64,000 bases of DNA, taken from assembly GCA_050298595.1 (NCBI GenBank), contig JBNKUM010000101.1:96001-160000 (forward strand), in the 5' to 3' direction. Source of the stretch: Gammaproteobacteria bacterium (GTDB lineage Bacteria; Pseudomonadota; Gammaproteobacteria; GCA-001735895). The position numbers were made by a program, and so were the translations under genes. A model generated the notes under the pieces. It made no database searches, was not told where the DNA came from, and saw only the letters and a list, made by a program, of their open reading frames with translations. Positions within the stretch are counted from its first letter, which is position 1. The number at the start of each line of letters is the position of its first letter. Shown one piece after another: positions 1 to 64,000 of this stretch.

Positions 1-74
1 AGCGGCCTTTATGGATGAAAGTTTTAGCGTGATCGGTACAATACCGCTTTTTCAAGCGAAAACAAACGTACCTT

Positions 75-455
75 ATGACAGTTTATTTAGCCATCGCGCT
101 GGGCGGATCACTGGGTGCGGTCAGTCGATACTGGGTTTCCTCTTCTACCTATGCCTGGTTAGGCGCTGATTTTCCATTTGGTACGCTGATGGTGAATATA
201 AGTGGTTCTCTGTTGATGGGGTTTCTGGCCTTGATATTAACAGAGAAGATAGCGGTTTCAGAAGAGCTTAAGTTTGCGATTCTGGTTGGATTTCTCGGTT
301 CTTACACGACCTTTTCAACCTTTGCTCTGGATGGGTTGAACTGGCTGCATAATGGAGCCTGGATGAAGGCAGCAGCCTATATGCTGTTAAGTGTTTTCGG
401 AAGTTTACTGGGTGTCTGGATAGGTTATCTAGGCGCACGTTTTATCATGAGATAA
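75..455 (+). CDS. crcB: Fluoride efflux channel CrcB/FluC
   Basis: 4-TM protein with GGSLGAVSRY, FPFGTLMVN and GFLGSYTTFSTF motifs. Confidence 0.95.
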   Translation: MTVYLAIALGGSLGAVSRYWVSSSTYAWLGADFPFGTLMVNISGSLLMGFLALILTEKIAVSEELKFAILVGFLGSYTTFSTFALDGLNWLHNGAWMKAAAYMLLSVFGSLLGVWIGYLGARFIMR

Positions 456-459
456 TTAG

Positions 460-1746
<1,287 letters not shown>

Positions 1747-1792
1747 AATCGAAATACCAGGCTAGATTGCTCATTAGCAAAAGGATATAAAG

Positions 1793-2299
1793 ATGAAGTT
1801 ATTTGTGAAGTTAATTTTTGCTGCATTATTTATCGCTGTTATATTGCCTTTTACACTGTTGAAGGGAACTGATGGGCGACCTTTGATGAGTATTAGTGAT
1901 TTGAAAATGCCAGATTTTGGTTTGCCAAAGGTTGTCAAGGATGCAAAATTACCAAAGCTGCCCGTTGGTGATTCATCTAATCAGGATATTATCTACCAAT
2001 GGCGCGGTGCTGAAGGTAGTTTGCACTTCACTTCGCAACCGCCTCCAGAGGGCATTGAATATACTGTCAAGGGTTATGACCCGAGGACTAATCTGATACA
2101 ATCTGTGAAAATCGAAGAGGAACCTAAAGCTAGTGACTTTGATTCTGAACAAAAAGGCAAAGCTCCGGTCAAAGGAGCTTCTGAGATCGGGAATCCATAT
2201 TCACCCGAAAAAGTAGAGAAGCTTTTCAATGATGCTAAGAATATTGAAAAATTGTTAAATGATCGTATGAAACAACAAGAGGCCATGATTGGCCAGTAA
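1793..2299 (+). CDS. DUF4124-type membrane-anchored protein
   Basis: N-terminal TM segment, then IYQWRGAEGSLHFTSQPP resembling the DUF4124 motif. Confidence 0.7.
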   Translation: MKLFVKLIFAALFIAVILPFTLLKGTDGRPLMSISDLKMPDFGLPKVVKDAKLPKLPVGDSSNQDIIYQWRGAEGSLHFTSQPPPEGIEYTVKGYDPRTNLIQSVKIEEEPKASDFDSEQKGKAPVKGASEIGNPYSPEKVEKLFNDAKNIEKLLNDRMKQQEAMIGQ

Positions 2300-2310
2300 C
2301 CAGGAAAAAC

Positions 2311-2805
2311 ATGAAAAAACTATTATCAATTTTTATAATTGCAGTTTCACTTTTTACTACATCGGCCTACGCGGAATTGAAAGCTGCGTTTATAAATAGC
2401 GCAACTATCCTGCAGGAAGCCCCTCAGGCTAAAAAGGCAGTTGAGGATATGAAAAAAGAGTTTCAGGGGCGAGAAGAAGCTATACGCGGATTAGCAGAAG
2501 AAATTCAAAAAGATGAGAAGGAACTGCAGAAAGATGCTGCCATCATGAGCCCTGATCAAAAGGGTAAAATGGAAGCAGCCATACAGGAAAAGAAACGTAA
2601 ACTACGTTTTGATGCTCAATCCCTGAAAGAAGACGTTGATCTACGTCGTAAACAGGAGATTGAAAAAATAAGAACTGAGATATCAGCTGTTATTAATGAA
2701 TACTCAAAAAAGCATGGTTATGATCTGGTTTTCACTCAGGGTGTAGCATTTGCAGCTGAAAAGGTTGATATTACTCAGGATATTCTGAAAGAACTAAATA
2801 AATAA
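2311..2805 (+). CDS. skp: OmpH/Skp family periplasmic chaperone
   Basis: Signal peptide, long coiled coil, GYDLVF...VDITQDILKEL C-terminus. Confidence 0.88.
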   Translation: MKKLLSIFIIAVSLFTTSAYAELKAAFINSATILQEAPQAKKAVEDMKKEFQGREEAIRGLAEEIQKDEKELQKDAAIMSPDQKGKMEAAIQEKKRKLRFDAQSLKEDVDLRRKQEIEKIRTEISAVINEYSKKHGYDLVFTQGVAFAAEKVDITQDILKELNK

Positions 2806-2807
2806 TA

Positions 2808-4928
2808 TTATCGCCTGCGGCTTTTAGCCGATCTGGCTGATGCTTTATGCAAAGCAGTATTCCTGGGATACTGCTTCTTTTGTGGGCGAGTCTTATTATC
2901 TCGCTCATCTTTAGGTTGCCATGCGGGCACCAGATGCTGTTTGCCATTACCGATTAAGTCACTCCGCCCCATATTCTTTAAGGCCGTTCTAATCAGTGGC
3001 CAGTTGAGGGGATCGTGATAACGTAAAAATGCCTTGTGCAATTTACGTTGCTCCGCACTTTTGATGACTCTTACTTTCTCCGAGCGGTGGTTGATCTTAC
3101 CTAATGGATTTTTACCGCTATGGTACATTGCAGAAGCGATAGCCAGTGGCGTGGGTAAAAATGCCTGTACCTGATCAGGTTTAAAATCATTCTGTTTTAA
3201 CCATAGTGCAAGGTTTAACATGTCTGTATCGCTGGTGCCTGGATGAGCGCTAATAAAATAGGGAATAAGATATTGTTCCTTTCCCACTTCGCGTGAATAT
3301 TGCTCGAATAGTTTCTTAAATTCGTAATAGCTATCCACACCGGGTTTCATCATCTTTGACAACGGGCCATCTTCTATATGTTCCGGTGCAATTTTTAGAT
3401 AGCCCCCTACATGATGCTGGGTCAATTCCTTGATGTATTCTGGTGACTTAATCGCCAGGTCGTAACGTAAGCCAGAGGCAACATGGACTCTTTTTATACC
3501 TTTTAATGAACGTGCGCGTTGGTATAAATTAATTAATGGGCCATGGTCGGTATTCAGGTTTTTGCAAATGCCCGGATATACGCAGGACAGGCGTCGACAG
3601 GATTGCTCGATCTCTTTACTCTTACATCGCAACTGATACATATTCGCAGTAGGACCACCAACATCGGATATGTGTCCGGTGAATTTATCATCGTTATCGC
3701 GTATGGTTTCGATCTCTCGTATCACGGAATCTTCCGAACGACTTTGAATGATTCGCCCTTCATGTTCAGTGATTGAGCAGAAGGTACATCCACCGAAACA
3801 GCCACGCATGATATTTACCGAGTGACGAATCATTTCCCAGGCGGGAATGCGATCATTGCCATAAGCAGGGTGAGGACGTCGTGCATAGGGCATTTCAAAC
3901 ACTTTATCCAGTTCGTTGGTTTCCAGTGGAAAAGGTGGTGGGTTGATCCATAGATAGTGTTTACCATGCGCCTGTACCAATGCACGAGCATTGCCAGGAT
4001 TGGTCTCTAGATGAAAAACCCGTGATGCATGTGCGTACAGAGGCTTGCTTTTACTGACCTGCTCAAAGCTGGGCATTTTGATTACGGTATTGCTACGTTC
4101 AATGCGTTTTGGACGAATATCAAAGTCGGTTTTTACTTTGATTTCTGACTTTTCATCACATTCGGGAATTTCCTGATAAGGGCTCACTATTTTTTCAATT
4201 TTACCGGGAGAGTCTATCTCGGTTGAATCGATGACAGACCAGCCTGCAGGAATCTCATCCACTAAGTAGGCGGTACCGCGTATATCCTTGATATCTTTAA
4301 TACTCTCATTAGATGCCAGGCGGTGAGCGAGTTCGACTATGGCACGCTCTGCATTGCCAAATAACAGGATATCGGCACTAGAATCGACCAGTACAGATTG
4401 TCGAACCTTATCCTGCCAATAGTCATAATGCGCAATACGACGCAAACTGGCTTCGATACCGCCGATAATGATGGGTGTATCGCTATAAACCTGGCGAATT
4501 TTCTGGCTATACACCAATACAGCTCGGTCCGGGCGTTTGCCGGCTACTCCCAGAGGGGTATAAGCATCGTCACTACGTATTTTGCGGTCTGAGGTATAGT
4601 GATTGACCAATGAGTCCATATTCCCAGCTGTGACCCCAAAAAATAGATTCGGCTTGCCCAGTTGCGAGAAGCTGGAAAGGTCATTCCAGTCCGGCTGTGC
4701 AATAATACCGACACGAAAGCCCTGTGATTCAAGCACACGGCCAATCACAGCCATTCCAAAACTCGGATGATCGATATAGGCATCGCCTGTGACCAAAATA
4801 ATGTCACAGCTATCCCAGCCTAGTTGATCCATCTCAGCTCTAGTCATCGGCAAAACAGAGGCATTGCCATAGCGGATTGCCCAGTAGGGGCGATAGGAAA
4901 ACAGGTTTTTGGGTTGAGGGATTGTCAT
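2808..4928 (-). CDS. ygiQ: YgiQ (UPF0313) family radical SAM protein
   Basis: [23 protein letters not shown]-terminus; CFGGCTFC (CxxxCxxC) motif. Confidence 0.93.
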
Positions 4929-4968
4929 CAGTTACAATTCATAGAGATTAATAAATATAAGATTGCTC

Positions 4969-5349
4969 ATGTCCAAAATAGACATCATTTCAATTGTCGA
5001 ATCCTCCATGCACCCGAATTATAGCGGGTTATACGCAAGAAAAGGCCTGCATGAAGTAAAGGTTAATAGTATTCGCAAAGCCATAAACCTGATCAAAAAA
5101 GAAACACCACGTTATATCGTGGCTGAATTTTTTTATGCCTACAGTACAAACTATAGCGGTGTGCATAAATCTAATCTGGATGTTTTGCTAGTGAGTTTAA
5201 GAAAATACGCTCCACATACACGAGTCATAGTATTTTCGGATAAAGACGATGCTCAATATATTAAAGTACTGGATTCGTTAGAATACCCGCTACATGGCTT
5301 ACTTATTCATCCATCAAAGGAGTCAGATATTGCGCAACTACTGGTCTGA
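4969..5349 (+). CDS. Hypothetical protein, pseudo-receiver-like fold
   Basis: beta/alpha pattern (IISIVE; PRYIVAEF; RVIVFS; HP) like a receiver domain with Glu at the phospho-Asp position; ATG 4969 preferred over TTG 4963. Confidence 0.6.
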   Translation: MSKIDIISIVESSMHPNYSGLYARKGLHEVKVNSIRKAINLIKKETPRYIVAEFFYAYSTNYSGVHKSNLDVLLVSLRKYAPHTRVIVFSDKDDAQYIKVLDSLEYPLHGLLIHPSKESDIAQLLV

Positions 5350-5403
5350 ATAAGGATGACAGGGTCATTATTCAATAACCAGAATTTATTGTAAGCGAAC
5401 ACA

Positions 5404-5565
5404 AGGAGTCTGTCGGATTAAGGATGAATTTACTGCGGAGAAGACATTTTGGCCAACAATCCGATCATTTTCGTTAAATAGGCTCATTATTCGCCTCAAA
5501 TGATCGAAATATTTGACTCAAAATGCCATTCCCTCGCTACGATCACCTAAAACCGGCAGGCTCCT
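5404..5565. mobile_element. MITE-like palindromic element, 162 bp
   Basis: Terminal inverted repeats aggagtctgtcggattaagg / cctaaaaccggcaggctcct (16/20 match) plus internal dyad symmetry; non-coding. Confidence 0.75.
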
Positions 5566-5622
5566 GGCCAAGATAACTTTAGTCATAGTGTTGCTGCAAC
5601 TTATACAATTATATTTATCCAT

Positions 5623-5654
5623 ATGCTACCGACCGATTTACAGGTCGGTAGCGT
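5623..5654 (-). terminator. Stem-loop downstream of rne
   Basis: gctaccgacc-N8-ggtcggtagc perfect 10-bp stem about 30 nt after the rne stop; U-tract weak. Confidence 0.6.
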
Positions 5655-5680
5655 AAATCCTGGGCAATATTCTCTCAGAT

Positions 5681-8668
5681 TTAAGCAGCGGGAGGTTTAT
5701 TATCCTGGCTGGACAAAATTTGGGGTGCTACATCAACGGCTTTAGGTGGTGTTGCTTGCATAGCTTCTGGCTTTACAGGTTTTTCAACCGGCTTAGGCGT
5801 AGCAATAGTCTCAACCTTCGGTGATGTTTGAGGCTCGGGTTTTGGCGACGGTGCTGGTGCTAGTTGAGCTTCTGGCTTAGCTTCCACCTTGGCAGGAGCT
5901 GCTACCTGAGGTGCCGGTTGGGGGCTGGCCTCTGGTGTTGCTGAAGCAGGTGTGGAGCCTTTATTGGCCTCTGGTGTTGGTACAGGTTTAACCTCTTTAA
6001 TAGCCGCTGGTGTAGTTGGCGTAGCAGAAGGCTTATTCTCAACCCTGGGCTCAGGTTTTGAACCGGAAGCAGGCCTGTTTTCTATCTTCGACTCGGATTG
6101 GTTTGTAGGAACAGGTTTGTTCTCAGCTACTGCCTGTGGTTTTAGAGTAGCTGCAGGGGATGGCTGAATATCTATAGTAGCTTGTGTTCTTTGCTGCTGA
6201 GGTTTTATCTCAGGGATAGCTTCTGATTTTACGTTTTGATCAGGTCTGTTTTCAGGACCAACTGAAGGTGCTGCTTTAGGCTCAGGTCTTGCCTCAGCTT
6301 TTACCGTGGTGTCATTTTTCGGTGTATTTCCACTGCGGTTATTAGAGCTATCCTGGGTTGCTGCTACATCGGGCTTTTCATCAACAGGTGGCTGATTATT
6401 ACCTTGCGCAGGGTTATTAACGTCAGGCTGTGTAGGCTCTTGTGGGGTCGTATCAGCTTTATTCGCACTGTCTTTAGATGCCGCTTGTTCTCCGGTATTT
6501 CTTCTAGGCCCTGAGGAACGGCGACGAGAGGGGTTGGAAGATAGCTTACGTTCACGTGTTTCAGGTTGCGTATTGCTATCTGATTGAGCAGATGTGCTAG
6601 TTTCCTGCTTGTTTCCCTCATTGCTACTTTGATCGCTGGTGTTTTCACTATTCTGACGTTTGTTCGCGTTACGGTTACGATTACGGTTGCGGTTGCGGGT
6701 GCGTGGTTTAGAAGATTGCGTACGAGATTCTTCTGAATCCTGTTGAGGAGCAGCCTTGTTTGTATTCGCTTTCTTGGTATCGGGCTGATTTACCGGGGTG
6801 TCAGTCTCAGCGTCACGACGATTTTTCTGATTTGGATTGCGGTTGCTATTACGATTACGATTGCGGTTTTGAGCATTGGTATTAGCATTAGCACTACGTG
6901 GGCGGTTACGATTATTACTATTTGCCTTGTTTTGCTCTTCAACTTTCTCTGGCTTTTCTTTTTTTCCATTGCCAAAAATTGCGCTGATTACCTTGCTAAT
7001 CAAGCCAGCCTCTTTTGGCGTTTCAACTACTATAGGAGCAATTTTTGGCTTTTGTGCAGGAGGAGTAATCTGCTGAACTGCGGCAATTTGTGCAGGTGCT
7101 GCTGACTGTGCTCTTGATTCAGGTGTATATACCGGAATATCTTCACTAGCAAGCTCATATGAGCTCTTATAGCTAGACTCATGTCGATGAGTATCGTTAT
7201 CTCGTACACGCTCTATTGAAAAGTGTGGTGTTTCAAGATTTGGGTCGGGAACGATGACGCAATGTACCTTACAGCGGTCTTCAATATCAGTAATCTTGGA
7301 GCGTTTCTCATTCAACAGATATGTGGCGCATTCAACGGGTAGTTTGGTCAGAATCCGACCTGTGTTCTCTTTTAAAGCTTCTTCTTCTAATAGACGTAAT
7401 ACTGAGAGCGATAGTGATTCAACATCACGAATGGTGCCCTGGCCCTGGCATCTGGGGCAAACGATCTGGCTTGATTCACCCAATGATGGGCGCAGGCGCT
7501 GACGTGACATTTCAAGTAAACCGAAACGCGATATACGACCTATCTGGACTCTCGCGCGGTCTTCATAGACGGCACGTCTGAGGCGTTGCTCTACCTCACG
7601 CTGATTTTTGTTTTTCATCATATCGATGAAATCAATCACCAGTAATCCACCAAGGTCGCGAATTCTCAATTGGCGAGCAATTTCATCAGCGGCTTCCAGG
7701 TTGGTATTTAAGGCAGTTTCTTCGATATCGCCACCTTTGGTTGCACGTGCAGAGTTAATATCTATAGAAGTCAAAGCTTCTGTTGGATCAATAACAATAG
7801 CGCCACCAGAAGGCAGGTTTACGGTTCTGGTAAATGCCGATTCGATCTGGTTTTCAATCTGGAAACGGTTGAATAGAGGTTGTGTGTCATTATAGAGCTT
7901 CAGTTTGTGCAGTGCGTTTGGCATAACCATGGACATGAATTCATGGGCTCGGGTAAACGCACTTTTTGAATCGATGAGGATTTCACCGATCTCATTTTTA
8001 TAATGATCACGTAAGGCACGGATAACAATATCGCTTTCCTGATAAATCAGGAATGGGGCGGGTTTTTCTTTAGAGGCCTTAACAATGGCTTCCCATAACT
8101 GGTTAAGGTAATCAAGATCCCATTGCATTTCTTCTGTCGTTCGACCTACGCCAGCTGTGCGAGCTATAACGCCCATGTTTTTGGGCATATCCAGCTCAGA
8201 CATGACCTTTCTAACCTCGTCGCGGTCATCTCCCTCGATACGACGAGAAACTCCCCCAGCACGTGGATTCTGCGGCATCGCCACCAGAAAACGACCAGCC
8301 AGACTAACAAAGCTGGTTAAAGCGGCACCTTTATTGCCGCGTTCTTCCTTTTCAACCTGGACAATAATTTCCTGATTAACCTTAACAGCATCTTTAATAC
8401 TACCGCGGCCATCTTCGGCTTTAGCGTCTTCGCTGAAATAATCGCGGGAAATTTCCTTGAACGGCAGAAAGCCATGACGCTCAGCGCCATAATTAACAAA
8501 AGCGGCTTCCAGACTGGGTTCTACACGGGTGATGACACCCTTGTAGATGTTAGATTTTTTCTGCTCTCGTGAGGGTACTTCTATATCGAGATCGTAGATA
8601 AGCTGGCCATCGACCATAGCTACGCGTAGTTCTTCTGCCTGAGTGGCATTGATAAGAATTCTTTTCAT
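5681..8668 (-). CDS. rne: Ribonuclease E
   Basis: [17 protein letters not shown] start, S1 domain, [15 protein letters not shown] Zn link, long disordered C-terminal region. Confidence 0.98.
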
Positions 8669-9006
8669 TTAATGATTTGCCTTGTGTAGTTCGCAGCAGG
8701 CAGGTCTCAGCATGGCCGTTTTCCAGATGTGGAGTCGGCTCATTGTTTTGCTTCTGAATGAAATCAAAGGGTTGGGTAACCCGCGCATAAGCGCTGAAAT
8801 ACTGTTTCAGTATCAGATTTATAATTACGAGACTGTGCATAGCGAATGAGTTAAACTGTGGTCTTTGACACGAAGTTGTCGGACCTTAATAAAGATCGGG
8901 TACGTAAAGTCACCTGATCTTGAAAATAGTGTGTAGTCTTTCAGCTTTTAAACTTGTTGACCACAATCCGACGAATATAACAACACATTCCTGATACTGC
9001 AATCTT

Positions 9007-9990
9007 TTGGATAAAAAATCTCCTTACTCAAGCGTTCAGCTGGTTACTATTGCTGATACTCAAGCTGGCCAGCGATTAGATAATTTTCTAATTAAAACGT
9101 TAAAGAACCTACCGAAAAGTCACCTGTATCGCATTATCCGTAAGGGTGAAGTGAGGGTGAATAAAAAACGCGTAAAACCAGAATACAAGCTTTTAAGTGG
9201 TGACATACTAAGGCTTCCACCGCTCCAGCTTGAGCCTCCAGTAAATGAAACCGTTCAGATTCCTGATAAGTTAAGCAAATTGCTTGAGTCACGGATTCTT
9301 TACGAAGATGAGCACATTCTCATCCTCAATAAACCCGAAGGACTGGCTGTTCACTCTGGTTCTGGATTGAAGTACGGAGTGATAGATGTGCTCAGGCCCA
9401 TGCGTGCAGATGTAGAACTTGAGTTAGTGCACCGTCTGGATCGGGATACCAGTGGCTGCCTGCTGTTAGCAAAAAACCGTGCGGCGCTACTCGAAATGCA
9501 GCGTATTTTGCAAAATAATTCAATGCGAAAGAACTACCTGGCTCTGGTCAAAGGGCTTTGGGATAAGAATAAGCTCAAGGTAGCGCTGCCATTATTAAAA
9601 CAGACTATGCCCAATGGTGAGCGCAGGGTTTACGTGGATGAACGTGGTCAGGTTGCCGATACGCGCATAAATGGAATTAGCCACTATAATCAGGCAGGTA
9701 TTAAATTTAGTGTACTGGATATAAATTTAATGACCGGAAGAACCCATCAGATCCGTGTGCATTGTCAATCTCAGCATCATGAAATTGCCGGAGATGATAA
9801 ATATGGCGACCGAAAATTTAATAAACTAATGAAGGGGCTTGGATGTCATAGGTTGATGTTACATGCCTTAAGACTTGAAATTCCCGCTAATGTCTATACT
9901 AAGAAGCTGGATATCTTAGCCCCTCAACCATCCGAATTTAGGAGATTTACAGAGCATGAAGTCTGGAAAGTATCAACTGATCATCTTTGA
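9007..9990 (+). CDS. rluC: 23S rRNA pseudouridine synthase RluC
   Basis: S4 domain (GQRLDNFL), HRLDRDTSG, GRTHQIRVH; divergent from rne as usual. Confidence 0.93.
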   Translation: MDKKSPYSSVQLVTIADTQAGQRLDNFLIKTLKNLPKSHLYRIIRKGEVRVNKKRVKPEYKLLSGDILRLPPLQLEPPVNETVQIPDKLSKLLESRILYEDEHILILNKPEGLAVHSGSGLKYGVIDVLRPMRADVELELVHRLDRDTSGCLLLAKNRAALLEMQRILQNNSMRKNYLALVKGLWDKNKLKVALPLLKQTMPNGERRVYVDERGQVADTRINGISHYNQAGIKFSVLDINLMTGRTHQIRVHCQSQHHEIAGDDKYGDRKFNKLMKGLGCHRLMLHALRLEIPANVYTKKLDILAPQPSEFRRFTEHEVWKVSTDHL

Positions 9991-10603
9991 CTGGGATGGC
10001 ACTATCATCGACTCCCAGGCTCATATTATAAACAGTATGCAGAAAGCAATGGCCGACGAGAACCTGCCAATGCCTCGGGATGATGAAGTTAGACATGTCA
10101 TAGGTTTAAGTTTGGACAGTGTGATTCTATCGCTGCTTCCAGAGTTGAATGACACCACTGTTAATCGGATCTCTGATAACTATCGGCGGCATTTTTTTGC
10201 GAATATCAATCAGTCCAGGTTGTTTGATGGAGTTGCTGAAACCATTCAGGATCTGCACGCCAGTGGTTACTTCTTAGCGGTTGCCACGGGTAAAGGCCGC
10301 AGAGGACTAGACCTTGCGTTGAAAAATACCGGGCTGGAGCCGTTTTTTCACATCACCCGTTGTGCTGATGAAACCCGTTCCAAGCCCGATCCTTTAATGC
10401 TTGACGAGATTCTAACCGATCTCGATCTTGCAGTAGAAAATGCGATTATGGTTGGTGATACAAGTTATGACATGGATATGGCAGGCAATATCAAGATGGA
10501 TTGCGTCGCAGTAACCTATGGCATGCATAATGCGGAACATCTAAAAACAAGCAATCCTACCTATTTAATCGATTCTATCGATCAGTTATCTCAATACGTT
10601 TAA
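9956..10603 (+). CDS. HAD-IA family hydrolase (phosphoglycolate phosphatase-like)
   Basis: FDWDGT motif I, ATGK, KPDP, MVGDT. Confidence 0.9.
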   Translation: MKSGKYQLIIFDWDGTIIDSQAHIINSMQKAMADENLPMPRDDEVRHVIGLSLDSVILSLLPELNDTTVNRISDNYRRHFFANINQSRLFDGVAETIQDLHASGYFLAVATGKGRRGLDLALKNTGLEPFFHITRCADETRSKPDPLMLDEILTDLDLAVENAIMVGDTSYDMDMAGNIKMDCVAVTYGMHNAEHLKTSNPTYLIDSIDQLSQYV

Positions 10604-10615
10604 ACCGAGACACCC

Positions 10616-11614
10616 ATGGAACAAAATCAGTCTGAAAATACCATACCAGAAGTAACACCAGAAGTAACAAGCTCAGCTGAGTACGAAGCAATCGTCCAAC
10701 GTCTGGCATTTGCAGCTATCAATGAACAGCGCCGCAGTCGCCGCTGGAGAATATTTTTCCTCATTCTGACCTTTATCTATTTGACGCCAGTCGTTTTATT
10801 AATGCTCGATATCAACGATATGAATTTCCTGAATATGAAAAAAGGGGGTACCGATAAACACACAGCATTAGTAAGAATGAATGGCATTATTGCAGGGGAT
10901 AGCGAAGCCAGTGCCGAGAATATTATCGGTGGATTACAGGATGCCTTCGCAGATAAAAATACAGCTGGCGTGATTCTGGAAATCAATTCACCTGGTGGCT
11001 CACCAGTACAATCTGCTTATATATACGATGAAATTATACGCCTTAAAGAGGAGCATAAAGATATTCCTCTGCATGTAGTGGTTACCGATATGGCTGCATC
11101 AGGTGGGTATTTTGTCGCTGCGGCTGCGGATAATATTTACGTCAACAAATCCAGTCTGGTCGGCTCTATCGGCGTCAGAATGGATAGCTTTGGTCTGGTT
11201 GGTCTGATAGAAAAGCTGGGCATAGAACGCAGATTGTTAACAGCAGGCGAACACAAGGGCTTGCTGGATCCTTTTCTGCCTCAGAATGAAATGGAAAAAC
11301 AGCACTTACAAGGCATGTTAGATCAGGTGCACGGTCATTTTATCGATGCGGTTAAGCAGGGCAGAGGTGAGCGTTTGAAACAATCACCTGATCTTTTCAG
11401 TGGCCTGGTTTGGTCAGGTGATGAAGCGATTAAACTTGGGCTGGCAGATGACTTTGGTAGTGCATATCAGGTCGCAAGGGATGTCATAAAGCAGGAAACA
11501 ATCGTTGATTTTACAAACAAGGAATTGCTGCTGGATAGAATCGCTAACCGTGTAGGAGCGTCTTTCGGTGCTAGTATCAATCAACTCATCTTTTCAGAGC
11601 TGAAATTAAACTAG
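10616..11614 (+). CDS. sppA: S49 family signal peptide peptidase (SppA-like)
   Basis: INSPGGSPVQS, AASGGY, VGSIGV motifs; N-terminal TM. Confidence 0.88.
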   Translation: MEQNQSENTIPEVTPEVTSSAEYEAIVQRLAFAAINEQRRSRRWRIFFLILTFIYLTPVVLLMLDINDMNFLNMKKGGTDKHTALVRMNGIIAGDSEASAENIIGGLQDAFADKNTAGVILEINSPGGSPVQSAYIYDEIIRLKEEHKDIPLHVVVTDMAASGGYFVAAAADNIYVNKSSLVGSIGVRMDSFGLVGLIEKLGIERRLLTAGEHKGLLDPFLPQNEMEKQHLQGMLDQVHGHFIDAVKQGRGERLKQSPDLFSGLVWSGDEAIKLGLADDFGSAYQVARDVIKQETIVDFTNKELLLDRIANRVGASFGASINQLIFSELKLN

Positions 11615-11627
11615 TGCGCTGGTATAC

Positions 11628-12224
11628 CTAAACGACCCGGTATCCAGCCTGTTCCAGCATGCTAGTCAAACGTATTAATGGCAAGCCTACCAGGGCAGTT
11701 GGGTCATCTCCAGATAGATAGCTGAAAAGACTAATACCATAGCCTTCAGATTTAAAGCTGCCTGCGCAGTTGTAGGGTTGCTCTACATGCAGGTAGTTTT
11801 CCAGCTGATCATCGCCAAGTTCACGAAATCCCACTCGAAACTCGATACAATCGGTGACCTGGAAGTTTTTATCAGCCTGCTGAACAGAGACTCCCGTATA
11901 AAAAACCACTTCACGACCACGGGCATTCTGTAACTGCCTGAGAGCATTCTCATGATTACCGGGTTTGCCCAGAATAGTACCGTCAAGATAGGCACATTGG
12001 TCTGAGCCGATTACCAGAGCAGTGGGGTTTTGCAGAGCAATATACTCTGCCTTTTGTCGCGCTAACCTGGATACATATTCAATAGCATCCTCATCGGGCA
12101 GTATTGATTCGTCGATATCAGGAGAAATTGATCTGAACGGGAAATTGAGGCGATTTAATAATTCCTGGCGAAAAGGCGAGCTTGAAGCAAGGATAACTTC
12201 AGGTAGATTCATGAATGGATTCAA
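11628..12224 (-). CDS. maf: Maf family nucleotide pyrophosphatase (YceF-like)
   Basis: ILASSSPFR, IGSDQ, LGKPG, CAGSFKSEG; conserved position opposite yceD. Confidence 0.92.
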   Translation of the reverse strand: MNPFMNLPEVILASSSPFRQELLNRLNFPFRSISPDIDESILPDEDAIEYVSRLARQKAEYIALQNPTALVIGSDQCAYLDGTILGKPGNHENALRQLQNARGREVVFYTGVSVQQADKNFQVTDCIEFRVGFRELGDDQLENYLHVEQPYNCAGSFKSEGYGISLFSYLSGDDPTALVGLPLIRLTSMLEQAGYRVV

Positions 12225-12305
12225 CGTAATGCGGATAAAAAAGTGATTATATTATAAATTACTGTTTCCGGGCAGATAGAAATGGCCTATTTAATGCTTT
12301 AGGCG

Positions 12306-12335
12306 TAGACAAGAGGCTGAGGAAACGGTTAGAAT
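12306..12335 (+). promoter_or_regulatory. Putative sigma70 promoter of yceD-rpmF-plsX
   Basis: TAGACA-18-TAGAAT then GC-rich cgcgcg, ending 9 nt before the yceD ATG. Confidence 0.5.
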
Positions 12336-12344
12336 CGCGCGTTT

Positions 12345-12854
12345 ATGCAAGGCAAGTTAAAACGTACTTATAGGACATCCTCCGAACTGACCCGAAAAGC
12401 TGATTATATCGGCGTAATCCCATTGACAGAAATGCCTAGATTACAGAGTCTTACTCTCCCATCTGAGGGTGAAGTCAGGGTGTCATTTAATTTCGGTTTT
12501 AACCTTTTAAAACATGCTGTGATAAAAGGTGAGTACGCTACGGATGTCGTGGTGGAATGCCAACGATGCCTTGAACCGATGACGCATACTATCGATCAGA
12601 GTTTTGAATTGCTGATTGATGCTAAAGATGAAGATATAGAATCTTTTCAGTTAGATTCGGTTTATACCAGTGAGGGTTATCTTGATGTATTTGAAGTGAT
12701 TGAAGATGAGCTGATACTGGCTCTCCCTATTATCATGATGCATAAAGATTCCTCCTGTAATACTTATTTGCAACCGGAGCCTGTAGAAGAGGTTGCGGTT
12801 GAGAAAAAAGACAATCCTTTCGCCGTATTAGAAACGTTGAAAGGCAGTAATTAA
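12345..12854 (+). CDS. yceD: YceD (DUF177) 23S rRNA accumulation protein
   Basis: CQRCL, IEDELILALP, NPFAVL; upstream of rpmF. Confidence 0.92.
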   Translation: MQGKLKRTYRTSSELTRKADYIGVIPLTEMPRLQSLTLPSEGEVRVSFNFGFNLLKHAVIKGEYATDVVVECQRCLEPMTHTIDQSFELLIDAKDEDIESFQLDSVYTSEGYLDVFEVIEDELILALPIIMMHKDSSCNTYLQPEPVEEVAVEKKDNPFAVLETLKGSN

Positions 12855-12875
12855 CTTTAATGTTGGAGAATATCA

Positions 12876-13070
12876 ATGGCTGTTCAAAAAAGTCGTAAAA
12901 CCCCGTCTCGTCGTGGTATGCGTCGTTCACACGATGCTCTATCTGGACCAGCACTTTCAATCGAATCAACAACCGGTGAAACACATCTGCGTCATCACGT
13001 CAGTGAAGATGGTTTCTACCGTGGTCGCAAAGTGATCGCTGATAAAGTTGAAGCTGACGACGAAGAATAG
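12876..13070 (+). CDS. rpmF: 50S ribosomal protein L32
   Basis: [20 protein letters not shown]...HLRHH...GFYRGRKV. Confidence 0.98.
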
Positions 13071-13093
13071 TCACAATACTATCTTCACTCTAT

Positions 13094-13124
13094 ACGGGCG
13101 GGAACATACCGCCCGTTATTGTTT
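13094..13124 (+). terminator. Hairpin between rpmF and plsX
   Basis: acgggcgg-N7-ccgcccgt then tattgttt. Confidence 0.55.
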
Positions 13125-13141
13125 ATAGCGCCAAAAAAAAT

Positions 13142-14170
13142 ATGATAAAAAAGATTGCTATCGATGCGATGGGTGGTGACTTCGGTCCCTCTGTCACATT
13201 GCCAGCCGCTTATAAAGCGGTAACAGAATATTCTGACATTGAACTCGTTCTGGTCGGACAGCAGGAAAAACTGGAACAGGAGTTTAAAAAACTTGGATTG
13301 AAATCTGATTCCAGAATCAGCATTCACCATGCATCCGAAATTGTTACAATGGATGAATCCCCAGCTGTCGCGTTGAAGAAGAAAAAAGATTCTTCTATGC
13401 GAGTGGCTATCAACCTGGTCAAAGAGGGTGTTGTTGATGCCTGTATTAGTGCGGGCAATACCGGTGCCCTTATGGCTACCGGAAAGTTTGTATTAAAAAC
13501 TATACCCGGCATCAGTCGGCCAGCAATCTGTACTGCTTTACCTACTATTTCGGGTCATACCCACATGCTTGATCTAGGTGCAAATATCGATTGTACGCCT
13601 GAGCATTTATTACAGTTTGCAATAATGGGGTCAGTGTTGTGTGAGTCGGTCGATGAAAAAGAAAACCCCAGTATAGGTCTATTGAATATTGGTTCCGAAG
13701 CAATCAAGGGTAACGAGGTTGTGAAGCAGGCCAGTCAACTGATAGCTCAGACCAGTTTGAATTATAATGGCTTTATCGAAGGAGATGATATCTATACTGG
13801 TAAGGTTGATGTTGTGGTATCCGATGGTTTTGTAGGTAATGTTTCATTGAAAACAGCCGAAGGGCTTGCGTCAATGGTGACTACTGTTTTAAAACAGTCA
13901 TTCAAGAAAAACCTGTTCACTAAACTTGCCGCTCTGATTTCAATGCCGGTATTAAATACGGTAAAACACACGCTTGATCCGCGTCAATATAATGGTGCCA
14001 GTCTGCTGGGGTTAAATGGCATTGTTATTAAAAGCCACGGAAGTGCCGATGTGGATTCCTTCTTTAATGCCATCAAAATTGCCAGTATCGAAATCGACAA
14101 ATCAGTGCCAGAGCGCATTAATCAGAAAGTAGAACAATACCTGCCTGAGAAAGAGGAGAAGATTGCATGA
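13142..14170 (+). CDS. plsX: Phosphate acyltransferase PlsX
   Basis: [32 protein letters not shown]. Confidence 0.97.
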
Positions 14171-15135
14171 CTTATGCTCGAATAACTGGAACTGGAAGCT
14201 ATTTGCCAGAGAAGGTTTTAACCAACTTTGATCTGGAAAAAATTGTTGATACGACTGACCAATGGATTCGTGAACGCACAGGTATTGAAAAACGTCACAT
14301 CGCTATAGATGGACAGAATACAGTCGATCTTGCTGAACGCGCTGCACGCAACGCGATTGAAGCTGCAGGATTAAAACCTCAGGATATTGATCTGATTGTT
14401 GTGGCAACTACAACTGCAGATAGAGTCTTCCCCAGTACTGCCTGTTTGTTGCAATCTCGTCTTGATATTCACGGCTGTGCAGCTTTCGATATACAGGCAG
14501 TGTGTACAGGGTTTATCTATGCACTAGGCGTAGCTGAAAAATTCATTAAAACAGGTAGTGCTAGTCGTGCACTGGTAGTAGGAGCCGAAACCTTTTCTCG
14601 TCTGCTTAACTGGAATGATCGTGGCACCTGTGTGTTATTTGGAGACGGTGCCGGTGCCGTGGTGCTGGAAGCGGACGAAGAAACCGGAATACTATCCGCC
14701 CATCTACATGCAGACGGTGACTATGAAGCCTTACTGCGCGTTCCTTACGGCCCATCTCAAGGCTTTGAGGTCATGAATGAAATTAATACCAAGGTTGAGA
14801 TGCGAGGCAACGAAGTGTTCAAAATGGCGGTAAATACATTAGGCCGAATCGTTGATGAAACCCTGCAAGCCAATGATCTTGAAAGAACCGATATCGACTG
14901 GTTAGTACCTCATCAGGCTAATTTACGCATCATACATGCCACTGCCAGAAAATTGAAGATGCCACTCGATAGAGTCGTAATAACTGTTCAGGAACAGGGT
15001 AACACCTCGGCTGCATCGGTTCCGCTTGCGCTGGATACAGCGGTACGCGATGGACGTATTAAAAAAGGTGAGATGTTATTACTCGAAGCCTTTGGAGGTG
15101 GATTTACCTGGGGTTCGGCCTTAGTCCGTTACTAA
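14167..15135 (+). CDS. fabH: Beta-ketoacyl-ACP synthase III
   Basis: Catalytic triad motifs AVCTGF, PHQAN, GNTSAAS. Confidence 0.97.
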
Positions 15136-15162
15136 CTTTGTCTGGACTGTAAATTCAAATCC

Positions 15163-15636
15163 ATGGCATACGAAATAGAACGAAAATTTTTACTTGCCTC
15201 GGATACCTGGCGCGATCAGGTTTACCGCACTATCCATATCCAGCAGGCCTATCTGTGCAATACCGACAAAGCCTCATTAAGAATCCGCAGCACCGACGAT
15301 AAAGGCTATTTTAGCAGCAAGTCGATGACGAAAGACATTCGACGTCATGAGTTCGAATATGAAATACCTCTCTTTGATGCCGAATTTATGATCCTTCATA
15401 TGTGCCAGGGCAGTGCCATTAAAAAAGACAGGCATCTCGTTAAAATTGATCAGCATATCTGGGAAATCGATGAGTTTTATGGTGATAATGCGGGCCTTAT
15501 TGTCGCCGAAATCGAACTGGGACACGAGCAGGAGGCCTTCACTCGTCCTTCCTGGGCAGGGCAGGAGGTTTCCACTGATACCCGATATTTCAATATGTCT
15601 TTGGTCAATAATCCCTATAAAAATTGGACTACATGA
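15163..15636 (+). CDS. CYTH domain protein (inorganic triphosphatase-like)
   Basis: EIERKFL (ExExK), WEIDEF, AEIEL. Confidence 0.9.
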   Translation: MAYEIERKFLLASDTWRDQVYRTIHIQQAYLCNTDKASLRIRSTDDKGYFSSKSMTKDIRRHEFEYEIPLFDAEFMILHMCQGSAIKKDRHLVKIDQHIWEIDEFYGDNAGLIVAEIELGHEQEAFTRPSWAGQEVSTDTRYFNMSLVNNPYKNWTT

Positions 15637-15681
15637 AGTAAGGATTTCTGCTATAGTTGTAGGACACTTTGAGGCAGATAT

Positions 15682-16344
15682 ATGATTAACGTACTCCTGA
15701 CTGATGACCATGCCCTGGTCCGAACTGGTATCAAGCGACTTCTCGAAGATAGCAAGCAGATTAAGATTGTTGGCGAGGCTGATTGCGGTGAAGCCTGCAT
15801 CTCACTTGTTGCAGATCTAAAACCTGATGTTATTCTTATGGATGTTAATATGCCTGGTATGGGCGGTGTAGAAGCCTGTCGACGTATCCTGCAGCGTGAT
15901 CCCACGCAAAAAATTATCATTCTTACTATCCATACCGAGCAGACATTCCCCAAACGTCTTTTAGAAATCGGTGCGCGCGGTTACCTGACTAAAGAATGCG
16001 ATTCCAGTGAAATGTTGAATGCTATCAAACAGGTGCATATGGGGGGGTCTTATATTGAGCCTCGTATCGCCCAGCAACTGGCATTATCATTACTGCCCGG
16101 AAATGAAGAAAACCCGGTAGATCGGCTCTCCAGGCGAGAATTTCAGGTCATGCTGATGATCTCTCAGGGTTTAAGTAATAACGAAATTTCAGAGCGTTTG
16201 TGCCTTAGCCCCAAAACAGTCAGCACCTATCGCTCGCGCTTACTTGAAAAGCTGGGCGCGCATAATGAAGTCGATTTAATCCGTATCGCAGTAGAGCAGG
16301 GCATGGTTGATTTTGCACAGTCTGACTCTAGTCTCTCTGGCTGA
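15682..16344 (+). CDS. uvrY: UvrY/GacA/LetA family response regulator
   Basis: Receiver domain plus LuxR HTH (LSPKTVSTYR); immediately upstream of uvrC. Confidence 0.9.
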   Translation: MINVLLTDDHALVRTGIKRLLEDSKQIKIVGEADCGEACISLVADLKPDVILMDVNMPGMGGVEACRRILQRDPTQKIIILTIHTEQTFPKRLLEIGARGYLTKECDSSEMLNAIKQVHMGGSYIEPRIAQQLALSLLPGNEENPVDRLSRREFQVMLMISQGLSNNEISERLCLSPKTVSTYRSRLLEKLGAHNEVDLIRIAVEQGMVDFAQSDSSLSG

Positions 16345-16390
16345 ACCAATAAGCCCTGCGTGGCTGAATTAAAGTCGCCACAGATAATAA

Positions 16391-18235
16391 ATGGTTAATG
16401 AAAAAACAAATAATCAAGCAGATTTTGATGCTCAGACCTTCCTGAAATCTGTCAATAATCTGCCAGGCGTCTATCGCATGATCGATAGCAAAAAGCAGGT
16501 GATCTATGTCGGTAAGGCCAAAGACCTAAAGAAACGCCTCTCCAGTTATTTCCGTAAAACAGGCCTGTCTCCCAAGACTCAGTCCATGGTCAGGCATATC
16601 AAAGCCATAGAGGTGATTAATACGCGTACCGAAAGCGAAGCGTTAATCCTCGAAAATGATTTGATCAAAAATCTAAACCCACGCTATAACATCCTGTTTA
16701 GAGATGATAAAAGCTATCCTTATATTCAATTAACCAGACACGAATTCCCAAGACTTAAGGTCTATCGTGGCACAACGAATAGCCGTAAGGGGCAATTCTT
16801 TGGACCCTTCCCCAGTGTCGCAGCAATTCGCTATACTATTCAGCATTTACAGCGCATTTTCAAGCTACGTAACTGCGAAGATTCAGTGCTTAAAAATCGC
16901 AGTCGGCCTTGTCTGCAATATCAAATTAAACGTTGTACGGCCCCCTGTGTAAACAAGGTCAGCAAAGAAGAGTATCAGCAGCAAATCCATCAGGCAGAAC
17001 TCTTTCTTAAGGGACAAAATGAAACCCTGATATCAAACCATGTGGAACTCATGCAACAGGCATCGGCAAATCTTGAATTTGAAAAAGCCGCCGAATACCG
17101 AGATAACATCGAACAGCTGCGCAAGGTGAATGAAAAACAGTTTGTAACCGGGTTTAGTAGTAATCTGGATATCATCGCCTGTGTATTGCAACAGGAGTAC
17201 TGCTGCATACAGGTTTTCATGATCCGCAGCGGCACTTCGCTAGGCAACAAGCCTTTCTTTATTCGTATCAAGCTCGATTCCGAGCCCGCAGAAATCCTCG
17301 AAACCTTTCTGGTGCAGCATTATTCGCGTCATCCTGTACCTGGTGAGATAATCGTCAATCAGGAACTGGAAAATATACCATTGATGGAGCAAACCCTGTC
17401 CAGTTTCGCCAACAGCAAGGTGAGCGTAAAGAATCATGTACGCGAAAAACGCAAACACGCACTCGAAATGGCAGAGCGCAATGCCGTCGAATCCCTGCAG
17501 CGTCATCTGCAATCATCCACTAATTTAAACAAGCGCTACCAGTCATTGATCGAAGCGCTGAACCTGACTGAAGCGCCGCAACGTATGGAATGTTTTGATA
17601 TCAGCCACACTATGGGTGAGGCCACAAAAGCATCCTGCGTGGTATTCGGGCAGGAAGGCGCGATTAAATCCGATTATCGTATCTATAATATTCGCGATAT
17701 CACCGAAGGCGATGATTATGCCGCGATGCGACAGGTACTTACGCGCCGCTATGACAAACTCAAACATCAACCCGAGAATATGCCTGATGTGATCTTTATT
17801 GATGGCGGAAAAGGGCAGTTGCATAGTGCACTGGACGTGATGGAAATGCTTGAAGTTTTCGAAGCCAAGCCAGGGCTACGCGTGATCGGTATTGCCAAAG
17901 GAGCCGAACGCAGAGCAGGGTACGAAAGCATACTCGATGAAAACTATAACGAACTACGAATACCGATGGACTCGCCATCCTTATTACTGATCCAGCAAAT
18001 CCGCGATGAAGCGCACCGCTTTGCAATTACTGGGCACCGTAAGGCCAGAGGCAAAGCGCGTAGAACCTCCCGGCTGGAAGAAATACCCGGAATAGGGGCA
18101 AAGCGACGTCAGATGCTATTACAAAAATTTGGCGGCCTACAGGGAGTGAAATCAGCCGGAATTGAAGAGTTGATGCAGATAAAAGGGATAAATCGCGAGA
18201 CCGCGCAGATCATTTATGATACCTTTCACGGCTAG
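16391..18235 (+). CDS. uvrC: Excinuclease ABC subunit C
   Basis: GIY-YIG (PGVYRM..YVGKAK), ECFDISH, IDGGKGQ, RDEAHRFA, HhH. Confidence 0.98.
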   Translation: MVNEKTNNQADFDAQTFLKSVNNLPGVYRMIDSKKQVIYVGKAKDLKKRLSSYFRKTGLSPKTQSMVRHIKAIEVINTRTESEALILENDLIKNLNPRYNILFRDDKSYPYIQLTRHEFPRLKVYRGTTNSRKGQFFGPFPSVAAIRYTIQHLQRIFKLRNCEDSVLKNRSRPCLQYQIKRCTAPCVNKVSKEEYQQQIHQAELFLKGQNETLISNHVELMQQASANLEFEKAAEYRDNIEQLRKVNEKQFVTGFSSNLDIIACVLQQEYCCIQVFMIRSGTSLGNKPFFIRIKLDSEPAEILETFLVQHYSRHPVPGEIIVNQELENIPLMEQTLSSFANSKVSVKNHVREKRKHALEMAERNAVESLQRHLQSSTNLNKRYQSLIEALNLTEAPQRMECFDISHTMGEATKASCVVFGQEGAIKSDYRIYNIRDITEGDDYAAMRQVLTRRYDKLKHQPENMPDVIFIDGGKGQLHSALDVMEMLEVFEAKPGLRVIGIAKGAERRAGYESILDENYNELRIPMDSPSLLLIQQIRDEAHRFAITGHRKARGKARRTSRLEEIPGIGAKRRQMLLQKFGGLQGVKSAGIEELMQIKGINRETAQIIYDTFHG

Positions 18236-18241
18236 CAAACT

Positions 18242-18811
18242 TTGTCAATTATGAAGTTAACACTCCCCACTACGCTAACCTTATTCAGGATTATTCTAAT
18301 CCCGATATTTGTCCTGGTATTTTACCTGCCGACAAGTTGGGCGCATGCTGCTGCCGCTATTATTTATGCGGTTGCCAGCGTAACCGACTGGTTTGATGGA
18401 TATCTTGCACGAGTGTTAAATCAGGAGAGTGCCTTCGGGGCTTTTCTCGATCCGGTAGCAGATAAGCTGATGGTCGCGGTCGCGATCATACTGCTGGTAG
18501 AGGCAAATCCTGGCTTATTGATTGTAATACCCTCTATTATCATTATCAGCCGTGAGATCACCGTATCAGCACTTAGAGAATGGATGGCAGAGCTGGGCAG
18601 TAGAACCACCGTAAAAGTGAGTTTTGTTGGCAAGGCAAAAACCACTGCACAAATGTTTTCGCTATTTTTAATGATCTATCATCAGGAATTACTCGGCATA
18701 CCTATGTATGAAGTGGGCATGGCATTTTATTATCTGTCTGCAATCCTGACCATATACTCCATGATGATCTACCTGAAAGCCGCATGGCCAGTGATGCGTA
18801 GCAACGGGTAA
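18242..18811 (+). CDS. pgsA: CDP-diacylglycerol--glycerol-3-phosphate 3-phosphatidyltransferase
   Basis: TDWFDGYLAR...FGAFLDPVADK motif; follows uvrC; start may be ATG 18251. Confidence 0.95.
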   Translation: MSIMKLTLPTTLTLFRIILIPIFVLVFYLPTSWAHAAAAIIYAVASVTDWFDGYLARVLNQESAFGAFLDPVADKLMVAVAIILLVEANPGLLIVIPSIIIISREITVSALREWMAELGSRTTVKVSFVGKAKTTAQMFSLFLMIYHQELLGIPMYEVGMAFYYLSAILTIYSMMIYLKAAWPVMRSNG

Positions 18812-18930
18812 AAGAGACCCTGATTGTTTCTTGATTGTGAGAAATTTCAGTTGCAACAGAAATAATTCAAGCCCTGAGAACAGGTGTTAAGAAATCTTTA
18901 AAAAACATTGAGAAATAGGGTGATTACACC

Positions 18931-18958
18931 TTGACAGAAAAAGCTCAATGGCTAGAAT
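18931..18958 (+). promoter_or_regulatory. Stable-RNA promoter of the tRNA operon
   Basis: TTGACA-16-TAGAAT plus GC-rich discriminator 12 nt before tRNA-Gly. Confidence 0.75.
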
Positions 18959-18970
18959 ATCGCCTCTTTC

Positions 18971-19046
18971 GCGGGAATAGCTCAGCTGGTAGAGCACAAC
19001 CTTGCCAAGGTTGGGGTCGCGAGTTCGAATCTCGTTTCCCGCTCCA
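18971..19046 (+). tRNA. tRNA-Gly (GCC)
   Basis: Cloverleaf, anticodon loop ttGCCaa, TTCGAAT, encoded CCA; same order as E. coli pgsA-glyW-cysT-leuZ. Confidence 0.98.
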
Positions 19047-19052
19047 ATTTTA

Positions 19053-19078
19053 AGCCTCGTGATAATCGAGGCTTTTTG
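19053..19078 (+). terminator. Terminator-like hairpin after tRNA-Gly
   Basis: aagcctcg-tgataat-cgaggctt followed by T-run. Confidence 0.55.
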
Positions 19079-19115
19079 GTTTTAAAAGCGTTAAAATTAT
19101 CAAAGACATATCACT

Positions 19116-19189
19116 GGCTGGGTGGCAGAGTGGTTATGCAGCGGCCTGCAAAGCCGTGGACGGCGGTTCGATTCCGCCCTCAGCCTCCA
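19116..19189 (+). tRNA. tRNA-Cys (GCA)
   Basis: Acceptor GGCTGGG/CTCAGCC, anticodon ctGCAaa, discriminator U, CCA. Confidence 0.97.
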
Positions 19190-19398
19190 TATGTTATGTC
19201 ATTGTTAACCATTAAACGCTTTTATAGCATGTTGTCATTGTGAGCAAAGCGCGGCAATCTTTAGACGGTTGCCACTGCTAGCAAGCAATATCAATCATGA
19301 AGTCCACTCAGTACTGCCGGGGTGGCGTTGTGGTAGACAGTAGTTCTCCGAACTACCATGATATTCAATAAGGGCAATAGATTTACAAGCTACTCGAC

Positions 19399-19485
19399 GC
19401 CCGGGTGGCGAAATTGGTAGACGCAAGGGACTTAAAATCCCTCGGTGGAAACACCGTGCCGGTTCGACTCCGGCCCCGGGCACCA
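19399..19485 (+). tRNA. tRNA-Leu (TAA)
   Basis: 87 nt, anticodon ctTAAaa, long variable arm, CCA. Confidence 0.97.
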
Positions 19486-19913
19486 TTTGAAATCAATGAT
19501 TTATAGATTTTCCCTTCTTTTCTTATTTGACTGATGAAAGTCAGTGTAGGCAGTTCAATTCTAAAGATTTATTAATTTTTAATACACTTCTTACCAAGAT
19601 ATTTTGTGTTCCCTAAAATTGTATTCATATTTAAAAAAATATTTATAAGTAATTATCTTTAGACCATATATAAATCTTTACCTGAGATTTTAATAAAATT
19701 ACTCGACGTATTCTTTTATTAAATTATCAACCGGTTAAATAAAAAAATTATCAAGGAGGGGCAGTAACATGAATCAGTAAAATTCAACTGAAAAAATTTC
19801 TCCTCAGAAAAATTTGTGGGTAGTTTCTAGTACGAGTAAAGCTACAAGTGTATGGTACAGCGCGATTTGAGCAGCATAAAAGGTTCTAAATCCATAGGCT
19901 TTTCTGGTGGTTT

Positions 19914-19943
19914 CTCGTTCCCAAGCACTGTGTGGGAATGCAT
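19914..19943. repeat. REP-like palindrome
   Basis: ctcgttccca-agcactgtg-tgggaatgcat hairpin. Confidence 0.55.
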
Positions 19944-20018
19944 ATAGCATCTGACGAGTTTGGATTTCACACGCCTTGGCTTTCCTTGCTCCGTAGCATC
20001 TTTCTAAAAGACGTGCGA

Positions 20019-20202
20019 GTCACTTCTTTCCAACAGCTGAAAGAAGTAACCAAGAAAGCTGCCCTACGCAATCCCTTATCTCGTCAAAAGTAGGGTCAAA
20101 TCGCGGTCGGGTCAGACCCGTTCCCGACGCGGCTGTCTCTCAAATGGCATCCTTGCCATTTGACCCCGATTTGACCGTACTTTTACCGCGGGCTTGAAGG
20201 GA
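20019..20202. repeat. Multi-hairpin MITE-like element or structured ncRNA
   Basis: 12-bp hairpin at 20019-20050; 23-bp inverted repeat 20086-20108 / 20162-20184 (21/23) enclosing two further hairpins. Confidence 0.7.
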
Positions 20203-20215
20203 GAAAAAAGCGGAA

Positions 20216-20290
20216 AAACAAAATTGTCTGGAACAATATTGAACAGCTTCAACTGCCCCGAAGGGTGGAGGACAGGAAGTCCAGAATAAT
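20216..20290. repeat. Hairpin-rich intergenic repeat remnant
   Basis: caaaattgtc-tgga-acaatattg and ggac-aggaa-gtcc hairpins; resembles from memory a repeat often found beside gammaproteobacterial tRNA genes. Confidence 0.45.
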
Positions 20291-20519
20291 GACATCCCAA
20301 TTAAGTGGCCTGTGGCTCCATGAAAGTTGAGCCAAACTCTTCACCCCTAATTTTTGATCAAACATCTTTTGAACTCTAAGCATGACCAGTTGATTGCTTA
20401 CAAACTTTACCTTTTTGGAGAAAAGATTTTAATAGTAAAATTAACCGTTTAAGTAATTAAACAGTCCTGGTTTTAGATGATATTTTACTATAATCAATAA
20501 CTTAGTTACGACCGACCCG

Positions 20520-21245
20520 GTTTAGTCGAACGTCGAATGAAAAAAAGCACTGAATTTACTGGGGATCCCGGGCAGTTGTGAAAAAGCCAGAAAGACGATG
20601 AAAGAAGCTGGTGTTGCCGTTAAACACAGGATGAAATACAAGGTCACCACGAACAGTAATCATAAGCAACTTGTTTTCGATAACCTGTTACAGCGAGACT
20701 ATACCTCCGCCCAGGCGGATCAGGTCTATGCTGCAGATGTGACTTATATATGGACGCAGGACGGCTGGTTATACCGGGACGTTGTGATTGACCTGTTCTC
20801 GCGTAAAGTGGTGGGGTGGAGTATGAGTAGTCGAATGAAAGCACAGCTGATCTGTGATGCCCTGAAGATGGCAATATGGCGAAGACATCCAAAGCCTGGA
20901 CTGATCCACCATTCTGATCAAGGCAGTCAGTATGCCAGTCATGAATTTAGAACACTGCTCCAGATGAATGGGATACGGTGTAGCATGAGACGAAAAGGAG
21001 ACTGCTGGGACAATGCTGTAGTTGAAAGCAACATTGGCACCTTAAAACAGAAACAGGTGCACTGGAGGAACTATCAAACCCGTCTCTAAGCTCAGCAGGA
21101 TATATTGCAGTACATAGCCTTTTTTTATAATGGTTGCCGGTTACATTCGACACTAAATTAAGTCAGTCCGATTGAATATGAAAGACAATTTAATGAAATG
21201 AAAAAAGTAGCTTAACTGAGTGTACAAAAATGCTTGCCCACGTCA
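20520..21245 (+). pseudogene. IS3-family transposase OrfB remnant with right end
   Basis: ADVTYIWT, IHHSDQGSQYAS, GDCWDNAVVES rve motifs; 5' truncated; premature stop at 21089 with coding similarity continuing to ~21215; terminus ...gcttgcccacgtca. Confidence 0.88.
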
Positions 21246-21341
21246 CGGATCACTGGGTAAGAGAGCAATTGTTTAAGATGTTTTGATAGAAGGGCCGGAG
21301 CAGAAGAGATTTTAATTCCATAATGGTTGAGTTTTTGATGA

Positions 21342-21361
21342 GTCAAATGTAAGGCTGACCC
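21342..21361. repeat. RAYT-element right-end motif (solo)
   Basis: gtcaaatgtaaggctgaccc matches the reverse complement of the RAYT left end at 25506-25528 with one gap. Confidence 0.75.
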
Positions 21362-21724
21362 GAATGTTACTAAGTTAAGGTGTACTTCTATCTCAAAATC
21401 AACAGATTAACCCAAATGTGGTACCTTTTACACGCCAGGTTGCCACATACTAAATTTACTTAACTTAGTTGTCTTTCAAGGCTGATCTCGATTTTTATAC
21501 AATTTTTGTTTATTGTTATACGAGTAGGGAGTTTAAAAAGGGGGCATTATAATTCATAAAGCAATTGTTTTTATTGCTCTATGCACCATAATACTGAAAA
21601 TTTTTTCGCTACTTTTTGACAACTAGAGCAAAAAATGTAATAAATTGCTTCTACGGATATTTTGTTCGCTGTTGCTCTCTAATTTCTGTAGAGCGTGGTG
21701 TCATCCCCACATAGGAAAGTGAAA

Positions 21725-22270
21725 ATGAATAAATTCTCTCTTACTGCTTTGATGATGCTTCTGCAGTCGTCAATTGCATTCGCAAAGGATTGCAAGATTC
21801 CATATTCTGATAATCCAGATGTTACCTACTCCATAAATCCAGCTGTTATCGATAAGTGGAATCCTGATTTGAGTTATGCAATTAATCCCGATGTCACCTA
21901 TTCAATAAATCCAAATTTCACATATAAGTATAATCCTGACGTAACTTTCACAATTAATCCAGACCAGACTGTCAAACTGAATCCATTTATTAGCAAGTGG
22001 AATGGATATAATGTTTGCACACCAAAAGGAGAGTTTGTTGGTGCTAGCATTATAGCTAATGAAGATGTTATGGTTTTTTATATCGGTACGAACTGGATTG
22101 GCAATTTCATAACCAATAAAAAGAGCGGGTATAATTTTTTCAACCGGAAAAAGGAGTGGGAGGGATTTCTTGTGCCGACAAAATCTGCTGGATTTGCTTT
22201 TTTTAATCGTGAAAACAAATGGCTATTATCATTGACAAAGAAAAAACTATGGGCTCAGACCTCACGATAG
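21725..22270 (+). CDS. Secreted hypothetical protein with 8-aa NPxxxxxI repeats
   Basis: Signal peptide (MNKFSL...AFA); eight NP motifs at 8-residue spacing; ATG 21725 follows aggaaag. Confidence 0.75.
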   Translation: MNKFSLTALMMLLQSSIAFAKDCKIPYSDNPDVTYSINPAVIDKWNPDLSYAINPDVTYSINPNFTYKYNPDVTFTINPDQTVKLNPFISKWNGYNVCTPKGEFVGASIIANEDVMVFYIGTNWIGNFITNKKSGYNFFNRKKEWEGFLVPTKSAGFAFFNRENKWLLSLTKKKLWAQTSR

Positions 22271-22480
22271 ACACCATATTTTCGATTTGTTGATTTAGTG
22301 AATTTTCCAGAGCCAGGGATAAAAAATGGTCTGATCTCAGGAATTTGTGTCCAGCATCTCTCTTGGCAATATGGCGGGCACTATAAATTGGAGCAGGTTA
22401 AGGGGGGGTGTAGCAATGCAACGATAAGTCGGGCCGAATATGCTTATGTAACTCAGATGTAAAATGTTGGGCCTAACTCC
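22251..22480 (+). mobile_element. Internally deleted, non-autonomous copy of the RAYT element
   Basis: First ~100 bp align to 25506-25610 and last ~105 bp align to 26333-26443. Confidence 0.8.
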
Positions 22481-22649
22481 GAGGAACTAAAATCATTAAG
22501 ATTATTTTTTTATCCAGGATTTGTAAACCCTGGCTTTGTTCCGGGCCTGACGAGACTATGATCGACGACAATTAATATCCTTACACACCTTCCATTTTTT
22601 GTGGTCCATTAATACATTTCCTTATTGAAATATAGATTTCAAATGAATA

Positions 22650-22800
22650 GCTATGATTTTATTTTGGGTATGGTCGAGATGACTATGAATATCGTACGCT
22701 AAAAAGCTTATATGATTTTATTGTCTACGCGGTTTTGCTAATTGTAAGACAGCTGTATTTCATCTAAATTTAAGCGGTTGATATTATTCTTCGTGGTTGG
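22650..22800. repeat. ~140-bp direct repeat, copy 1
   Basis: gagatgactatgaatatcgtacgctaaaaagcttata...ttttgctaattgtaaga...catctaaattt recurs at 24778-24930. Confidence 0.85.
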
Positions 22801-23028
22801 AGTGTATATAATGGGGTCAAGTTTCAATTTTGAGGTGTCAAATAATATTCAAACTCCGTGTGACTCTCTTTCGCTACTCAAGGGAGAGATAAGAGAATTT
22901 TATAATAAATATGCTCCCTTTACATATCATGAGTGGGAATAAATAGAGAACAAGATGAAGCATATTAAGAATTTAGCGCAATTTAAGTATTACATTCTTC
23001 GCGCTGGACACATAATCACCTGTAAGGA

Positions 23029-23415
23029 GTGTATGCATTGAAATTATCACTACGCAGCATTGGTTTAGCTTCAGGTTTATTTTCTCTGCCATCGTTTTTT
23101 AATGAACACTATGCATTACCTGGCTACACATGCGATGGAAATAACAATTATATCAAATTCCCATATTTTTTATATGTAAATGGTACTGAAATTTTACAAA
23201 CAGATGATATTGATATTAAGGGCTACGAATTGATCAACCCTTTTAAACTAGATAAAGTTGAAAAAAATCAAAATAAAAACACCAACTTTAATAAAAGAAA
23301 GCTTTATGGCGACGAGAAAGGAGATGTTGAACTAAGCTCTTATCTCTTTGAAGGTGATTGCCACGGTAGTAGTTGTTCATTACAAGGGACCTTACATTCA
23401 ACGCTAACAAGTTGA
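23029..23415 (+). CDS. Hypothetical AT-rich protein, possibly decayed
   Basis: 128-aa ORF; aaggag RBS favours TTG 23038; no recognised motif. Confidence 0.4.
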   Translation: MYALKLSLRSIGLASGLFSLPSFFNEHYALPGYTCDGNNNYIKFPYFLYVNGTEILQTDDIDIKGYELINPFKLDKVEKNQNKNTNFNKRKLYGDEKGDVELSSYLFEGDCHGSSCSLQGTLHSTLTS

Positions 23416-23733
23416 CAAAAAGTGCAATGGTAAAAAAATCACATAGTGAGTTTCTGTATGAGTGATAACGCATCTGAAAAAAACTGCATCGTAACAAATT
23501 TTACTGCGCAATATTTTTCCACTGAGTTGGGTGGTCAAGCAGTAGAAAAATTAAAGTGAACTTTTAAGGGTAATAAATGGATAATAATTCTCTACAAAAT
23601 GTGATCCTACTTGAATATTCTTATTGTTATGCTTAAAAAAGTCGGTTTTGTACAGGTAGAAGCGCATCGTGAATCTTGTTGCTTTTTAGATTTTAATTTT
23701 TCTACACCCTGATTATGTTCACAAAATTGATGT

Positions 23734-24234
23734 ATGGAAATGATAAAGAAAAGTATTGATAGTTACTTATTTCGCGCCAGAAAATCCGGAACGTGTATTA
23801 ATAAGCAAGACCTCGAGTTACTTAATTTCAAACTAAATGGGTTAATTCCAGATTGGTATGCTGAAGCAGTGACACAGCTCCCTATTTCCGGAATTGAAGT
23901 GGGTTGGCTAGCTTTCCCAGAAGAAGTAGATTTTGATGGAATTGAGTGGGTTACTCTTCTAGATGCCAAGTTATTAAGTGAGTGCAATCTAGATAGTTAC
24001 CTGGGGAATTTACTCCGCCCACTGGGTTATTTTTCATTTGGTTACGGCTCATCGTGGTCAGGAAATTGTTTTGTTTTTAAACCAGAAGAAGGTAACGATC
24101 CACCTGTATATGAGGTCTGGCATGACGCTGCACGTAACTCGGACGAAATGTTAAACGCAATCGAAAATAAAAAAGGCGTGAAATTGGTTTCTGAATCATT
24201 CAGTAGTTTCTTTAATGATGCTATTTGTGAATAA
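23734..24234 (+). CDS. SMI1/KNR4 (SUKH)-like immunity protein
   Basis: IPDWY, then YFSFG...SGNCFVF...DPPVYEVWHD, a SUKH-type pattern. Confidence 0.6.
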   Translation: MEMIKKSIDSYLFRARKSGTCINKQDLELLNFKLNGLIPDWYAEAVTQLPISGIEVGWLAFPEEVDFDGIEWVTLLDAKLLSECNLDSYLGNLLRPLGYFSFGYGSSWSGNCFVFKPEEGNDPPVYEVWHDAARNSDEMLNAIENKKGVKLVSESFSSFFNDAICE

Positions 24235-24622
24235 AGAACATTAAAATAAGGGTGTGTCCTGCGCCTGTTGCGACCTATCCTATTGTTGAACAAGCTGTTT
24301 GTGATGGTTGATAGGCGATATAAAGGAAAAATATTTTCGAAACTATGGAGTCAGAATTTACATTATACGTCCCTGGTCGGTAGCAGATAATGAGAGTGAA
24401 AAGCTAATTAAGTGTGTCCGTATGTGAAACCCAATATTTGAATTCCTATTAGATTGTGTTGACTAACTGGGAAGAGCTTTCGTCAGTGTGCTGGCTGCCA
24501 GGGATACTTTCTTCCTTGAACTAAAAATTTCGACTGTTAGACGGACTCTGGTTTTTGAACAGGTTGAGAAGGTCTCTATGAAATTCACCTTTAGTAATAT
24601 TCATACAGGTGATTATTTTTTT

Positions 24623-24775
24623 GGTTCTTCGTAAAACAGTGTAAAAACCAAGTGAAATATAGACAATACTCCAATCCAGATAATTATATTTGACCTATGG
24701 AAATAGAAGAGCATTCCAGCCAGCTTTTAGGCATCAATACGCCCTGGGAGATCAGTCAGGTTGAACTCAATTTCA
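24623..24775 (+). pseudogene. ISL3-family left end and transposase N-terminal stub
   Basis: ggttcttcg terminus; ATG 24697 gives MEIEEHSSQLLGINTPWEISQVELNF, like ISL3 transposase N-termini; cut off by the repeat at 24778. Confidence 0.6.
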
Positions 24776-24777
24776 TG

Positions 24778-24930
24778 GCTATTGTTTTCTTTGGAGTATA
24801 GTGGAGATGACTATGAGTATCGTACGCTAAATAGCTTATATATTTTTTTATCTACGCTGTTTTGCTAATTGTAAGATGGCTGTTAATCATCTAAATTTTA
24901 ACTCTGAATATTATACTTCTTAGTGGTGGT
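24778..24930. repeat. ~140-bp direct repeat, copy 2
   Basis: Diverged copy of 22650-22800. Confidence 0.85.
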
Positions 24931-25150
24931 TCAAATAATACGGCAAGTTACTTTTTCGTGATGTCAAATCTAAGTCATGACACTATGACCTGACCCCGTT
25001 AATTTTTCCTCGTTTGAAGTGATAGAAAGAAACAATATATTATGAGATCGCGTATATAAGGCTTCTGTTTCAAATCAGAAGCAATATTACAGCAATATAT
25101 TTTTTGTTTTTAAAAGTTAAGCTTTGGATTAGAAGAGAATAGCAAACCCA

Positions 25151-25474
25151 ATGACACGGATAATAATTAGTCTATTATGTGTATCAATTTTTAGTGGCTG
25201 CACATCCAGTAATGGTAAACCGATCACCGGTAAGGAGTTATATGGATTCTATTGTGCTGGCTGTCATATGGAAAGCGGGGCTGGCCATTTTTTACGGGGT
25301 ATCCCGCCGTTAACTCAAAACAAAATTCTCAATCCAACACCGCTTCAACCTTCTCAGCTCAGGCGTAAGCTCAAAACTAGTCCAAGCCATAATAGGACAA
25401 TACCGCCCTTTGGCAACATCAACGATGAGCAGGAAAGATTGATCTTGCGGTATATACAATCGCTGTCCGAGTGA
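25151..25474 (+). CDS. Monoheme c-type cytochrome lipoprotein
   Basis: Lipobox FSGC; GKELY...CAGCH heme motif. Confidence 0.8.
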   Translation: MTRIIISLLCVSIFSGCTSSNGKPITGKELYGFYCAGCHMESGAGHFLRGIPPLTQNKILNPTPLQPSQLRRKLKTSPSHNRTIPPFGNINDEQERLILRYIQSLSE

Positions 25475-25505
25475 TATTTTCCCCTGGTTTTTCCTGACTA
25501 ACTCA

Positions 25506-26443
25506 GGGGTCAGGCCTTACATTTGACACCAGGTTTTCGATTTGGTAATTTTCTGAATTTTCCAGGTCAGGGGGCAAGAAAATGGCCAGACCTCTACGAA
25601 TTGAGTTTGCGGGGGCCTTATACCACATCACATCTCACGGCAATGCACAGGGCGAGATTTTCCTGAATAATGCTGATCGGATAAAGTTTCTTGATATATT
25701 AAGTCAAGCTGTTATTCGATATGACTGGTACTGTCATGCCTATTGCCTGATGGATAATCATTATCACCTTCTGATTGAAACCGGCACACCAACACTGTCC
25801 AAAGGAATGAAATATCTCAATGGCTCCTACACGCAGTCTTTTAACCGGCTGCATCAACTCTTTGGGCATGTTTTTCAGGGTCGTTATAAAGCCATACTTG
25901 TTGACAAAGAAAGCTATCTACTGGAATTGTCGCGCTACATCGTCCTTAATCCAGTCAGGGCTCTGATGGTGCGCAGTGCAAAAGAATGGCGCTGGAGTAG
26001 TTATCGAGCAACAGCAGGCCAGACTGAAGCTCATCCCTGTTTAACGATTGACTTGGTATTGTCCCTTTTGGGGAAAAGACGCAGAAAAGCACAGGAGAAC
26101 TATAGGGCTTTTGTTGTAGAAGGCCGCAATCAACCCTCTCCCTGGGAAAGACTTAAGAATCAAATCTATTTAGGTAGTGATCAATTTGTAGAAGATGTGC
26201 AGAGTAAGTTGGATCCAGATCAATCACTCAAGGATATTCCCAGAAAACAGAAACGGGCGGCACAGCGACCACTTAGCGATTACGCCAAGAAGGGTGTTGA
26301 GAGAAATTCAGCGATGGCACAAGCCTACCTTAGCGGGTACTACACATTGGAGCAGGTAGGTGAGTATTTTGGGTGCAGCTATGCAACGGTAAGTCGCGCT
26401 GTAAAAGCTTTTGAGACTCAAATGTGAAATGTAAGGATGACCC
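25506..26443 (+). mobile_element. RAYT-type element bounded by imperfect ~23-bp inverted ends
   Basis: Left ggggtcaggccttacatttgaca; right tgtgaaatgtaaggatgaccc overlapping the transposase stop. Confidence 0.75.
25582..26427 (+). CDS. REP-associated (Y1/IS200-like) HUH tyrosine transposase with C-terminal HTH
   Basis: MARPLRIEF start, CLMDNHYHLL (HUH), FQGRY, YIVLNPVRA (catalytic Tyr), WSSY, C-terminal TLEQVGEYFGCSYATVSR HTH. Confidence 0.92.
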   Translation: MARPLRIEFAGALYHITSHGNAQGEIFLNNADRIKFLDILSQAVIRYDWYCHAYCLMDNHYHLLIETGTPTLSKGMKYLNGSYTQSFNRLHQLFGHVFQGRYKAILVDKESYLLELSRYIVLNPVRALMVRSAKEWRWSSYRATAGQTEAHPCLTIDLVLSLLGKRRRKAQENYRAFVVEGRNQPSPWERLKNQIYLGSDQFVEDVQSKLDPDQSLKDIPRKQKRAAQRPLSDYAKKGVERNSAMAQAYLSGYYTLEQVGEYFGCSYATVSRAVKAFETQM

Positions 26444-26871
26444 TGAAGCTCGCAAAAGCCTGTTCTTAGAGTCCATTTGCTCAGCCAGAAAATCAAGGAA
26501 GGGGGCCGCCGGGAAGATGCTGTTCGTTCTTGACCGAATCCTACGGTGACTGATAGGTTTTAGGATAAGGAGCCGATATATCGTCTCAGAACTAAGTTAG
26601 CCACTAATTCTAGAGATTTCCCGACTAAGAAAGTAATTATTTCATGAATTTCACGTTTTTTTCACGAAATGGAATTAGAATAATTTCAGGGATGAGAAAG
26701 AGCCGATCTCTTCGGTTCTTAATAAAAAACCACATTTGTTGAGTATTATGGATAGATGTGCGGCATTATACCTACAAGCATATAATTGTCTTCCCACATC
26801 CCTTATAACTACTTAACAAATATCCAGGATGAATTGACAACAGTTTAGTTACAACCGAAAGGGTGTATTTT

Positions 26872-27150
26872 ATGAGTAGTATTGTATTAGCAGTTATATC
26901 CTTAAGCCTTGCCTTTGTTTTAATGGTCATGTGGATCCGGGCTCGGAGAGCTGCGCTTCGAGCTGAAGTTGTGGCATACGGGTTGCGTGCTCAGGATGAC
27001 AGAGATGAAGATACCAAAACTAATCTGATCAACAGGCATAAAGAATATAATGTGGCTATCAGTAAGCTGGATCAGATGGGACAGATTAAGCGTGATAAGT
27101 GGGGCCATTGGGTCTGGACAGAATCGGGGCAGCAATTGGGCCAGGGATGA
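26872..27150 (+). CDS. 92-aa single-pass membrane protein, paralogue A
   Basis: N-terminal TM; 53/92 identical without gaps to 30596-30874. Confidence 0.85.
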   Translation: MSSIVLAVISLSLAFVLMVMWIRARRAALRAEVVAYGLRAQDDRDEDTKTNLINRHKEYNVAISKLDQMGQIKRDKWGHWVWTESGQQLGQG

Positions 27151-27314
27151 TGTTTGATTTGGCTATCAAAATGATAGCCCGTTAAACCCACAATAATCAT
27201 TTAAAATATCCAGTCAATTTTGATCTTAAGTACCCGGAGTTTGATTATCTATCAGACGGCCTTTCAGTAATTAAGTAAGAACTCACTCTATAGAAACAAC
27301 TGGGGAATTAATAA

Positions 27315-28025
27315 ATGATTATAGCCAGACAACCAATTGATCTTCACTGCCCTGAAACCGATATCTATCATCGATTGTTATCACTGGATGGCAAACACAT
27401 AGTGGAGCTGGGTTGTGGCAGCGCCGATATTACTCGAGACATTGCTTCTTCAGGTAGTGGTCGAAAAGTATGGGCGTTTGAAGTCGATGAGATAGCTCAT
27501 CACAAAAACTTACAAATCACTGACCTGCCGAATGTGACTTTTGGTCTTGCTGGTGCGCAGGAGATTCCATTGGCTGATGCATCGATGGATGTCGTTTTTA
27601 TGTTTAAATCGATGCACCATGTTCCTTTAGACCTGATGGATCAATCGCTGCTGGAAATACGACGAGTGTTAAAGCCTGGTGGGCTGGCTTATATCTCTGA
27701 ACCTGTCTTTGACGGTGAGTTTAATGAAGTTCTACGTTTATTTCACGATGAGCAAAAAGTCCGTCAAGCGGCTTTTAGTACATTGGAAAGAGCAGTTCAG
27801 GACAATCAGTTTATTCTGCTCGAAGAAGTTTTTTTTACAACCTCGATGAAATTCGCCAATTTTTCTGAGTTTGAAAATAAAGTCATCAAGGCAACTCATT
27901 CAGATCACAAATTAAGCAATGTACTGCACAAGCAAGTTAAACAAGCCTTTGAAAAACATCTTGGTGATGAGGGTGTTCACTTTAAACAGCCTATTCGTGT
28001 GGATCTATTACAGCGGCCGATTTGA
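27315..28025 (+). CDS. Class I SAM-dependent methyltransferase
   Basis: IVELGCGSA, IPLADASMDVV, RVLKPGG motifs. Confidence 0.9.
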   Translation: MIIARQPIDLHCPETDIYHRLLSLDGKHIVELGCGSADITRDIASSGSGRKVWAFEVDEIAHHKNLQITDLPNVTFGLAGAQEIPLADASMDVVFMFKSMHHVPLDLMDQSLLEIRRVLKPGGLAYISEPVFDGEFNEVLRLFHDEQKVRQAAFSTLERAVQDNQFILLEEVFFTTSMKFANFSEFENKVIKATHSDHKLSNVLHKQVKQAFEKHLGDEGVHFKQPIRVDLLQRPI

Positions 28026-28089
28026 CCCTGTATTGAAGCAAGCGAGACTAGTGTATGGGGCAGCAGGAATATGACCGTTTTTTATGAGT

Positions 28090-28117
28090 TTGAAAATTCA
28101 AAACAGCATGCTATATT
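28090..28117 (+). promoter_or_regulatory. Putative sigma70 promoter of the dapA leader
   Basis: TTGAAA-16-TATATT with extended -10 TG. Confidence 0.5.
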
Positions 28118-28155
28118 AAGGTCTCGAATTGAAACTTAACAAGATTACTAAATAA

Positions 28156-28239
28156 ATGTTTACACTTCCCAGCCTGTCTAAACAAAAACGCTGCAAAAAG
28201 GTGATATCCTTTGCGGCTATGGTTGCTGTGTGTAATTAA
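28156..28239 (+). CDS. Putative 27-aa Lys-rich leader peptide MFTLPSLSKQKRCKKVISFAAMVAVCN
   Basis: Four Lys codons within 7 codons, overlapping alternative RNA hairpins upstream of the dapA terminator; RBS weak. Confidence 0.6.
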   Translation: MFTLPSLSKQKRCKKVISFAAMVAVCN

Positions 28240-28256
28240 AAAAAACGATTTAATAC

Positions 28257-28294
28257 AAAAAGCCCGGTCGCAGAAATGCTACCGGGCTTTTTTT
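28257..28294 (+). terminator. Intrinsic terminator (attenuator) in the dapA leader
   Basis: agcccggt-c-gca-GAAA-tgc-t-accgggct plus T-run, 27 nt before the dapA ATG. Confidence 0.85.
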
Positions 28295-28321
28295 ATGCCT
28301 ATAGAAAATTCGGAGAAAACT

Positions 28322-29194
28322 ATGTTTTACGGTTCATACGTCGCTTTGGTCACCCCTTTTAGAGCTGGCACCGTCGATGAGAAAGCCCTGCGCTATCTGG
28401 TTAACTGGCAGATTGAGCAGGGTACTAATGGTCTAGTACCTGTTGGTACTACGGGGGAGTCTCCTACGGTTACAGAAATGGAACATAAGCGAATCATCGA
28501 GGTGGTCGTAGAGGAGGCTGCTGGCAGAGTACCTGTCATAGCTGGCGCGGGTTCTAATAATCCAGTGGAAGCGTTGACTTATGCAAAAACGGCTGAAACA
28601 TTGGGCACAGATGGAATTCTCTGTGTGGCGGGTTATTATAATCGTCCTTCGCAAGCTGGGTTGTACGAGCATTTTAAATATCTCCATGATCAGACAGATA
28701 TACCCATTATCATTTACAACATTCCCCCTCGTACCATCGTTGATGTCGAACCAAATACGATGGCTAAACTGGCTGCTTTGCCACGTATAGTTGGTGTCAA
28801 AGACGCCACGATGGATTTATCACGCATCAGCCGCGAGCGATTATTGATTAGCAAGGAGTTCAGTTATCTATCTGGTGAAGATATGACTGCGCTCGCGTAT
28901 AACTCGATGGGAGGCAGTGGTTGTATCTCGGTAACGGCAAATATTGCGCCCGGGCTTTGTGCTGACTTGCATACTGCCTGTCAGAGTGGAGATTATCAGC
29001 GGGCATTAGAGTTACACGAAAAGTTGATGCCATTGCATCAGGCATTATTCGAAGAACCAAGTCCATCGGGTATCAAATATGCGCTATCACTTAGCGGACA
29101 GTGTAGTGATGAAGTACGTTTACCTATACTGCCTTTAGGTCAGCATGCCAGAGATAATATTAAGTCAGCGCTTGAAAATTTATCGCTCATATAA
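28322..29194 (+). CDS. dapA: 4-hydroxy-tetrahydrodipicolinate synthase
   Basis: GTTGES, YYNRP, IYNIP, GVKDA; start ATG 28322 after ggaga. Confidence 0.9.
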   Translation: MFYGSYVALVTPFRAGTVDEKALRYLVNWQIEQGTNGLVPVGTTGESPTVTEMEHKRIIEVVVEEAAGRVPVIAGAGSNNPVEALTYAKTAETLGTDGILCVAGYYNRPSQAGLYEHFKYLHDQTDIPIIIYNIPPRTIVDVEPNTMAKLAALPRIVGVKDATMDLSRISRERLLISKEFSYLSGEDMTALAYNSMGGSGCISVTANIAPGLCADLHTACQSGDYQRALELHEKLMPLHQALFEEPSPSGIKYALSLSGQCSDEVRLPILPLGQHARDNIKSALENLSLI

Positions 29195-29364
29195 CGAAGT
29201 GAATTGCAGTAAGAGTTTGTGAATTCTGGGTTTGACCACCTGCGTTACTTTTCAAAATCTTACTAACATACCCTGTGGAATCTGACCTGTGGATATCTCA
29301 AAACTTGAAGTATTCGCTGAAGAGTTGATTAGTTGCTTTTAGCCTCAGCATTCGATATGCCAGG

Positions 29365-29544
29365 GGCAGCTTTGATCTGTATGTGCTTCAGATCCCGCCT
29401 TACTGGGCTTACAGGCTGCTCCGCACTTTGAGTTATATTTCTTGCCAGGCAGGAGTATGTCTAAAAAGTTGCGCATTGATTGCACATCAGCCTGTAAGGC
29501 CATAGATACAACATGATCATAGGATAACTGAACAGAGGCACCCT
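29365..29544. repeat. Degenerate copy of the MITE at 32953-33141
   Basis: ttcttgccaggcag...aagttg.gc.ttgattg...tcag.ctgt.ag...agatacaacat aligns to 33049-33122; ends cagaggcaccct. Confidence 0.7.
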
Positions 29545-29633
29545 TGTTATTAGCAACTTCTATTTTACTCTTTGGGTTAACAAGCCTGGTGCCAGGAATC
29601 AACATCTCAGGCACCTATAAATAATATGGCAGG

Positions 29634-30194
29634 TTAATTTTGAGTAGGCCTGTACTGCTCAACATAACCACTGCCAATTGCTGAAAAAGGAAGCTCAAGT
29701 TCTAACTCTGGAACTCTTTTGCCTATCCAGGCTACGAACGTATTACTATTAGGCCCGGGGAATGCATGGTATTCATCTTTCCATGGGTAATCCTGTACCG
29801 CCTGTTCAATTTCATCAATCATTTCATCAACGCCGCTACCATGATGTTCTTTGAGTAAGACAGGTTTCGCTCCATACCAGTACCGGTCTGGTATGTCTAT
29901 TTGTGCTGCAACTACTGGTTGGCCACGATGATTTCTCCAGCCAACAACGTCGTAGACGGTGTATTCTGATTCGCCACTTCGTTTGGCTGCCACCCAGGTG
30001 TGTATGGCAAACCAGCCTCGCCATCCCCAGGCATCTGCACCGTAAATATGTATTACCGCTTCGTTATTAGTCGTCGGATCAGGTGCAATACCTGCTGATT
30101 CTCTGCTGGCAGTGCGCCAATCATTACTCGTTGAGCAACTGGAAATGGTAATTGTCATGACTACAAATAGAAAGTATAAGATAGACTCTTTCAT
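29634..30194 (-). CDS. DUF3750-like lipoprotein
   Basis: Lipobox ISSC; WRTASRESAGIAPDP, FAIHTW, PGPNSNTF motifs. Confidence 0.8.
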   Translation of the reverse strand: MKESILYFLFVVMTITISSCSTSNDWRTASRESAGIAPDPTTNNEAVIHIYGADAWGWRGWFAIHTWVAAKRSGESEYTVYDVVGWRNHRGQPVVAAQIDIPDRYWYGAKPVLLKEHHGSGVDEMIDEIEQAVQDYPWKDEYHAFPGPNSNTFVAWIGKRVPELELELPFSAIGSGYVEQYRPTQN

Positions 30195-30595
30195 GTTTGA
30201 GGTGAGTTTGTTAATATTATTTTCAGACTGTCATCGAGAAGGAAAGTCCAACAATTTTTAAAATTTAAGTATTTTTTACTTAAAGAGAAAAGTTTTCACT
30301 CGTTAACCATTAAGATCATAATGCAATTATGTTCAGGTAGAGCTCTGACTAAACAACTTGAAAGCATATTTTTATCATTATGTAACAATAAATTTGACTA
30401 AAGCTTTTCTAAATTGTCTGTAGTCAAGAGTAAAACTGGTACGGCGTTTATCCATAAATGTAGTATGTTTCTAAGGATAAAACTTACTTTTTGATGTAAA
30501 TTCACAAAATTAGAATTTCCAATGACGTTTATACACTTAACAAACTTGGTAAATGTATTTACAATGAAAAAATTATTAACATATTAGAAAAAATT

Positions 30596-30874
30596 ATGGG
30601 TGGGTTTATTGTGGCGATTATTTCTTCTGCCTTTGCAATTGTCTTTTTGGTAATGTGGCTTCGTGCTCGGAAAGCAGTTAGTGAAGCCGAAGTTGTTGCC
30701 TATGGCTTACGATCCCAGGACGATAGTGATGAAAACACTAAAACTAGCCTTTCAATAATGGAAGCAGAATATGATGCTGCGATTGACAAGCTCAGCGAGA
30801 TGGGTGAAATCAAGCGCGATGAATGGGGGCGCTGGGTGTGGACAAAAACTGGACAACCCTTAGGTGAAGACTAA
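30596..30874 (+). CDS. 92-aa single-pass membrane protein, paralogue B
   Basis: Colinear with 26872-27150. Confidence 0.85.
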   Translation: MGGFIVAIISSAFAIVFLVMWLRARKAVSEAEVVAYGLRSQDDSDENTKTSLSIMEAEYDAAIDKLSEMGEIKRDEWGRWVWTKTGQPLGED

Positions 30875-30897
30875 GTTAATATAATAAGTTAACTGTT

Positions 30898-31832
30898 GAG
30901 CCTTTTGCAAAACTTCAGAAACCAGTGAATATATTAGCCAGAAAAAGCTAAAAGGAGAAGTGCCTGATCCCATTTGTTAAAATGGGGTTCACCACAAACA
31001 GATAAAAAAACCCAATGAGAAATCAGGCTCCAATCTCTCAGACACCTTTATCATTATCCAGTATCTGGCATCATCTTCAAGGACATCTTTTCCCCTGGAT
31101 ACAGGAAGAACTCCCGGCGCTGACCAGAAAGCAACAGAATTATCGAAATCCTGGAAATAACGCAACTGAAAACGCATTTGCCCTATTCAGGTCAGGTTCC
31201 TGGTCGACCACAAAAATGTCGTGAATCCATAGCTCGCGCCTTTGTTGCCAAAGCGGTTTATAACCTGAACACCACTGAAATGTTGATAGACAGTTTTAAC
31301 TCTAATATTTCACTCCGTCGAATCTGCGGATGGGAGAAAAGAAGTGAGATACCCACTAGTTCCACCTTTTCACGGGCTTTTGCAGAGTTTGCCTGGTCCA
31401 GGCTGGCTGAGCGAGTTCATCAAGCCATCATTGAGCAGCATCTTGGGAATTATTTGATTTACCATATTTCACGGGATTCAACCGCCATCACCGCACGGGA
31501 GAAGCCAGAGATACAACAGAGGTGCCTTAATGGATGTCGCCTATGATTAACCCTTGATCAAAAAGCACAGTGAAGCATTAGGACATGTTCCATTGATAGA
31601 TGAAAACCCTCGAACAACAGATCGCAAAGAAGAAATAAAAGATGGGCTACAAAGCAAACGATATGCCAGTTATAAAACAGCGCAAGACATTCGTTATAAT
31701 GAGCGCAGCACTATTGAACGAGTGAATGGTCGGCTCAAAGATGAGTTTGGCGCACGAATGGTGCGAGTCAGAGGTCATGTCCCACCTGATGTTTGGTGTT
31801 ATCGCCCAACGGTTGATCAATGGCTTATATAA
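30898..31832 (+). pseudogene. Fragmented DDE transposase (IS5/IS1182-like) with left end
   Basis: gagccttttgcaaaact end; three ORF pieces with GRP..ARAFVAK, LRRICGW, SRDSTAI, YNERSTIERVNGRLK. Confidence 0.8.
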
Positions 31833-31900
31833 TATTTCTTTTGTATTAATACAGTTTTAATTGCTTATAATTACGCGGTTTTTAGATGTGCGTATAAAAA

Positions 31901-32935
31901 ATGAGCAATTCATTCTCTGGTGGTGAAACACCTGAAAAAGCAGCCGAATATTTCAGGCTGTCACTGTCAAAACTGGGCGAACTTAAATGGCCATTAACTG
32001 CTATAAACTATTCTCTTATCTATAATTACTTCGCAGGTGAAACAGTCGCTCTAAATGAAGAGCTTGATGGCTTAATCGCTAGAAATACCCCACTTACCTC
32101 AGATCTCGCAGAAAAATTATTCACCCAGTTCATTTGCAATTGCAGAGAAGTTGTAAATGAAGATTTGCATGCTGAAATTATGAACACCCTCTCTAGTGTT
32201 TTGGGGGCGTTTGTTGATTTGGCGGGGCGTACTGCTCAGTCAAATTCATTTCTTCAGGGGCATATTGAAAAACTGGAAGCAGCTTCTGAACCTGCTGAGG
32301 TATTGAAAATCGCTTCTGAAATTATTCGTGAAACCACTAGTTTTATGGATGCTACTCAATCGTTTGAAGAAAGTTTACGCGATACGACTAGTGAAATTGA
32401 TCAGTTAAAAAGTGAACTCGATAAAGCCAGACAGCAGGCATTTAATGATGCTCTGACTGGATTAACGAATCGTCGTGGATTTGATAATGCGCTAGAGGAA
32501 TTCATCAGTGAAGCCATGGAGAATGGCTCTCCAATGTGCTTATTATTCATTGATATTGACCATTTTAAGAATATAAATGATACCCATGGACATCTGGTAG
32601 GAGATAAGGTTTTACGAGGACTTTCAAAATTACTGGTCAATCAAATGCGCGGTAATGATGTTTTATCTCGCTATGGCGGTGAAGAGTTTGCTGTAATACT
32701 GCCTAATACTCCGATAACTGGAGCGTTTACGGTAGCTGAAAACCTGAGGTTATCTGCCCAAAAGCTTCGGTTAACTCACGTAAAAACAGGGGCTAGACTC
32801 ACTGACATCACCATTTCAACAGGTGTAGCCTGCTATCGTAAGGGAGAAAGCACTGAAGATTTCATCAATCGATGCGATAAAGCGTTATATCATGCCAAGC
32901 ACCTGGGAAGAAACAAAACCGTGACTGCGGAATAA
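31901..32935 (+). CDS. Cytoplasmic diguanylate cyclase
   Basis: DALTGL, DIDHFK, RGND I-site, GGEEF. Confidence 0.95.
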   Translation: MSNSFSGGETPEKAAEYFRLSLSKLGELKWPLTAINYSLIYNYFAGETVALNEELDGLIARNTPLTSDLAEKLFTQFICNCREVVNEDLHAEIMNTLSSVLGAFVDLAGRTAQSNSFLQGHIEKLEAASEPAEVLKIASEIIRETTSFMDATQSFEESLRDTTSEIDQLKSELDKARQQAFNDALTGLTNRRGFDNALEEFISEAMENGSPMCLLFIDIDHFKNINDTHGHLVGDKVLRGLSKLLVNQMRGNDVLSRYGGEEFAVILPNTPITGAFTVAENLRLSAQKLRLTHVKTGARLTDITISTGVACYRKGESTEDFINRCDKALYHAKHLGRNKTVTAE

Positions 32936-32952
32936 TATTCCTGAATATGTTC

Positions 32953-33141
32953 AGGGCATCTCTGATCAATCATGTTATGTCTCTGTAAGGTCTGAAGCAT
33001 ACAGATCCAGGTTGCTTTTCGCAGATAAAGGTTGCTCTTTTTACAGCTTCTTGCCAGGCAGACGCATGCCTGCTAAGTTGTGCCTTGATTGTGCTTCAGT
33101 CTGTGAGCTAGAGATACAACATAATTGATCAGAGGAGCCCT
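32953..33141. mobile_element. MITE, 189 bp with ~32-bp terminal inverted repeats
   Basis: agggcatctctgatcaatcatgttatgtctct / agagatacaacataattgatcagaggagccct. Confidence 0.85.
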
Positions 33142-33143
33142 AG

Positions 33144-34979
33144 ATGGTTCAGAAAATCCTGTTCCCCTCAATTTTCATAGTTTTAGGCTGGGGGTTTTGG
33201 GTCAGTCCTGACTTTAAAGTTATTAGCGCCGGCGTCGCAATCTTTCTTTTTGGTATGCTTTCGCTAGAAAATGGATTTAAGGTGTTTACTGGAGGCACTC
33301 TCGATAGAATCCTCAAAAAATCCACCGATAAACGCTGGAAGAGCCTTACTTTCGGCGTAATTTCTACCAGCATTATGCAATCCAGTTCGCTGGTTTCAGT
33401 GATTACTATCTCTTTCCTCAGTGCCGGTTTACTTGGGCTTTCCGAGGGTATTGGTATCATTTTCGGTGCCAATCTTGGTACGACTACCGGCGCGTGGCTG
33501 GTCGCTGGATTTGGACTTAAGGTAAATATTTCTGCTTACGCCATGCCGATGTTGGTATTCGGTACCTTATTGATTTTTCAAAAATCAAATACGATGAAGG
33601 GAATAGGGTATGTATTGGCGGGGCTGGGTTTTTTATTTTTAGGCATCCATTATATGAAAGAAGGTTTTGATGCCTTCAAGAATACGCTCGATCTCACTCA
33701 ATTTGCGGTTAGTGGATTTTTAGGTCTATTGCTCTATACATTGATTGGTACGGCAGCTACAGTGATTATGCAATCGAGCCATGCCACACTGGTTCTTACC
33801 ATAACCGCATTATCCATCGGTCAGATTAGTTACGAGAATGCACTTGCTCTGGCGATAGGGGCGAATGTCGGCACAACTATTACCGCTATTATTGGATCTT
33901 TAAGTTCCAACGAAGAGGGGCGGCGTTTAGCAGGAGCACATCTGGTGTTTAACCTGGTAACCGGTTTGATTGCGATTTCCTTTTTACGACAATTGCTCTG
34001 GCTTGTTGACTGGATTAGTCAAAATCTGGGGATAAGCAACGATGATTACACATTAAAACTGGCCGTATTCCATACCTTATTCAATCTGGTCGGCATTGTT
34101 GTCATGCTACCGTTTCTTGATCGTTTGGTCGTTATGTTAAATCGCATCATTCCGACTCCCGCCCCAGCCCGCTTAAAAGCGCGCTTTTTACACGATTCTA
34201 CCATTGCCTATGCCGATACAGCGACCGAAGCTGTGCGCAATGAAACTTTTCATATGTGGGAGAACACGCTAGATGTCATTGCCCATGGTCTGCGCCTGCC
34301 ACTGGATAAGATTCTGGATACCAATATTGAAATCAGCTCTCTGGTGCATGACTTACCGGTACGTAAGGAGGTTGATATGGACCGCTATTACGACCTTAAT
34401 ATCAAAGGGCTTTACAGCGACATCATCGCTTATATTAGCCGGGCGAGTTTTAGCTGGGAAATGGAACAGTCAGGCGAGATACATTGGTTACGCAGGGCTA
34501 ATCAGGATATGGTCGACGCCATTAAGGATATTAAGCACTTACAAAAAAATCTTTTGCGCTACGCTAGTTCTCAGAATTCTGTCATAAAAACACAATATGA
34601 CAAACTTAGAGTTCAGATTGCTACCTTATTACGTGAACTCGAATCCATACATCGTGCAGAAACCACTGATCTACCATCGTTAATGATAGATCAGTTAAAG
34701 CTGGATTCAGACAGTAGATACTCAGAGCAAAGCCTTCAGATCAATCAATTTATACGTGAGCGCAAAATCTCTGCGGAAGTAGCAACCTCTCTGATGAACG
34801 ATCAGGCTTATGTATACAATGTTTCACGTAAATTAATTGAGATGGGGCAAACGTTATTCGTTAAGCAGAACAAAGATCTCAGTAGTGCTGAGAAAATTGT
34901 TCAACTTGATGATAATGAGCTAAGGGAAATTCACGATTTTCATCACGAAGAAAATGAGGCTAATTCAAATGGGAAGTAA
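33144..34979 (+). CDS. Na+/Pi cotransporter family protein
   Basis: Duplicated QSSS/QSSH and GANLGTT/GANVGTT motifs; helical PhoU-like tail. Confidence 0.92.
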   Translation: MVQKILFPSIFIVLGWGFWVSPDFKVISAGVAIFLFGMLSLENGFKVFTGGTLDRILKKSTDKRWKSLTFGVISTSIMQSSSLVSVITISFLSAGLLGLSEGIGIIFGANLGTTTGAWLVAGFGLKVNISAYAMPMLVFGTLLIFQKSNTMKGIGYVLAGLGFLFLGIHYMKEGFDAFKNTLDLTQFAVSGFLGLLLYTLIGTAATVIMQSSHATLVLTITALSIGQISYENALALAIGANVGTTITAIIGSLSSNEEGRRLAGAHLVFNLVTGLIAISFLRQLLWLVDWISQNLGISNDDYTLKLAVFHTLFNLVGIVVMLPFLDRLVVMLNRIIPTPAPARLKARFLHDSTIAYADTATEAVRNETFHMWENTLDVIAHGLRLPLDKILDTNIEISSLVHDLPVRKEVDMDRYYDLNIKGLYSDIIAYISRASFSWEMEQSGEIHWLRRANQDMVDAIKDIKHLQKNLLRYASSQNSVIKTQYDKLRVQIATLLRELESIHRAETTDLPSLMIDQLKLDSDSRYSEQSLQINQFIRERKISAEVATSLMNDQAYVYNVSRKLIEMGQTLFVKQNKDLSSAEKIVQLDDNELREIHDFHHEENEANSNGK

Positions 34980-35220
34980 GAAACTACTTAAAAAACTTGG
35001 CGATTTTTTTAACCTTGATACGAGAGACAGACAGAAACGTAAGGATGAGTTGAATGAGCTACTGGCGCGCTTAAAGAGTAAGGAAGAAGAACTCAAAACG
35101 GAGCGTGAGCTGGAGACTGATGAAACTCAAATACGCCAACTGGATAAAAAAATTGATCTGGTACATAGCCAGCGAAAGAAAGGTATTTCCGTGTTAAAAG
35201 AGATTAATAACGAAGTCTGA
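34969..35220 (+). CDS. Small coiled-coil hypothetical protein
   Basis: Charged helical ORF overlapping the transporter stop; ATG 34969 or 34954. Confidence 0.65.
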   Translation: MGSKKLLKKLGDFFNLDTRDRQKRKDELNELLARLKSKEEELKTERELETDETQIRQLDKKIDLVHSQRKKGISVLKEINNEV

Positions 35221-35344
35221 GCTGGTTTTTCCGATTTCTATTTGCCAAAAACTGCAGCAAAATTTCATTTTCACTCCTTCTGCGCTATCTTTAATGCTGA
35301 ATTCATAAACCTGGATCAAACAGGGGGGTTCAGGATCTGCCACT

Positions 35345-36841
35345 ATGTTCTCATTCAGTAAAACCTACAGTGATGGTGAGAATAGCTATCGTCTGATCAG
35401 TGCCTTATTTTTAAGGTTACTGGCAGTTATCTATTTCATCGCCTTCTTTTCCTTAGCACCACAAATAACCGGCCTGGTTGGTGAGCATGGGATACTTCCA
35501 CTTAGTCCCTGGCTTGATTTCTTACTTGTTGATCTAGGATGGTCAGCGTTCCTTCATTTTCCCATGCTGTTCTGGCTGGATCAGAGCGATCTGTTTTTAC
35601 AATCTATTGCCTGGGCAGGCTGTGCACTTTCATTTTTACTGTTATTTAATTTATGGCCACGCAGTACCCTGATTATTTTATTTCTGTTTTACCTTTCCCT
35701 GGTTAAAGCAGGGCAAACCTTCATGAACTTTCAGTGGGATGGATTATTACTGGAGGCAGGCTTTCTAGCGATTTTTTTACGTCCGGATTCTAGAATTATG
35801 ATTTTTCTGTTTCGCTGGCTGTTATTTCGCCTGCGATTTATGTCGGGGATTTCAAAGTTGGTGATGAATGATCCTTCCTGGTTGGGAATGACAGCATTAC
35901 TGTATTACTTCGAAACCCAGCCTTTACCTCATGTTGGTGCCTGGTATTTTCACAACTTGCCCGAGATTGTTTTAATAACCGCTACTGTAGCGGTTTTGAT
36001 CATAGAAATCGTATTACCTTTTATGATGTTTATGCCCAGGCGATATCGCTTTATTGCAGCCTGGATTACGTTGGGATTACAGCTGCTCATCCTGCTTTCC
36101 AGTAATCACAACTGGTTTAACCTGTTGAGTATTATGCTTTGCCTGTTTTTATTCGACGACAAAGCTATTTCAAGAATTCTACCCCATTCCTTGCAAAGTT
36201 GGTTACTCAATGGCTGGAAGTGGCGTTTGAAACGGCCGATTTCGACATTAAGCGCCAGCTTTAAGAATCTCCTGGCTGTGATTATTGTAGTTGCTGGGGT
36301 GTTGAATACAGCAAGAATGTCATTCGCTACTCAGTTTGGAGTATTCACTTACGATGCGCTTGATCTGCTGCAACAATGGCAAATCGTCAGTACCTATCAC
36401 GTGTTTCCCACCATGACCAGGCGCCAGCTAGAACTAAAGATAGAAGGTTCGATAGATGGGCAGCATTGGAAGGAATATAAGTTTATCTATCGGCCCGATG
36501 ATCTTGATAAAAGACCTGACATCATAATTCCACATCATCCACGGCTAGACTGGATGATGTGGTTTGTGACCCTGCATCCGCGCTTTATACCCTGGTTTGA
36601 TGCTTTTCTAAGCGGTTTACTGGAGAATTCTCCTACGGTTACCGGGTTACTTAAAACTAACCCATTTGCCGATCAGGCACCAGAAATGCTACGTGTTAAA
36701 GTCTGGCATTATCAGTTCACCACCCCAGAAGAACGCGAAAAAACGGGTAACTGGTGGAAACGAAGTTATCTGGGACTGTTTACACCTTTACCGGGGAAGT
36801 ACAAAATTGGTTCAAGAGATATTGGAAAAAAAAGGATGTAA
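35345..36841 (+). CDS. Lipase maturation factor family membrane protein
   Basis: FQWDGLLLEAGF, YYFETQPLP, PHHPRLDWMMWF. Confidence 0.92.
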   Translation: MFSFSKTYSDGENSYRLISALFLRLLAVIYFIAFFSLAPQITGLVGEHGILPLSPWLDFLLVDLGWSAFLHFPMLFWLDQSDLFLQSIAWAGCALSFLLLFNLWPRSTLIILFLFYLSLVKAGQTFMNFQWDGLLLEAGFLAIFLRPDSRIMIFLFRWLLFRLRFMSGISKLVMNDPSWLGMTALLYYFETQPLPHVGAWYFHNLPEIVLITATVAVLIIEIVLPFMMFMPRRYRFIAAWITLGLQLLILLSSNHNWFNLLSIMLCLFLFDDKAISRILPHSLQSWLLNGWKWRLKRPISTLSASFKNLLAVIIVVAGVLNTARMSFATQFGVFTYDALDLLQQWQIVSTYHVFPTMTRRQLELKIEGSIDGQHWKEYKFIYRPDDLDKRPDIIIPHHPRLDWMMWFVTLHPRFIPWFDAFLSGLLENSPTVTGLLKTNPFADQAPEMLRVKVWHYQFTTPEEREKTGNWWKRSYLGLFTPLPGKYKIGSRDIGKKRM

Positions 36842-36845
36842 AGCG

Positions 36846-37190
36846 ATGAAAAAAATTTGGCCGTTAGTCTGTTTAATATTTTTGCTGGAAGGCTGTAGTT
36901 ATGCGGACGTTGTTATCACGGGGCCTGTGTCCGATGAAATCGACTCTGCAAAAGTTACCGTCTATTATGACAAATTACCACAGTGCGACATCACCACAGT
37001 TGCATATATCCGAGTGCCGGGTGATTTTTTAAACCGACAGAGCTTGATCAATGCATTTAAGCAAAAAGCTTCTCAGCTGGGCGCTACTGCCGTCCAGGTT
37101 ATAGATATACAAAAAACTGGGGCCTCCAGCTTTAATGGCTCTGCTCGCGCAATACAATGCGCGTCGAGTCAAACTATGGATTCAGATTAA
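36846..37190 (+). CDS. Putative lipoprotein
   Basis: MKKIWPLVCLIFLLEGC lipobox; KQKASQLGATAV motif; start 36846 rather than 36666. Confidence 0.75.
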   Translation: MKKIWPLVCLIFLLEGCSYADVVITGPVSDEIDSAKVTVYYDKLPQCDITTVAYIRVPGDFLNRQSLINAFKQKASQLGATAVQVIDIQKTGASSFNGSARAIQCASSQTMDSD

Positions 37191-37192
37191 TA

Positions 37193-37315
37193 TCAGTCTG
37201 AATTCAGATCTTCTTTAGTGTCGTCGTCATCCTTGTTTTCTTCGCTGTTGTCATCAGCATCTAATATTCTTTCCTTATCTTCATCGGTTAAAATGACTGT
37301 ATCATCCTCTGCCAT
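37193..37315 (-). CDS. 40-aa highly acidic small protein (not in ORF track)
   Basis: MAEDDTVILTDEDKERILDADDNSEENKDDDDTKEDLNSD; agagg RBS; 16 nt after the upstream gene stop. Confidence 0.6.
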   Translation of the reverse strand: MAEDDTVILTDEDKERILDADDNSEENKDDDDTKEDLNSD

Positions 37316-37331
37316 AACTACACCTCTTGTT

Positions 37332-38495
37332 TTATTTGCCGGGCCAGTAATCTGTGGCAATTGCCTGACCCAAATCGGCCTTTATCAGTCGTTTACGAAC
37401 CTTTTGTAGATGGTCTATCAACTGTGGTTCGGTTTTTTCGTAAGCGTCTGCGTCAGGAGATCGTTTTACTACAACCCCGAGCAATTCGGTTATCGCATTG
37501 CCTATAGAGTTCTGGCTAATGGTCACAATCCAGCTTCCGGAGTCATTCCTATATATTAGTTGTTTAAACGCAGGTTGCCAGCGAATTGCATTGGCATATT
37601 TTGCATCTTTTACACATTGCTCTCGTACAATCTTGGCTGTGCTTAAAAAGTCGTTGTTAAACAGTAGCTTATCTGTCACCTGTTGTGGGAAATAAACATC
37701 TTTGGGTATAGGTGCATTGCGAGTAGAAACCTGAGTGAAAAAGGTTCGATAAAAATCGATGAAACCCTGAAGCAGTAAATCATATTCACGCCAGAACTGT
37801 ACCTGTTGAAGGCTATCGATACCGCCACTTATTTCCCAGCATGGCAGTCCCTGGGGGTAACCAGTAAGCTTGATTTGAGATTGTTCGCTGCTGGCCGGTT
37901 TGAGGATTTCCAAATCCAGCGTATCAAAAAAAGCTCGGTAAACATCACGCATAAAGCTCTGGAACAGGCTGTGCTGTCCGCCATCGGTGAGGTTTGGGTT
38001 ATCGGGATCAGCAAGCGGTGCTTCGTGTAGCTGCTGCTTATCGAACACAATAAAATGATTATGCAGCATGCGAATGCTTGGAACACCCGGTGATGTCATT
38101 GGCCAGGTAGCATCCAGACTGGCTTCTCCACACAGGATCAAATGTTTTTGGGGATCAGGAAAAACTTCATGCATATAATCGATCAGAATCTGATTCATCC
38201 GATTCCATACGTTACGTACATTTTCTGGTACCTGTGTACGCCTTACCGGGCGACCCAGTGGATCTAGAATTATCTGTGACGTGTTGTAGATAATCGAGGT
38301 ATCGAAAATATTGGAGTGTCCCAAAGCTTTTCGATACATTAACAGGTTTTCCGCATTCTGCAGCAATCCGTTATTGTTGACCAGATCGTTGAGGTTTTCA
38401 GTGCTGTTGAAAAATTCGTTTGGCTTCATACCCTCGGGTACGTCCAGTGGAATAGGGCGAAAAGGGGTACTGATTTCTCGGGGGCCGATCTGCAT
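37332..38495 (-). CDS. Hypothetical protein with HxH (LHNHF) motif
   Basis: 387-aa ORF with ggag RBS; no family recognised with certainty. Confidence 0.8.
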   Translation of the reverse strand: MQIGPREISTPFRPIPLDVPEGMKPNEFFNSTENLNDLVNNNGLLQNAENLLMYRKALGHSNIFDTSIIYNTSQIILDPLGRPVRRTQVPENVRNVWNRMNQILIDYMHEVFPDPQKHLILCGEASLDATWPMTSPGVPSIRMLHNHFIVFDKQQLHEAPLADPDNPNLTDGGQHSLFQSFMRDVYRAFFDTLDLEILKPASSEQSQIKLTGYPQGLPCWEISGGIDSLQQVQFWREYDLLLQGFIDFYRTFFTQVSTRNAPIPKDVYFPQQVTDKLLFNNDFLSTAKIVREQCVKDAKYANAIRWQPAFKQLIYRNDSGSWIVTISQNSIGNAITELLGVVVKRSPDADAYEKTEPQLIDHLQKVRKRLIKADLGQAIATDYWPGK

Positions 38496-38586
38496 TTATA
38501 ACTTGCTCCGGTAAATAGAAGCGGACTAGGATACCGCAATTCAAACTCTCTGGGACTTCAAAAAAATTTAGCATGCTATTGATCAA

Positions 38587-39444
38587 ATGAATCTATCCAA
38601 TAACAGCAAAGGAATTTCGCTTGCTTTACTGGGCATTATCACATTAAGCCCAGATAGCCTGTTGATTCGTTTGATTGATACCGATATATGGACTACTACT
38701 TTTCTTCGCAGTTTATTTGTTGGACTTTCTTTGCTGGTGTTTATGCTCGTCTTCTATCGAGGTGAGACGTTGCGGCAGTTTAAACAAATGGATCGCTATG
38801 CTTTATTAACCATTGTATTTATAGCCGGTACTAATTTCTTTTTTATAGCTTCTATACAAAGTACAAGCGTTGCACACACTCTGATAATCGTGGGTGCCGC
38901 GCCAGTAGTGGCTGCTATCCTTGGTCTGGTTTTTATTCACGAAAAAGTCACTCGGCAAACCTGGATTACTATTGTTGTCGTCATTATCAGTCTGATTTTT
39001 GTTGTATACGACAACCAGAAAAGTACTTTGACAGGAGACCTGTATGCCCTGGTCGTGCTTTTTTTGTGGTCTAGCGTATTCATTTTTGGCAGACTTACCA
39101 CTACAAGTAATATGCTTGGCGCTATGTGTATCAGTGGTTTTATCAGCGCTAGCTGGTCCTATCCATTGGCGAATTTATCAGGTCTTGCCACTCATCAGTT
39201 TGGGCTTAGCTTATTGCTTGGTTGTCTGGTCGGTGCAGCCTTATCACAAATTACCCTGGCTCCTCGATTCATCCCAGCTGCAGAGGTAGCGGTTTTTATG
39301 CCACTGGAAACCGTGTTTGGTAGCTTGCTGGTATGGTGGGTTCTAGGTGAATATCCTGGCTTACTTTCTTTTTTTGCCGGTAGCATTATGGTATTGGCAA
39401 TTATGTTGAGCAGTTACGTTCAGATAAAACACTCAACTTCTTGA
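38587..39444 (+). CDS. DMT/EamA family transporter
   Basis: ~10 TM; LSPDSLLIRL, PAAEVA..PLETVFG. Confidence 0.9.
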   Translation: MNLSNNSKGISLALLGIITLSPDSLLIRLIDTDIWTTTFLRSLFVGLSLLVFMLVFYRGETLRQFKQMDRYALLTIVFIAGTNFFFIASIQSTSVAHTLIIVGAAPVVAAILGLVFIHEKVTRQTWITIVVVIISLIFVVYDNQKSTLTGDLYALVVLFLWSSVFIFGRLTTTSNMLGAMCISGFISASWSYPLANLSGLATHQFGLSLLLGCLVGAALSQITLAPRFIPAAEVAVFMPLETVFGSLLVWWVLGEYPGLLSFFAGSIMVLAIMLSSYVQIKHSTS

Positions 39445-39494
39445 AGTTTAAAGCACGTGATATAGTCCAAAGCCTCAGCTAAAGGAAATTCCTC

Positions 39495-40091
39495 ATGAAA
39501 TCAACAGATGATGTATTTATTAATTCGGTCAGGCAGTGGTTTGAAAAAGCTGTGCTGGGGCTGAATCTGTGTCCTTTTGCCTTTCGTCCTTATAAGCAGG
39601 GGACGATTCATTTTGAGTTGAGTCATGCAGTGGATGATGAAACTTGTCTCACTGATGTGCATGACCAGCTGTCAAAAATGGAAAAGGATGAGTCGATTGA
39701 AACAATGATATTAATCATTCCTCATCACCTGACTCACTTTGATGATTATAACCAGTTTATGGCTTTGGCAGAACTTTTACTCGAACAACAAGGTTGGGAA
39801 GGTGTGTTCCAGATAGCCAGTTTTCATCCTGACTATTGCTTTGAAGGAGCCGAGCCAGATGATCGTGCTAACTGGACCAATCGCTCTCCATTTCCATTGC
39901 TACATCTCATTAGAGAGCAGTCGATATCCGATGTGATTGACGCTAATGCGAATGTAGAGCAGGTGCCTCATACCAATATTAAAAAACTAAATTCTCTGGA
40001 TGATGCAGCCATGCGCGAGATATTTGGTCGACGTTTTGAAGATTCAGTATCCAGAGTATCTAACCCTGAAGGTAAAAAAATACCGGAATAA
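39495..40091 (+). CDS. DUF1415 family protein
   Basis: VLGLNLCPFA, QIASFHPDY, TNRSPFP.LHLIRE. Confidence 0.9.
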   Translation: MKSTDDVFINSVRQWFEKAVLGLNLCPFAFRPYKQGTIHFELSHAVDDETCLTDVHDQLSKMEKDESIETMILIIPHHLTHFDDYNQFMALAELLLEQQGWEGVFQIASFHPDYCFEGAEPDDRANWTNRSPFPLLHLIREQSISDVIDANANVEQVPHTNIKKLNSLDDAAMREIFGRRFEDSVSRVSNPEGKKIPE

Positions 40092-40206
40092 ATCCAGTAT
40101 TTTCCCAGCTATTCAAAAGGTGATCAGATTCGGTGAGTCGAGTGGCGCTGTCCTGGGCAGGGTCTTTTTCTTTTACTTCAGGTTGTTTTTTTGATTCCTG
40201 TGTCAT
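40060..40206 (-). CDS. Possible 48-aa small protein
   Basis: MTQESKKQPEVKEKDPAQDSATRLTESDHLLNSWENTGFIPVFFYLQG; overlaps the 3' end of the DUF1415 gene; weak RBS. Confidence 0.35.
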   Translation of the reverse strand: MTQESKKQPEVKEKDPAQDSATRLTESDHLLNSWENTGFIPVFFYLQG

Positions 40207-40323
40207 GATTATGTCCGCCTGTTAATTATAACATCTAGATATTCGCATGTACTAATATGCTAACTCAATGGCTGTGATTGTAGAACAATAAAGGGATAGG
40301 GTAGAATCAGCAAAATTTTTGGG

Positions 40324-40749
40324 ATGTCATTAGCTATGAAATTTTCCTTATCCAGTTTCGGTTTACGCTTTCTGTTTTCAGCCATTTTGTTGTTTACAAC
40401 CTATAACCCGGAAGGCTATTCCTACTTTCACTGGGTGAAAGAGGTCTTTCCTTCTGTATCCATTGAACAGGCATTTGTTGGCGTCGTACTTATCATTGGC
40501 TACGTCATTTACCTTCGTGCAACCTTACGCTCGCTAGGTGTCATCGGTTTAGCGCTGGCTTTTGCTTTTTTTGGTCTGTTAGTGGGTATGTTATTCAAAT
40601 GGGGCTGGATTAGTCTCGATGGTCAAAAAATGCTGTCTTATGTAGTAGAAATACTGCTTGCCGTGATACTCGCGGTAGGTATGTCCTGGTCACATATTCG
40701 TCGCCGTTTGTCGGGGCAGGCGGATATGGATGACGTCGATGAAAGCTAA
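40324..40749 (+). CDS. DUF6524-like membrane protein
   Basis: TYNPEGYSYFHW, ATLRSLG, GMSWSHIRRRLSGQ.D.DD. Confidence 0.75.
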   Translation: MSLAMKFSLSSFGLRFLFSAILLFTTYNPEGYSYFHWVKEVFPSVSIEQAFVGVVLIIGYVIYLRATLRSLGVIGLALAFAFFGLLVGMLFKWGWISLDGQKMLSYVVEILLAVILAVGMSWSHIRRRLSGQADMDDVDES

Positions 40750-40836
40750 TCTGGCCCCTAATTATACTGGCACCTTGTAAAATTGATAATTTACTTCTAG
40801 AATCAGTTGTAACTTAATGAAAATATAAGAAATCTT

Positions 40837-42798
40837 GTGAGAGGTTTTATCAACAATCTTTTAGCTACCAGTATCGGCAAAATTTGTATACATTGTTTAC
40901 TGATATTTGGGTTTCTCAATATATCACTGGCTCATGCTTCCATAGAAGAACAGAGAGTTCTTTTTAAAAAGGCCGAACATGCTTTGCTTAAAAATGACAA
41001 ACTCGAGTTCGCTTTAATTAAGAAACGTCTTAAAGATTACCCAATTACAGCCTATCTAGAATACGATCAAATTCGTAAACGGCTTAAAAAAACAAAACCC
41101 AAAGAAGTAAAAGAATTTCTTGAACAATATAAAGGTTACCCATTTGTCTATCATTTACGCAGCCAATGGTTGAACCTGCTGGCTAAACAGAAAAAGTGGA
41201 AAGAGTATCTGGATTTTTATGATGGTCGTAATGAAACTCGCTTTAAATGCCAGGCGTTAAATGCACGTCTTAATACTGGTACTAAACTGCTAGGTATCAA
41301 TAAGGAAATTCGAGCCATCTGGCTTTCCGGTTATTCACAACCCGAACAATGCGACCCAGTGTTTAAGCATTTTATCAAAACTGAAAAAAATCCTGAACAG
41401 GCAATATGGTTGCGTATTGAAAAAGCATTTAAAGCCAGGCGTCCCTCACTTGCGAAGTATCTGGCCAGGCAACTCAATACTAAAGATCAAAAGCTGGTCG
41501 AAACCTGGTATCAGGCGCACAAAAATCCAGAAGACAGCTTCACCAAACTTAAAAAGTCAAGAGACAACCTGCTTAATCGAAAAATTATAATTCATGCTCT
41601 GAATCGACTAGCTCGTAGGGATAGCCTTAAAGCACAACAATTCTGGCAGCAGGTTAAAGATAAATATAAATTCGATATCAAACAAAAACAACAAATAGAA
41701 AAACGTATAGCCCTGTCTTCAGCTTACCAGCATAAAGCTGAAGCTAAACAGCTTCTTGAACAATTACCTGATGAGCTTAAATCGGATAACGCTTATCTAT
41801 GGCTGGCTCGAATCTATTTACGTGACGAAGACTGGATAGGCCTTATAAAAACCATCAATGCTATGCCTGAGCGTCTAAAAAAAGAAGCCGAGTGGACCTA
41901 CTGGCAAGCACGAGCCTACGAAGAAGCAGGGCATGAAATTAAAGCAAAAACACTCTTTAAGGGCTTATCCAATCGTAGTACTTATTATGGTTTTTTAGCT
42001 GCGGATAAATCTAAAAATGATTATGTGATCAACCAACAGCAACTGACCTCTCGCAGCTTGGCAGAGGATGAAAAATTATTACTCGATAACAAACCACTAT
42101 TACGCGCTCGTGAGCTTTTCTTTGTGGGACGAAATCTGGAAGCTCGGCGTGAATGGTTCCAGGGAATTCGTAACCTTAAGACGGAAGAAATCAAGCAGGC
42201 CGCTCAAATGGCCTTCTCCTGGAAGTGGTTTGATAATGCGATCAAGACCGTGGCTAAAACGAAACATAGAAATGATTACGATCTTCGTTTTCCAATGCCT
42301 TTTCAGGATGAAGTGATGCATCAGGTTAGCAATCACAATCTTGATGCGGCTGTTGTTTACGGCATAATTCGCCGAGAAAGTTTATTTGACCCACTCGCCA
42401 GATCTCAAGTTGGGGCGTTGGGGCTAATGCAATTAATGCCAGCTACGGCCAGAAATGTTGCGAAGTCTCTGGGGCTAAAAAAACCAGTGCAAAATGACAT
42501 TTTAAATATCAGTAACAATATCAAGCTGGGTACTCAATATTTTAAAACAGTACTAAACCGTTTTGATAATAATATTCCGCTGGCGGCTGCAGCATATAAT
42601 GCTGGCCCCAAAAATGTAAAAAAATGGCTACCAGAAGATGAACCCCTTCCTGCTGATCTATGGGTTGAAACGGTTCCATTTAAAGAAACTAGAAATTACA
42701 TACAGGCAGTTTTGGCCTATGCCACTATCTTCGATAAGCATCTGGGACAAGAGGTCACTATCTCAAGTCGTATGGACGATGTTCGAGCGGCTTACTGA
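40837..42798 (+). CDS. slt: Soluble lytic murein transglycosylase (Slt70-like)
   Basis: IIRRES, GLMQLMP, AAYNAGP, ETRNY; superhelical N-terminal region. Confidence 0.93.
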   Translation: MRGFINNLLATSIGKICIHCLLIFGFLNISLAHASIEEQRVLFKKAEHALLKNDKLEFALIKKRLKDYPITAYLEYDQIRKRLKKTKPKEVKEFLEQYKGYPFVYHLRSQWLNLLAKQKKWKEYLDFYDGRNETRFKCQALNARLNTGTKLLGINKEIRAIWLSGYSQPEQCDPVFKHFIKTEKNPEQAIWLRIEKAFKARRPSLAKYLARQLNTKDQKLVETWYQAHKNPEDSFTKLKKSRDNLLNRKIIIHALNRLARRDSLKAQQFWQQVKDKYKFDIKQKQQIEKRIALSSAYQHKAEAKQLLEQLPDELKSDNAYLWLARIYLRDEDWIGLIKTINAMPERLKKEAEWTYWQARAYEEAGHEIKAKTLFKGLSNRSTYYGFLAADKSKNDYVINQQQLTSRSLAEDEKLLLDNKPLLRARELFFVGRNLEARREWFQGIRNLKTEEIKQAAQMAFSWKWFDNAIKTVAKTKHRNDYDLRFPMPFQDEVMHQVSNHNLDAAVVYGIIRRESLFDPLARSQVGALGLMQLMPATARNVAKSLGLKKPVQNDILNISNNIKLGTQYFKTVLNRFDNNIPLAAAAYNAGPKNVKKWLPEDEPLPADLWVETVPFKETRNYIQAVLAYATIFDKHLGQEVTISSRMDDVRAAY

Positions 42799-42812
42799 TT
42801 AGCCAGGCTGTT

Positions 42813-43475
42813 TTAATCTGCAGGCATGAGGTGATCGATAAACCCTTGCTCAATCAGGTAATGCCATGCCTGGATTATATTCTCAGGAAACTCATGAGGA
42901 GCCTGATACCCAAGAGCAGGATATTTCTGAATCCTTTCGATATCACCAACCATTTCATTGATAACTCCCAGGATGCCAACAATATTTGATACCTGTTGAG
43001 GAAAGCTGAGGGTGGGACAGGAAACATACGAGGTGATTTCGGGCCACTGTGCTTCAGCGGTTAATTTAATCCTGAGTAGTGCATTGGGTTTGGATACAAA
43101 GGTCACGGAATTAACTCCCGCAAGCAATTTTTTTGAGAAGCTAATGTTCTCACCAAAATTTGTGGCTTCTGTCTCCAGTATGATGCAACTGTCATCAACG
43201 CCATTAGATAATGCACGTTTCCGGAAAATGATCGCTTCAGGGGGTGACCAGATATGTTTTGTCCAGTTCCCTGTTTTGCCACTGATAACAAGCTTATCGG
43301 AAAAACCTGATTCGATCAGGTGACAGGCATGATCGCAAACTCTGAGATCATAAGAACAGCAAATTACTATCGCATCGGATTTCACTTTTCGATCAAATGA
43401 ACTCAGGTATTCCCAGAGTTCAGTTGATTTTTTGATTGTTACTGTATCTATCCGATTATTTTTCATTTCTACCAA
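42813..43475 (-). CDS. YdcF (DUF218) family protein
   Basis: VISGKTG, PEAIIF, ILETEATNFGENISFS. Confidence 0.85.
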   Translation of the reverse strand: MVEMKNNRIDTVTIKKSTELWEYLSSFDRKVKSDAIVICCSYDLRVCDHACHLIESGFSDKLVISGKTGNWTKHIWSPPEAIIFRKRALSNGVDDSCIILETEATNFGENISFSKKLLAGVNSVTFVSKPNALLRIKLTAEAQWPEITSYVSCPTLSFPQQVSNIVGILGVINEMVGDIERIQKYPALGYQAPHEFPENIIQAWHYLIEQGFIDHLMPAD

Positions 43476-43483
43476 TAGAAGTG

Positions 43484-44395
43484 CTAACTAGCTGCCTGTT
43501 GCTGCGAGTCAGATGGTTCTATTTCCCAGGTTCTCTTTAATGCCTTGTTGAAGGCACCAATGATGGGGTCATTGGCTCTTTTTTTAAGATAGATAAAGTC
43601 CAGACTGACAGTCGGAATATCGATAGGTGGAATATAGAAATATCCATCCTTTTCTCCCTGCTGCGCAATATCCTTACGGACAATCCCTATACCGACACCC
43701 GCCTTGATCATGCTGTGAAGTGCATCTTCCTGATCGGAAACCAGAACCTTTTCGGGCTTGCAACAGTGTGCCTCGAATAACGACTGGATGGCACTAAAGT
43801 AAGCACAATTCGGCGAAGTATAAACCCATGGCAGTTGTGCCAACTTTTCAATCGAAGGGGAGGGTATTTTATTATGCCAATCTATTGGTGCAGCAACACA
43901 GAGCTGGACCTCTGTAAGTGGCAGCGTCTGCATCTGCGGATCATCGCACTCACCGGAGATAAAAGCACCATCTATACGGCCGACTCGCACATTCTGAATA
44001 TTGGTCTCTGTCATCCCTGATAGAAAATTCAATTCAAGGCGAGGGTAATGAGAGGTCAAATCTCGTTGCAGCAGTGGTAATCTTAAAAATTCCGCGTCGT
44101 TGTTCAATCCGATACTGATTTTACCGAGCAGTTCATCCTGCATACCTTTGGCAAATTGAACAAATTCACCAGCAGCCGCCAAAGTTTGCTCAGCACGCGG
44201 TAAAAGCTTTTCTCCCGCTGTCGTGAGTTGCATGCCTTTGGGTGTACGGTGAAACAGGGTGACGCCCAGCTCTTCCTCCAGCGACTTAATATGGGCGCTG
44301 ATGGCTGGTTGACTGGTAAATAAGCGGTCGGATGCTCGCGTTAGATGGCCTTCCTCGGCCACCGTGATAAAAGTTTTCAGGTGGTATAATTCCAT
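43484..44395 (-). CDS. LysR family transcriptional regulator
   Basis: HTH HLTRASDRLFTSQPAISAHIKSLEEELGVTLFHR. Confidence 0.95.
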   Translation of the reverse strand: MELYHLKTFITVAEEGHLTRASDRLFTSQPAISAHIKSLEEELGVTLFHRTPKGMQLTTAGEKLLPRAEQTLAAAGEFVQFAKGMQDELLGKISIGLNNDAEFLRLPLLQRDLTSHYPRLELNFLSGMTETNIQNVRVGRIDGAFISGECDDPQMQTLPLTEVQLCVAAPIDWHNKIPSPSIEKLAQLPWVYTSPNCAYFSAIQSLFEAHCCKPEKVLVSDQEDALHSMIKAGVGIGIVRKDIAQQGEKDGYFYIPPIDIPTVSLDFIYLKKRANDPIIGAFNKALKRTWEIEPSDSQQQAAS

Positions 44396-44464
44396 ATCAG
44401 GATTCTCGCTTGTATGCTTTTCATGACATTACGGCAAGTACACACGAATCTGCCGAGTTTCGCC

Positions 44465-44501
44465 ATCACATTTTCTGATCAACTGAATCAGATAAAGCAA
44501 T
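44465..44501. promoter_or_regulatory. Putative LysR binding boxes
   Basis: ATCA-N7-TGAT (T-N11-A) then ATCA-N7-CAAT about 70 nt upstream of lysR. Confidence 0.55.
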
Positions 44502-44649
44502 AGACATGTTCGACAGGCATATTCAGATATTCATACGGCTATATCCTTATTTTCTCATAGATAACCAGAATTTTAGCGGCCCCTGAATGCTAGAATTTTA
44601 CGCAGTTGTCTTCCATGCACGACCTGATGTATAGCAGACATTATGAGCC

Positions 44650-45170
44650 ACTGGCAACTCCAGGGTCTGGTTTGCATTTCAATCTTGTAAGTGCTTTTGG
44701 CCTCCTTATCGATAAAATTGCTCAAACAAGGATAAACACTGTTTTTACCGACAGTGCGAGTGACAAACTCAGACGCTGATAACACAAAACTGGTACCACT
44801 GGGTCAGATGACATTAAGGTTGTTAGCCCTAAAAAACCACCCTTGGTATAAGCCGAAAAATCAGCACTGCGTTTGCCATTAAAATGAGTGAATAACATCA
44901 GCAGCATATCCTCATAATTAGCACTACTTTTGGTGAAGTTTTGCACTGTACCGGGGCCGTTATCGATGATAATCCCCGCTTTATCATCCAGCCATATCAG
45001 GTAACCTGTAGACGCATGAGGATCTAGTAGTTCCGGATCACGGGTGCCAAGCATTTGTAGTTTAACGCTATCTGATTGACAGCTACCAGCAGAAGCTTAC
45101 CCAGCAAACGCCAAACAACTAACAAGCAATAGTTTGGCAGTATAGGCGCATAATTTTTTTATTTATATCA
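44650..45170 (-). pseudogene. Decayed secreted MBL-fold (RNase Z/arylsulfatase-like) hydrolase
   Basis: VKLQMLGT.DP, ASTGYLIW, IIDNGPG; HxHxDH eroded to HFNGKR; in-frame TAA in the signal region; boundaries approximate. Confidence 0.7.
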
Positions 45171-45313
45171 GTTTAAATATAATGCTTAAAGCGCGATACA
45201 AGATATCTATAATTGCAGGGATCTTGATGACAATAGATTTAAACGATAGCCATATGACTGCTGGCTCCGAAAGGAAAAACTATTTTCTAAGGCAAAATTT
45301 CAGATGCAAGTGG

Positions 45314-45784
45314 CTATAGCTTTACATATTCACTGATAGTATCTAGCAGCCATTCAGTAACGGAGACATACCTGACACCTGTTAAAGTGTCATTTCTATC
45401 AAAGTAGACAACTTCTCCGGTTTGAGTAGCGACACACAAATGATTACCTTTGATATCTTCCGTGAAAGGTATCCAATCTTCTTGCCAGTTATTTTGTGAA
45501 AGCACACCGACCTCAGTAGAATCGTTAAGAGTTTCTATGGTATCAACTGAATCATCGACAGACATGAGCTTTTCATGGTTCTTTGGGTTGAAATCACCAG
45601 TGTAACTTTCACCTTGACCATTATGCCAGTTCCAAAGGGCTTTGAGATCGGCAGGTAAAACATCATACAAAGGGCCAAACTCAGCGTCCATGTATAAGTC
45701 TGGCACACCTGGCTCCAGTGAGTTGTGAAGTTCGGGTTTTTTTTGCTTGATCAGTTCGCCAAGTTGTTCTAAATGTTTTGTCAT
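45314..45784 (-). CDS. SMI1/KNR4 family protein
   Basis: LPADLKALWNWHNGQ, WQEDWIPF..DIKGNHLCV...GEVV. Confidence 0.85.
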   Translation of the reverse strand: MTKHLEQLGELIKQKKPELHNSLEPGVPDLYMDAEFGPLYDVLPADLKALWNWHNGQGESYTGDFNPKNHEKLMSVDDSVDTIETLNDSTEVGVLSQNNWQEDWIPFTEDIKGNHLCVATQTGEVVYFDRNDTLTGVRYVSVTEWLLDTISEYVKL

Positions 45785-46451
45785 ATCAGTCTTGATTTAT
45801 AATTTTTCGATAGAAGGAACCCTTCATAGCAGATTGTAGAAGGTTTGCCATATTTTTCACCCATAATAGATCCATACTAAATTAGCAGTTAAACTATTGT
45901 CAATGTACTATTTTGATCTGTTAATCATCACTAGAACAAATAGTTACTAGCATATTTTCAAGAAAATTCTACTATTACAATATATCTTTTGTTGAATTTA
46001 TTTAGTGAAGTATTCATGGATTAAGAAATTGGATAAATCTCTACAGGTCAATCATCCCTCGGCTCTGGATTAGCTTCACTTTATTCCCCTTTTAATTTTG
46101 TCTGTTGTTTGACTACTTCTGATATTTGTCCTATCGGGTTGCGTGTTTTGATCGGAGCGCAAATACCTGGAGCCATAGCAACTGGTTTATAAACCTTAAG
46201 CGAGTTTTTTATTGTCGTTAAGAATTCAGGCGCTTAAAAGAAAATACCAGGTGCTCTGGACAAAATGTGGGGATACTGCTTATAGGATTAGCATGCAATT
46301 ACTTATAAGCTCATCGACTGATGGATTGCCTGCCACTGTGTTTAATCTTGACACGTACGTGAAAAATCGCAACACTACTAAAAAAACGAAGAACAAGTCT
46401 GAATTCCCTGCAGTTAGACGTCTTTGATCTTAATAAAGGATATTTTGATTA

Positions 46452-47027
46452 ATGATTAATGCTGCAATCGACCACATTTGTTTTCAGCTCAACCAGTACC
46501 TGACGAAGGTATACGGTTTGAATGAGGATGTGGTTGTCATCTCGAATATCCTTGAGCAGGATGGCTCAGTCTCTGCCCATATAAATAATAAAATCGTTGT
46601 TTCACTGGTCAATATCGAAAAGGATAGCATCCCATTTCGCCAGCAGACAGTGGGCCCAGCTGGGGCTACCCGTTCTCTGGTTACCGCCCGCCCACTGTAT
46701 TTCAACCTGTATCTAATGGTGGCCAGTTATTTCAATGGCAGCAACTACCGGGAAGGCCTCAAGTTCATATCTACCACCCTCAGCTATTTCCAGGGGCAGC
46801 CGGTTTTTAACCAACAGAACTCTCCAGGCCTGGACAGTGGTATTGAAAAGTTGATTCTCGAAATCGAAAACCTCGATCTGAACAATCTCAGTAACCTGTG
46901 GGGAGTTCTCAGTGGTAAGTACCTGCCTTCGGTTTTATATAAAGTCAGGATGATCAGCTTTGACGCCGAAGCCGTCATCGATCAGCCAACCAGGGTATCA
47001 CAACCTGATTCCCAACTCGATTTTTAA
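46452..47027 (+). CDS. eCIS cap/terminator protein (DUF4255, Afp16/Pvc16-like)
   Basis: SLVNIEKD, PLYFNLYLM, LWGVLSGKYLPSVLYKVRM; first gene of the operon. Confidence 0.88.
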   Translation: MINAAIDHICFQLNQYLTKVYGLNEDVVVISNILEQDGSVSAHINNKIVVSLVNIEKDSIPFRQQTVGPAGATRSLVTARPLYFNLYLMVASYFNGSNYREGLKFISTTLSYFQGQPVFNQQNSPGLDSGIEKLILEIENLDLNNLSNLWGVLSGKYLPSVLYKVRMISFDAEAVIDQPTRVSQPDSQLDF

Positions 47028-47041
47028 TGAGGAGATAACAG

Positions 47042-47908
47042 GTGGCCATGTATCAAACTTTATTGAATATCAGGATTGAACATGGTTTTTATCAGAGTGG
47101 CATTTGCCACAGTCTGAAATTTCGTCCGACCGGGAATACCAGTTGTTTACTGGATAACTGTAATCTGCTGTTAAAAAAAACTGACAGTGGCATCCAGATT
47201 ATCTACCAGACTTCCAGCCTGGAAGCATTACAGGCCTACGCAGAAGATGAAACCACACCGTTACAGTTTGATTTTAAGGTCTATGCCTCTGACCCCTATT
47301 TTAGAAGTTACTCCGAGCCTTATGCAGATCGCGACCAGCGTATTCTGTATTTCTCAAACCAGCGAACGCAGTTTGACGTGCAGATGGGCCTGATGCAGGA
47401 TGACTATGCCTCGCCACAGGACTGGATCAGTTTCGATGCGCCAGAGTTGCAGGACATCATTGAACCAGAGGATAGCCTGCTGCCGCCTGAGTTCGTCATT
47501 CATATCTCTGCTTTGACTGAGCAGGGGCTTCAACTGGAACATTGGCTTGCCGCGTCAACCCCTGCCTACACTATTGCCTTTAAGTCACGGGAGAGATATT
47601 GGATATATTACCTGCTCGGTGGTATGGCGCACGACAACTATTACATCCTCGACCAGGACAGGCACATAGAATTTGATGCTCTCGGTCAGGTAAAACTCGC
47701 GGACCGGAAGCAGGCCTATGCCTTCCGCTCCAGGCATAGTATCCCGCTTAATGATTACTATGCATACCGGTTTCAATTGAAGGAAAGGAATGCTGGTGGT
47801 GAAAGAGTAGTGATCAACCGTCTACCGGTCGCCAGTATCTCTCACATTGGAAAAGAAGTGATTGCCGAACAGGAAGCTATCGTATCGGAAATTTATATCA
47901 ACGGCTAA
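47042..47908 (+). CDS. eCIS-associated protein (possible cap adaptor)
   Basis: Between DUF4255 and sheath; IEHGFY, W.YY, LPVAS, SEIYIN pattern. Confidence 0.6.
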   Translation: MAMYQTLLNIRIEHGFYQSGICHSLKFRPTGNTSCLLDNCNLLLKKTDSGIQIIYQTSSLEALQAYAEDETTPLQFDFKVYASDPYFRSYSEPYADRDQRILYFSNQRTQFDVQMGLMQDDYASPQDWISFDAPELQDIIEPEDSLLPPEFVIHISALTEQGLQLEHWLAASTPAYTIAFKSRERYWIYYLLGGMAHDNYYILDQDRHIEFDALGQVKLADRKQAYAFRSRHSIPLNDYYAYRFQLKERNAGGERVVINRLPVASISHIGKEVIAEQEAIVSEIYING

Positions 47909-47925
47909 ACAACATAGGAAAAATC

Positions 47926-49461
47926 ATGGGACAGATGAAAACACCAGGCGTATATATTGTTGAAAAGAGTGCCTTTCCAAATTCGGTAGTCGAGGTTGCC
48001 ACTGCCGTTCCAGCTTTTATCGGTTATACCGAAAAAGCGGATAACAAAGGTAAAACCTTACTTAACAAACCATGGCGCATTACCTCAATGTCAGAGTTTC
48101 ATAATTATTATGGCTTTGCGCCAATGCCACAGTTCAGTATTGATCAACTGAGCGCAGATGGGGGAGAAGAGTCGGACTTTTCTGTGGCTGAAACCAACTA
48201 TGTATTAAACCAGAGCGCTGGAAAATATCTGCTGTATTACAGCATGCTGCTGTTTTTCCAGAACGGCGGTGGGCCCTGCTATATCGTATCTGTAGGGAGC
48301 TATCAGGACGATATTGAAGCTGACCGATTACAGAAAGGAGTGGGCTTATTGATAAAGGAGCAGGAGCCTACCATGGTAGTGATTCCTGAAACCGTCCTGC
48401 TGGACGAACCGAGTAGCATCAGCGTACAACAGGCTGCACTGGCGCATTGCGGCGGCAAGATGAAAAGTCGTATCGCGATACTCGATATCTGGGGTGGACA
48501 ACGTGATCGGCAGGATCCTTCCGGCGATTGCATCGAAAACTTTCGTTCTGCGCTGGGTATTAACTACCTGGATTATGCAGCTGCCTATTATCCCTGGGTG
48601 AATACAACCATCGTGCAGGATAAAGACCTGAACTATGAAAATATTGTGAACCAGGATGTATTGCAAACACTGATGCGCGAGGAGCTGTCGATACCAGATA
48701 CCATCGATGAATCAACGCCTCCAAAAATTGCACAACAGGCCCAATCGATTACCGATATTAGCAACAAATGGGAAGATGTAAGCGGTGATGAAGCCTGGTC
48801 TCAAAAAAACCTGCTGGGCAAAAGCCTGCTGGCAATGAGTCCGCTGTACGGCAGTATCCTCGCTGCCATTAAGGCAAAGCTTAACCTGCTACCACCTGCC
48901 GCAGCAATGGCCGGAGTTTATACCATGGTGGATAATTCTCGTGGTGTGTGGAAGGCCCCTGCTAATGTGTCCCTGAGTGCGGTAGTGTCCCCTGCAGTGA
49001 ATATCACCCATGATGAACAGGAAGACCTGAACGTGAATACTCAGGGAAAATCGATCAATGCAATTCGAAGCTTTATCGGTGAGGGCACTCTGGTGTGGGG
49101 TGCAAGAACGCTGGATGGCAATAGCCTGGACTGGCGTTATATAAACGTGCGTCGCACCATGATTATGCTGGAGGAATCGATTCGTCTGGCGGCTAAGGCC
49201 TATGTATTCGAGCCTAATGTTGCCAATACTTGGGTCACCATCAAGAGCATGATTCGCAACTTCCTCACAGGTATCTGGAAACGTGGCGGGCTAGCAGGAG
49301 CGGTACCAGATGATGCCTTTAGTGTGCATGTGGGCCTGGGTGAAACTATGACCTCGGAGGATATACTGGAAGGCATACTGCGCGTTACCGTGCTGGTTGC
49401 GGTGAGCCGCCCAGCTGAATTCATTGAGATAACCTTCCAGCAACAGATGCAAAAGTCATAG
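47926..49461 (+). CDS. eCIS contractile sheath protein
   Basis: KTPGVYIVE, TAVPAFIGYTEKA, FFQNGGGPCYIVS, RGVWKAPAN, WGARTL, RPAEFI. Confidence 0.96.
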   Translation: MGQMKTPGVYIVEKSAFPNSVVEVATAVPAFIGYTEKADNKGKTLLNKPWRITSMSEFHNYYGFAPMPQFSIDQLSADGGEESDFSVAETNYVLNQSAGKYLLYYSMLLFFQNGGGPCYIVSVGSYQDDIEADRLQKGVGLLIKEQEPTMVVIPETVLLDEPSSISVQQAALAHCGGKMKSRIAILDIWGGQRDRQDPSGDCIENFRSALGINYLDYAAAYYPWVNTTIVQDKDLNYENIVNQDVLQTLMREELSIPDTIDESTPPKIAQQAQSITDISNKWEDVSGDEAWSQKNLLGKSLLAMSPLYGSILAAIKAKLNLLPPAAAMAGVYTMVDNSRGVWKAPANVSLSAVVSPAVNITHDEQEDLNVNTQGKSINAIRSFIGEGTLVWGARTLDGNSLDWRYINVRRTMIMLEESIRLAAKAYVFEPNVANTWVTIKSMIRNFLTGIWKRGGLAGAVPDDAFSVHVGLGETMTSEDILEGILRVTVLVAVSRPAEFIEITFQQQMQKS

Positions 49462-49525
49462 GTGGCAGGTGACTGGTTTAACAATACTAACTCGTTATTT
49501 AACTCAATTTTTATAGGAAACAATC

Positions 49526-49984
49526 ATGGCTGATGATGGATCTGCACAATCAACAAACGTATGGCCCATACCTAAATTCTACTTTCAGGTGAAGTGGGAT
49601 TCTGAGGTAATGGCATTTCAGGAAGTGAGTGGTCTGGATGCCGAGGCACAACCGATAGAGTATAGAAGCGGTGATAACCCGGAATTTTCGGTGATCAAGA
49701 TGCCTGGCATCAAAAAGTATGGCAATGTCACAATGAAAAAAGGTGTTTTCAAATCGGATAACAAGTTCTGGGACTGGTTTAAACAAATCAAGATGAACAC
49801 GATAAAACGTATTCCGGTGACGATCAGTTTGCTGGATGAAGCAGGTGCACCAACGATGGTATGGACATTGGCGAATGCCTGGCCCACCAAGGTGACAGGT
49901 ACTGACCTTAAGTCGGATGGCAACGAAGTGGCGATCGAAACTATCGAAGTCGCTCATGAAGGGATAACCATCGATAATTCATAA
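49526..49984 (+). CDS. eCIS tube protein (T4 gp19-like, Afp1-like)
   Basis: FQEVSGL, IEYRSG, KMPG, AWPTK, EVAIETIEVAHEG. Confidence 0.93.
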   Translation: MADDGSAQSTNVWPIPKFYFQVKWDSEVMAFQEVSGLDAEAQPIEYRSGDNPEFSVIKMPGIKKYGNVTMKKGVFKSDNKFWDWFKQIKMNTIKRIPVTISLLDEAGAPTMVWTLANAWPTKVTGTDLKSDGNEVAIETIEVAHEGITIDNS

Positions 49985-49998
49985 ATTATACGAATAAA

Positions 49999-50040
49999 GG
50001 GGGCTGAATTGACGTTAAGGCTCAGCCTCGTTTCGCTTTG
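49999..50040 (+). terminator. Hairpin after the major tube gene
   Basis: ggggctga...tcagcctc stem followed by gtttcgcttt. Confidence 0.45.
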
Positions 50041-50054
50041 TTAGAGGGAGAGTT

Positions 50055-50510
50055 ATGACGGATGATTCCTATCCACCTTCGGCTTTTTATTTCGAAGTCG
50101 CGTTTGATAAAAAATCGGGGTTATCCGATACCTCGTTTCAGGAGGTCAGTGGAATAAAGGCGACGATAGAAACCGAGACCTATACCGAGTTAGGAGAGAA
50201 TGGATCGGTGCACCATCTGCCAAAAACGCCAACTTATGACAATCTGCAACTGAAGCGTGGTATAGCCGATGCTATGTCACCATTGGTGATATGGTGCAGC
50301 TCGATATTTAATGGAGATTTTTCCAGTCCAATCAAGCCTAAGGATATGTTGATCTATCTGATGAATGAAAACAAATTACCCATTCGCGCCTGGAGCTTTG
50401 TTAATGCCTTTCCGGTGAGCTGGAATATAGATAGTTTCAATTCCACCAAGAACGAAGTTGCGATAGAAACCATAGAGCTGCGTTACAGCAGTTTTTCCAG
50501 AGTAATCTAA
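50055..50510 (+). CDS. eCIS second tube protein (Afp5-like)
   Basis: YPPSAFYF, FQEVSG, HHLP, LKRG, AFPVSW, EVAIETIELRY. Confidence 0.9.
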   Translation: MTDDSYPPSAFYFEVAFDKKSGLSDTSFQEVSGIKATIETETYTELGENGSVHHLPKTPTYDNLQLKRGIADAMSPLVIWCSSIFNGDFSSPIKPKDMLIYLMNENKLPIRAWSFVNAFPVSWNIDSFNSTKNEVAIETIELRYSSFSRVI

Positions 50511-50514
50511 CTTT

Positions 50515-50685
50515 ATGTCGATCGAAATAAAACAGATGATTATTAAATCCACTCTGGTGGATGAACGCAGGAATCAACTCCATTCAGAATATGAAAATTT
50601 TGATATCGAGGAGATGAAGCAGCAGCTCATGGAAGCATGCCGGGAAATGATTGAACAAAACCTGATCGAGTCGCAGGAGCGCTAA
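50515..50685 (+). CDS. eCIS plug protein (DUF5908/Afp6-like, 56 aa; not in ORF track)
   Basis: MSIEIKQMIIK...EACREMIEQNLIESQER; conserved position between tube and LysM genes. Confidence 0.85.
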   Translation: MSIEIKQMIIKSTLVDERRNQLHSEYENFDIEEMKQQLMEACREMIEQNLIESQER

Positions 50686-50692
50686 ACATTTC

Positions 50693-51376
50693 ATGACGAC
50701 AGGGAAGAAAGACAAACTGACGATCTGCAGTTGCACAGTCGATAGCGACGGCAATATTACTGCGAACAAAGATGATGTTTTCGAGTTCATGCTCAATCCC
50801 TCAGAGTATGATCATTCCTACAATATTTCTTACAATAAATCCGAAGCCATTGGTCAACTGGCTTCGGATATGAAATTCAGCAGCATCAAACCACAAAGCT
50901 TAAAGTTTAGCACCCTGCTCGATGGCACTGGAGCGATAGCAGATTCAGGTGGCAGTAGCAAAGACGTCAAGGATCAGGTCAAAGCGCTTAAGGCTATTGT
51001 ATATAACTACGATGGCTCAGAGCATCAGCCCAATTATGTGCGGGTGTTATGGGGTAGTCAGATTTTCTTTGGTCGGCTGGATTCTATGTCGGTCGATAAT
51101 ACCCTGTTCAAACCGAGCGGTGAGCCGCTGCGCGCCAAGGTCAAGATGTCTTTTAGCGGCTTCATGAGCAAGGAAGAAGAAGCATTAAGGGCTAATCGAT
51201 CCTCCCCAGACCTAAGCCATCTGCTTGAGGTGAAAGCGGGGGATACACTACCGCTACTGTGTTACCAGATCTATAAAGACAGTTCCTATTACCTGGAGGT
51301 TGCCCGAGTGAATAATTTAACCGACTTTCGAGATCTTAAGCCGGGTAGCAAGCTCCACTTTCCACCGCTGAGGTAA
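50693..51376 (+). CDS. eCIS tube initiator with LysM domain (Afp7-like)
   Basis: LNPSEY, LFKPSGEPLRA, SSPDLSH...GDTLPLL...VARVNNL. Confidence 0.9.
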   Translation: MTTGKKDKLTICSCTVDSDGNITANKDDVFEFMLNPSEYDHSYNISYNKSEAIGQLASDMKFSSIKPQSLKFSTLLDGTGAIADSGGSSKDVKDQVKALKAIVYNYDGSEHQPNYVRVLWGSQIFFGRLDSMSVDNTLFKPSGEPLRAKVKMSFSGFMSKEEEALRANRSSPDLSHLLEVKAGDTLPLLCYQIYKDSSYYLEVARVNNLTDFRDLKPGSKLHFPPLR

Positions 51377-51378
51377 CA

Positions 51379-53169
51379 GTGCCACAGTCACCGAATGTCG
51401 ATAGTAGCGACGTAGTTAAACTCAGTATCTCTAGCGCAGGTAGCCCGCTAGATGATGCGATAAAGATAGCCTCAGTTTCAGTGACCAAAACTATTAACAG
51501 GATTCCCTATGCAAAAATCATTCTGCTGGATGGTGATATGCCGAATAAGGATTTTCCACTGAGTAACAGCGATGACTTCAAGCCGGGCAGCGAGATCAGT
51601 ATCAATGCGGGCTATGGCGACTCTGAAGAAACGATCTTTAAAGGCATTATTGTGCGCCACGGTATAAAAATCAGTGGGGAAAATTATTCGCGTCTGGTAA
51701 TTGAATGCCGCGATAAAGCGGTGGCGATGACCATCGGACGGCATAACGCTAATTATATCGATTCAAAAGACAGCGATATTATCTCTAAACTGATTGGCGA
51801 ATACAGTGGACTCAGTGCTGATGTGGACAGCACCACTACCGAATACCCCGAACTGGTGCAGTATTACTGTAGCGATTGGGACTTCATGCTGTCGCGCGCC
51901 GAGGCAAACGGCTTGCTGGTGTGTATTGAGAATGCCAGTGTTGCAGTAAAGGCACCGCAGACCAGTGATACACCTGAATTGAAACTCACCTATGGTGAAG
52001 ATCTGATTGAGCTGGATGCCGATATGGATGCGCGCTGGCAGCTCACTGAAGTCAAAAGTGCCAGTTGGGACCCAGCCGAACAGGCCGTGGTGGAAGAGCA
52101 GGTTGCTGCACAAACATTGAACGCTCAGGGTGACCTGCAGGCAGCCGATCTGGCGAAGGTTATTGGGCTGGATTCATTCCGCCTGCAAACTCCCGCACGA
52201 CTGGATAAAACGGCATTAAAGGACTGGGCCACCGCGCAGCAGGTCAAGGCCGGATTAGCACGAATCCGTGGCAGTATGAAATTCCAGGGCAGCGCCAGCG
52301 CAAAAATCGGTTGTATGATCGAACTCGATGGGGTTGGCGAACACTTTAATGGCAATGTATTTGTCAGTTCAGTAAGACACCAGATAGACAGCCATAACTG
52401 GATAACAGAGGTGGACTTTGGCATGTCTCCCGACTGGTTCGCCGATCAGCGTGATCTGATGGCAGCGCCTGCCTCGGGCCTGCTACCGGGGGTCGATGGT
52501 CTGCAAATCGGCGTGGTGATGAAGCTGGATGGCGATCCCGGTGGTGAAAACCGTGTGCAGGTGTCGGTACCAATACTACAGGCGGAAACCGAAGGCGTGT
52601 GGGCGCGGCTGGCGAATTTCTATGCTTCCAATAGCTTCGGTACTTTCTTTATCCCCGAGATAGGCGATGAAGTGGTACTGGGGTATTTGAATAATGATCC
52701 CTCAAATCCGGTGATACTGGGTAGCCTGTATAGCAGTAAACAGGTTCCGCCCTATGATCTCAGCGCAGACAATTTTACCAAGGCTATGGTTACCAGTAGT
52801 CAGCTCAAGATCGAATTTGATGATGACAAGAAAGTCATCAGCATCATCACGCCAGGCGATAACCAGGTGGTGCTCAGCGATGATGCTAAGTCGATCCTGT
52901 TGCAGGACCAGAATGGTAACAAGGTAGAGCTGAATAGCGATGGCATCGTACTGGATAGCCCTGGTGATATCAGTATCAGCGCAAAGGGAAAGGTCAGCAT
53001 CGATGCAACCGGTGAATTAGCAATGAGTTCAAAAGCCGATGTGTCACTTGAAGGGATGAATGTTAAGCAGGAAGCAAAGGCTGGATTCACAGCAAAAGGC
53101 AGTGCCAGCGCTGAGTTGTCGGCCTCAGGGAATACCACCATTAAGGGCGCGATGGTGATGATTAACTAG
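51379..53169 (+). CDS. eCIS spike protein (VgrG/Afp8-like)
   Basis: VQYYCSDWDFMLSRAE, WARLA, FIPEIGDEV, C-terminal beta-helix ending KGAMVMIN. Confidence 0.93.
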   Translation: MPQSPNVDSSDVVKLSISSAGSPLDDAIKIASVSVTKTINRIPYAKIILLDGDMPNKDFPLSNSDDFKPGSEISINAGYGDSEETIFKGIIVRHGIKISGENYSRLVIECRDKAVAMTIGRHNANYIDSKDSDIISKLIGEYSGLSADVDSTTTEYPELVQYYCSDWDFMLSRAEANGLLVCIENASVAVKAPQTSDTPELKLTYGEDLIELDADMDARWQLTEVKSASWDPAEQAVVEEQVAAQTLNAQGDLQAADLAKVIGLDSFRLQTPARLDKTALKDWATAQQVKAGLARIRGSMKFQGSASAKIGCMIELDGVGEHFNGNVFVSSVRHQIDSHNWITEVDFGMSPDWFADQRDLMAAPASGLLPGVDGLQIGVVMKLDGDPGGENRVQVSVPILQAETEGVWARLANFYASNSFGTFFIPEIGDEVVLGYLNNDPSNPVILGSLYSSKQVPPYDLSADNFTKAMVTSSQLKIEFDDDKKVISIITPGDNQVVLSDDAKSILLQDQNGNKVELNSDGIVLDSPGDISISAKGKVSIDATGELAMSSKADVSLEGMNVKQEAKAGFTAKGSASAELSASGNTTIKGAMVMIN

Positions 53170-53224
53170 CCGCTGTCAGAGCCTGTTAACACTAATTAAA
53201 AAAACAACAAATGAGGGTAATGCT

Positions 53225-53524
53225 ATGCCACTCGCAGCCAGAATAACCGATATGCATACCTGTCCTATGCAAACCCCTGCGTTGCCACCGATTCCGCATG
53301 TTGGAGGTCCGGTGATCGGTCCTGGTGTCGCTACCGTATTAATCGAAAAATTGCCCGCTGCTGTGCTCGGCGATAGCTGTGTTTGTGTTGGCCCGCCAGA
53401 TACCATCGCCAAGGGTTCTGCCACGGTGATGATCGGTAATAAACCAGCAGCACGCATGGGCGACACTACAGCACATGGTGGCAGTATCGTCATCGGTGCG
53501 CCGACCGTGATGATAGGAGGGTAA
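53225..53524 (+). CDS. PAAR spike-tip protein
   Basis: AARITDMHTCP, PHVGGP, PAARMGD, HGG. Confidence 0.95.
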   Translation: MPLAARITDMHTCPMQTPALPPIPHVGGPVIGPGVATVLIEKLPAAVLGDSCVCVGPPDTIAKGSATVMIGNKPAARMGDTTAHGGSIVIGAPTVMIGG

Positions 53525-53525
53525 T

Positions 53526-53951
53526 ATGTCCGATACGGATAAAGCATTTCTTGGCACAGGCTGGAGCTTTCCCCCCGAGTTTCATAAGTACGCTGGCGGG
53601 CCGGGCGTGAAAATGGTGAGTGAAGAAGACGATATCGTCGAAAGCCTGAATATCCTGTTGTCTACCCGACCTGGTGAGAGGGTCATGCAACCTTCTTATG
53701 GCTGTGCTTTGCATGCGCTGCTATTTGAAAGCATCAATGAAACCAGTCTGACCGAAATCAGAGATGTCATTGAACGAGCGGTGCTGTTTTATGAGCCGCG
53801 TATTACCCTGCATAGTATCGACTTCGATACGGGGCAGGAGCTGGATGGCAGGCTTGGAATCCAGCTTAATTATACGGTGCGTAAAACCAATACTCGTAGC
53901 AATATGGTGTATCCCTTTTATTACCTGGAAGCAAGTCAGGTTCGTATTTGA
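53526..53951 (+). CDS. gp25-like baseplate protein (Afp9-like)
   Basis: FLGTGWSFPP, TRPGERVMQPSYGC, YEPRI, NMVYPFY. Confidence 0.95.
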   Translation: MSDTDKAFLGTGWSFPPEFHKYAGGPGVKMVSEEDDIVESLNILLSTRPGERVMQPSYGCALHALLFESINETSLTEIRDVIERAVLFYEPRITLHSIDFDTGQELDGRLGIQLNYTVRKTNTRSNMVYPFYYLEASQVRI

Positions 53952-53988
53952 TGATTGAACATTATAGTGCGACAAAAGGACATTGAGA

Positions 53989-56900
53989 ATGGACTGGAAA
54001 GGCATAGCTGTCACCGACGGAAGCGAGCAGCAGGATCGACAGTCAGCTGCGTTGCAGCCAGATTATTTTAATGTCGATGAACTTTCATTTGAAGCATTGC
54101 TGGCAATGGGGTCAGAGTTTGCTTCAGTTATAGATTTCCCTACACTTAAAAACGAAATCGACGGCAACTGGGGAGAATTGTTCAGGGCTGATGAAGCAGT
54201 AATCATGGCATTAATCCTGAGTATCGATTTAAAAAAATTAGAAGCTGATTTCCTGAGGATTTCTACTTCAGATACCGTTAAACTCCACGGCTTTTTGCTT
54301 GATCTCGCACAGCAGATTGATCTCTGGTTTAGCCAGCTTAGTAGCTGCCAGCAGCAATCAGCGCAGTTGCTTGCGCACAGGATCGCAGGCCAGATCGATG
54401 AGCGACTGGCTGCAGAACTGCAACAGCTATACCGTATTTTCGGAGCGAGAGAAACCAGCCCACTCGCTATCAATGCTGAGGAATTCGCCAGTGTGTGGCG
54501 TTTGAGCGAATTCACCAAAGCTGACCCGGTTGAACAGTCAACAGACTCTGATGCAATCTTCGGCAAAGAAACCATACAGCAGTTGAAAACTTCCTTTTCT
54601 GTTTTCTCCAACTCTATTTCCTATCTTAAACAATCAACGGCAATATTGCTGCAGCAAAGCCTGAATAGCGGAATGCATGACCCCGCCATCGGTCTGTTTA
54701 TTGTTTTCATTCGCCTGTACCAGAAAGCGCAAAAAAAATTAAATACATTCACCTCGCGCCATCTAGACCTGTATTACCAGCAGATCCTTAGATGCAAAAA
54801 ACGCAAGCCCGTAGCGAAGAGTTATTACCTGCTGTTAGAGCCACAGCCACGCAGTGAAAGGATATGGGTCGAACCGGGTACTAAATTCAGTGCGGGTAAG
54901 GATTCCGAACTGAATGAAATAATTTATCGTAACGATGAAGGGCTGCTGCTGAGCGATGCGAGAGTTGCCTCCCTTGCCACACTGTATCTGCAGCACGACA
55001 GTCTGATCTCTCCAGAATCTGGGCTTGGCTATGTCACGCGGATGAAATCTGCGACACCAGCTCTGGCCTCTGCTGAAGAGTCGCAACAACCCCTGTGGTC
55101 CCTGTTTGGCGCAGAGCATGCCGGCATGAAAGAAGTGACGGATAGTGATGCCAGTATCGGGTTTTCCATCGCCTCATCTTTGTTATTGCTGGAGCAGGGC
55201 CAGCGCAATATCGATATGGCCATTGAAATTGAGCCAGAGCAAAACGGCGATCTGGATATGCAGCTTGAGAACCTGCTGCAGAGTGATTCTATCAACAATT
55301 TTAAACATCAGTTCAGTGCGCTATTCGCTCGATACCTGCTGACTTTTAAGGGCGGTTTAACATCACAGCAAAAAGCACAGATTTTTGACAAGGCAGAATC
55401 TCTGTTACCCGAACGACAACTGCAGGAATTCACCTCCCTGCTGTATCAGGACTGGCAGGGGCTTTTCTACAGGTTATTGAGCGAGGCTTTTAGCATTAGT
55501 CTGACATCTGAAGAAGGCTGGCTGGATGTGCTGGACTATAAGTTGTTGCCGTACTCGGAAACAACATCAGTGAAAAAGACTGGGCTAAGGATTCAGATTA
55601 GTCTGGGGCAGGAATTGCCATCTGTTACCAACTACTGTGAAGCGGTACATGGTTTAGGTCTGCACAGCGAATTACCGGTGATGCGATGTGTTATCAATCC
55701 GCTAAGTCATTTTTATCCCTATTCAGTTTTTCAGGGCCTGACTATTGCAGCCCTTCAGCTTAGTGTTGACGTAAGCGGCATTAACAAGCTGCTGGCATAC
55801 AATCAACATGGGCAGCTTGATCCTTCGAAACCCTTCCAGCCTTTTGGGCCCTTGCCGGGCGATAGCTCTTACTTCGTATTTGGCAATTATGAGGTTGCTA
55901 GCAAGCCATTAAATGAGCTGACCTTAAATCTTGACTGGGCCGAACTGCCGCGTGACAGTGAAGGCTTTGAAGGATACTACCGAGGCTATCAGACTCAATT
56001 TACAAACAATGCATTTAAAGCGGCATTTAGTGTGCTGGCTGATAGTCACTGGCAGCCTGGTGATCCAGCCGACAGGGATTGTTTTGAGCTATTTCAAAGC
56101 GTATCAGGTACGAATAGCCTGCTCACTACCAGTGTCTTACGAATAATCCAGCTTGAAGCAAGCAAGCCGATAGATAGTCGTATATCCGAAGCGAGTTATG
56201 AGTTTGGCCTGGGGGCACGTAATGGTTTTTTCCAGCTATCACTGAGCGATCCCGCGCAGGCCTTTGGTCATGCCGAATATCCTGCGCTATTAACCCAGAT
56301 ATTGACGGTCAATGCCAGAATCAAAAAACCAAAGGCGTTGCCCAACCCCCCGTATACACCCACTCTCAACGGCTTGTCATTGGGTTATAAGGCGAGCAGA
56401 ACGATTAAACCGATGCAACAGCTGGATGAAATTACAGGGCACAACGACCAGATCTTTCAAATGCATCCCTTTGGTAGCGAGGCTATCTACCCGGCAGTAG
56501 CTGATAAGCCTTGCTATCTTATGCCGCAGTACGAGCATCAGGGTAATCTTTTTATCGGACTGTCGGCTAAAAATCTCAGTGGACCGCTTAGCCTGTTATT
56601 TCGCCTGTCAGAACAAATGCTTCAACAAACTATATCAACTACTAACGGTTTTGACTGGTACTACCTGAGCCAGGATTGCTGGAAGCAGTTACCACCAAAC
56701 CGGGTGCTTTCCGATACCACCTATGGTTTTATTGCTTCGGGCAGGGTCAGTCTGGATCTTCCCAGTGATATCAGGATTGGCAATAGTGTAATGCCAGGGG
56801 AATACTTCTGGTTGAGAGTTTCCACCAGAGATGGCGCAGGCTTGTTCGCGGGTTGTTATACCATCCACTGCAATGCACTAAAGGTAACCCACGAGATCAA

Positions 56901-57801
56901 TCCCGAGATAGATGCAGAGGAAAGTCCAGCGTCACCGATCAAATGGACAGCGGAACGCAAGCTGCCTGGCGAAGGCTCAATCAAACAGGGCGGTGCTGGA
57001 TTCGGTGGTCGCAGCAGGGAAAGTGATCGTCAGTACAACACTCGCATCGCTGAGCGCTTACGTCATAAAAATCGAGCACTATTACCCTGGGATTATGAGC
57101 AGTTGATCCTCGAACGTTTCCCTGAGGTGTTCTTGGTTAAATGTTTCAACAGTATGTCAGCTAAGGATAACGCGATACGCCCTGGCCAGGTATTGATCGT
57201 AGTAGTACCTGAGCGTTCTACACAAGCGGAAGAGGGATGTACTGGGGGGATGTTCAACCTGCAGAAACTACAGCAGATAAATAGTTACGTAAGTAATCTC
57301 AGCTCACCATTTGCCAGCATAGAAGTCTGTAATCCACACTACGAAAAGATACAGCTGCGTTGTAGCGTACGCTTCAACGATAGTATGAGCGAAGGGGTTA
57401 ATATCAATCGCTTAAACCAGCAGGTCTCGGATTATATCTGTCCGTGGAATAAGACCGGTTATCAGGCAAGGTTTGGCTGGAGTATCCGGCAGCAGGATAT
57501 CGAGTCCTACATCCGCAGTTTGAGTTATGTTGACTTTGTCACCAATTTTTCGTTGCTGCATATTACCGTAGATCGACATGGTAACTACAGCCTGTTCGAT
57601 AGCGTAAAGGATGTATCTAAGAAGCTGGCTGTGATTCGGCCACATTACCCATGGAGCCTGGCGTTGCCTGCTGAACAACATTTTATCGAAACCCTGTCGC
57701 GGGCAAGATCGATCCCTGCAGAAATTACCGGGGTAGACGAACTTGCGGTCGGAAGCACCTTTATTATAAGTGGAAGCATTGGTCATGGCGAAAAAGAATA
57801 G
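53989..57801 (+). CDS. Baseplate J/gp6-like wedge protein (Afp11-like)
   Basis: HLDLYYQQIL, KPFQPFG, RIAERLRHKNRA..WDYEQLILERFP; ATG 53989 preferred over TTG 53983. Confidence 0.9.
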   Translation: MDWKGIAVTDGSEQQDRQSAALQPDYFNVDELSFEALLAMGSEFASVIDFPTLKNEIDGNWGELFRADEAVIMALILSIDLKKLEADFLRISTSDTVKLHGFLLDLAQQIDLWFSQLSSCQQQSAQLLAHRIAGQIDERLAAELQQLYRIFGARETSPLAINAEEFASVWRLSEFTKADPVEQSTDSDAIFGKETIQQLKTSFSVFSNSISYLKQSTAILLQQSLNSGMHDPAIGLFIVFIRLYQKAQKKLNTFTSRHLDLYYQQILRCKKRKPVAKSYYLLLEPQPRSERIWVEPGTKFSAGKDSELNEIIYRNDEGLLLSDARVASLATLYLQHDSLISPESGLGYVTRMKSATPALASAEESQQPLWSLFGAEHAGMKEVTDSDASIGFSIASSLLLLEQGQRNIDMAIEIEPEQNGDLDMQLENLLQSDSINNFKHQFSALFARYLLTFKGGLTSQQKAQIFDKAESLLPERQLQEFTSLLYQDWQGLFYRLLSEAFSISLTSEEGWLDVLDYKLLPYSETTSVKKTGLRIQISLGQELPSVTNYCEAVHGLGLHSELPVMRCVINPLSHFYPYSVFQGLTIAALQLSVDVSGINKLLAYNQHGQLDPSKPFQPFGPLPGDSSYFVFGNYEVASKPLNELTLNLDWAELPRDSEGFEGYYRGYQTQFTNNAFKAAFSVLADSHWQPGDPADRDCFELFQSVSGTNSLLTTSVLRIIQLEASKPIDSRISEASYEFGLGARNGFFQLSLSDPAQAFGHAEYPALLTQILTVNARIKKPKALPNPPYTPTLNGLSLGYKASRTIKPMQQLDEITGHNDQIFQMHPFGSEAIYPAVADKPCYLMPQYEHQGNLFIGLSAKNLSGPLSLLFRLSEQMLQQTISTTNGFDWYYLSQDCWKQLPPNRVLSDTTYGFIASGRVSLDLPSDIRIGNSVMPGEYFWLRVSTRDGAGLFAGCYTIHCNALKVTHEINPEIDAEESPASPIKWTAERKLPGEGSIKQGGAGFGGRSRESDRQYNTRIAERLRHKNRALLPWDYEQLILERFPEVFLVKCFNSMSAKDNAIRPGQVLIVVVPERSTQAEEGCTGGMFNLQKLQQINSYVSNLSSPFASIEVCNPHYEKIQLRCSVRFNDSMSEGVNINRLNQQVSDYICPWNKTGYQARFGWSIRQQDIESYIRSLSYVDFVTNFSLLHITVDRHGNYSLFDSVKDVSKKLAVIRPHYPWSLALPAEQHFIETLSRARSIPAEITGVDELAVGSTFIISGSIGHGEKE

Positions 57802-58573
57802 GAGCACATTAAAGCGTTACTTTAGAAAAGGTGCACTGCCATCGGAGGACCAGTTTGGCGATTTGATCGACTCTACGTTGAATCCCATTGATGAGGGCTT
57901 TGATAAAACACCTGAAGAAGGATTCAAGATTTCATTAGTGGGCGATCATAAACGTCTAATCAGTTTTTTTAAATCAGAAGCGGCCAGGGATGTCGTGTGG
58001 AGCATTGACTATGATCGTGACACTGATCATTTACTGATTAAAAATCCACGTGCCGATAGTAGTGCTACACCAGCCATGAGCTTTGATGAGAAAGGGCGTG
58101 TTGGGATTAATAAGCCTGACCCAGCCTATGAGCTGGATGTTGCAGGCGTCATCGCTGCACAGGGGCGTATCGGCGCTAATCCTGACGATCAGAAAACTGT
58201 TGCCGCTGATGGACATTGGCATAGCATCACGGGCGCATTAAGCGGTTGTCATGCCTATGAAGTGATGGCCGGAGTGGGTAACAAGGGTACTGGCAAATAC
58301 GCGTTGATGAATGCATTGGCAATGAATACCTTCAATCCAACGGGGTGGTTATTTAACTTTCTCAATCGTAAAAACAGGATACGCTACCAGCAGGCTTATT
58401 ACCTGAGTCGTGGCAATCGCATGCAGCTGCGCTGGTTAGGGGAGGGTGATCATTATTATCTGCAGATACGCACTGTATGTAGTTATGGTGCCGAAGTAAA
58501 AATCAGATACTACCTTACTCAACTGTGGTTCGATGAAAACATGAGCGAATCATGGGCAGGGCATTCATCATGA
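57785..58573 (+). CDS. Short tail-fibre/adhesin-like eCIS protein
   Basis: NRSTLKRYF..G.LP....F.DLIDS shoulder motif and one GRVGIN...P...LDV.G fibre repeat. Confidence 0.65.
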   Translation: MAKKNRSTLKRYFRKGALPSEDQFGDLIDSTLNPIDEGFDKTPEEGFKISLVGDHKRLISFFKSEAARDVVWSIDYDRDTDHLLIKNPRADSSATPAMSFDEKGRVGINKPDPAYELDVAGVIAAQGRIGANPDDQKTVAADGHWHSITGALSGCHAYEVMAGVGNKGTGKYALMNALAMNTFNPTGWLFNFLNRKNRIRYQQAYYLSRGNRMQLRWLGEGDHYYLQIRTVCSYGAEVKIRYYLTQLWFDENMSESWAGHSS

Positions 58574-58582
58574 GAATGAGTA

Positions 58583-61099
58583 ATGCAAAGCTGGAGCCTA
58601 ATAATGGCTGAAGCGATATCGATAAAAAGGCAGAAAAGCAGCGTAAGTGATAGCAGCTTTGATAGCCTGAGGCGTGAGGCTATTCAATTGATTGAACAGG
58701 TTTCTGGCCTACGCTGGACTGATTACAATCTGCATGACCCAGGTATTACTATTCTTGAGCAATTTATTTTTGCAATCACCGATTTAATCTATCGTACAGA
58801 ATTTGCAGTTGAAGATTACCTGACAAGCGCAGACGGTAGCATCGATTTTAAAGCTCTGGCGCTGCATCCACCCGAGCAGGTATTCAGCTGCCGCCCATGC
58901 ACTGAACTGGACTATCGCAAGTTGTTGCTGGACGCTGTTCCTGTGATTGATAACGTCTGGCTTAAAGCAATTTTCCCTGAATCGCAACAGCGTGGTTTGC
59001 AGGGGCTTTACCGCTTATTGGTAAAACTACCGCAGGGACTGGATCAGCAGCAGAGTGACCACGCCACCGAACAATTGCGTAGGGCATATCATCGTAATAG
59101 AAACCTGTGTGAGGATATTGAAGATATTTCAATTGTTGAAAATCTGGCGTATGAACTATGTGCCAATATTGAAGTGAGCAGTGCGAGACAGCCTGCCGAT
59201 ATCCTCGCGCAAATTTACTTTGAGTGCACGCAGCAACTGGCCAGTAGTGTCACAGTTACGCGCTTCGACGAATTGTCTGAACGCGATCTGCCTTTCGATG
59301 AGCTTTTCGACGGACCCTTCACTGAGCATGGTATATTCCTCGATGAAAATCTGCCCGAGCTGCAGAGTGAGTTCATGGTTTCCAGTTTATTTGCCAGCAT
59401 CAATGCGATTGATGGCGTGGATCATGTTCAGCAACTCTATCTGAAAAAAGATCAGCAGGATTTTTATGACCTGATCGAGTCTGGTGACACGAACAGCGCC
59501 TTTAGCCTGCAGTTGCCACAAAGTCAGGATGAAATCCGGGTTGTACTTACTACTAATGGACGGGTATTAGATGTCGAACTGCATGATTTTTTTGCGCGTT
59601 TTGACGAGGTCAATATCAATTACCATAAGTCACGTTCAAGCGTACAGCAACTGTCATTACTGTATTCACCAGTCGAGGCGGTGAAGCGGCCATTAAACCG
59701 ATATTACAGTATTCAAAACCAGTTCCCAGCCAATTATGCTATCAATGCTCTGGGTGTTGCCCAATCAGCCTCTACCGCAGTCAAGGCCAAAGCCCGCCAA
59801 TTGAAATCCTACCTGCTAATTTTTGAGCAGTTATTGAGTAATTTCCTGGCAAATCTGGATTCGATATCATCCTTGTTCTCGACACAGAGCGAAGTTCGCG
59901 AGACTTACTCATTTCAGCCATTGACTGAGCAACAGATAAATGATCTGCAAACGCTTTATCCACACAATCCTTTCGAGGTTTTCCCCGGGATCATTGCTCG
60001 TTACGATAATAACAATAATCGAAAAAGTCGCTTGCTCGATTATCTGCTGGCTTTATACGGAGAAAGTTTTACCCAGAACTCGCTCAGGCACTTTAAAAAT
60101 ATTTATGCAAAAAATGATATTGATGAAGTTATCGTCAACAATAAGATTCGCTGGCTTAGATTGGTGGTTGAACTGGGCCGTGATCGTGCGGCAGCAGACG
60201 ATTATACAGCGCCACTACAGGGCAGGCATGCAAGCAGCGGCCTGCTGACACGGGTTGCTCTGTTGTTGGGTTTTGAGCCACGCAGCGAGCGTTCTTTTAC
60301 CATGGCGATACTCAGTCAGGGGAAAACGCTTTGCCATCATCACGACTACCAGAGACTGAAGGCGGACAGCCAGGAGCTCAAGCTTATCAATCCAGATCAG
60401 CTGGATGCATCCAGTCGTAACAGCTTCCAGCCGGTATTTTTGCAGGCGTTGGAAAAAGATTTTTCAACGGCTGAATTACGCAAGTCATTATCCGATATCT
60501 TTCCACTGAAAAAAGGCCTGTTAAGCGATGTATTGTTCACCAGAGGTATCAATATCGATAGCTACCGGGTTGGCCGTCTCTCATCAAATGAAGAGTATAT
60601 ACTCACTTTGTTGATTGACGAGGACCAGTACTGGTACCTGGCAAGCTTTGACGACCGTACCAGCGCTGCCAGCGCTGCCAATAGACTAAGGCAGTATTTA
60701 TTGCGACTCAATCAGAAGAGTGAAGGGTTGCACATCATTGAGCATATCCTGCTGCGGCCATCAGCAACGCACACCCATGCGACAATCGGTTTTTCAGAAC
60801 AAGATGATTTTTTCTCCTTGCAATTGAGTGCAATATTTCCTGGATGGTCAGTGCGTTGTGCCGATGAACAATTCCGTATGCTGGCCGAGGAGACCCTGCG
60901 AATTAACCTGCCTGCGCATATTTACCCGCATATCTACTGGCTCGATTTTGCTGCCATGTATGAGTTCGAAACGCTGTATCAACGCTGGCTCGAGCTGAAG
61001 CGTGAACCAGATTCCAAGCCTGGAGAACTTGATTCCAGCGCTCAGTCGTTAATAGAGTTTCTGCTAGCGCAGAGACAGCAGTCGAAAAGTGGAGGATGA
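58583..61099 (+). CDS. Baseplate wedge protein (Afp12-like)
   Basis: WTDYNLHDPGITILE, RNLCED, QLKSYLLIFEQ, EGLHIIEHILLRP, LPAHI; start may be ATG 58604. Confidence 0.9.
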   Translation: MQSWSLIMAEAISIKRQKSSVSDSSFDSLRREAIQLIEQVSGLRWTDYNLHDPGITILEQFIFAITDLIYRTEFAVEDYLTSADGSIDFKALALHPPEQVFSCRPCTELDYRKLLLDAVPVIDNVWLKAIFPESQQRGLQGLYRLLVKLPQGLDQQQSDHATEQLRRAYHRNRNLCEDIEDISIVENLAYELCANIEVSSARQPADILAQIYFECTQQLASSVTVTRFDELSERDLPFDELFDGPFTEHGIFLDENLPELQSEFMVSSLFASINAIDGVDHVQQLYLKKDQQDFYDLIESGDTNSAFSLQLPQSQDEIRVVLTTNGRVLDVELHDFFARFDEVNINYHKSRSSVQQLSLLYSPVEAVKRPLNRYYSIQNQFPANYAINALGVAQSASTAVKAKARQLKSYLLIFEQLLSNFLANLDSISSLFSTQSEVRETYSFQPLTEQQINDLQTLYPHNPFEVFPGIIARYDNNNNRKSRLLDYLLALYGESFTQNSLRHFKNIYAKNDIDEVIVNNKIRWLRLVVELGRDRAAADDYTAPLQGRHASSGLLTRVALLLGFEPRSERSFTMAILSQGKTLCHHHDYQRLKADSQELKLINPDQLDASSRNSFQPVFLQALEKDFSTAELRKSLSDIFPLKKGLLSDVLFTRGINIDSYRVGRLSSNEEYILTLLIDEDQYWYLASFDDRTSAASAANRLRQYLLRLNQKSEGLHIIEHILLRPSATHTHATIGFSEQDDFFSLQLSAIFPGWSVRCADEQFRMLAEETLRINLPAHIYPHIYWLDFAAMYEFETLYQRWLELKREPDSKPGELDSSAQSLIEFLLAQRQQSKSGG

Positions 61100-61109
61100 G
61101 GTTTTACAG

Positions 61110-64000
61110 ATGAATCATCAACACCTGATCGATAGTGCCATTTTTGATATAGCTTACAGCGATGCAGCCATTGCTGCTGAACTGCAGGTGCCTGTTGATA
61201 GTTTTGTTAAAACCGATCTATTGCAGCTGATCGATCAATTATTTGATGAAACAGCTGACCGGCAAAATGTGTACCGTATTGATCGTCTAGAGCTAGATCT
61301 GGGTGACATTCCGAGTAAAGATTATAAACATGTCATGCGCCAGAGGCTGCGTCAGAAATTGACCCTATGGCTGTCTGATCTACGCGATTCACAGAAATAC
61401 CAACAGCTCGATAATAAACATTTTATCGATCATAAACATGCCCAGCAGGAAGCCCTGTTTTATTTTCTGCAACACGGCTATTTGCCCTGGTATGCCAAGA
61501 TTGATAGTGCCAGTGTGCTGCAGGGAGTTTTCACAGATAGCCTGCAATTAAATCCAAATAGAATGATAGATTTTATTTGTAACAGTAGAGGCCATAACAG
61601 CATAACAGAAAGGTTGCTGAGTCAATTTTCCATCCAATCTATCCAGCAACTGGCCAGACTACTGTCCACATCGCCGTCTAAAGAGGCACATAACTACCTT
61701 GCAAAATTACGACAGGCAAGTCCTGAAACTAACGATGTCGGTGCTTCAATAGACATAGCAGAAGATAGAAAATATTTGCAGGCGCTGTTGGTTTCAGCAT
61801 TATGCAGTGGTGATTTTTCGAAATTGGAGAGCTTCTGGCCTCAGTTGATCATTCAGGATGCAAAGTGGCTGGAGCAGACGCTTCGTTATTACGCGCAGCA
61901 GAAAAAATTACGTCATCAGATTGCTGTTGGTTTTTCTCCACAAATGTGCGAACAGTTATTTGCCCTGCTTGAGCCGATTCATTACCCCTTTATCTTGCAG
62001 CTCATCTCGCAGATGCAGGAGTTGCAATCGCTAGAACTGACTTCGCCAGTTACTGCTACGCAACAAAGACAAAATGTTGTTGAATTCACACTGACATATC
62101 TGCTGGTGGAACGTGGCAGCAATTTTAATAAAAAGTCTTACCTTGGCAGCCTGATCCGTCAAATGTCGATTTCCACTAATCAGCAGGAGTCAGCTTTACT
62201 ATCGAACCTGATCCAGCAAATGGATCAGGTGCCGCGGACTTCAGCGTTAGCGTTAAAGATGTACCAGCTACTAGAGGAGCTGAACCTTGAACTCGAGGGC
62301 TGTGAAGTAAATCCCCCGCAATCCACTGTGGAGCATGAATTATATGCACAGTATGAGCTGTTAGAAAACGCACTGCTTGACGTAACTGCTATCGGACAGA
62401 ATACCGAAACTCAATTGCTGGAGGCGATACAGGCACTGAAAAAATCGGCGCCGTTGCTATTAGTACACCTTTTGCACAGACTACAAATGGCGACTTCCAG
62501 TAATCAGCAGGAGTCAGCTTTTCTATCCAGGCTGATCCTTCAAATGGGTCAGTTGCCCGGCACTTCTGCATTAGCAGATGAGCTGCAGCAGCTAATAGGC
62601 GAGCTAAACCTTGAACTAATGAGCCGTGAAATAAATCCACCACAGACCCTTAAACAGAATGAATATTATGAGCAGTTACAAAATGTACTGCTTGACGAAA
62701 CGTCTTTCGGACAGAATATCGAAACGCAATTACTTGAAGCGATACAGGCACTGAGAAAATCTGCGCCCTGGTTATTAGTACGCCTGTTGCACAGGCTGCT
62801 GCAAATGGCGACCTCCAGTAATCAGCAGGAGCCCACTTTTCTATCCAGCATGATCCGGCAAATGAAGCAGTTGCCGGGTAGTTCTGCATTAGCCGCTGAA
62901 CTGCAACGGTTACTAGGAGAGCTGACCCCGCCCCCTAAAGAGAATGAATTATTTGCACAGTATGAGCGGTTACAAAATGCACTGCTTGACGAAACGGGTT
63001 TCGCACAGAACATCGAAACACACTGGCTTGAGGCGATACAGGCACTGAAAAAATCCGCGCCCTGGCAATTAATACGCCTGTTACACCGGCTACAGATGAC
63101 GACTTCCAGTAATCACCAGGTGACGGCTTTTCTATCCAGGCTAATCCAGCAAATGGATCAGTTGCCCTGGACTTCTGCATTAGCAGCTGAGCTGCAACAG
63201 CTAATTGGGGAGCTGAAGCCTGAGCAGATAAGCGGTGAAGTAAATCTCCCACAGCCCCCAGTGGCGAATGAATTATTTGCACAGTATCAGCTGTTACAAA
63301 ATGCACTGCTTAACGAAATTAGTATTGCACAGAATAACGAAACGCAATGGCTTGAGACGATACAGGCTCTAAAAAAATCCGCGCCGTGGTTATTAATACG
63401 CCTGTTGCACAGACTGAAAATGGCGACTTCCCATAATCAGCAGAGGTCAGCTTTTCTATCCAGGCTGATCCAGCAAATGGATCAGTTGCCTCGGTCTTCA
63501 GCATTCTCGGTTGAGCTGCAACAGCTAATTGGAGAGCTGAAGCTAGAACTAATAACTCGTGAAGAAAATCCTCCGCAACCACCAGTGGAGAATGAGTTAT
63601 ATGCCCAGTATGAGCTGTTACAAAACGCACTGTTTGACGAAACTTTTATCGGAAAGAATAGCGAAAGGCAATTGCTTGAAGCGATACAGGCACTGAGTAA
63701 ATCCGCACCCTGGTTATTAATCCGCCTGTTGCAAAGACTTCAAAGTGTCAATCCAGCCAGTTTACCAGGTTTTAAAAATATCCCCCTGGCACTGCTGCAC
63801 GAGCTGACCCATACCTTACTGTCGTTAACGACTCAGTCGAGTGACTACAGGCCATCCGATTTAATGCTTTCGCTGAAAAAGCATGCTAGCACTTCCTGTG
63901 ATCAGCATGCTTTCTATCGGCGTATCCTTGGGTTTATAGCGAGGAATGAAGCTATAGATTTTGATCAGCTGGCCAAAGCACCTAAGGAGCCAATTGCAGT
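61110..64000 (+). CDS. eCIS tape-measure protein (Afp14-like), 3' partial, at least 963 aa
   Basis: Reading frame open to the window end; HLID, RIDRLELDLG, FLQHGYLPW, LVERGS.FNKKSYL motifs; follows the Afp12-like gene. Confidence 0.85.
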   Translation, partial: MNHQHLIDSAIFDIAYSDAAIAAELQVPVDSFVKTDLLQLIDQLFDETADRQNVYRIDRLELDLGDIPSKDYKHVMRQRLRQKLTLWLSDLRDSQKYQQLDNKHFIDHKHAQQEALFYFLQHGYLPWYAKIDSASVLQGVFTDSLQLNPNRMIDFICNSRGHNSITERLLSQFSIQSIQQLARLLSTSPSKEAHNYLAKLRQASPETNDVGASIDIAEDRKYLQALLVSALCSGDFSKLESFWPQLIIQDAKWLEQTLRYYAQQKKLRHQIAVGFSPQMCEQLFALLEPIHYPFILQLISQMQELQSLELTSPVTATQQRQNVVEFTLTYLLVERGSNFNKKSYLGSLIRQMSISTNQQESALLSNLIQQMDQVPRTSALALKMYQLLEELNLELEGCEVNPPQSTVEHELYAQYELLENALLDVTAIGQNTETQLLEAIQALKKSAPLLLVHLLHRLQMATSSNQQESAFLSRLILQMGQLPGTSALADELQQLIGELNLELMSREINPPQTLKQNEYYEQLQNVLLDETSFGQNIETQLLEAIQALRKSAPWLLVRLLHRLLQMATSSNQQEPTFLSSMIRQMKQLPGSSALAAELQRLLGELTPPPKENELFAQYERLQNALLDETGFAQNIETHWLEAIQALKKSAPWQLIRLLHRLQMTTSSNHQVTAFLSRLIQQMDQLPWTSALAAELQQLIGELKPEQISGEVNLPQPPVANELFAQYQLLQNALLNEISIAQNNETQWLETIQALKKSAPWLLIRLLHRLKMATSHNQQRSAFLSRLIQQMDQLPRSSAFSVELQQLIGELKLELITREENPPQPPVENELYAQYELLQNALFDETFIGKNSERQLLEAIQALSKSAPWLLIRLLQRLQSVNPASLPGFKNIPLALLHELTHTLLSLTTQSSDYRPSDLMLSLKKHASTSCDQHAFYRRILGFIARNEAIDFDQLAKAPKEPIA
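62160..63740 (+). repeat. Five in-frame tandem repeats (324, 318, 291, 324, 324 bp) in the tape-measure gene
   Basis: Units start at 62160, 62484, 62802, 63093, 63417; consensus QMATSSNQQ.SAFLS.LIQQM.QLP.TSALA.ELQQL.GEL...LFAQYE.LQNALLDE...LEAIQALKKSAPWLL.RLLHRL. Confidence 0.95.

Follow-up and report, generated by a model that had tools for sequence, protein, structure and literature searches.

Positions 22251-22480 of the window (the whole stretch of 64,000 nucleotides that was analysed, C101:96001-160000 in a genome assembly of 119 contigs and 5.49 Mb) raise the question of whether a short segment that resembles the two ends of a nearby transposase gene is a mobile miniature element or the remains of a larger one. 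A first-pass annotation of this DNA had described the segment as a 230-bp mini-element derived from a RAYT gene and both of its ends.

The derivation from both ends of the unit at 25506-26444 is confirmed by pairwise BLASTN (22151-22600 against 25401-26560), which aligns 22245-22345 with 25500-25602 (77/103 identical, E 5e-16) and 22374-22467 with 26333-26432 (75/102 identical, E 1e-14). Both matches are collinear, with an identity of 75% in the left half and 74% in the right half, and beyond them just chance hits of 12 and 20 bases are found. When the whole 5.49-Mb genome is searched, the same two matches are recovered with E 1e-12 and 2e-11. The limits first given hold exactly, with 22251 as the first base of the left inverted repeat (GGGCTCAG...) and 22480 as the last base of the right one (...CTAACTCC). 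The mini can be divided into the following parts:

22251-22274, + strand: left terminal inverted repeat of the mini (GGGCTCAGACCTCACGATAGACAC), 17/24 identical to the consensus GGGGTCAGGCCTTACATTTGACAT.
22275-22345, + strand: remnant of the transposase 5' leader and first codons, aligning with 25530-25602 (75% match).
22346-22373, + strand: unalignable 28-base junction filler at the internal-deletion site, between the two BLAST matches.
22374-22456, + strand: remnant of the gene 3' end (putative helix-turn-helix part), aligning with 26333-26421 (74%).
22457-22480, + strand: right terminal inverted repeat of the mini (ATGTAAAATGTTGGGCCTAACTCC), 19/24 identical to the reverse complement of the consensus.

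The mini has thus retained its two repeats, the 5' leader together with the start codon, and roughly the last 30 codons of the gene, and lacks about 730 bp of the interior (25603-26332 of the 939-bp unit), in good agreement with the loss of about 700 bp proposed earlier. It is non-coding, since the ATG retained at the same offset as in the parent is immediately stopped (ATG GTC TGA, 22327-22335). The 3' remnant can be translated as ...LEQV..GCS.AT.SRA...TQM* in the frame of the parent, reaching the position of the parental stop, over a stretch that is short. The two ends of the mini are complementary to each other at 13 of 24 positions. Taken together, its repeats agree with the consensus at 36 of 48 positions (75%), the same level as the 74-75% found over the whole mini, indicating that they carry no sign of preservation. 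A global alignment of the mini with the full copy under cheap gaps was overfitted, scattering the filler over the parent, and was discarded.

The parent is an intact unit of 939 bp located 3 kb from the mini on the same strand. Its features are:

25506-25529, + strand: left terminal inverted repeat of the full element (GGGGTCAGGCCTTACATTTGACAC), 23/24 identical to the consensus, with the tip GGGGTCAG.
25582-26427, + strand: intact TIRYT gene coding for 281 amino acids, with the HUH motif H60-Y61-H62 (NHYH, residues 59-62) and the catalytic tyrosine motif YIVLNP at 119-124 (Y119).
26422-26444, + strand: right terminal inverted repeat of the full element, one base shorter than the consensus, with the gene stop TGA (26425-26427) inside.

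The ungapped count of 16/24 for this right repeat reflects the one-base deletion. The 281-aa protein matches the Pfam Y1_Tnp family (E 2.2e-10, 41.2 bits, cut-off 23). Its putative C-terminal helix-turn-helix (residues 245-280), at the place expected for such a tail, resembles HTH_28 (20.0 bits, cut-off 25) and HTH_23 (18.8 bits, cut-off 24.6), both below threshold. A search of the PDB by sequence gave no match to the protein at E up to 0.01. By eye, no stable hairpin was seen within one repeat.

The name given to the gene has to be corrected. As judged from its sequence, the gene at 25582-26427 is a TIRYT and the unit that carries it is a TIRtron (subclass 2.1), rather than a REP-associated RAYT, because the NHYH and YIVLNP motifs, the putative helix-turn-helix tail and the GGGGTCAG tip match the published descriptions. 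The terms TIRYT and TIRtron were coined by Di Nocera et al. (2013; BMC Genomics 14:522, PMC3733652) for RAYT-like genes flanked by long inverted repeats. According to that report, some of these repeats (TIRs), not all, share the tip motif GGGGWSAS, which the GGGGTCAG tip fits, and the TIR families are moderately abundant and occur in dimers or clusters. Quentin, Siguier, Chandler and Fichant (2018; BMC Genomics 19:475, PMC6006769) placed most TIRYTs in subclass 2.1 of the TnpA-Y1 proteins, described there by NH[YF]H or NHVH, Y[IV]HLNP or YIELNP, FQ or W[EQ], the lack of REP sequences, and a tail of the Bac_DnaA_C, HTH_23 or HTH_28 type. The window protein, compared by eye with Table 1 of that work, has NHYH, F98-Q99 and YIVLNP, the latter one position off the printed consensus with Y---NP kept. 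The same source gives for subclass 2.1 an average of 1.9 copies per genome, with 49% identity, as well as a patchy taxonomic spread, and describes the non-IS200 subclasses as devoid of typical IS features. Bertels, Gallie and Rainey (2017; PMC5581495) treat the subclass 2.1 set as Group 1 RAYTs, in their account the most IS-like RAYT group, with 6.2% duplicates and 1.2% of the genes on plasmids. These three papers (PMC3733652, PMC6006769 and PMC5581495) were the only ones returned by a full-text literature search on TIRYT/TIRtron, and in the literature defining the class no report of TIRYT activity was found. The class has therefore been known since 2013, and the element of the window is an example of a kind already described. 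The premise that it would overturn the view of RAYTs as domesticated single-copy genes does not hold, since the protein scores 66.1 bits with the NCBIfam RAYT model NF047646 (equivalog), below its cut-off of 80, and the IS-like traits of the TIRYT class are already published.

Comparison with known systems supports this placement and also defines its limits. As in the TIRtrons of Di Nocera et al. (2013), there is a HUH/Y1 gene between long terminal inverted repeats unrelated to GTAG REPs, the tip fits GGGGWSAS, and the repeats are moderately abundant, some copies being paired or clustered. However, the passages of that paper on the repeats present them as single, dimeric or grouped, and do not describe what is present here: internally deleted copies keeping the leader and the gene tail, many decayed gene fragments, and a 24-bp repeat conserved across several orders. 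With subclass 2.1/Group 1, as published, the element shares the NH[YF]H-type HuH motif, Y---NP, the absence of a nearby REP and the patchy spread, and it may share the tail like HTH_23/HTH_28 (sub-threshold here); it differs in that this genome holds 12 further full or partial places and others hold repeat-to-repeat copies that are 88-94% identical. The REP/REPIN-RAYT systems (E. coli TnpA-REP, Pseudomonas RAYTs) likewise have a class-2 Y1 enzyme encoded between inverted cognate repeats and short gene-less inverted-repeat derivatives, but here there are no GTAG-tagged hairpin REPs or high-copy repeats, and the gene is multi-copy and decaying. An abundant hairpin REP/REPIN family was not found beside the gene, the genome holding 11 hits of the repeat with up to 5 mismatches. 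Members of IS200/IS605 resemble the unit in their HUH/Y1 core (Pfam Y1_Tnp), small size, single gene and many complete and partial copies. Membership in this family was rejected: IS200/IS605 elements have subterminal hairpins, Y---Q and no helix-turn-helix tail (PMC6006769), whereas the ends here are inverted repeats and the Y motif is YIVLNP.

BLASTN searches with the full unit locate 12 further full or partial places on 10 contigs of this genome, among them the following:

C101:70949-70253: copy of the 5' two-thirds (81%).
C90:23276-22861: second both-ended, gene-less deletion derivative, joining query positions 17-249 to 776-955 (query 1 is window position 25481).
C101 (48801-49071), C30, C119, C57, C56, C12 and C90: one-ended pieces.
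C97, C94 and C16: more distant copies.

The only other intact gene is that of the C97 copy, with 56% amino-acid identity, and tblastn adds many more distant Y1 paralogues at 25-44% identity, giving 21 contigs in all. No two copies in the genome exceed 81% nucleotide identity, indicating that nothing has moved recently in this genome. Five left ends (full copy, mini, C101:70949, C90 and C12) and eight right ends (full copy, mini, C101:49071, C90, C30, C119, C57 and C56) share sequence as far as the repeat tip, past which they are unrelated. As called from query ranges, and leaving aside the mini and the full copy, six one-ended fragments keep the right end (all aligned) and four the left end (three aligned). 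A scan of the 5.49 Mb with the 24-base repeat gives 11 hits when up to 5 mismatches are allowed, the level used here; the shuffled controls cover the level of 6-7 mismatches, at which the 61 hits are noise (8-51 for ten shuffled patterns). The shorter pattern GGGTCAGRYCT occurs 28 times. The copy at C101:70949 and that of the window share the order rep2 (an unrelated repeat, see below), repeat pair, about 530 bp and TIRtron; a simple segmental duplication of this arrangement was rejected, the spacers of about 530 bp being unrelated (a cytochrome c gene in the window, another ORF at C101:70949).

The mini lies between an ORF and a non-coding repeat:

21695-22270, + strand: upstream ORF of 191 amino acids without a Pfam family, which takes its last codons and its stop from the left repeat of the mini.
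22500-22890, + strand: rep2, an unrelated non-coding repeat directly 3' of the mini and not part of the element, present at about 20 places in the genome with 69-82% identity.

Relatives of the upstream ORF are a paralogue at C107:2-543 (84%) and a sequence on contig C3 of the relative G001 (83%), both ending in ...KK(N/H)L*, while the window ORF runs into the repeat as ...KKKLWAQTSR*. The similarity to both breaks exactly at 22250/22251, the repeat tip of the mini; this evidence for the left boundary is a paralogue comparison, and the break falls just where the ORF ends. The right flank of the mini is not unique. On contig C84 a 7-base repeat tip is joined to rep2 in the same way, the rep2 copy there beginning with TAACCCC 7 bases inside the position of the right tip of the mini, and sequence similar to rep2 is also found 3' of the full copy in G001:C6. 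By eye, the tip of the right repeat abuts rep2 at differing positions in at least four other copies (C85:167840, C56, C94:229549 and C76). The right boundary of the mini could thus belong to a larger repeated arrangement: either TIRtrons land before rep2 or rep2 sits beside their tips. No consensus RNA structure was found for rep2 on either strand, nor an ORF shared downstream of its copies, and Rfam gave no match in 21500-27500 at E up to 1. Same-orientation duplications consisting of the tip and local flank, often of the 7-base tip (GGGGTCA or TGACCCC), occur just outside many copies of the family.

Taken together, the segment at 22251-22480 is very probably a dead, internally deleted copy of a TIRtron, an element of about 940 bp with one TIRYT gene and 24-bp inverted repeats. 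As the paralogue suggests, the element would have inserted at the extreme 3' end of the ORF 21695-22270, which now ends inside the left repeat; its interior would have been lost by deletion, before or after landing, and the remainder would have drifted since without selection. The family may move, as the analogy with IS200/IS605 and E. coli TnpA-REP suggests, by cutting single-stranded DNA and joining it again via a 5'-phosphotyrosine link, with the repeats, and possibly the helix-turn-helix, providing the recognition of the ends. The mini itself is a relic whose one evident role is to supply the upstream ORF with a stop codon.

The family is also present in other genomes. A scan of one genome per species gave 60 loci with relatives at 45-84% amino-acid identity (best segment), belonging by their titles to Methylococcales, Nitrosomonas, Undibacterium, Gallionellaceae, Porticoccaceae, a Nitrospirales bin and others. 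Nearly all full-length loci have GGGGTCAGGCCTTACATTTGACAT as their left flank and its reverse complement as the right one, and the more distant ones retain just the tip GGGGTCAGGYCTT. Considering only the ends with full outside windows, the 12-base core is found within 2 mismatches at 29/33 left and 28/33 right ends. When up to 3 mismatches are allowed, a 21-base version of the repeat has 17, 15, 5, 6 and 20 occurrences in five genomes (reversed control, 0 in each). Paralogous copies that are 88-94% identical were found in Methylotuvimicrobium sp. KM1, Methylomicrobium sp. wino1, Nitrosomonas communis Nm44, Nitrosomonas sp. Nm34 and Undibacterium fentianense. With the exception of the pair in Undibacterium, their similarity begins about 77 bp ahead of the start codon and ends 30-40 bp downstream of the gene, which is the repeat-to-repeat span of the family loci. 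The earlier proposal that this subfamily multiplies as a unit with defined inverted ends is therefore sustained by these paralogues in five genomes, together with copies that are alike only up to the repeat tips. TTA|...|TAA flanks recur in the Nitrosomonas copies, and no consistent target-site duplication was seen in the family by eye.

A protein tree, from which L034 (internal stop) and L002 and L006 (longer matches) were left out, places the window copy as sister to the locus L001 (85%). Eight Undibacterium rows form one clade. The Nitrosomonadales rows, which need 3 changes, 2 of them forced by starred branches, are interleaved with those of Methylococcales, and this mixture of beta- and gammaproteobacteria suggests from the protein sequences a transfer of TIRtrons between classes.

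Gene-less derivatives are also present outside this genome. At two places in the chromosome of Methylotuvimicrobium sp. KM1 (G031), repeats are paired at a distance of 244 bp, corresponding to:

G031, 2559330-2559596 and 2560254-2560520: two gene-less minis of 267 bp, 924 bp apart.

In each of them, about 166 bp from the left end of a TIRtron adjoin about 115 bp from its right end. The two are 100% identical, including 7 bases past the right tip, their flanks being otherwise unrelated, and only 69-78% similar to the two full copies resident in that chromosome. This pair shows that gene-less derivatives with both ends exist and can duplicate; together with the C90 copy, it bears out the claim that the family leaves such derivatives. 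The break points differ among the mini of the window, that of C90 and those of G031, which points to independent deletions. A partial relative of the G031 mini is found in Methylomicrobium sp. wino1 (80% over 190 bp), and no empty site for the G031 minis was found in two related genomes, G032 and G033.

MITEs form from classical insertion sequences by internal deletion, and the mini of the window resembles them in having kept both ends of an autonomous element, inverted repeats included, while losing its interior, and in being non-coding and under 300 bp. It differs from them in that its parent encodes a Y1 rather than a DDE enzyme, and in being single and decayed, with no target duplication seen. 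Nevertheless, the mini could be, or recently have been, a true MITE, mobilised in trans by the TIRYT whose gene lies 3 kb downstream: the mini has two ends and an intact gene nearby, and the identical G031 minis, with different flanks and a limited similarity to the resident full copies, fit trans-mobilisation. This alternative is unlikely for the mini of the window. BLASTN against the genome finds, apart from the mini itself, both ends of the full copy and a right end on C90, and DNA searches of 30 relatives found no copy of it, whereas MITEs have several copies at different sites. Its repeats are decayed, as described above (17/24 and 19/24 to the consensus, 13/24 to each other), and its identity to the nearby full copy, as to any relative, is only 74-75%. 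Contigs from four sequencing runs, all of one study and possibly those behind the assembly, pass through the mini unchanged, and none of them has a joint skipping the mini or the full copy, although contigs cannot show rare variants or excision. There is no sign that this particular mini moved as a mini. A contig joint from 22564 to 24820 (side 28) connects the window's two copies of rep2, as would an artefact of repeated sequence; another contig of 262 bases and depth 2.1, in which 25763 is joined back to 25506 together with 25 other letters, is too sparsely covered for interpretation.

The search for empty sites that had been suggested gave no orthologous one in the 30 relatives, either with the surroundings of the mini or with those of the full copy. 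The G001:C3 sequence was considered as an empty-site allele and rejected, since it is orthologous to the C107 paralogue and not to the locus of the window. In four relatives the downstream flank of the full copy matches only from about 110-190 bp past the right repeat; the upstream cytochrome c gene is on other contigs, and the whole neighbourhood differs. By eye, no direct repeat was seen across the ends of the mini that would indicate a target-site duplication.

A local segmental duplication of the full copy followed by deletion, without transposition, is very improbable. The mini and the full copy are 3 kb apart on the same strand, and rep2 lies near both, at 22500-22890 and, as a second copy, at 24767-24969. 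However, rep2 is on opposite sides (after the mini and before the full copy), and repeat-bounded copies of the family exist on many contigs. The first-pass annotation had considered similarity beyond the inverted ends as the mark of an ordinary segmental duplication, but the likeness of the mini to the full copy ends at the repeat tips on both sides, and their flanks have no mutual match in the genome BLAST. Besides, the 74-75% identity to the full copy compares with about 65-72% to the G001:C6 copy, a margin too small for a recent local origin.

A chance juxtaposition of left-end and right-end fragments from separate copies, through nested insertions or deletions, is equally hard to credit: the genome does contain many one-ended fragments and 28 unalignable bases separate the halves, but these share one strand, follow each other as in the full copy and have diverged from it to the same degree (75% and 74%), and the both-ended derivatives of C90 and Methylotuvimicrobium make a single deletion simpler.

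While the mini is most readily understood as a dead deletion derivative, the family as a whole invites a broader reading, which is possible but doubtful: TIRtrons ending in GGGGTCAGGCCTTACATTTGACAT might be active, horizontally spreading insertion sequences, whose enzyme, combining HUH/Y1 and helix-turn-helix parts, would move minis in trans, cutting about 7 bases inside the tip by a chemistry distinct from those of IS200/IS605 and REP/RAYT. A cut at this distance from the tip would leave duplications of the tip and local flank. If this were true, an enzyme acting on inverted-repeat ends would set TIRtrons apart from every characterised Y1 element. The evidence bears on whether Y1 enzymes with inverted-repeat ends are real transposases, a question left open in the descriptions given in PMC3733652 and PMC6006769. 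For this barely studied class it offers comparative data, namely repeat-bounded copies, many decayed fragments in one genome and independent both-ended deletions, as well as a named chromosome, that of Methylotuvimicrobium sp. KM1, with a freshly duplicated pair of gene-less minis. The family thus supplies candidate substrates for biochemistry.

Two further traces of the repeats are present in the window:

24961-24997, + strand: solo right-repeat remnant (ATGTCAAATCTAAG..., a 14-base insert, CCTGACCCC) at the end of a rep2 copy, a 5-mismatch hit in the genome scan.
22813-22866, + strand: decayed head-to-head repeat pair (the left-repeat start GGGGTCAAG..., then GTGTCAAATAATA...), aligned and identified by eye.

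Better kept counterparts of the latter pair are found on C84 and in G001:C6.

Directly outside the inverted repeats of many TIRtrons (elements of about 940 bp in which the TIRYT gene, coding for an HUH/Y1 transposase, lies between 24-bp inverted repeats) there are short duplications in the same orientation, composed of the repeat tip and local flank. They were detected at the homologue loci L002, L003, L004, L006, L007, L011, L013, L015, L020, L021, L022, L024, L025, and L031. The duplicated tip often has exactly 7 bases (GGGGTCA or TGACCCC), after which come 7-12 bases of flank. For instance, the right end of L002 reads CCTGACCCC GCGTGGTG TGACCCC GCGTGGTG. Of 29 left and 28 right TIRtron ends, 8 on each side have an extra tip in the same orientation at a distance of 70 bp or less, and none in the opposite orientation was found within this distance (0/29 and 0/28, respectively). 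Windows located 300 bp further out from the TIRtron ends served as control; on each side, 0 of 26 contained a tip in the same orientation and 1 of 26 a tip in the opposite one. Since the flank portion varies from locus to locus, these duplications arose locally. In the Methylotuvimicrobium sp. KM1 chromosome, the 7 bases past the right tip are also common to both identical 267-bp minis (internally deleted TIRtrons).

The region of the window that holds the mini and the full TIRtron copy (18800-27300) is gene-poor and rich in repeats, and also contains small ORFs without assigned families. In four relatives, likeness to the window is resumed only from about 26560-26640 onward.

Features of this region and of related loci (contig names indicate positions outside the window)
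20598-21089, rve integrase-core fragment
22251-22480, mini
22500-22890, rep2 copy
23734-24234, weak SUKH-1-like ORF
24767-24969, rep2 copy
25151-25474, small cytochrome c gene
25506-26444, full TIRtron copy
C101:71463-71685, rep2 copy
C90:23276-22861, minus strand, internally deleted TIRtron with both ends, about 416 bp
G001:C6, 1501-2415, locus L070 with an intact TIRYT gene of 281 aa

The deleted TIRtron of contig C90 is the second of this kind in the genome of the window. Its deletion break points are unlike those of the mini; it has lost its right tip, and its left repeat departs from the consensus at two positions. L070 lies in a relative of the same genus. Its gene is 84% identical in DNA to that of the window, and the inverted repeats on both sides are decayed, with a left tip that reads GGAGCATAGCTTACACATTTGAC and a right end that can hardly be recognised; this locus looks like an immobilised TIRtron copy whose gene is still open.

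At least two more repeat variants of the window's genome share the tip GGGGTCAGGTCT and differ in their inner parts (...TTTGATTTATGAT and ...AGCTTTTAGCCT). They are located at C17:30391, C80:2792, C76:82029, C84:22589, and C94:213739/213786, and at C94:190626, C78:58401, and C21:50462; some adjoin more distant Y1 genes, such as those at C17:30460, C94:190672, and C94:214065. Therefore, this genome harbours several TIRYT subfamilies.

A second non-coding repeat family, rep2, occupies about 20 places in the genome (identity 69-85%), with further copies on C85, C84, C8, C56, C66, C76, C46, C40, C19, C94, C100, C92, C27, C12, and C14, and is present in 2 of the 30 relatives searched (G001 and G012). 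A TACGCT box occurs twice in its conserved core of about 150 bp, which also has a promoter-like TTGCTA-N17-TATCAT; no Rfam match, consensus RNA fold or common downstream ORF was found for rep2. The tips of TIRtron right repeats abut rep2 at several differing positions, which may reflect target preference or co-mobilisation. The order rep2, decayed repeat pair, about 530 bp and TIRtron is common to window 24767-26444 and C101:71685-70253, with nearly equal spacing of the elements. The two spacers of about 530 bp are unrelated, that of the window containing the cytochrome c gene and that of the other locus a different ORF.

Follow-up and report, generated by a model that had tools for sequence, protein, structure and literature searches.

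The window analysed here is a 64,000-nucleotide stretch of gammaproteobacterial DNA (GCA_050298595.1, JBNKUM010000101.1:96001-160000), and all positions are counted from its first letter. A methyltransferase-like gene (27315-28025, Pfam Methyltransf_25/11) is separated by a non-coding gap of 296 nt from a DHDPS-family gene. The latter, here called dapA2 (28322-29194, + strand), is a second gene for 4-hydroxy-tetrahydrodipicolinate synthase; it encodes 290 aa and is preceded by GGAG at 28312-28315. A DUF3750 lipoprotein-like gene (29634-30194, - strand) lies downstream and is convergent to dapA2, which therefore appears to be monocistronic. The block of methyltransferase gene, leader, dapA2 and DUF3750 gene is flanked by two paralogous small frames, 26863-27150 (95 aa) and 30596-30874 (92 aa), both with a hydrophobic N-terminus and no Pfam match. 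Just outside these frames are an IS200-like Y1 transposase frame (25582-26427) and a DUF772 transposase fragment (31178-31546). The region around dapA2 looks like a variable or mobile stretch.

The DapA2 protein scores 315.6 bits against the NCBIfam equivalog TIGR00674 (cut-off 206.15) and also matches Pfam DHDPS. The host genome contains two DHDPS genes. The window gene and its housekeeping counterpart on contig C72 share 40% identity, and the product of the latter scores 361.6 bits against the same TIGR00674 cut-off of 206.15. The neighbours of dapA on contig C72 are a bamC-like lipoprotein gene and a peroxiredoxin-like gene in divergent orientation, the usual surroundings of dapA in Gammaproteobacteria. 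The top solved relative of DapA2 is a dihydrodipicolinate synthase (PDB entry 2rfg, E 2.4e-129), and each of the 60 PDB matches listed carries the name dihydrodipicolinate or 4-hydroxy-tetrahydrodipicolinate synthase. The stretches GTTGE, YY, YN..R and VGVKD are invariant in the alignment of DapA2 with housekeeping DapA, and they presumably hold the catalytic residues. Judged by family membership, the window gene is a second dapA, a DHDPS. The original prediction had named dapA as the controlled gene; the enzyme family stands, but the gene is a second, patchily distributed paralogue and not the housekeeping dapA. Extra DapA2 would be expected to raise flux into lysine.

Within the genus, dapA2 is present in 6 of 14 genomes at 72-100% identity. 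The nearest relatives of the protein are in a Candidatus Thiodiazotropha MAG (87%) and in Amphritea (77-79%), followed by Aliivibrio and a Vibrionaceae MAG (70-71%), Thiothrix (68-69%) and MAGs of Cellvibrionaceae (69%) and Moraxellaceae (64%). Beyond these there is a long tail of relatives at 51-58% identity, mostly alphaproteobacterial records. A class-wide sample shows dapA2 in 5 of 399 other scored genomes (E up to 1e-115). This patchy spread, and the closer likeness of DapA2 to the mostly alphaproteobacterial tail than to the host dapA, suggest that dapA2 was acquired by horizontal transfer.

All elements of the leader upstream of dapA2 lie on the + strand. The promoter-like site (28090-28117) includes a -35 box TTGAAA (28090-28095), a 16-nt spacer, a TG (28109-28110) and a -10 box TATATT (28112-28117). 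It matches the consensus at 10 of 12 positions, in line with the promoter-like box proposed originally, and is the top of four sites in 27300-29400; the shuffle mean for this interval is 4.3, so that there is no excess and the site taken alone is weak evidence. It is kept in an alignment of five genus sequences, and -10-like boxes were read by eye at a similar distance upstream in the Amphritea, Vibrionaceae and Thiothrix loci. Transcription would start at about 28124. The leader reading frame (28156-28239) has 27 codons, an ATG start and a TAA stop at 28237-28239. Its Lys codon cluster (28180-28200) includes codons 9 (28180-28182), 11 (28186-28188), 14 (28195-28197) and 15 (28198-28200). Four Lys codons in 27 make a modest cluster by the standard of his or phe leaders. 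The leader frame lacks a clear Shine-Dalgarno sequence in the window and in many relatives.

Two alternative sets of helices can be built from this RNA. Region 1 (28190-28201) contains Lys codons 14 and 15 and is the 5' arm of hairpin 1:2. Region 2 (28208-28218) has two partners: region 1, through 28208-28217, or the terminator 5' arm, through pairing of 28210-28218 with 28266-28274. The intrinsic terminator, formed by regions 3 and 4 (28262-28294), has a 5' arm at 28262-28272, a GAAA loop at 28273-28276 and a 3' arm at 28277-28287. Its T-run (28288-28294) ends 27 nt upstream of the dapA2 ATG at 28322, and its folding energy is -18 to -21 kcal/mol. A simple terminator scan missed the stem 28262-28287 because of one stem mismatch. 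Three inner antiterminator helices (28221-28264) pair 28221-28224 with 28261-28264, 28227-28231 with 28253-28257 and 28234-28237 with 28247-28250. A tentative outer helix P0 (28160-28235), in which 28160-28165 pairs with 28230-28235, would enclose hairpin 1:2 if the leader is ribosome-free; with 65-68% of cells paired across relatives it is weakly supported. The entire window leader folds at -52 kcal/mol (z = -4.2), and none of 200 shuffles equals this value.

Most of the anatomy drawn in the original prediction is recovered by this analysis, including the 27-codon frame with its Lys codons and the GAAA-capped terminator with its U-run 27 nt before the gene. Hairpin 1:2 (28190-28217), proposed originally as covering the Lys codons, is present in the minimum-energy fold; its 5' arm contains codons 14 and 15, the last of the Lys cluster. 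Of the two proposed 2:3 pairings, the first, tgcggct with ggtcgca, also forms in the folds and is retained throughout the relatives. The second was placed in a register that the folds do not give; they form 28221-28224/28261-28264 and 28227-28231/28253-28257 instead.

Such an arrangement suggests the following mechanism. Transcription would start at about 28124, and a ribosome would translate the 27-codon leader. When charged lysyl-tRNA is plentiful, the ribosome would pass the Lys codons, reach the stop codon and cover the inner antiterminator segment. Behind the finishing ribosome region 1 would pair again with region 2, hairpin 3:4 would form and transcription would stop 27 nt before dapA2. 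When lysyl-tRNA is scarce, the ribosome would stall with a Lys codon in its A site, covering region 1 and leaving region 2 free. Free region 2 would then pair with the terminator 5' arm before the 3' arm is made, no terminator would form and dapA2 would be transcribed. With zero translation, 1:2 and 3:4 would both form and transcription would terminate. Translation of the leader, stalling of the ribosome and the response to lysine are inferred here from the anatomy and from the comparison of related leaders.

The frame carries a coding signature. We compared 28 distinct leaders in an alignment (A5) made to a covariance model, R1, which was built from 17 leaders. All 28 have a frame of 20-34 codons, 2-5 of them for Lys, that stops between region 2 and the terminator (start codon ATG in 25, GTG in 3). 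In 23 of these it is the sole frame of at least 15 codons ending at that place, and the second candidate frames in the remaining five are not common to different lineages. Upstream of region 2, AAA and AAG triplets number 89 in frame and 29 and 47 in the other two frames. Within lineages there are synonymous third-position changes, including AAA/AAG swaps at Lys, and the two length differences among the Thiothrix-group frames are both 3 nt. Between lineages, the peptides share little beyond the Lys codons and, in several, Lys-Pro pairs. The Lys codons are not always adjacent, and three leaders (L205, L210, L214) have just two.

The spacing of the Lys codons is also conserved. The last Lys codon of the cluster ends 12-15 nt upstream of the GCGG core of region 2 in 26 of 28 leaders, and 6 and 9 nt upstream of it in the other two. 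The commonly cited ribosome footprint is our basis for what a stalled ribosome covers, and with this footprint the 12-15 nt spacing implies that a ribosome stalled there would cover region 1 and leave region 2 accessible. From the region 2 core it is 6-24 nt downstream to the stop codon, and a finishing ribosome would therefore cover region 2 or the inner antiterminator.

These leaders could in principle be translation-coupled attenuators that respond to a signal other than lysine, such as general translation speed, nearby Arg or Pro codons or slow Lys-Pro peptide-bond formation. With just 2-5 Lys codons per leader, Lys-Pro pairs recurring in several lineages and Arg codons directly after Lys codons in the Thiothrix group, such a signal is conceivable, but we consider it quite unlikely: Lys is the sole residue type kept in all 28 leaders and in three more distant ones, the distance from Lys to region 2 is fixed, and the controlled gene encodes the first committed step to lysine. 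Lys-Pro pairs stand beside the Lys cluster in the leaders of L036, L037, L038, L205, L210-L215, L221 and L222, several of which are unrelated. They may prolong the ribosome dwell time at the sensor.

The competing pairings are found by computation in every lineage, together with the conserved anatomy in which they lie. Folded alone, each leader forms hairpin 1:2 and the terminator. To represent the stalled state, the ribosome was placed on the last Lys codon with 12 nt downstream masked and the terminator 3' arm not yet made. In the window leader so modelled, region 2 (28210-28218) pairs with 28266-28274; this antiterminator is extended by 28221-28224/28261-28264 and the inner hairpin, and occupies 10 of the 11 terminator-arm bases. 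Across the set, at least four of the five region 2 core bases pair with the terminator 5' arm in 28 of 28 modelled stalls, at -15 to -23 kcal/mol.

The same helices are kept across the A5 alignment, which follows the terminated structure rather than 2:3. The 2:3 helix of nine pairs is 84.1% paired on A5, against 30-55% when slid, and four of its pairs are changed on both sides. Its five core pairs are standard in each of the 28 leaders; because the GCGG/CCGC cores are invariant, covariation of 2:3 rests on the flanking pairs. The whole antiterminator, in 17 sequences, is 82.9% paired (36-51% slid), and the terminated fold 78.4% (35-44% slid). On the alignment 91% of terminator cells are paired and five pairs are changed on both sides, and the terminators fold at -17.7 to -27.2 kcal/mol in 28 of 28. 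Hairpin 1:2 is full in 19 and partial in 9 of 28 leaders by folding, and 66-73% paired on alignments. One terminator-arm column alternates between U and C yet pairs in both states; with its terminator partner it forms UA in 16 sequences, CG in 9 and UG in 2, and with region 2 GU in 17, GC in 10 and AU in 1.

In 15 of 17 sequences, no more than 8% of dinucleotide shuffles reach the energy gain of the real 2:3 pairing; these counts are not probabilities, because the sequences are related. The failure of the other two, L036 and L004, is explained by a further Lys codon downstream, which shifted the assumed stall site onto region 2. The energy gain alone separates real from shuffled sequences, and the count of paired terminator-arm bases does not. 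RNAalifold on a MAFFT alignment recovered the terminator, a short helix and nothing else. Because lineages differ in the register of hairpin 1:2, per-sequence folding and named structures were used.

Conserved alternative pairings by themselves need no ribosome, and the Shine-Dalgarno sequence is weak or absent; both would suit a switch that works without translation, a metabolite-binding riboswitch or a site for an RNA-binding protein, with the reading frame incidental. We give such a switch little credence. Beyond short cores there is no sequence conservation between lineages, unlike in an aptamer, there is no Rfam match, and what the leaders do keep is the frame with its start, its indels of 3 nt and its in-frame Lys codons.

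The leader accompanies dapA2 from genome to genome. Five of the 13 other genomes of the genus contain leader DNA, and they are those having dapA2; none of 27 more distant relatives does. Altogether 28 distinct sequences show this layout upstream of a dapA2 orthologue; they come from several gammaproteobacterial groups, among them Amphritea, Aliivibrio, Thiothrix, Cellvibrionaceae MAGs and Moraxellaceae MAGs. Among the carriers are the cultured Amphritea atlantica, Amphritea pacifica, Aliivibrio kagoshimensis and Thiothrix eikelboomii. The gene neighbourhoods of the leader differ among loci. A tRNA integration site upstream of the Thiothrix locus L049 was considered and rejected; the tRNA-like string there is not called by ARAGORN.

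A set of 80 genome-contig loci was compared, four of which were skipped, the match start not being at the expected position. At 64-91% identity, 14 of 15 loci have a hairpin and T-run 17-35 nt upstream of the ATG (the exception is L033). At 51-58% identity, in mostly alphaproteobacterial loci, a terminator upstream of the gene is found at 0 of 61. The leader is absent at L033, at the class-sample gene L224 and at the metagenome loci L107-L109 (63-65% identity). A metagenome scan with the DapA2 alignment gave best 80 loci that are nearly all at 52-60% identity, with a terminator at 0 of the 17 tested.

In the host genome the R1 model finds exactly one copy (154.6 bits); the runners-up score no more than 31 bits and are other terminators. 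Strong R1 matches occur in 2 of 151 sampled Vibrionaceae genomes; within the Thiothrix family R1 matches 8 of 107 genomes, and within the Amphritea family 9 of 151. All 13 further matches from two families (11 new loci and 2 repeats of known loci) directly precede a DapA2 orthologue of 61-71% identity. In the class sample of 399 other scored genomes, four of the five dapA2-type genes have a Lys frame and terminator, one of them matching R1 strongly and the other three identified by inspection (two score weakly with R1). In an Aliivibrio genome R1 hits a second site at 37 bits, which was rejected as a leader: it is the terminator behind a gene with several Lys codons at its end. Two weak matches in Vibrionaceae (42 bits) were likewise set aside as a thr-type leader before a thrA-like gene. 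At the Vibrionaceae locus L198 (1500-1740), a short Thr/Ile-rich frame and a terminator lie upstream of a thrA-like gene. That R1 matches a thr-type leader shows the general likeness of the dapA2 leader to classical attenuators.

In the 16 leaders measured to the start codon, the T-run ends 17-27 nt upstream of dapA2. The 17th, from the genus member G004, has a tandem-repeat insert, and the more distant class-sample leaders also lie further from the start. In G004 (L006, 1573-1723) three copies of a 51-nt tandem repeat, 151 nt in all, lie between the terminator and dapA2, which starts about 200 nt past the T-run. It is scarcely credible that promoter, small frame and terminator are a small gene of their own, for a small RNA or a 27-residue peptide, with dapA2 under its own promoter: the unit does have its own promoter-like site and terminator, and the 151-nt repeat parts the terminator from dapA2 in G004, but the 17-27 nt between T-run and gene in the 16 measured leaders are too few for a promoter, the element was found nowhere but upstream of dapA2, in single copy in its own genome and in varied neighbourhoods, and the peptide sequence is not conserved between lineages.

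Taken together, the element is most likely a ribosome-mediated leader-peptide transcription attenuator tuned to lysine and controlling the second dapA. The ribosome-stalling attenuator first proposed fits the comparative evidence, with the frame in 28 of 28 leaders, the Lys spacing in 26 of 28 and competing pairings in every lineage. Recurrence before an orthologous gene in 28 distinct sequences confirms, at the level of sequence comparison, that the whole arrangement exceeds chance. Promoter, lysine-sensing leader peptide and dapA2 together probably make up a mobile cassette that provides a lysine-starvation-inducible pathway entry enzyme under an apparently undescribed lysine attenuator in Gammaproteobacteria, although we hold this broader view with somewhat less confidence. 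The comparative signature is unusually clear, and a regulatory leader is seen travelling with its gene between distant hosts. The family can be tested directly, because it is present in cultured strains. If correct, the proposed lysine attenuation would explain the retention of a second dapA in some bacteria, and the leader would offer a compact lysine-responsive part for reporters.

Lysine synthesis genes are, in textbooks, controlled by the lysine riboswitch, ArgP or LysR. Leader-peptide attenuation was discovered in the genus Escherichia, itself a gammaproteobacterium, and textbooks give it as the mechanism for Trp, His, Phe, Leu, Thr and Ile/Val. A comparative survey of proteobacterial attenuators by Vitreschak and colleagues in 2004 reportedly does not list lysine. 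The original prediction knew of no described Lys attenuator, and we likewise found no description of a lysine leader-peptide attenuator in Rfam 15 or in a full-text literature search. An attenuator of this kind is apparently undescribed so far, and the family would fill a gap by adding lysine as a leader-peptide attenuation signal.

A search of 27000-29500 with Rfam 15 (E up to 10) listed 15 matches and no family at cut-off. The top sub-threshold match, at 27 bits, is driven by the terminator. Thr_leader reaches 22 bits in this interval against a cut-off of 55, and Trp_leader 19.8 against 41; His_leader, Leu_leader and the lysine riboswitch RF00168 are not among the 15 matches listed. In the whole host genome, the Rfam Thr, His and Leu leader models give nothing above cut-off, which says little because these models are built on enterobacteria. 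RF00168 gives 0 matches in the whole host genome (98.6% complete) at E up to 0.01, while four control genomes are positive.

Several published cases touch on parts of this arrangement. In Sinorhizobium, a frame with Thr and Lys codons is proposed upstream of an aspartate dehydrogenase gene, according to an excerpt of PMC10117765. For Shewanella lysC, the lysine riboswitch is the sole control listed in the relevant part of PMC2659441. Vibrio natriegens, as described in excerpts of PMC12925634, has a dapA1 adjoining bamC and an extra dapA2 elsewhere. Its Vn.DapA2 is weakly active and lysine-insensitive, retaining 83% activity with lysine, compared with 5% for Vn.DapA1 at 5 mM lysine (same excerpts). 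By this description Vn.dapA2 resembles the window dapA2 as an extra dapA in a gammaproteobacterium, and the excerpts of PMC12925634 mention no leader peptide for it.

The lysine riboswitch (L box, LYS element, RF00168) resembles the dapA2 leader as a cis-acting RNA on lysine genes that often works through a terminator. The dapA2 leader differs from it in being a leader of about 170 nt with a translated-looking frame in place of the aptamer, and in having no aptamer match. Closer likeness is found in the enterobacterial leaders trpL, hisL, thrL, leuL, pheL and ilvL, which have, as the dapA2 leader does, a promoter-proximal frame with codons for the end product. Leaders of the trpL/hisL/thrL type also share the mutually exclusive 1:2, 2:3 and 3:4 pairings and a terminator just before the biosynthetic gene. 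The dapA2 leader differs from these classical attenuators in its Lys regulatory codons, in its single target gene, a second dapA, and in moving with that gene between distant gammaproteobacteria. Its assignment as the lysine member of the classical leader-peptide attenuators, attached to a mobile second dapA, is well supported.
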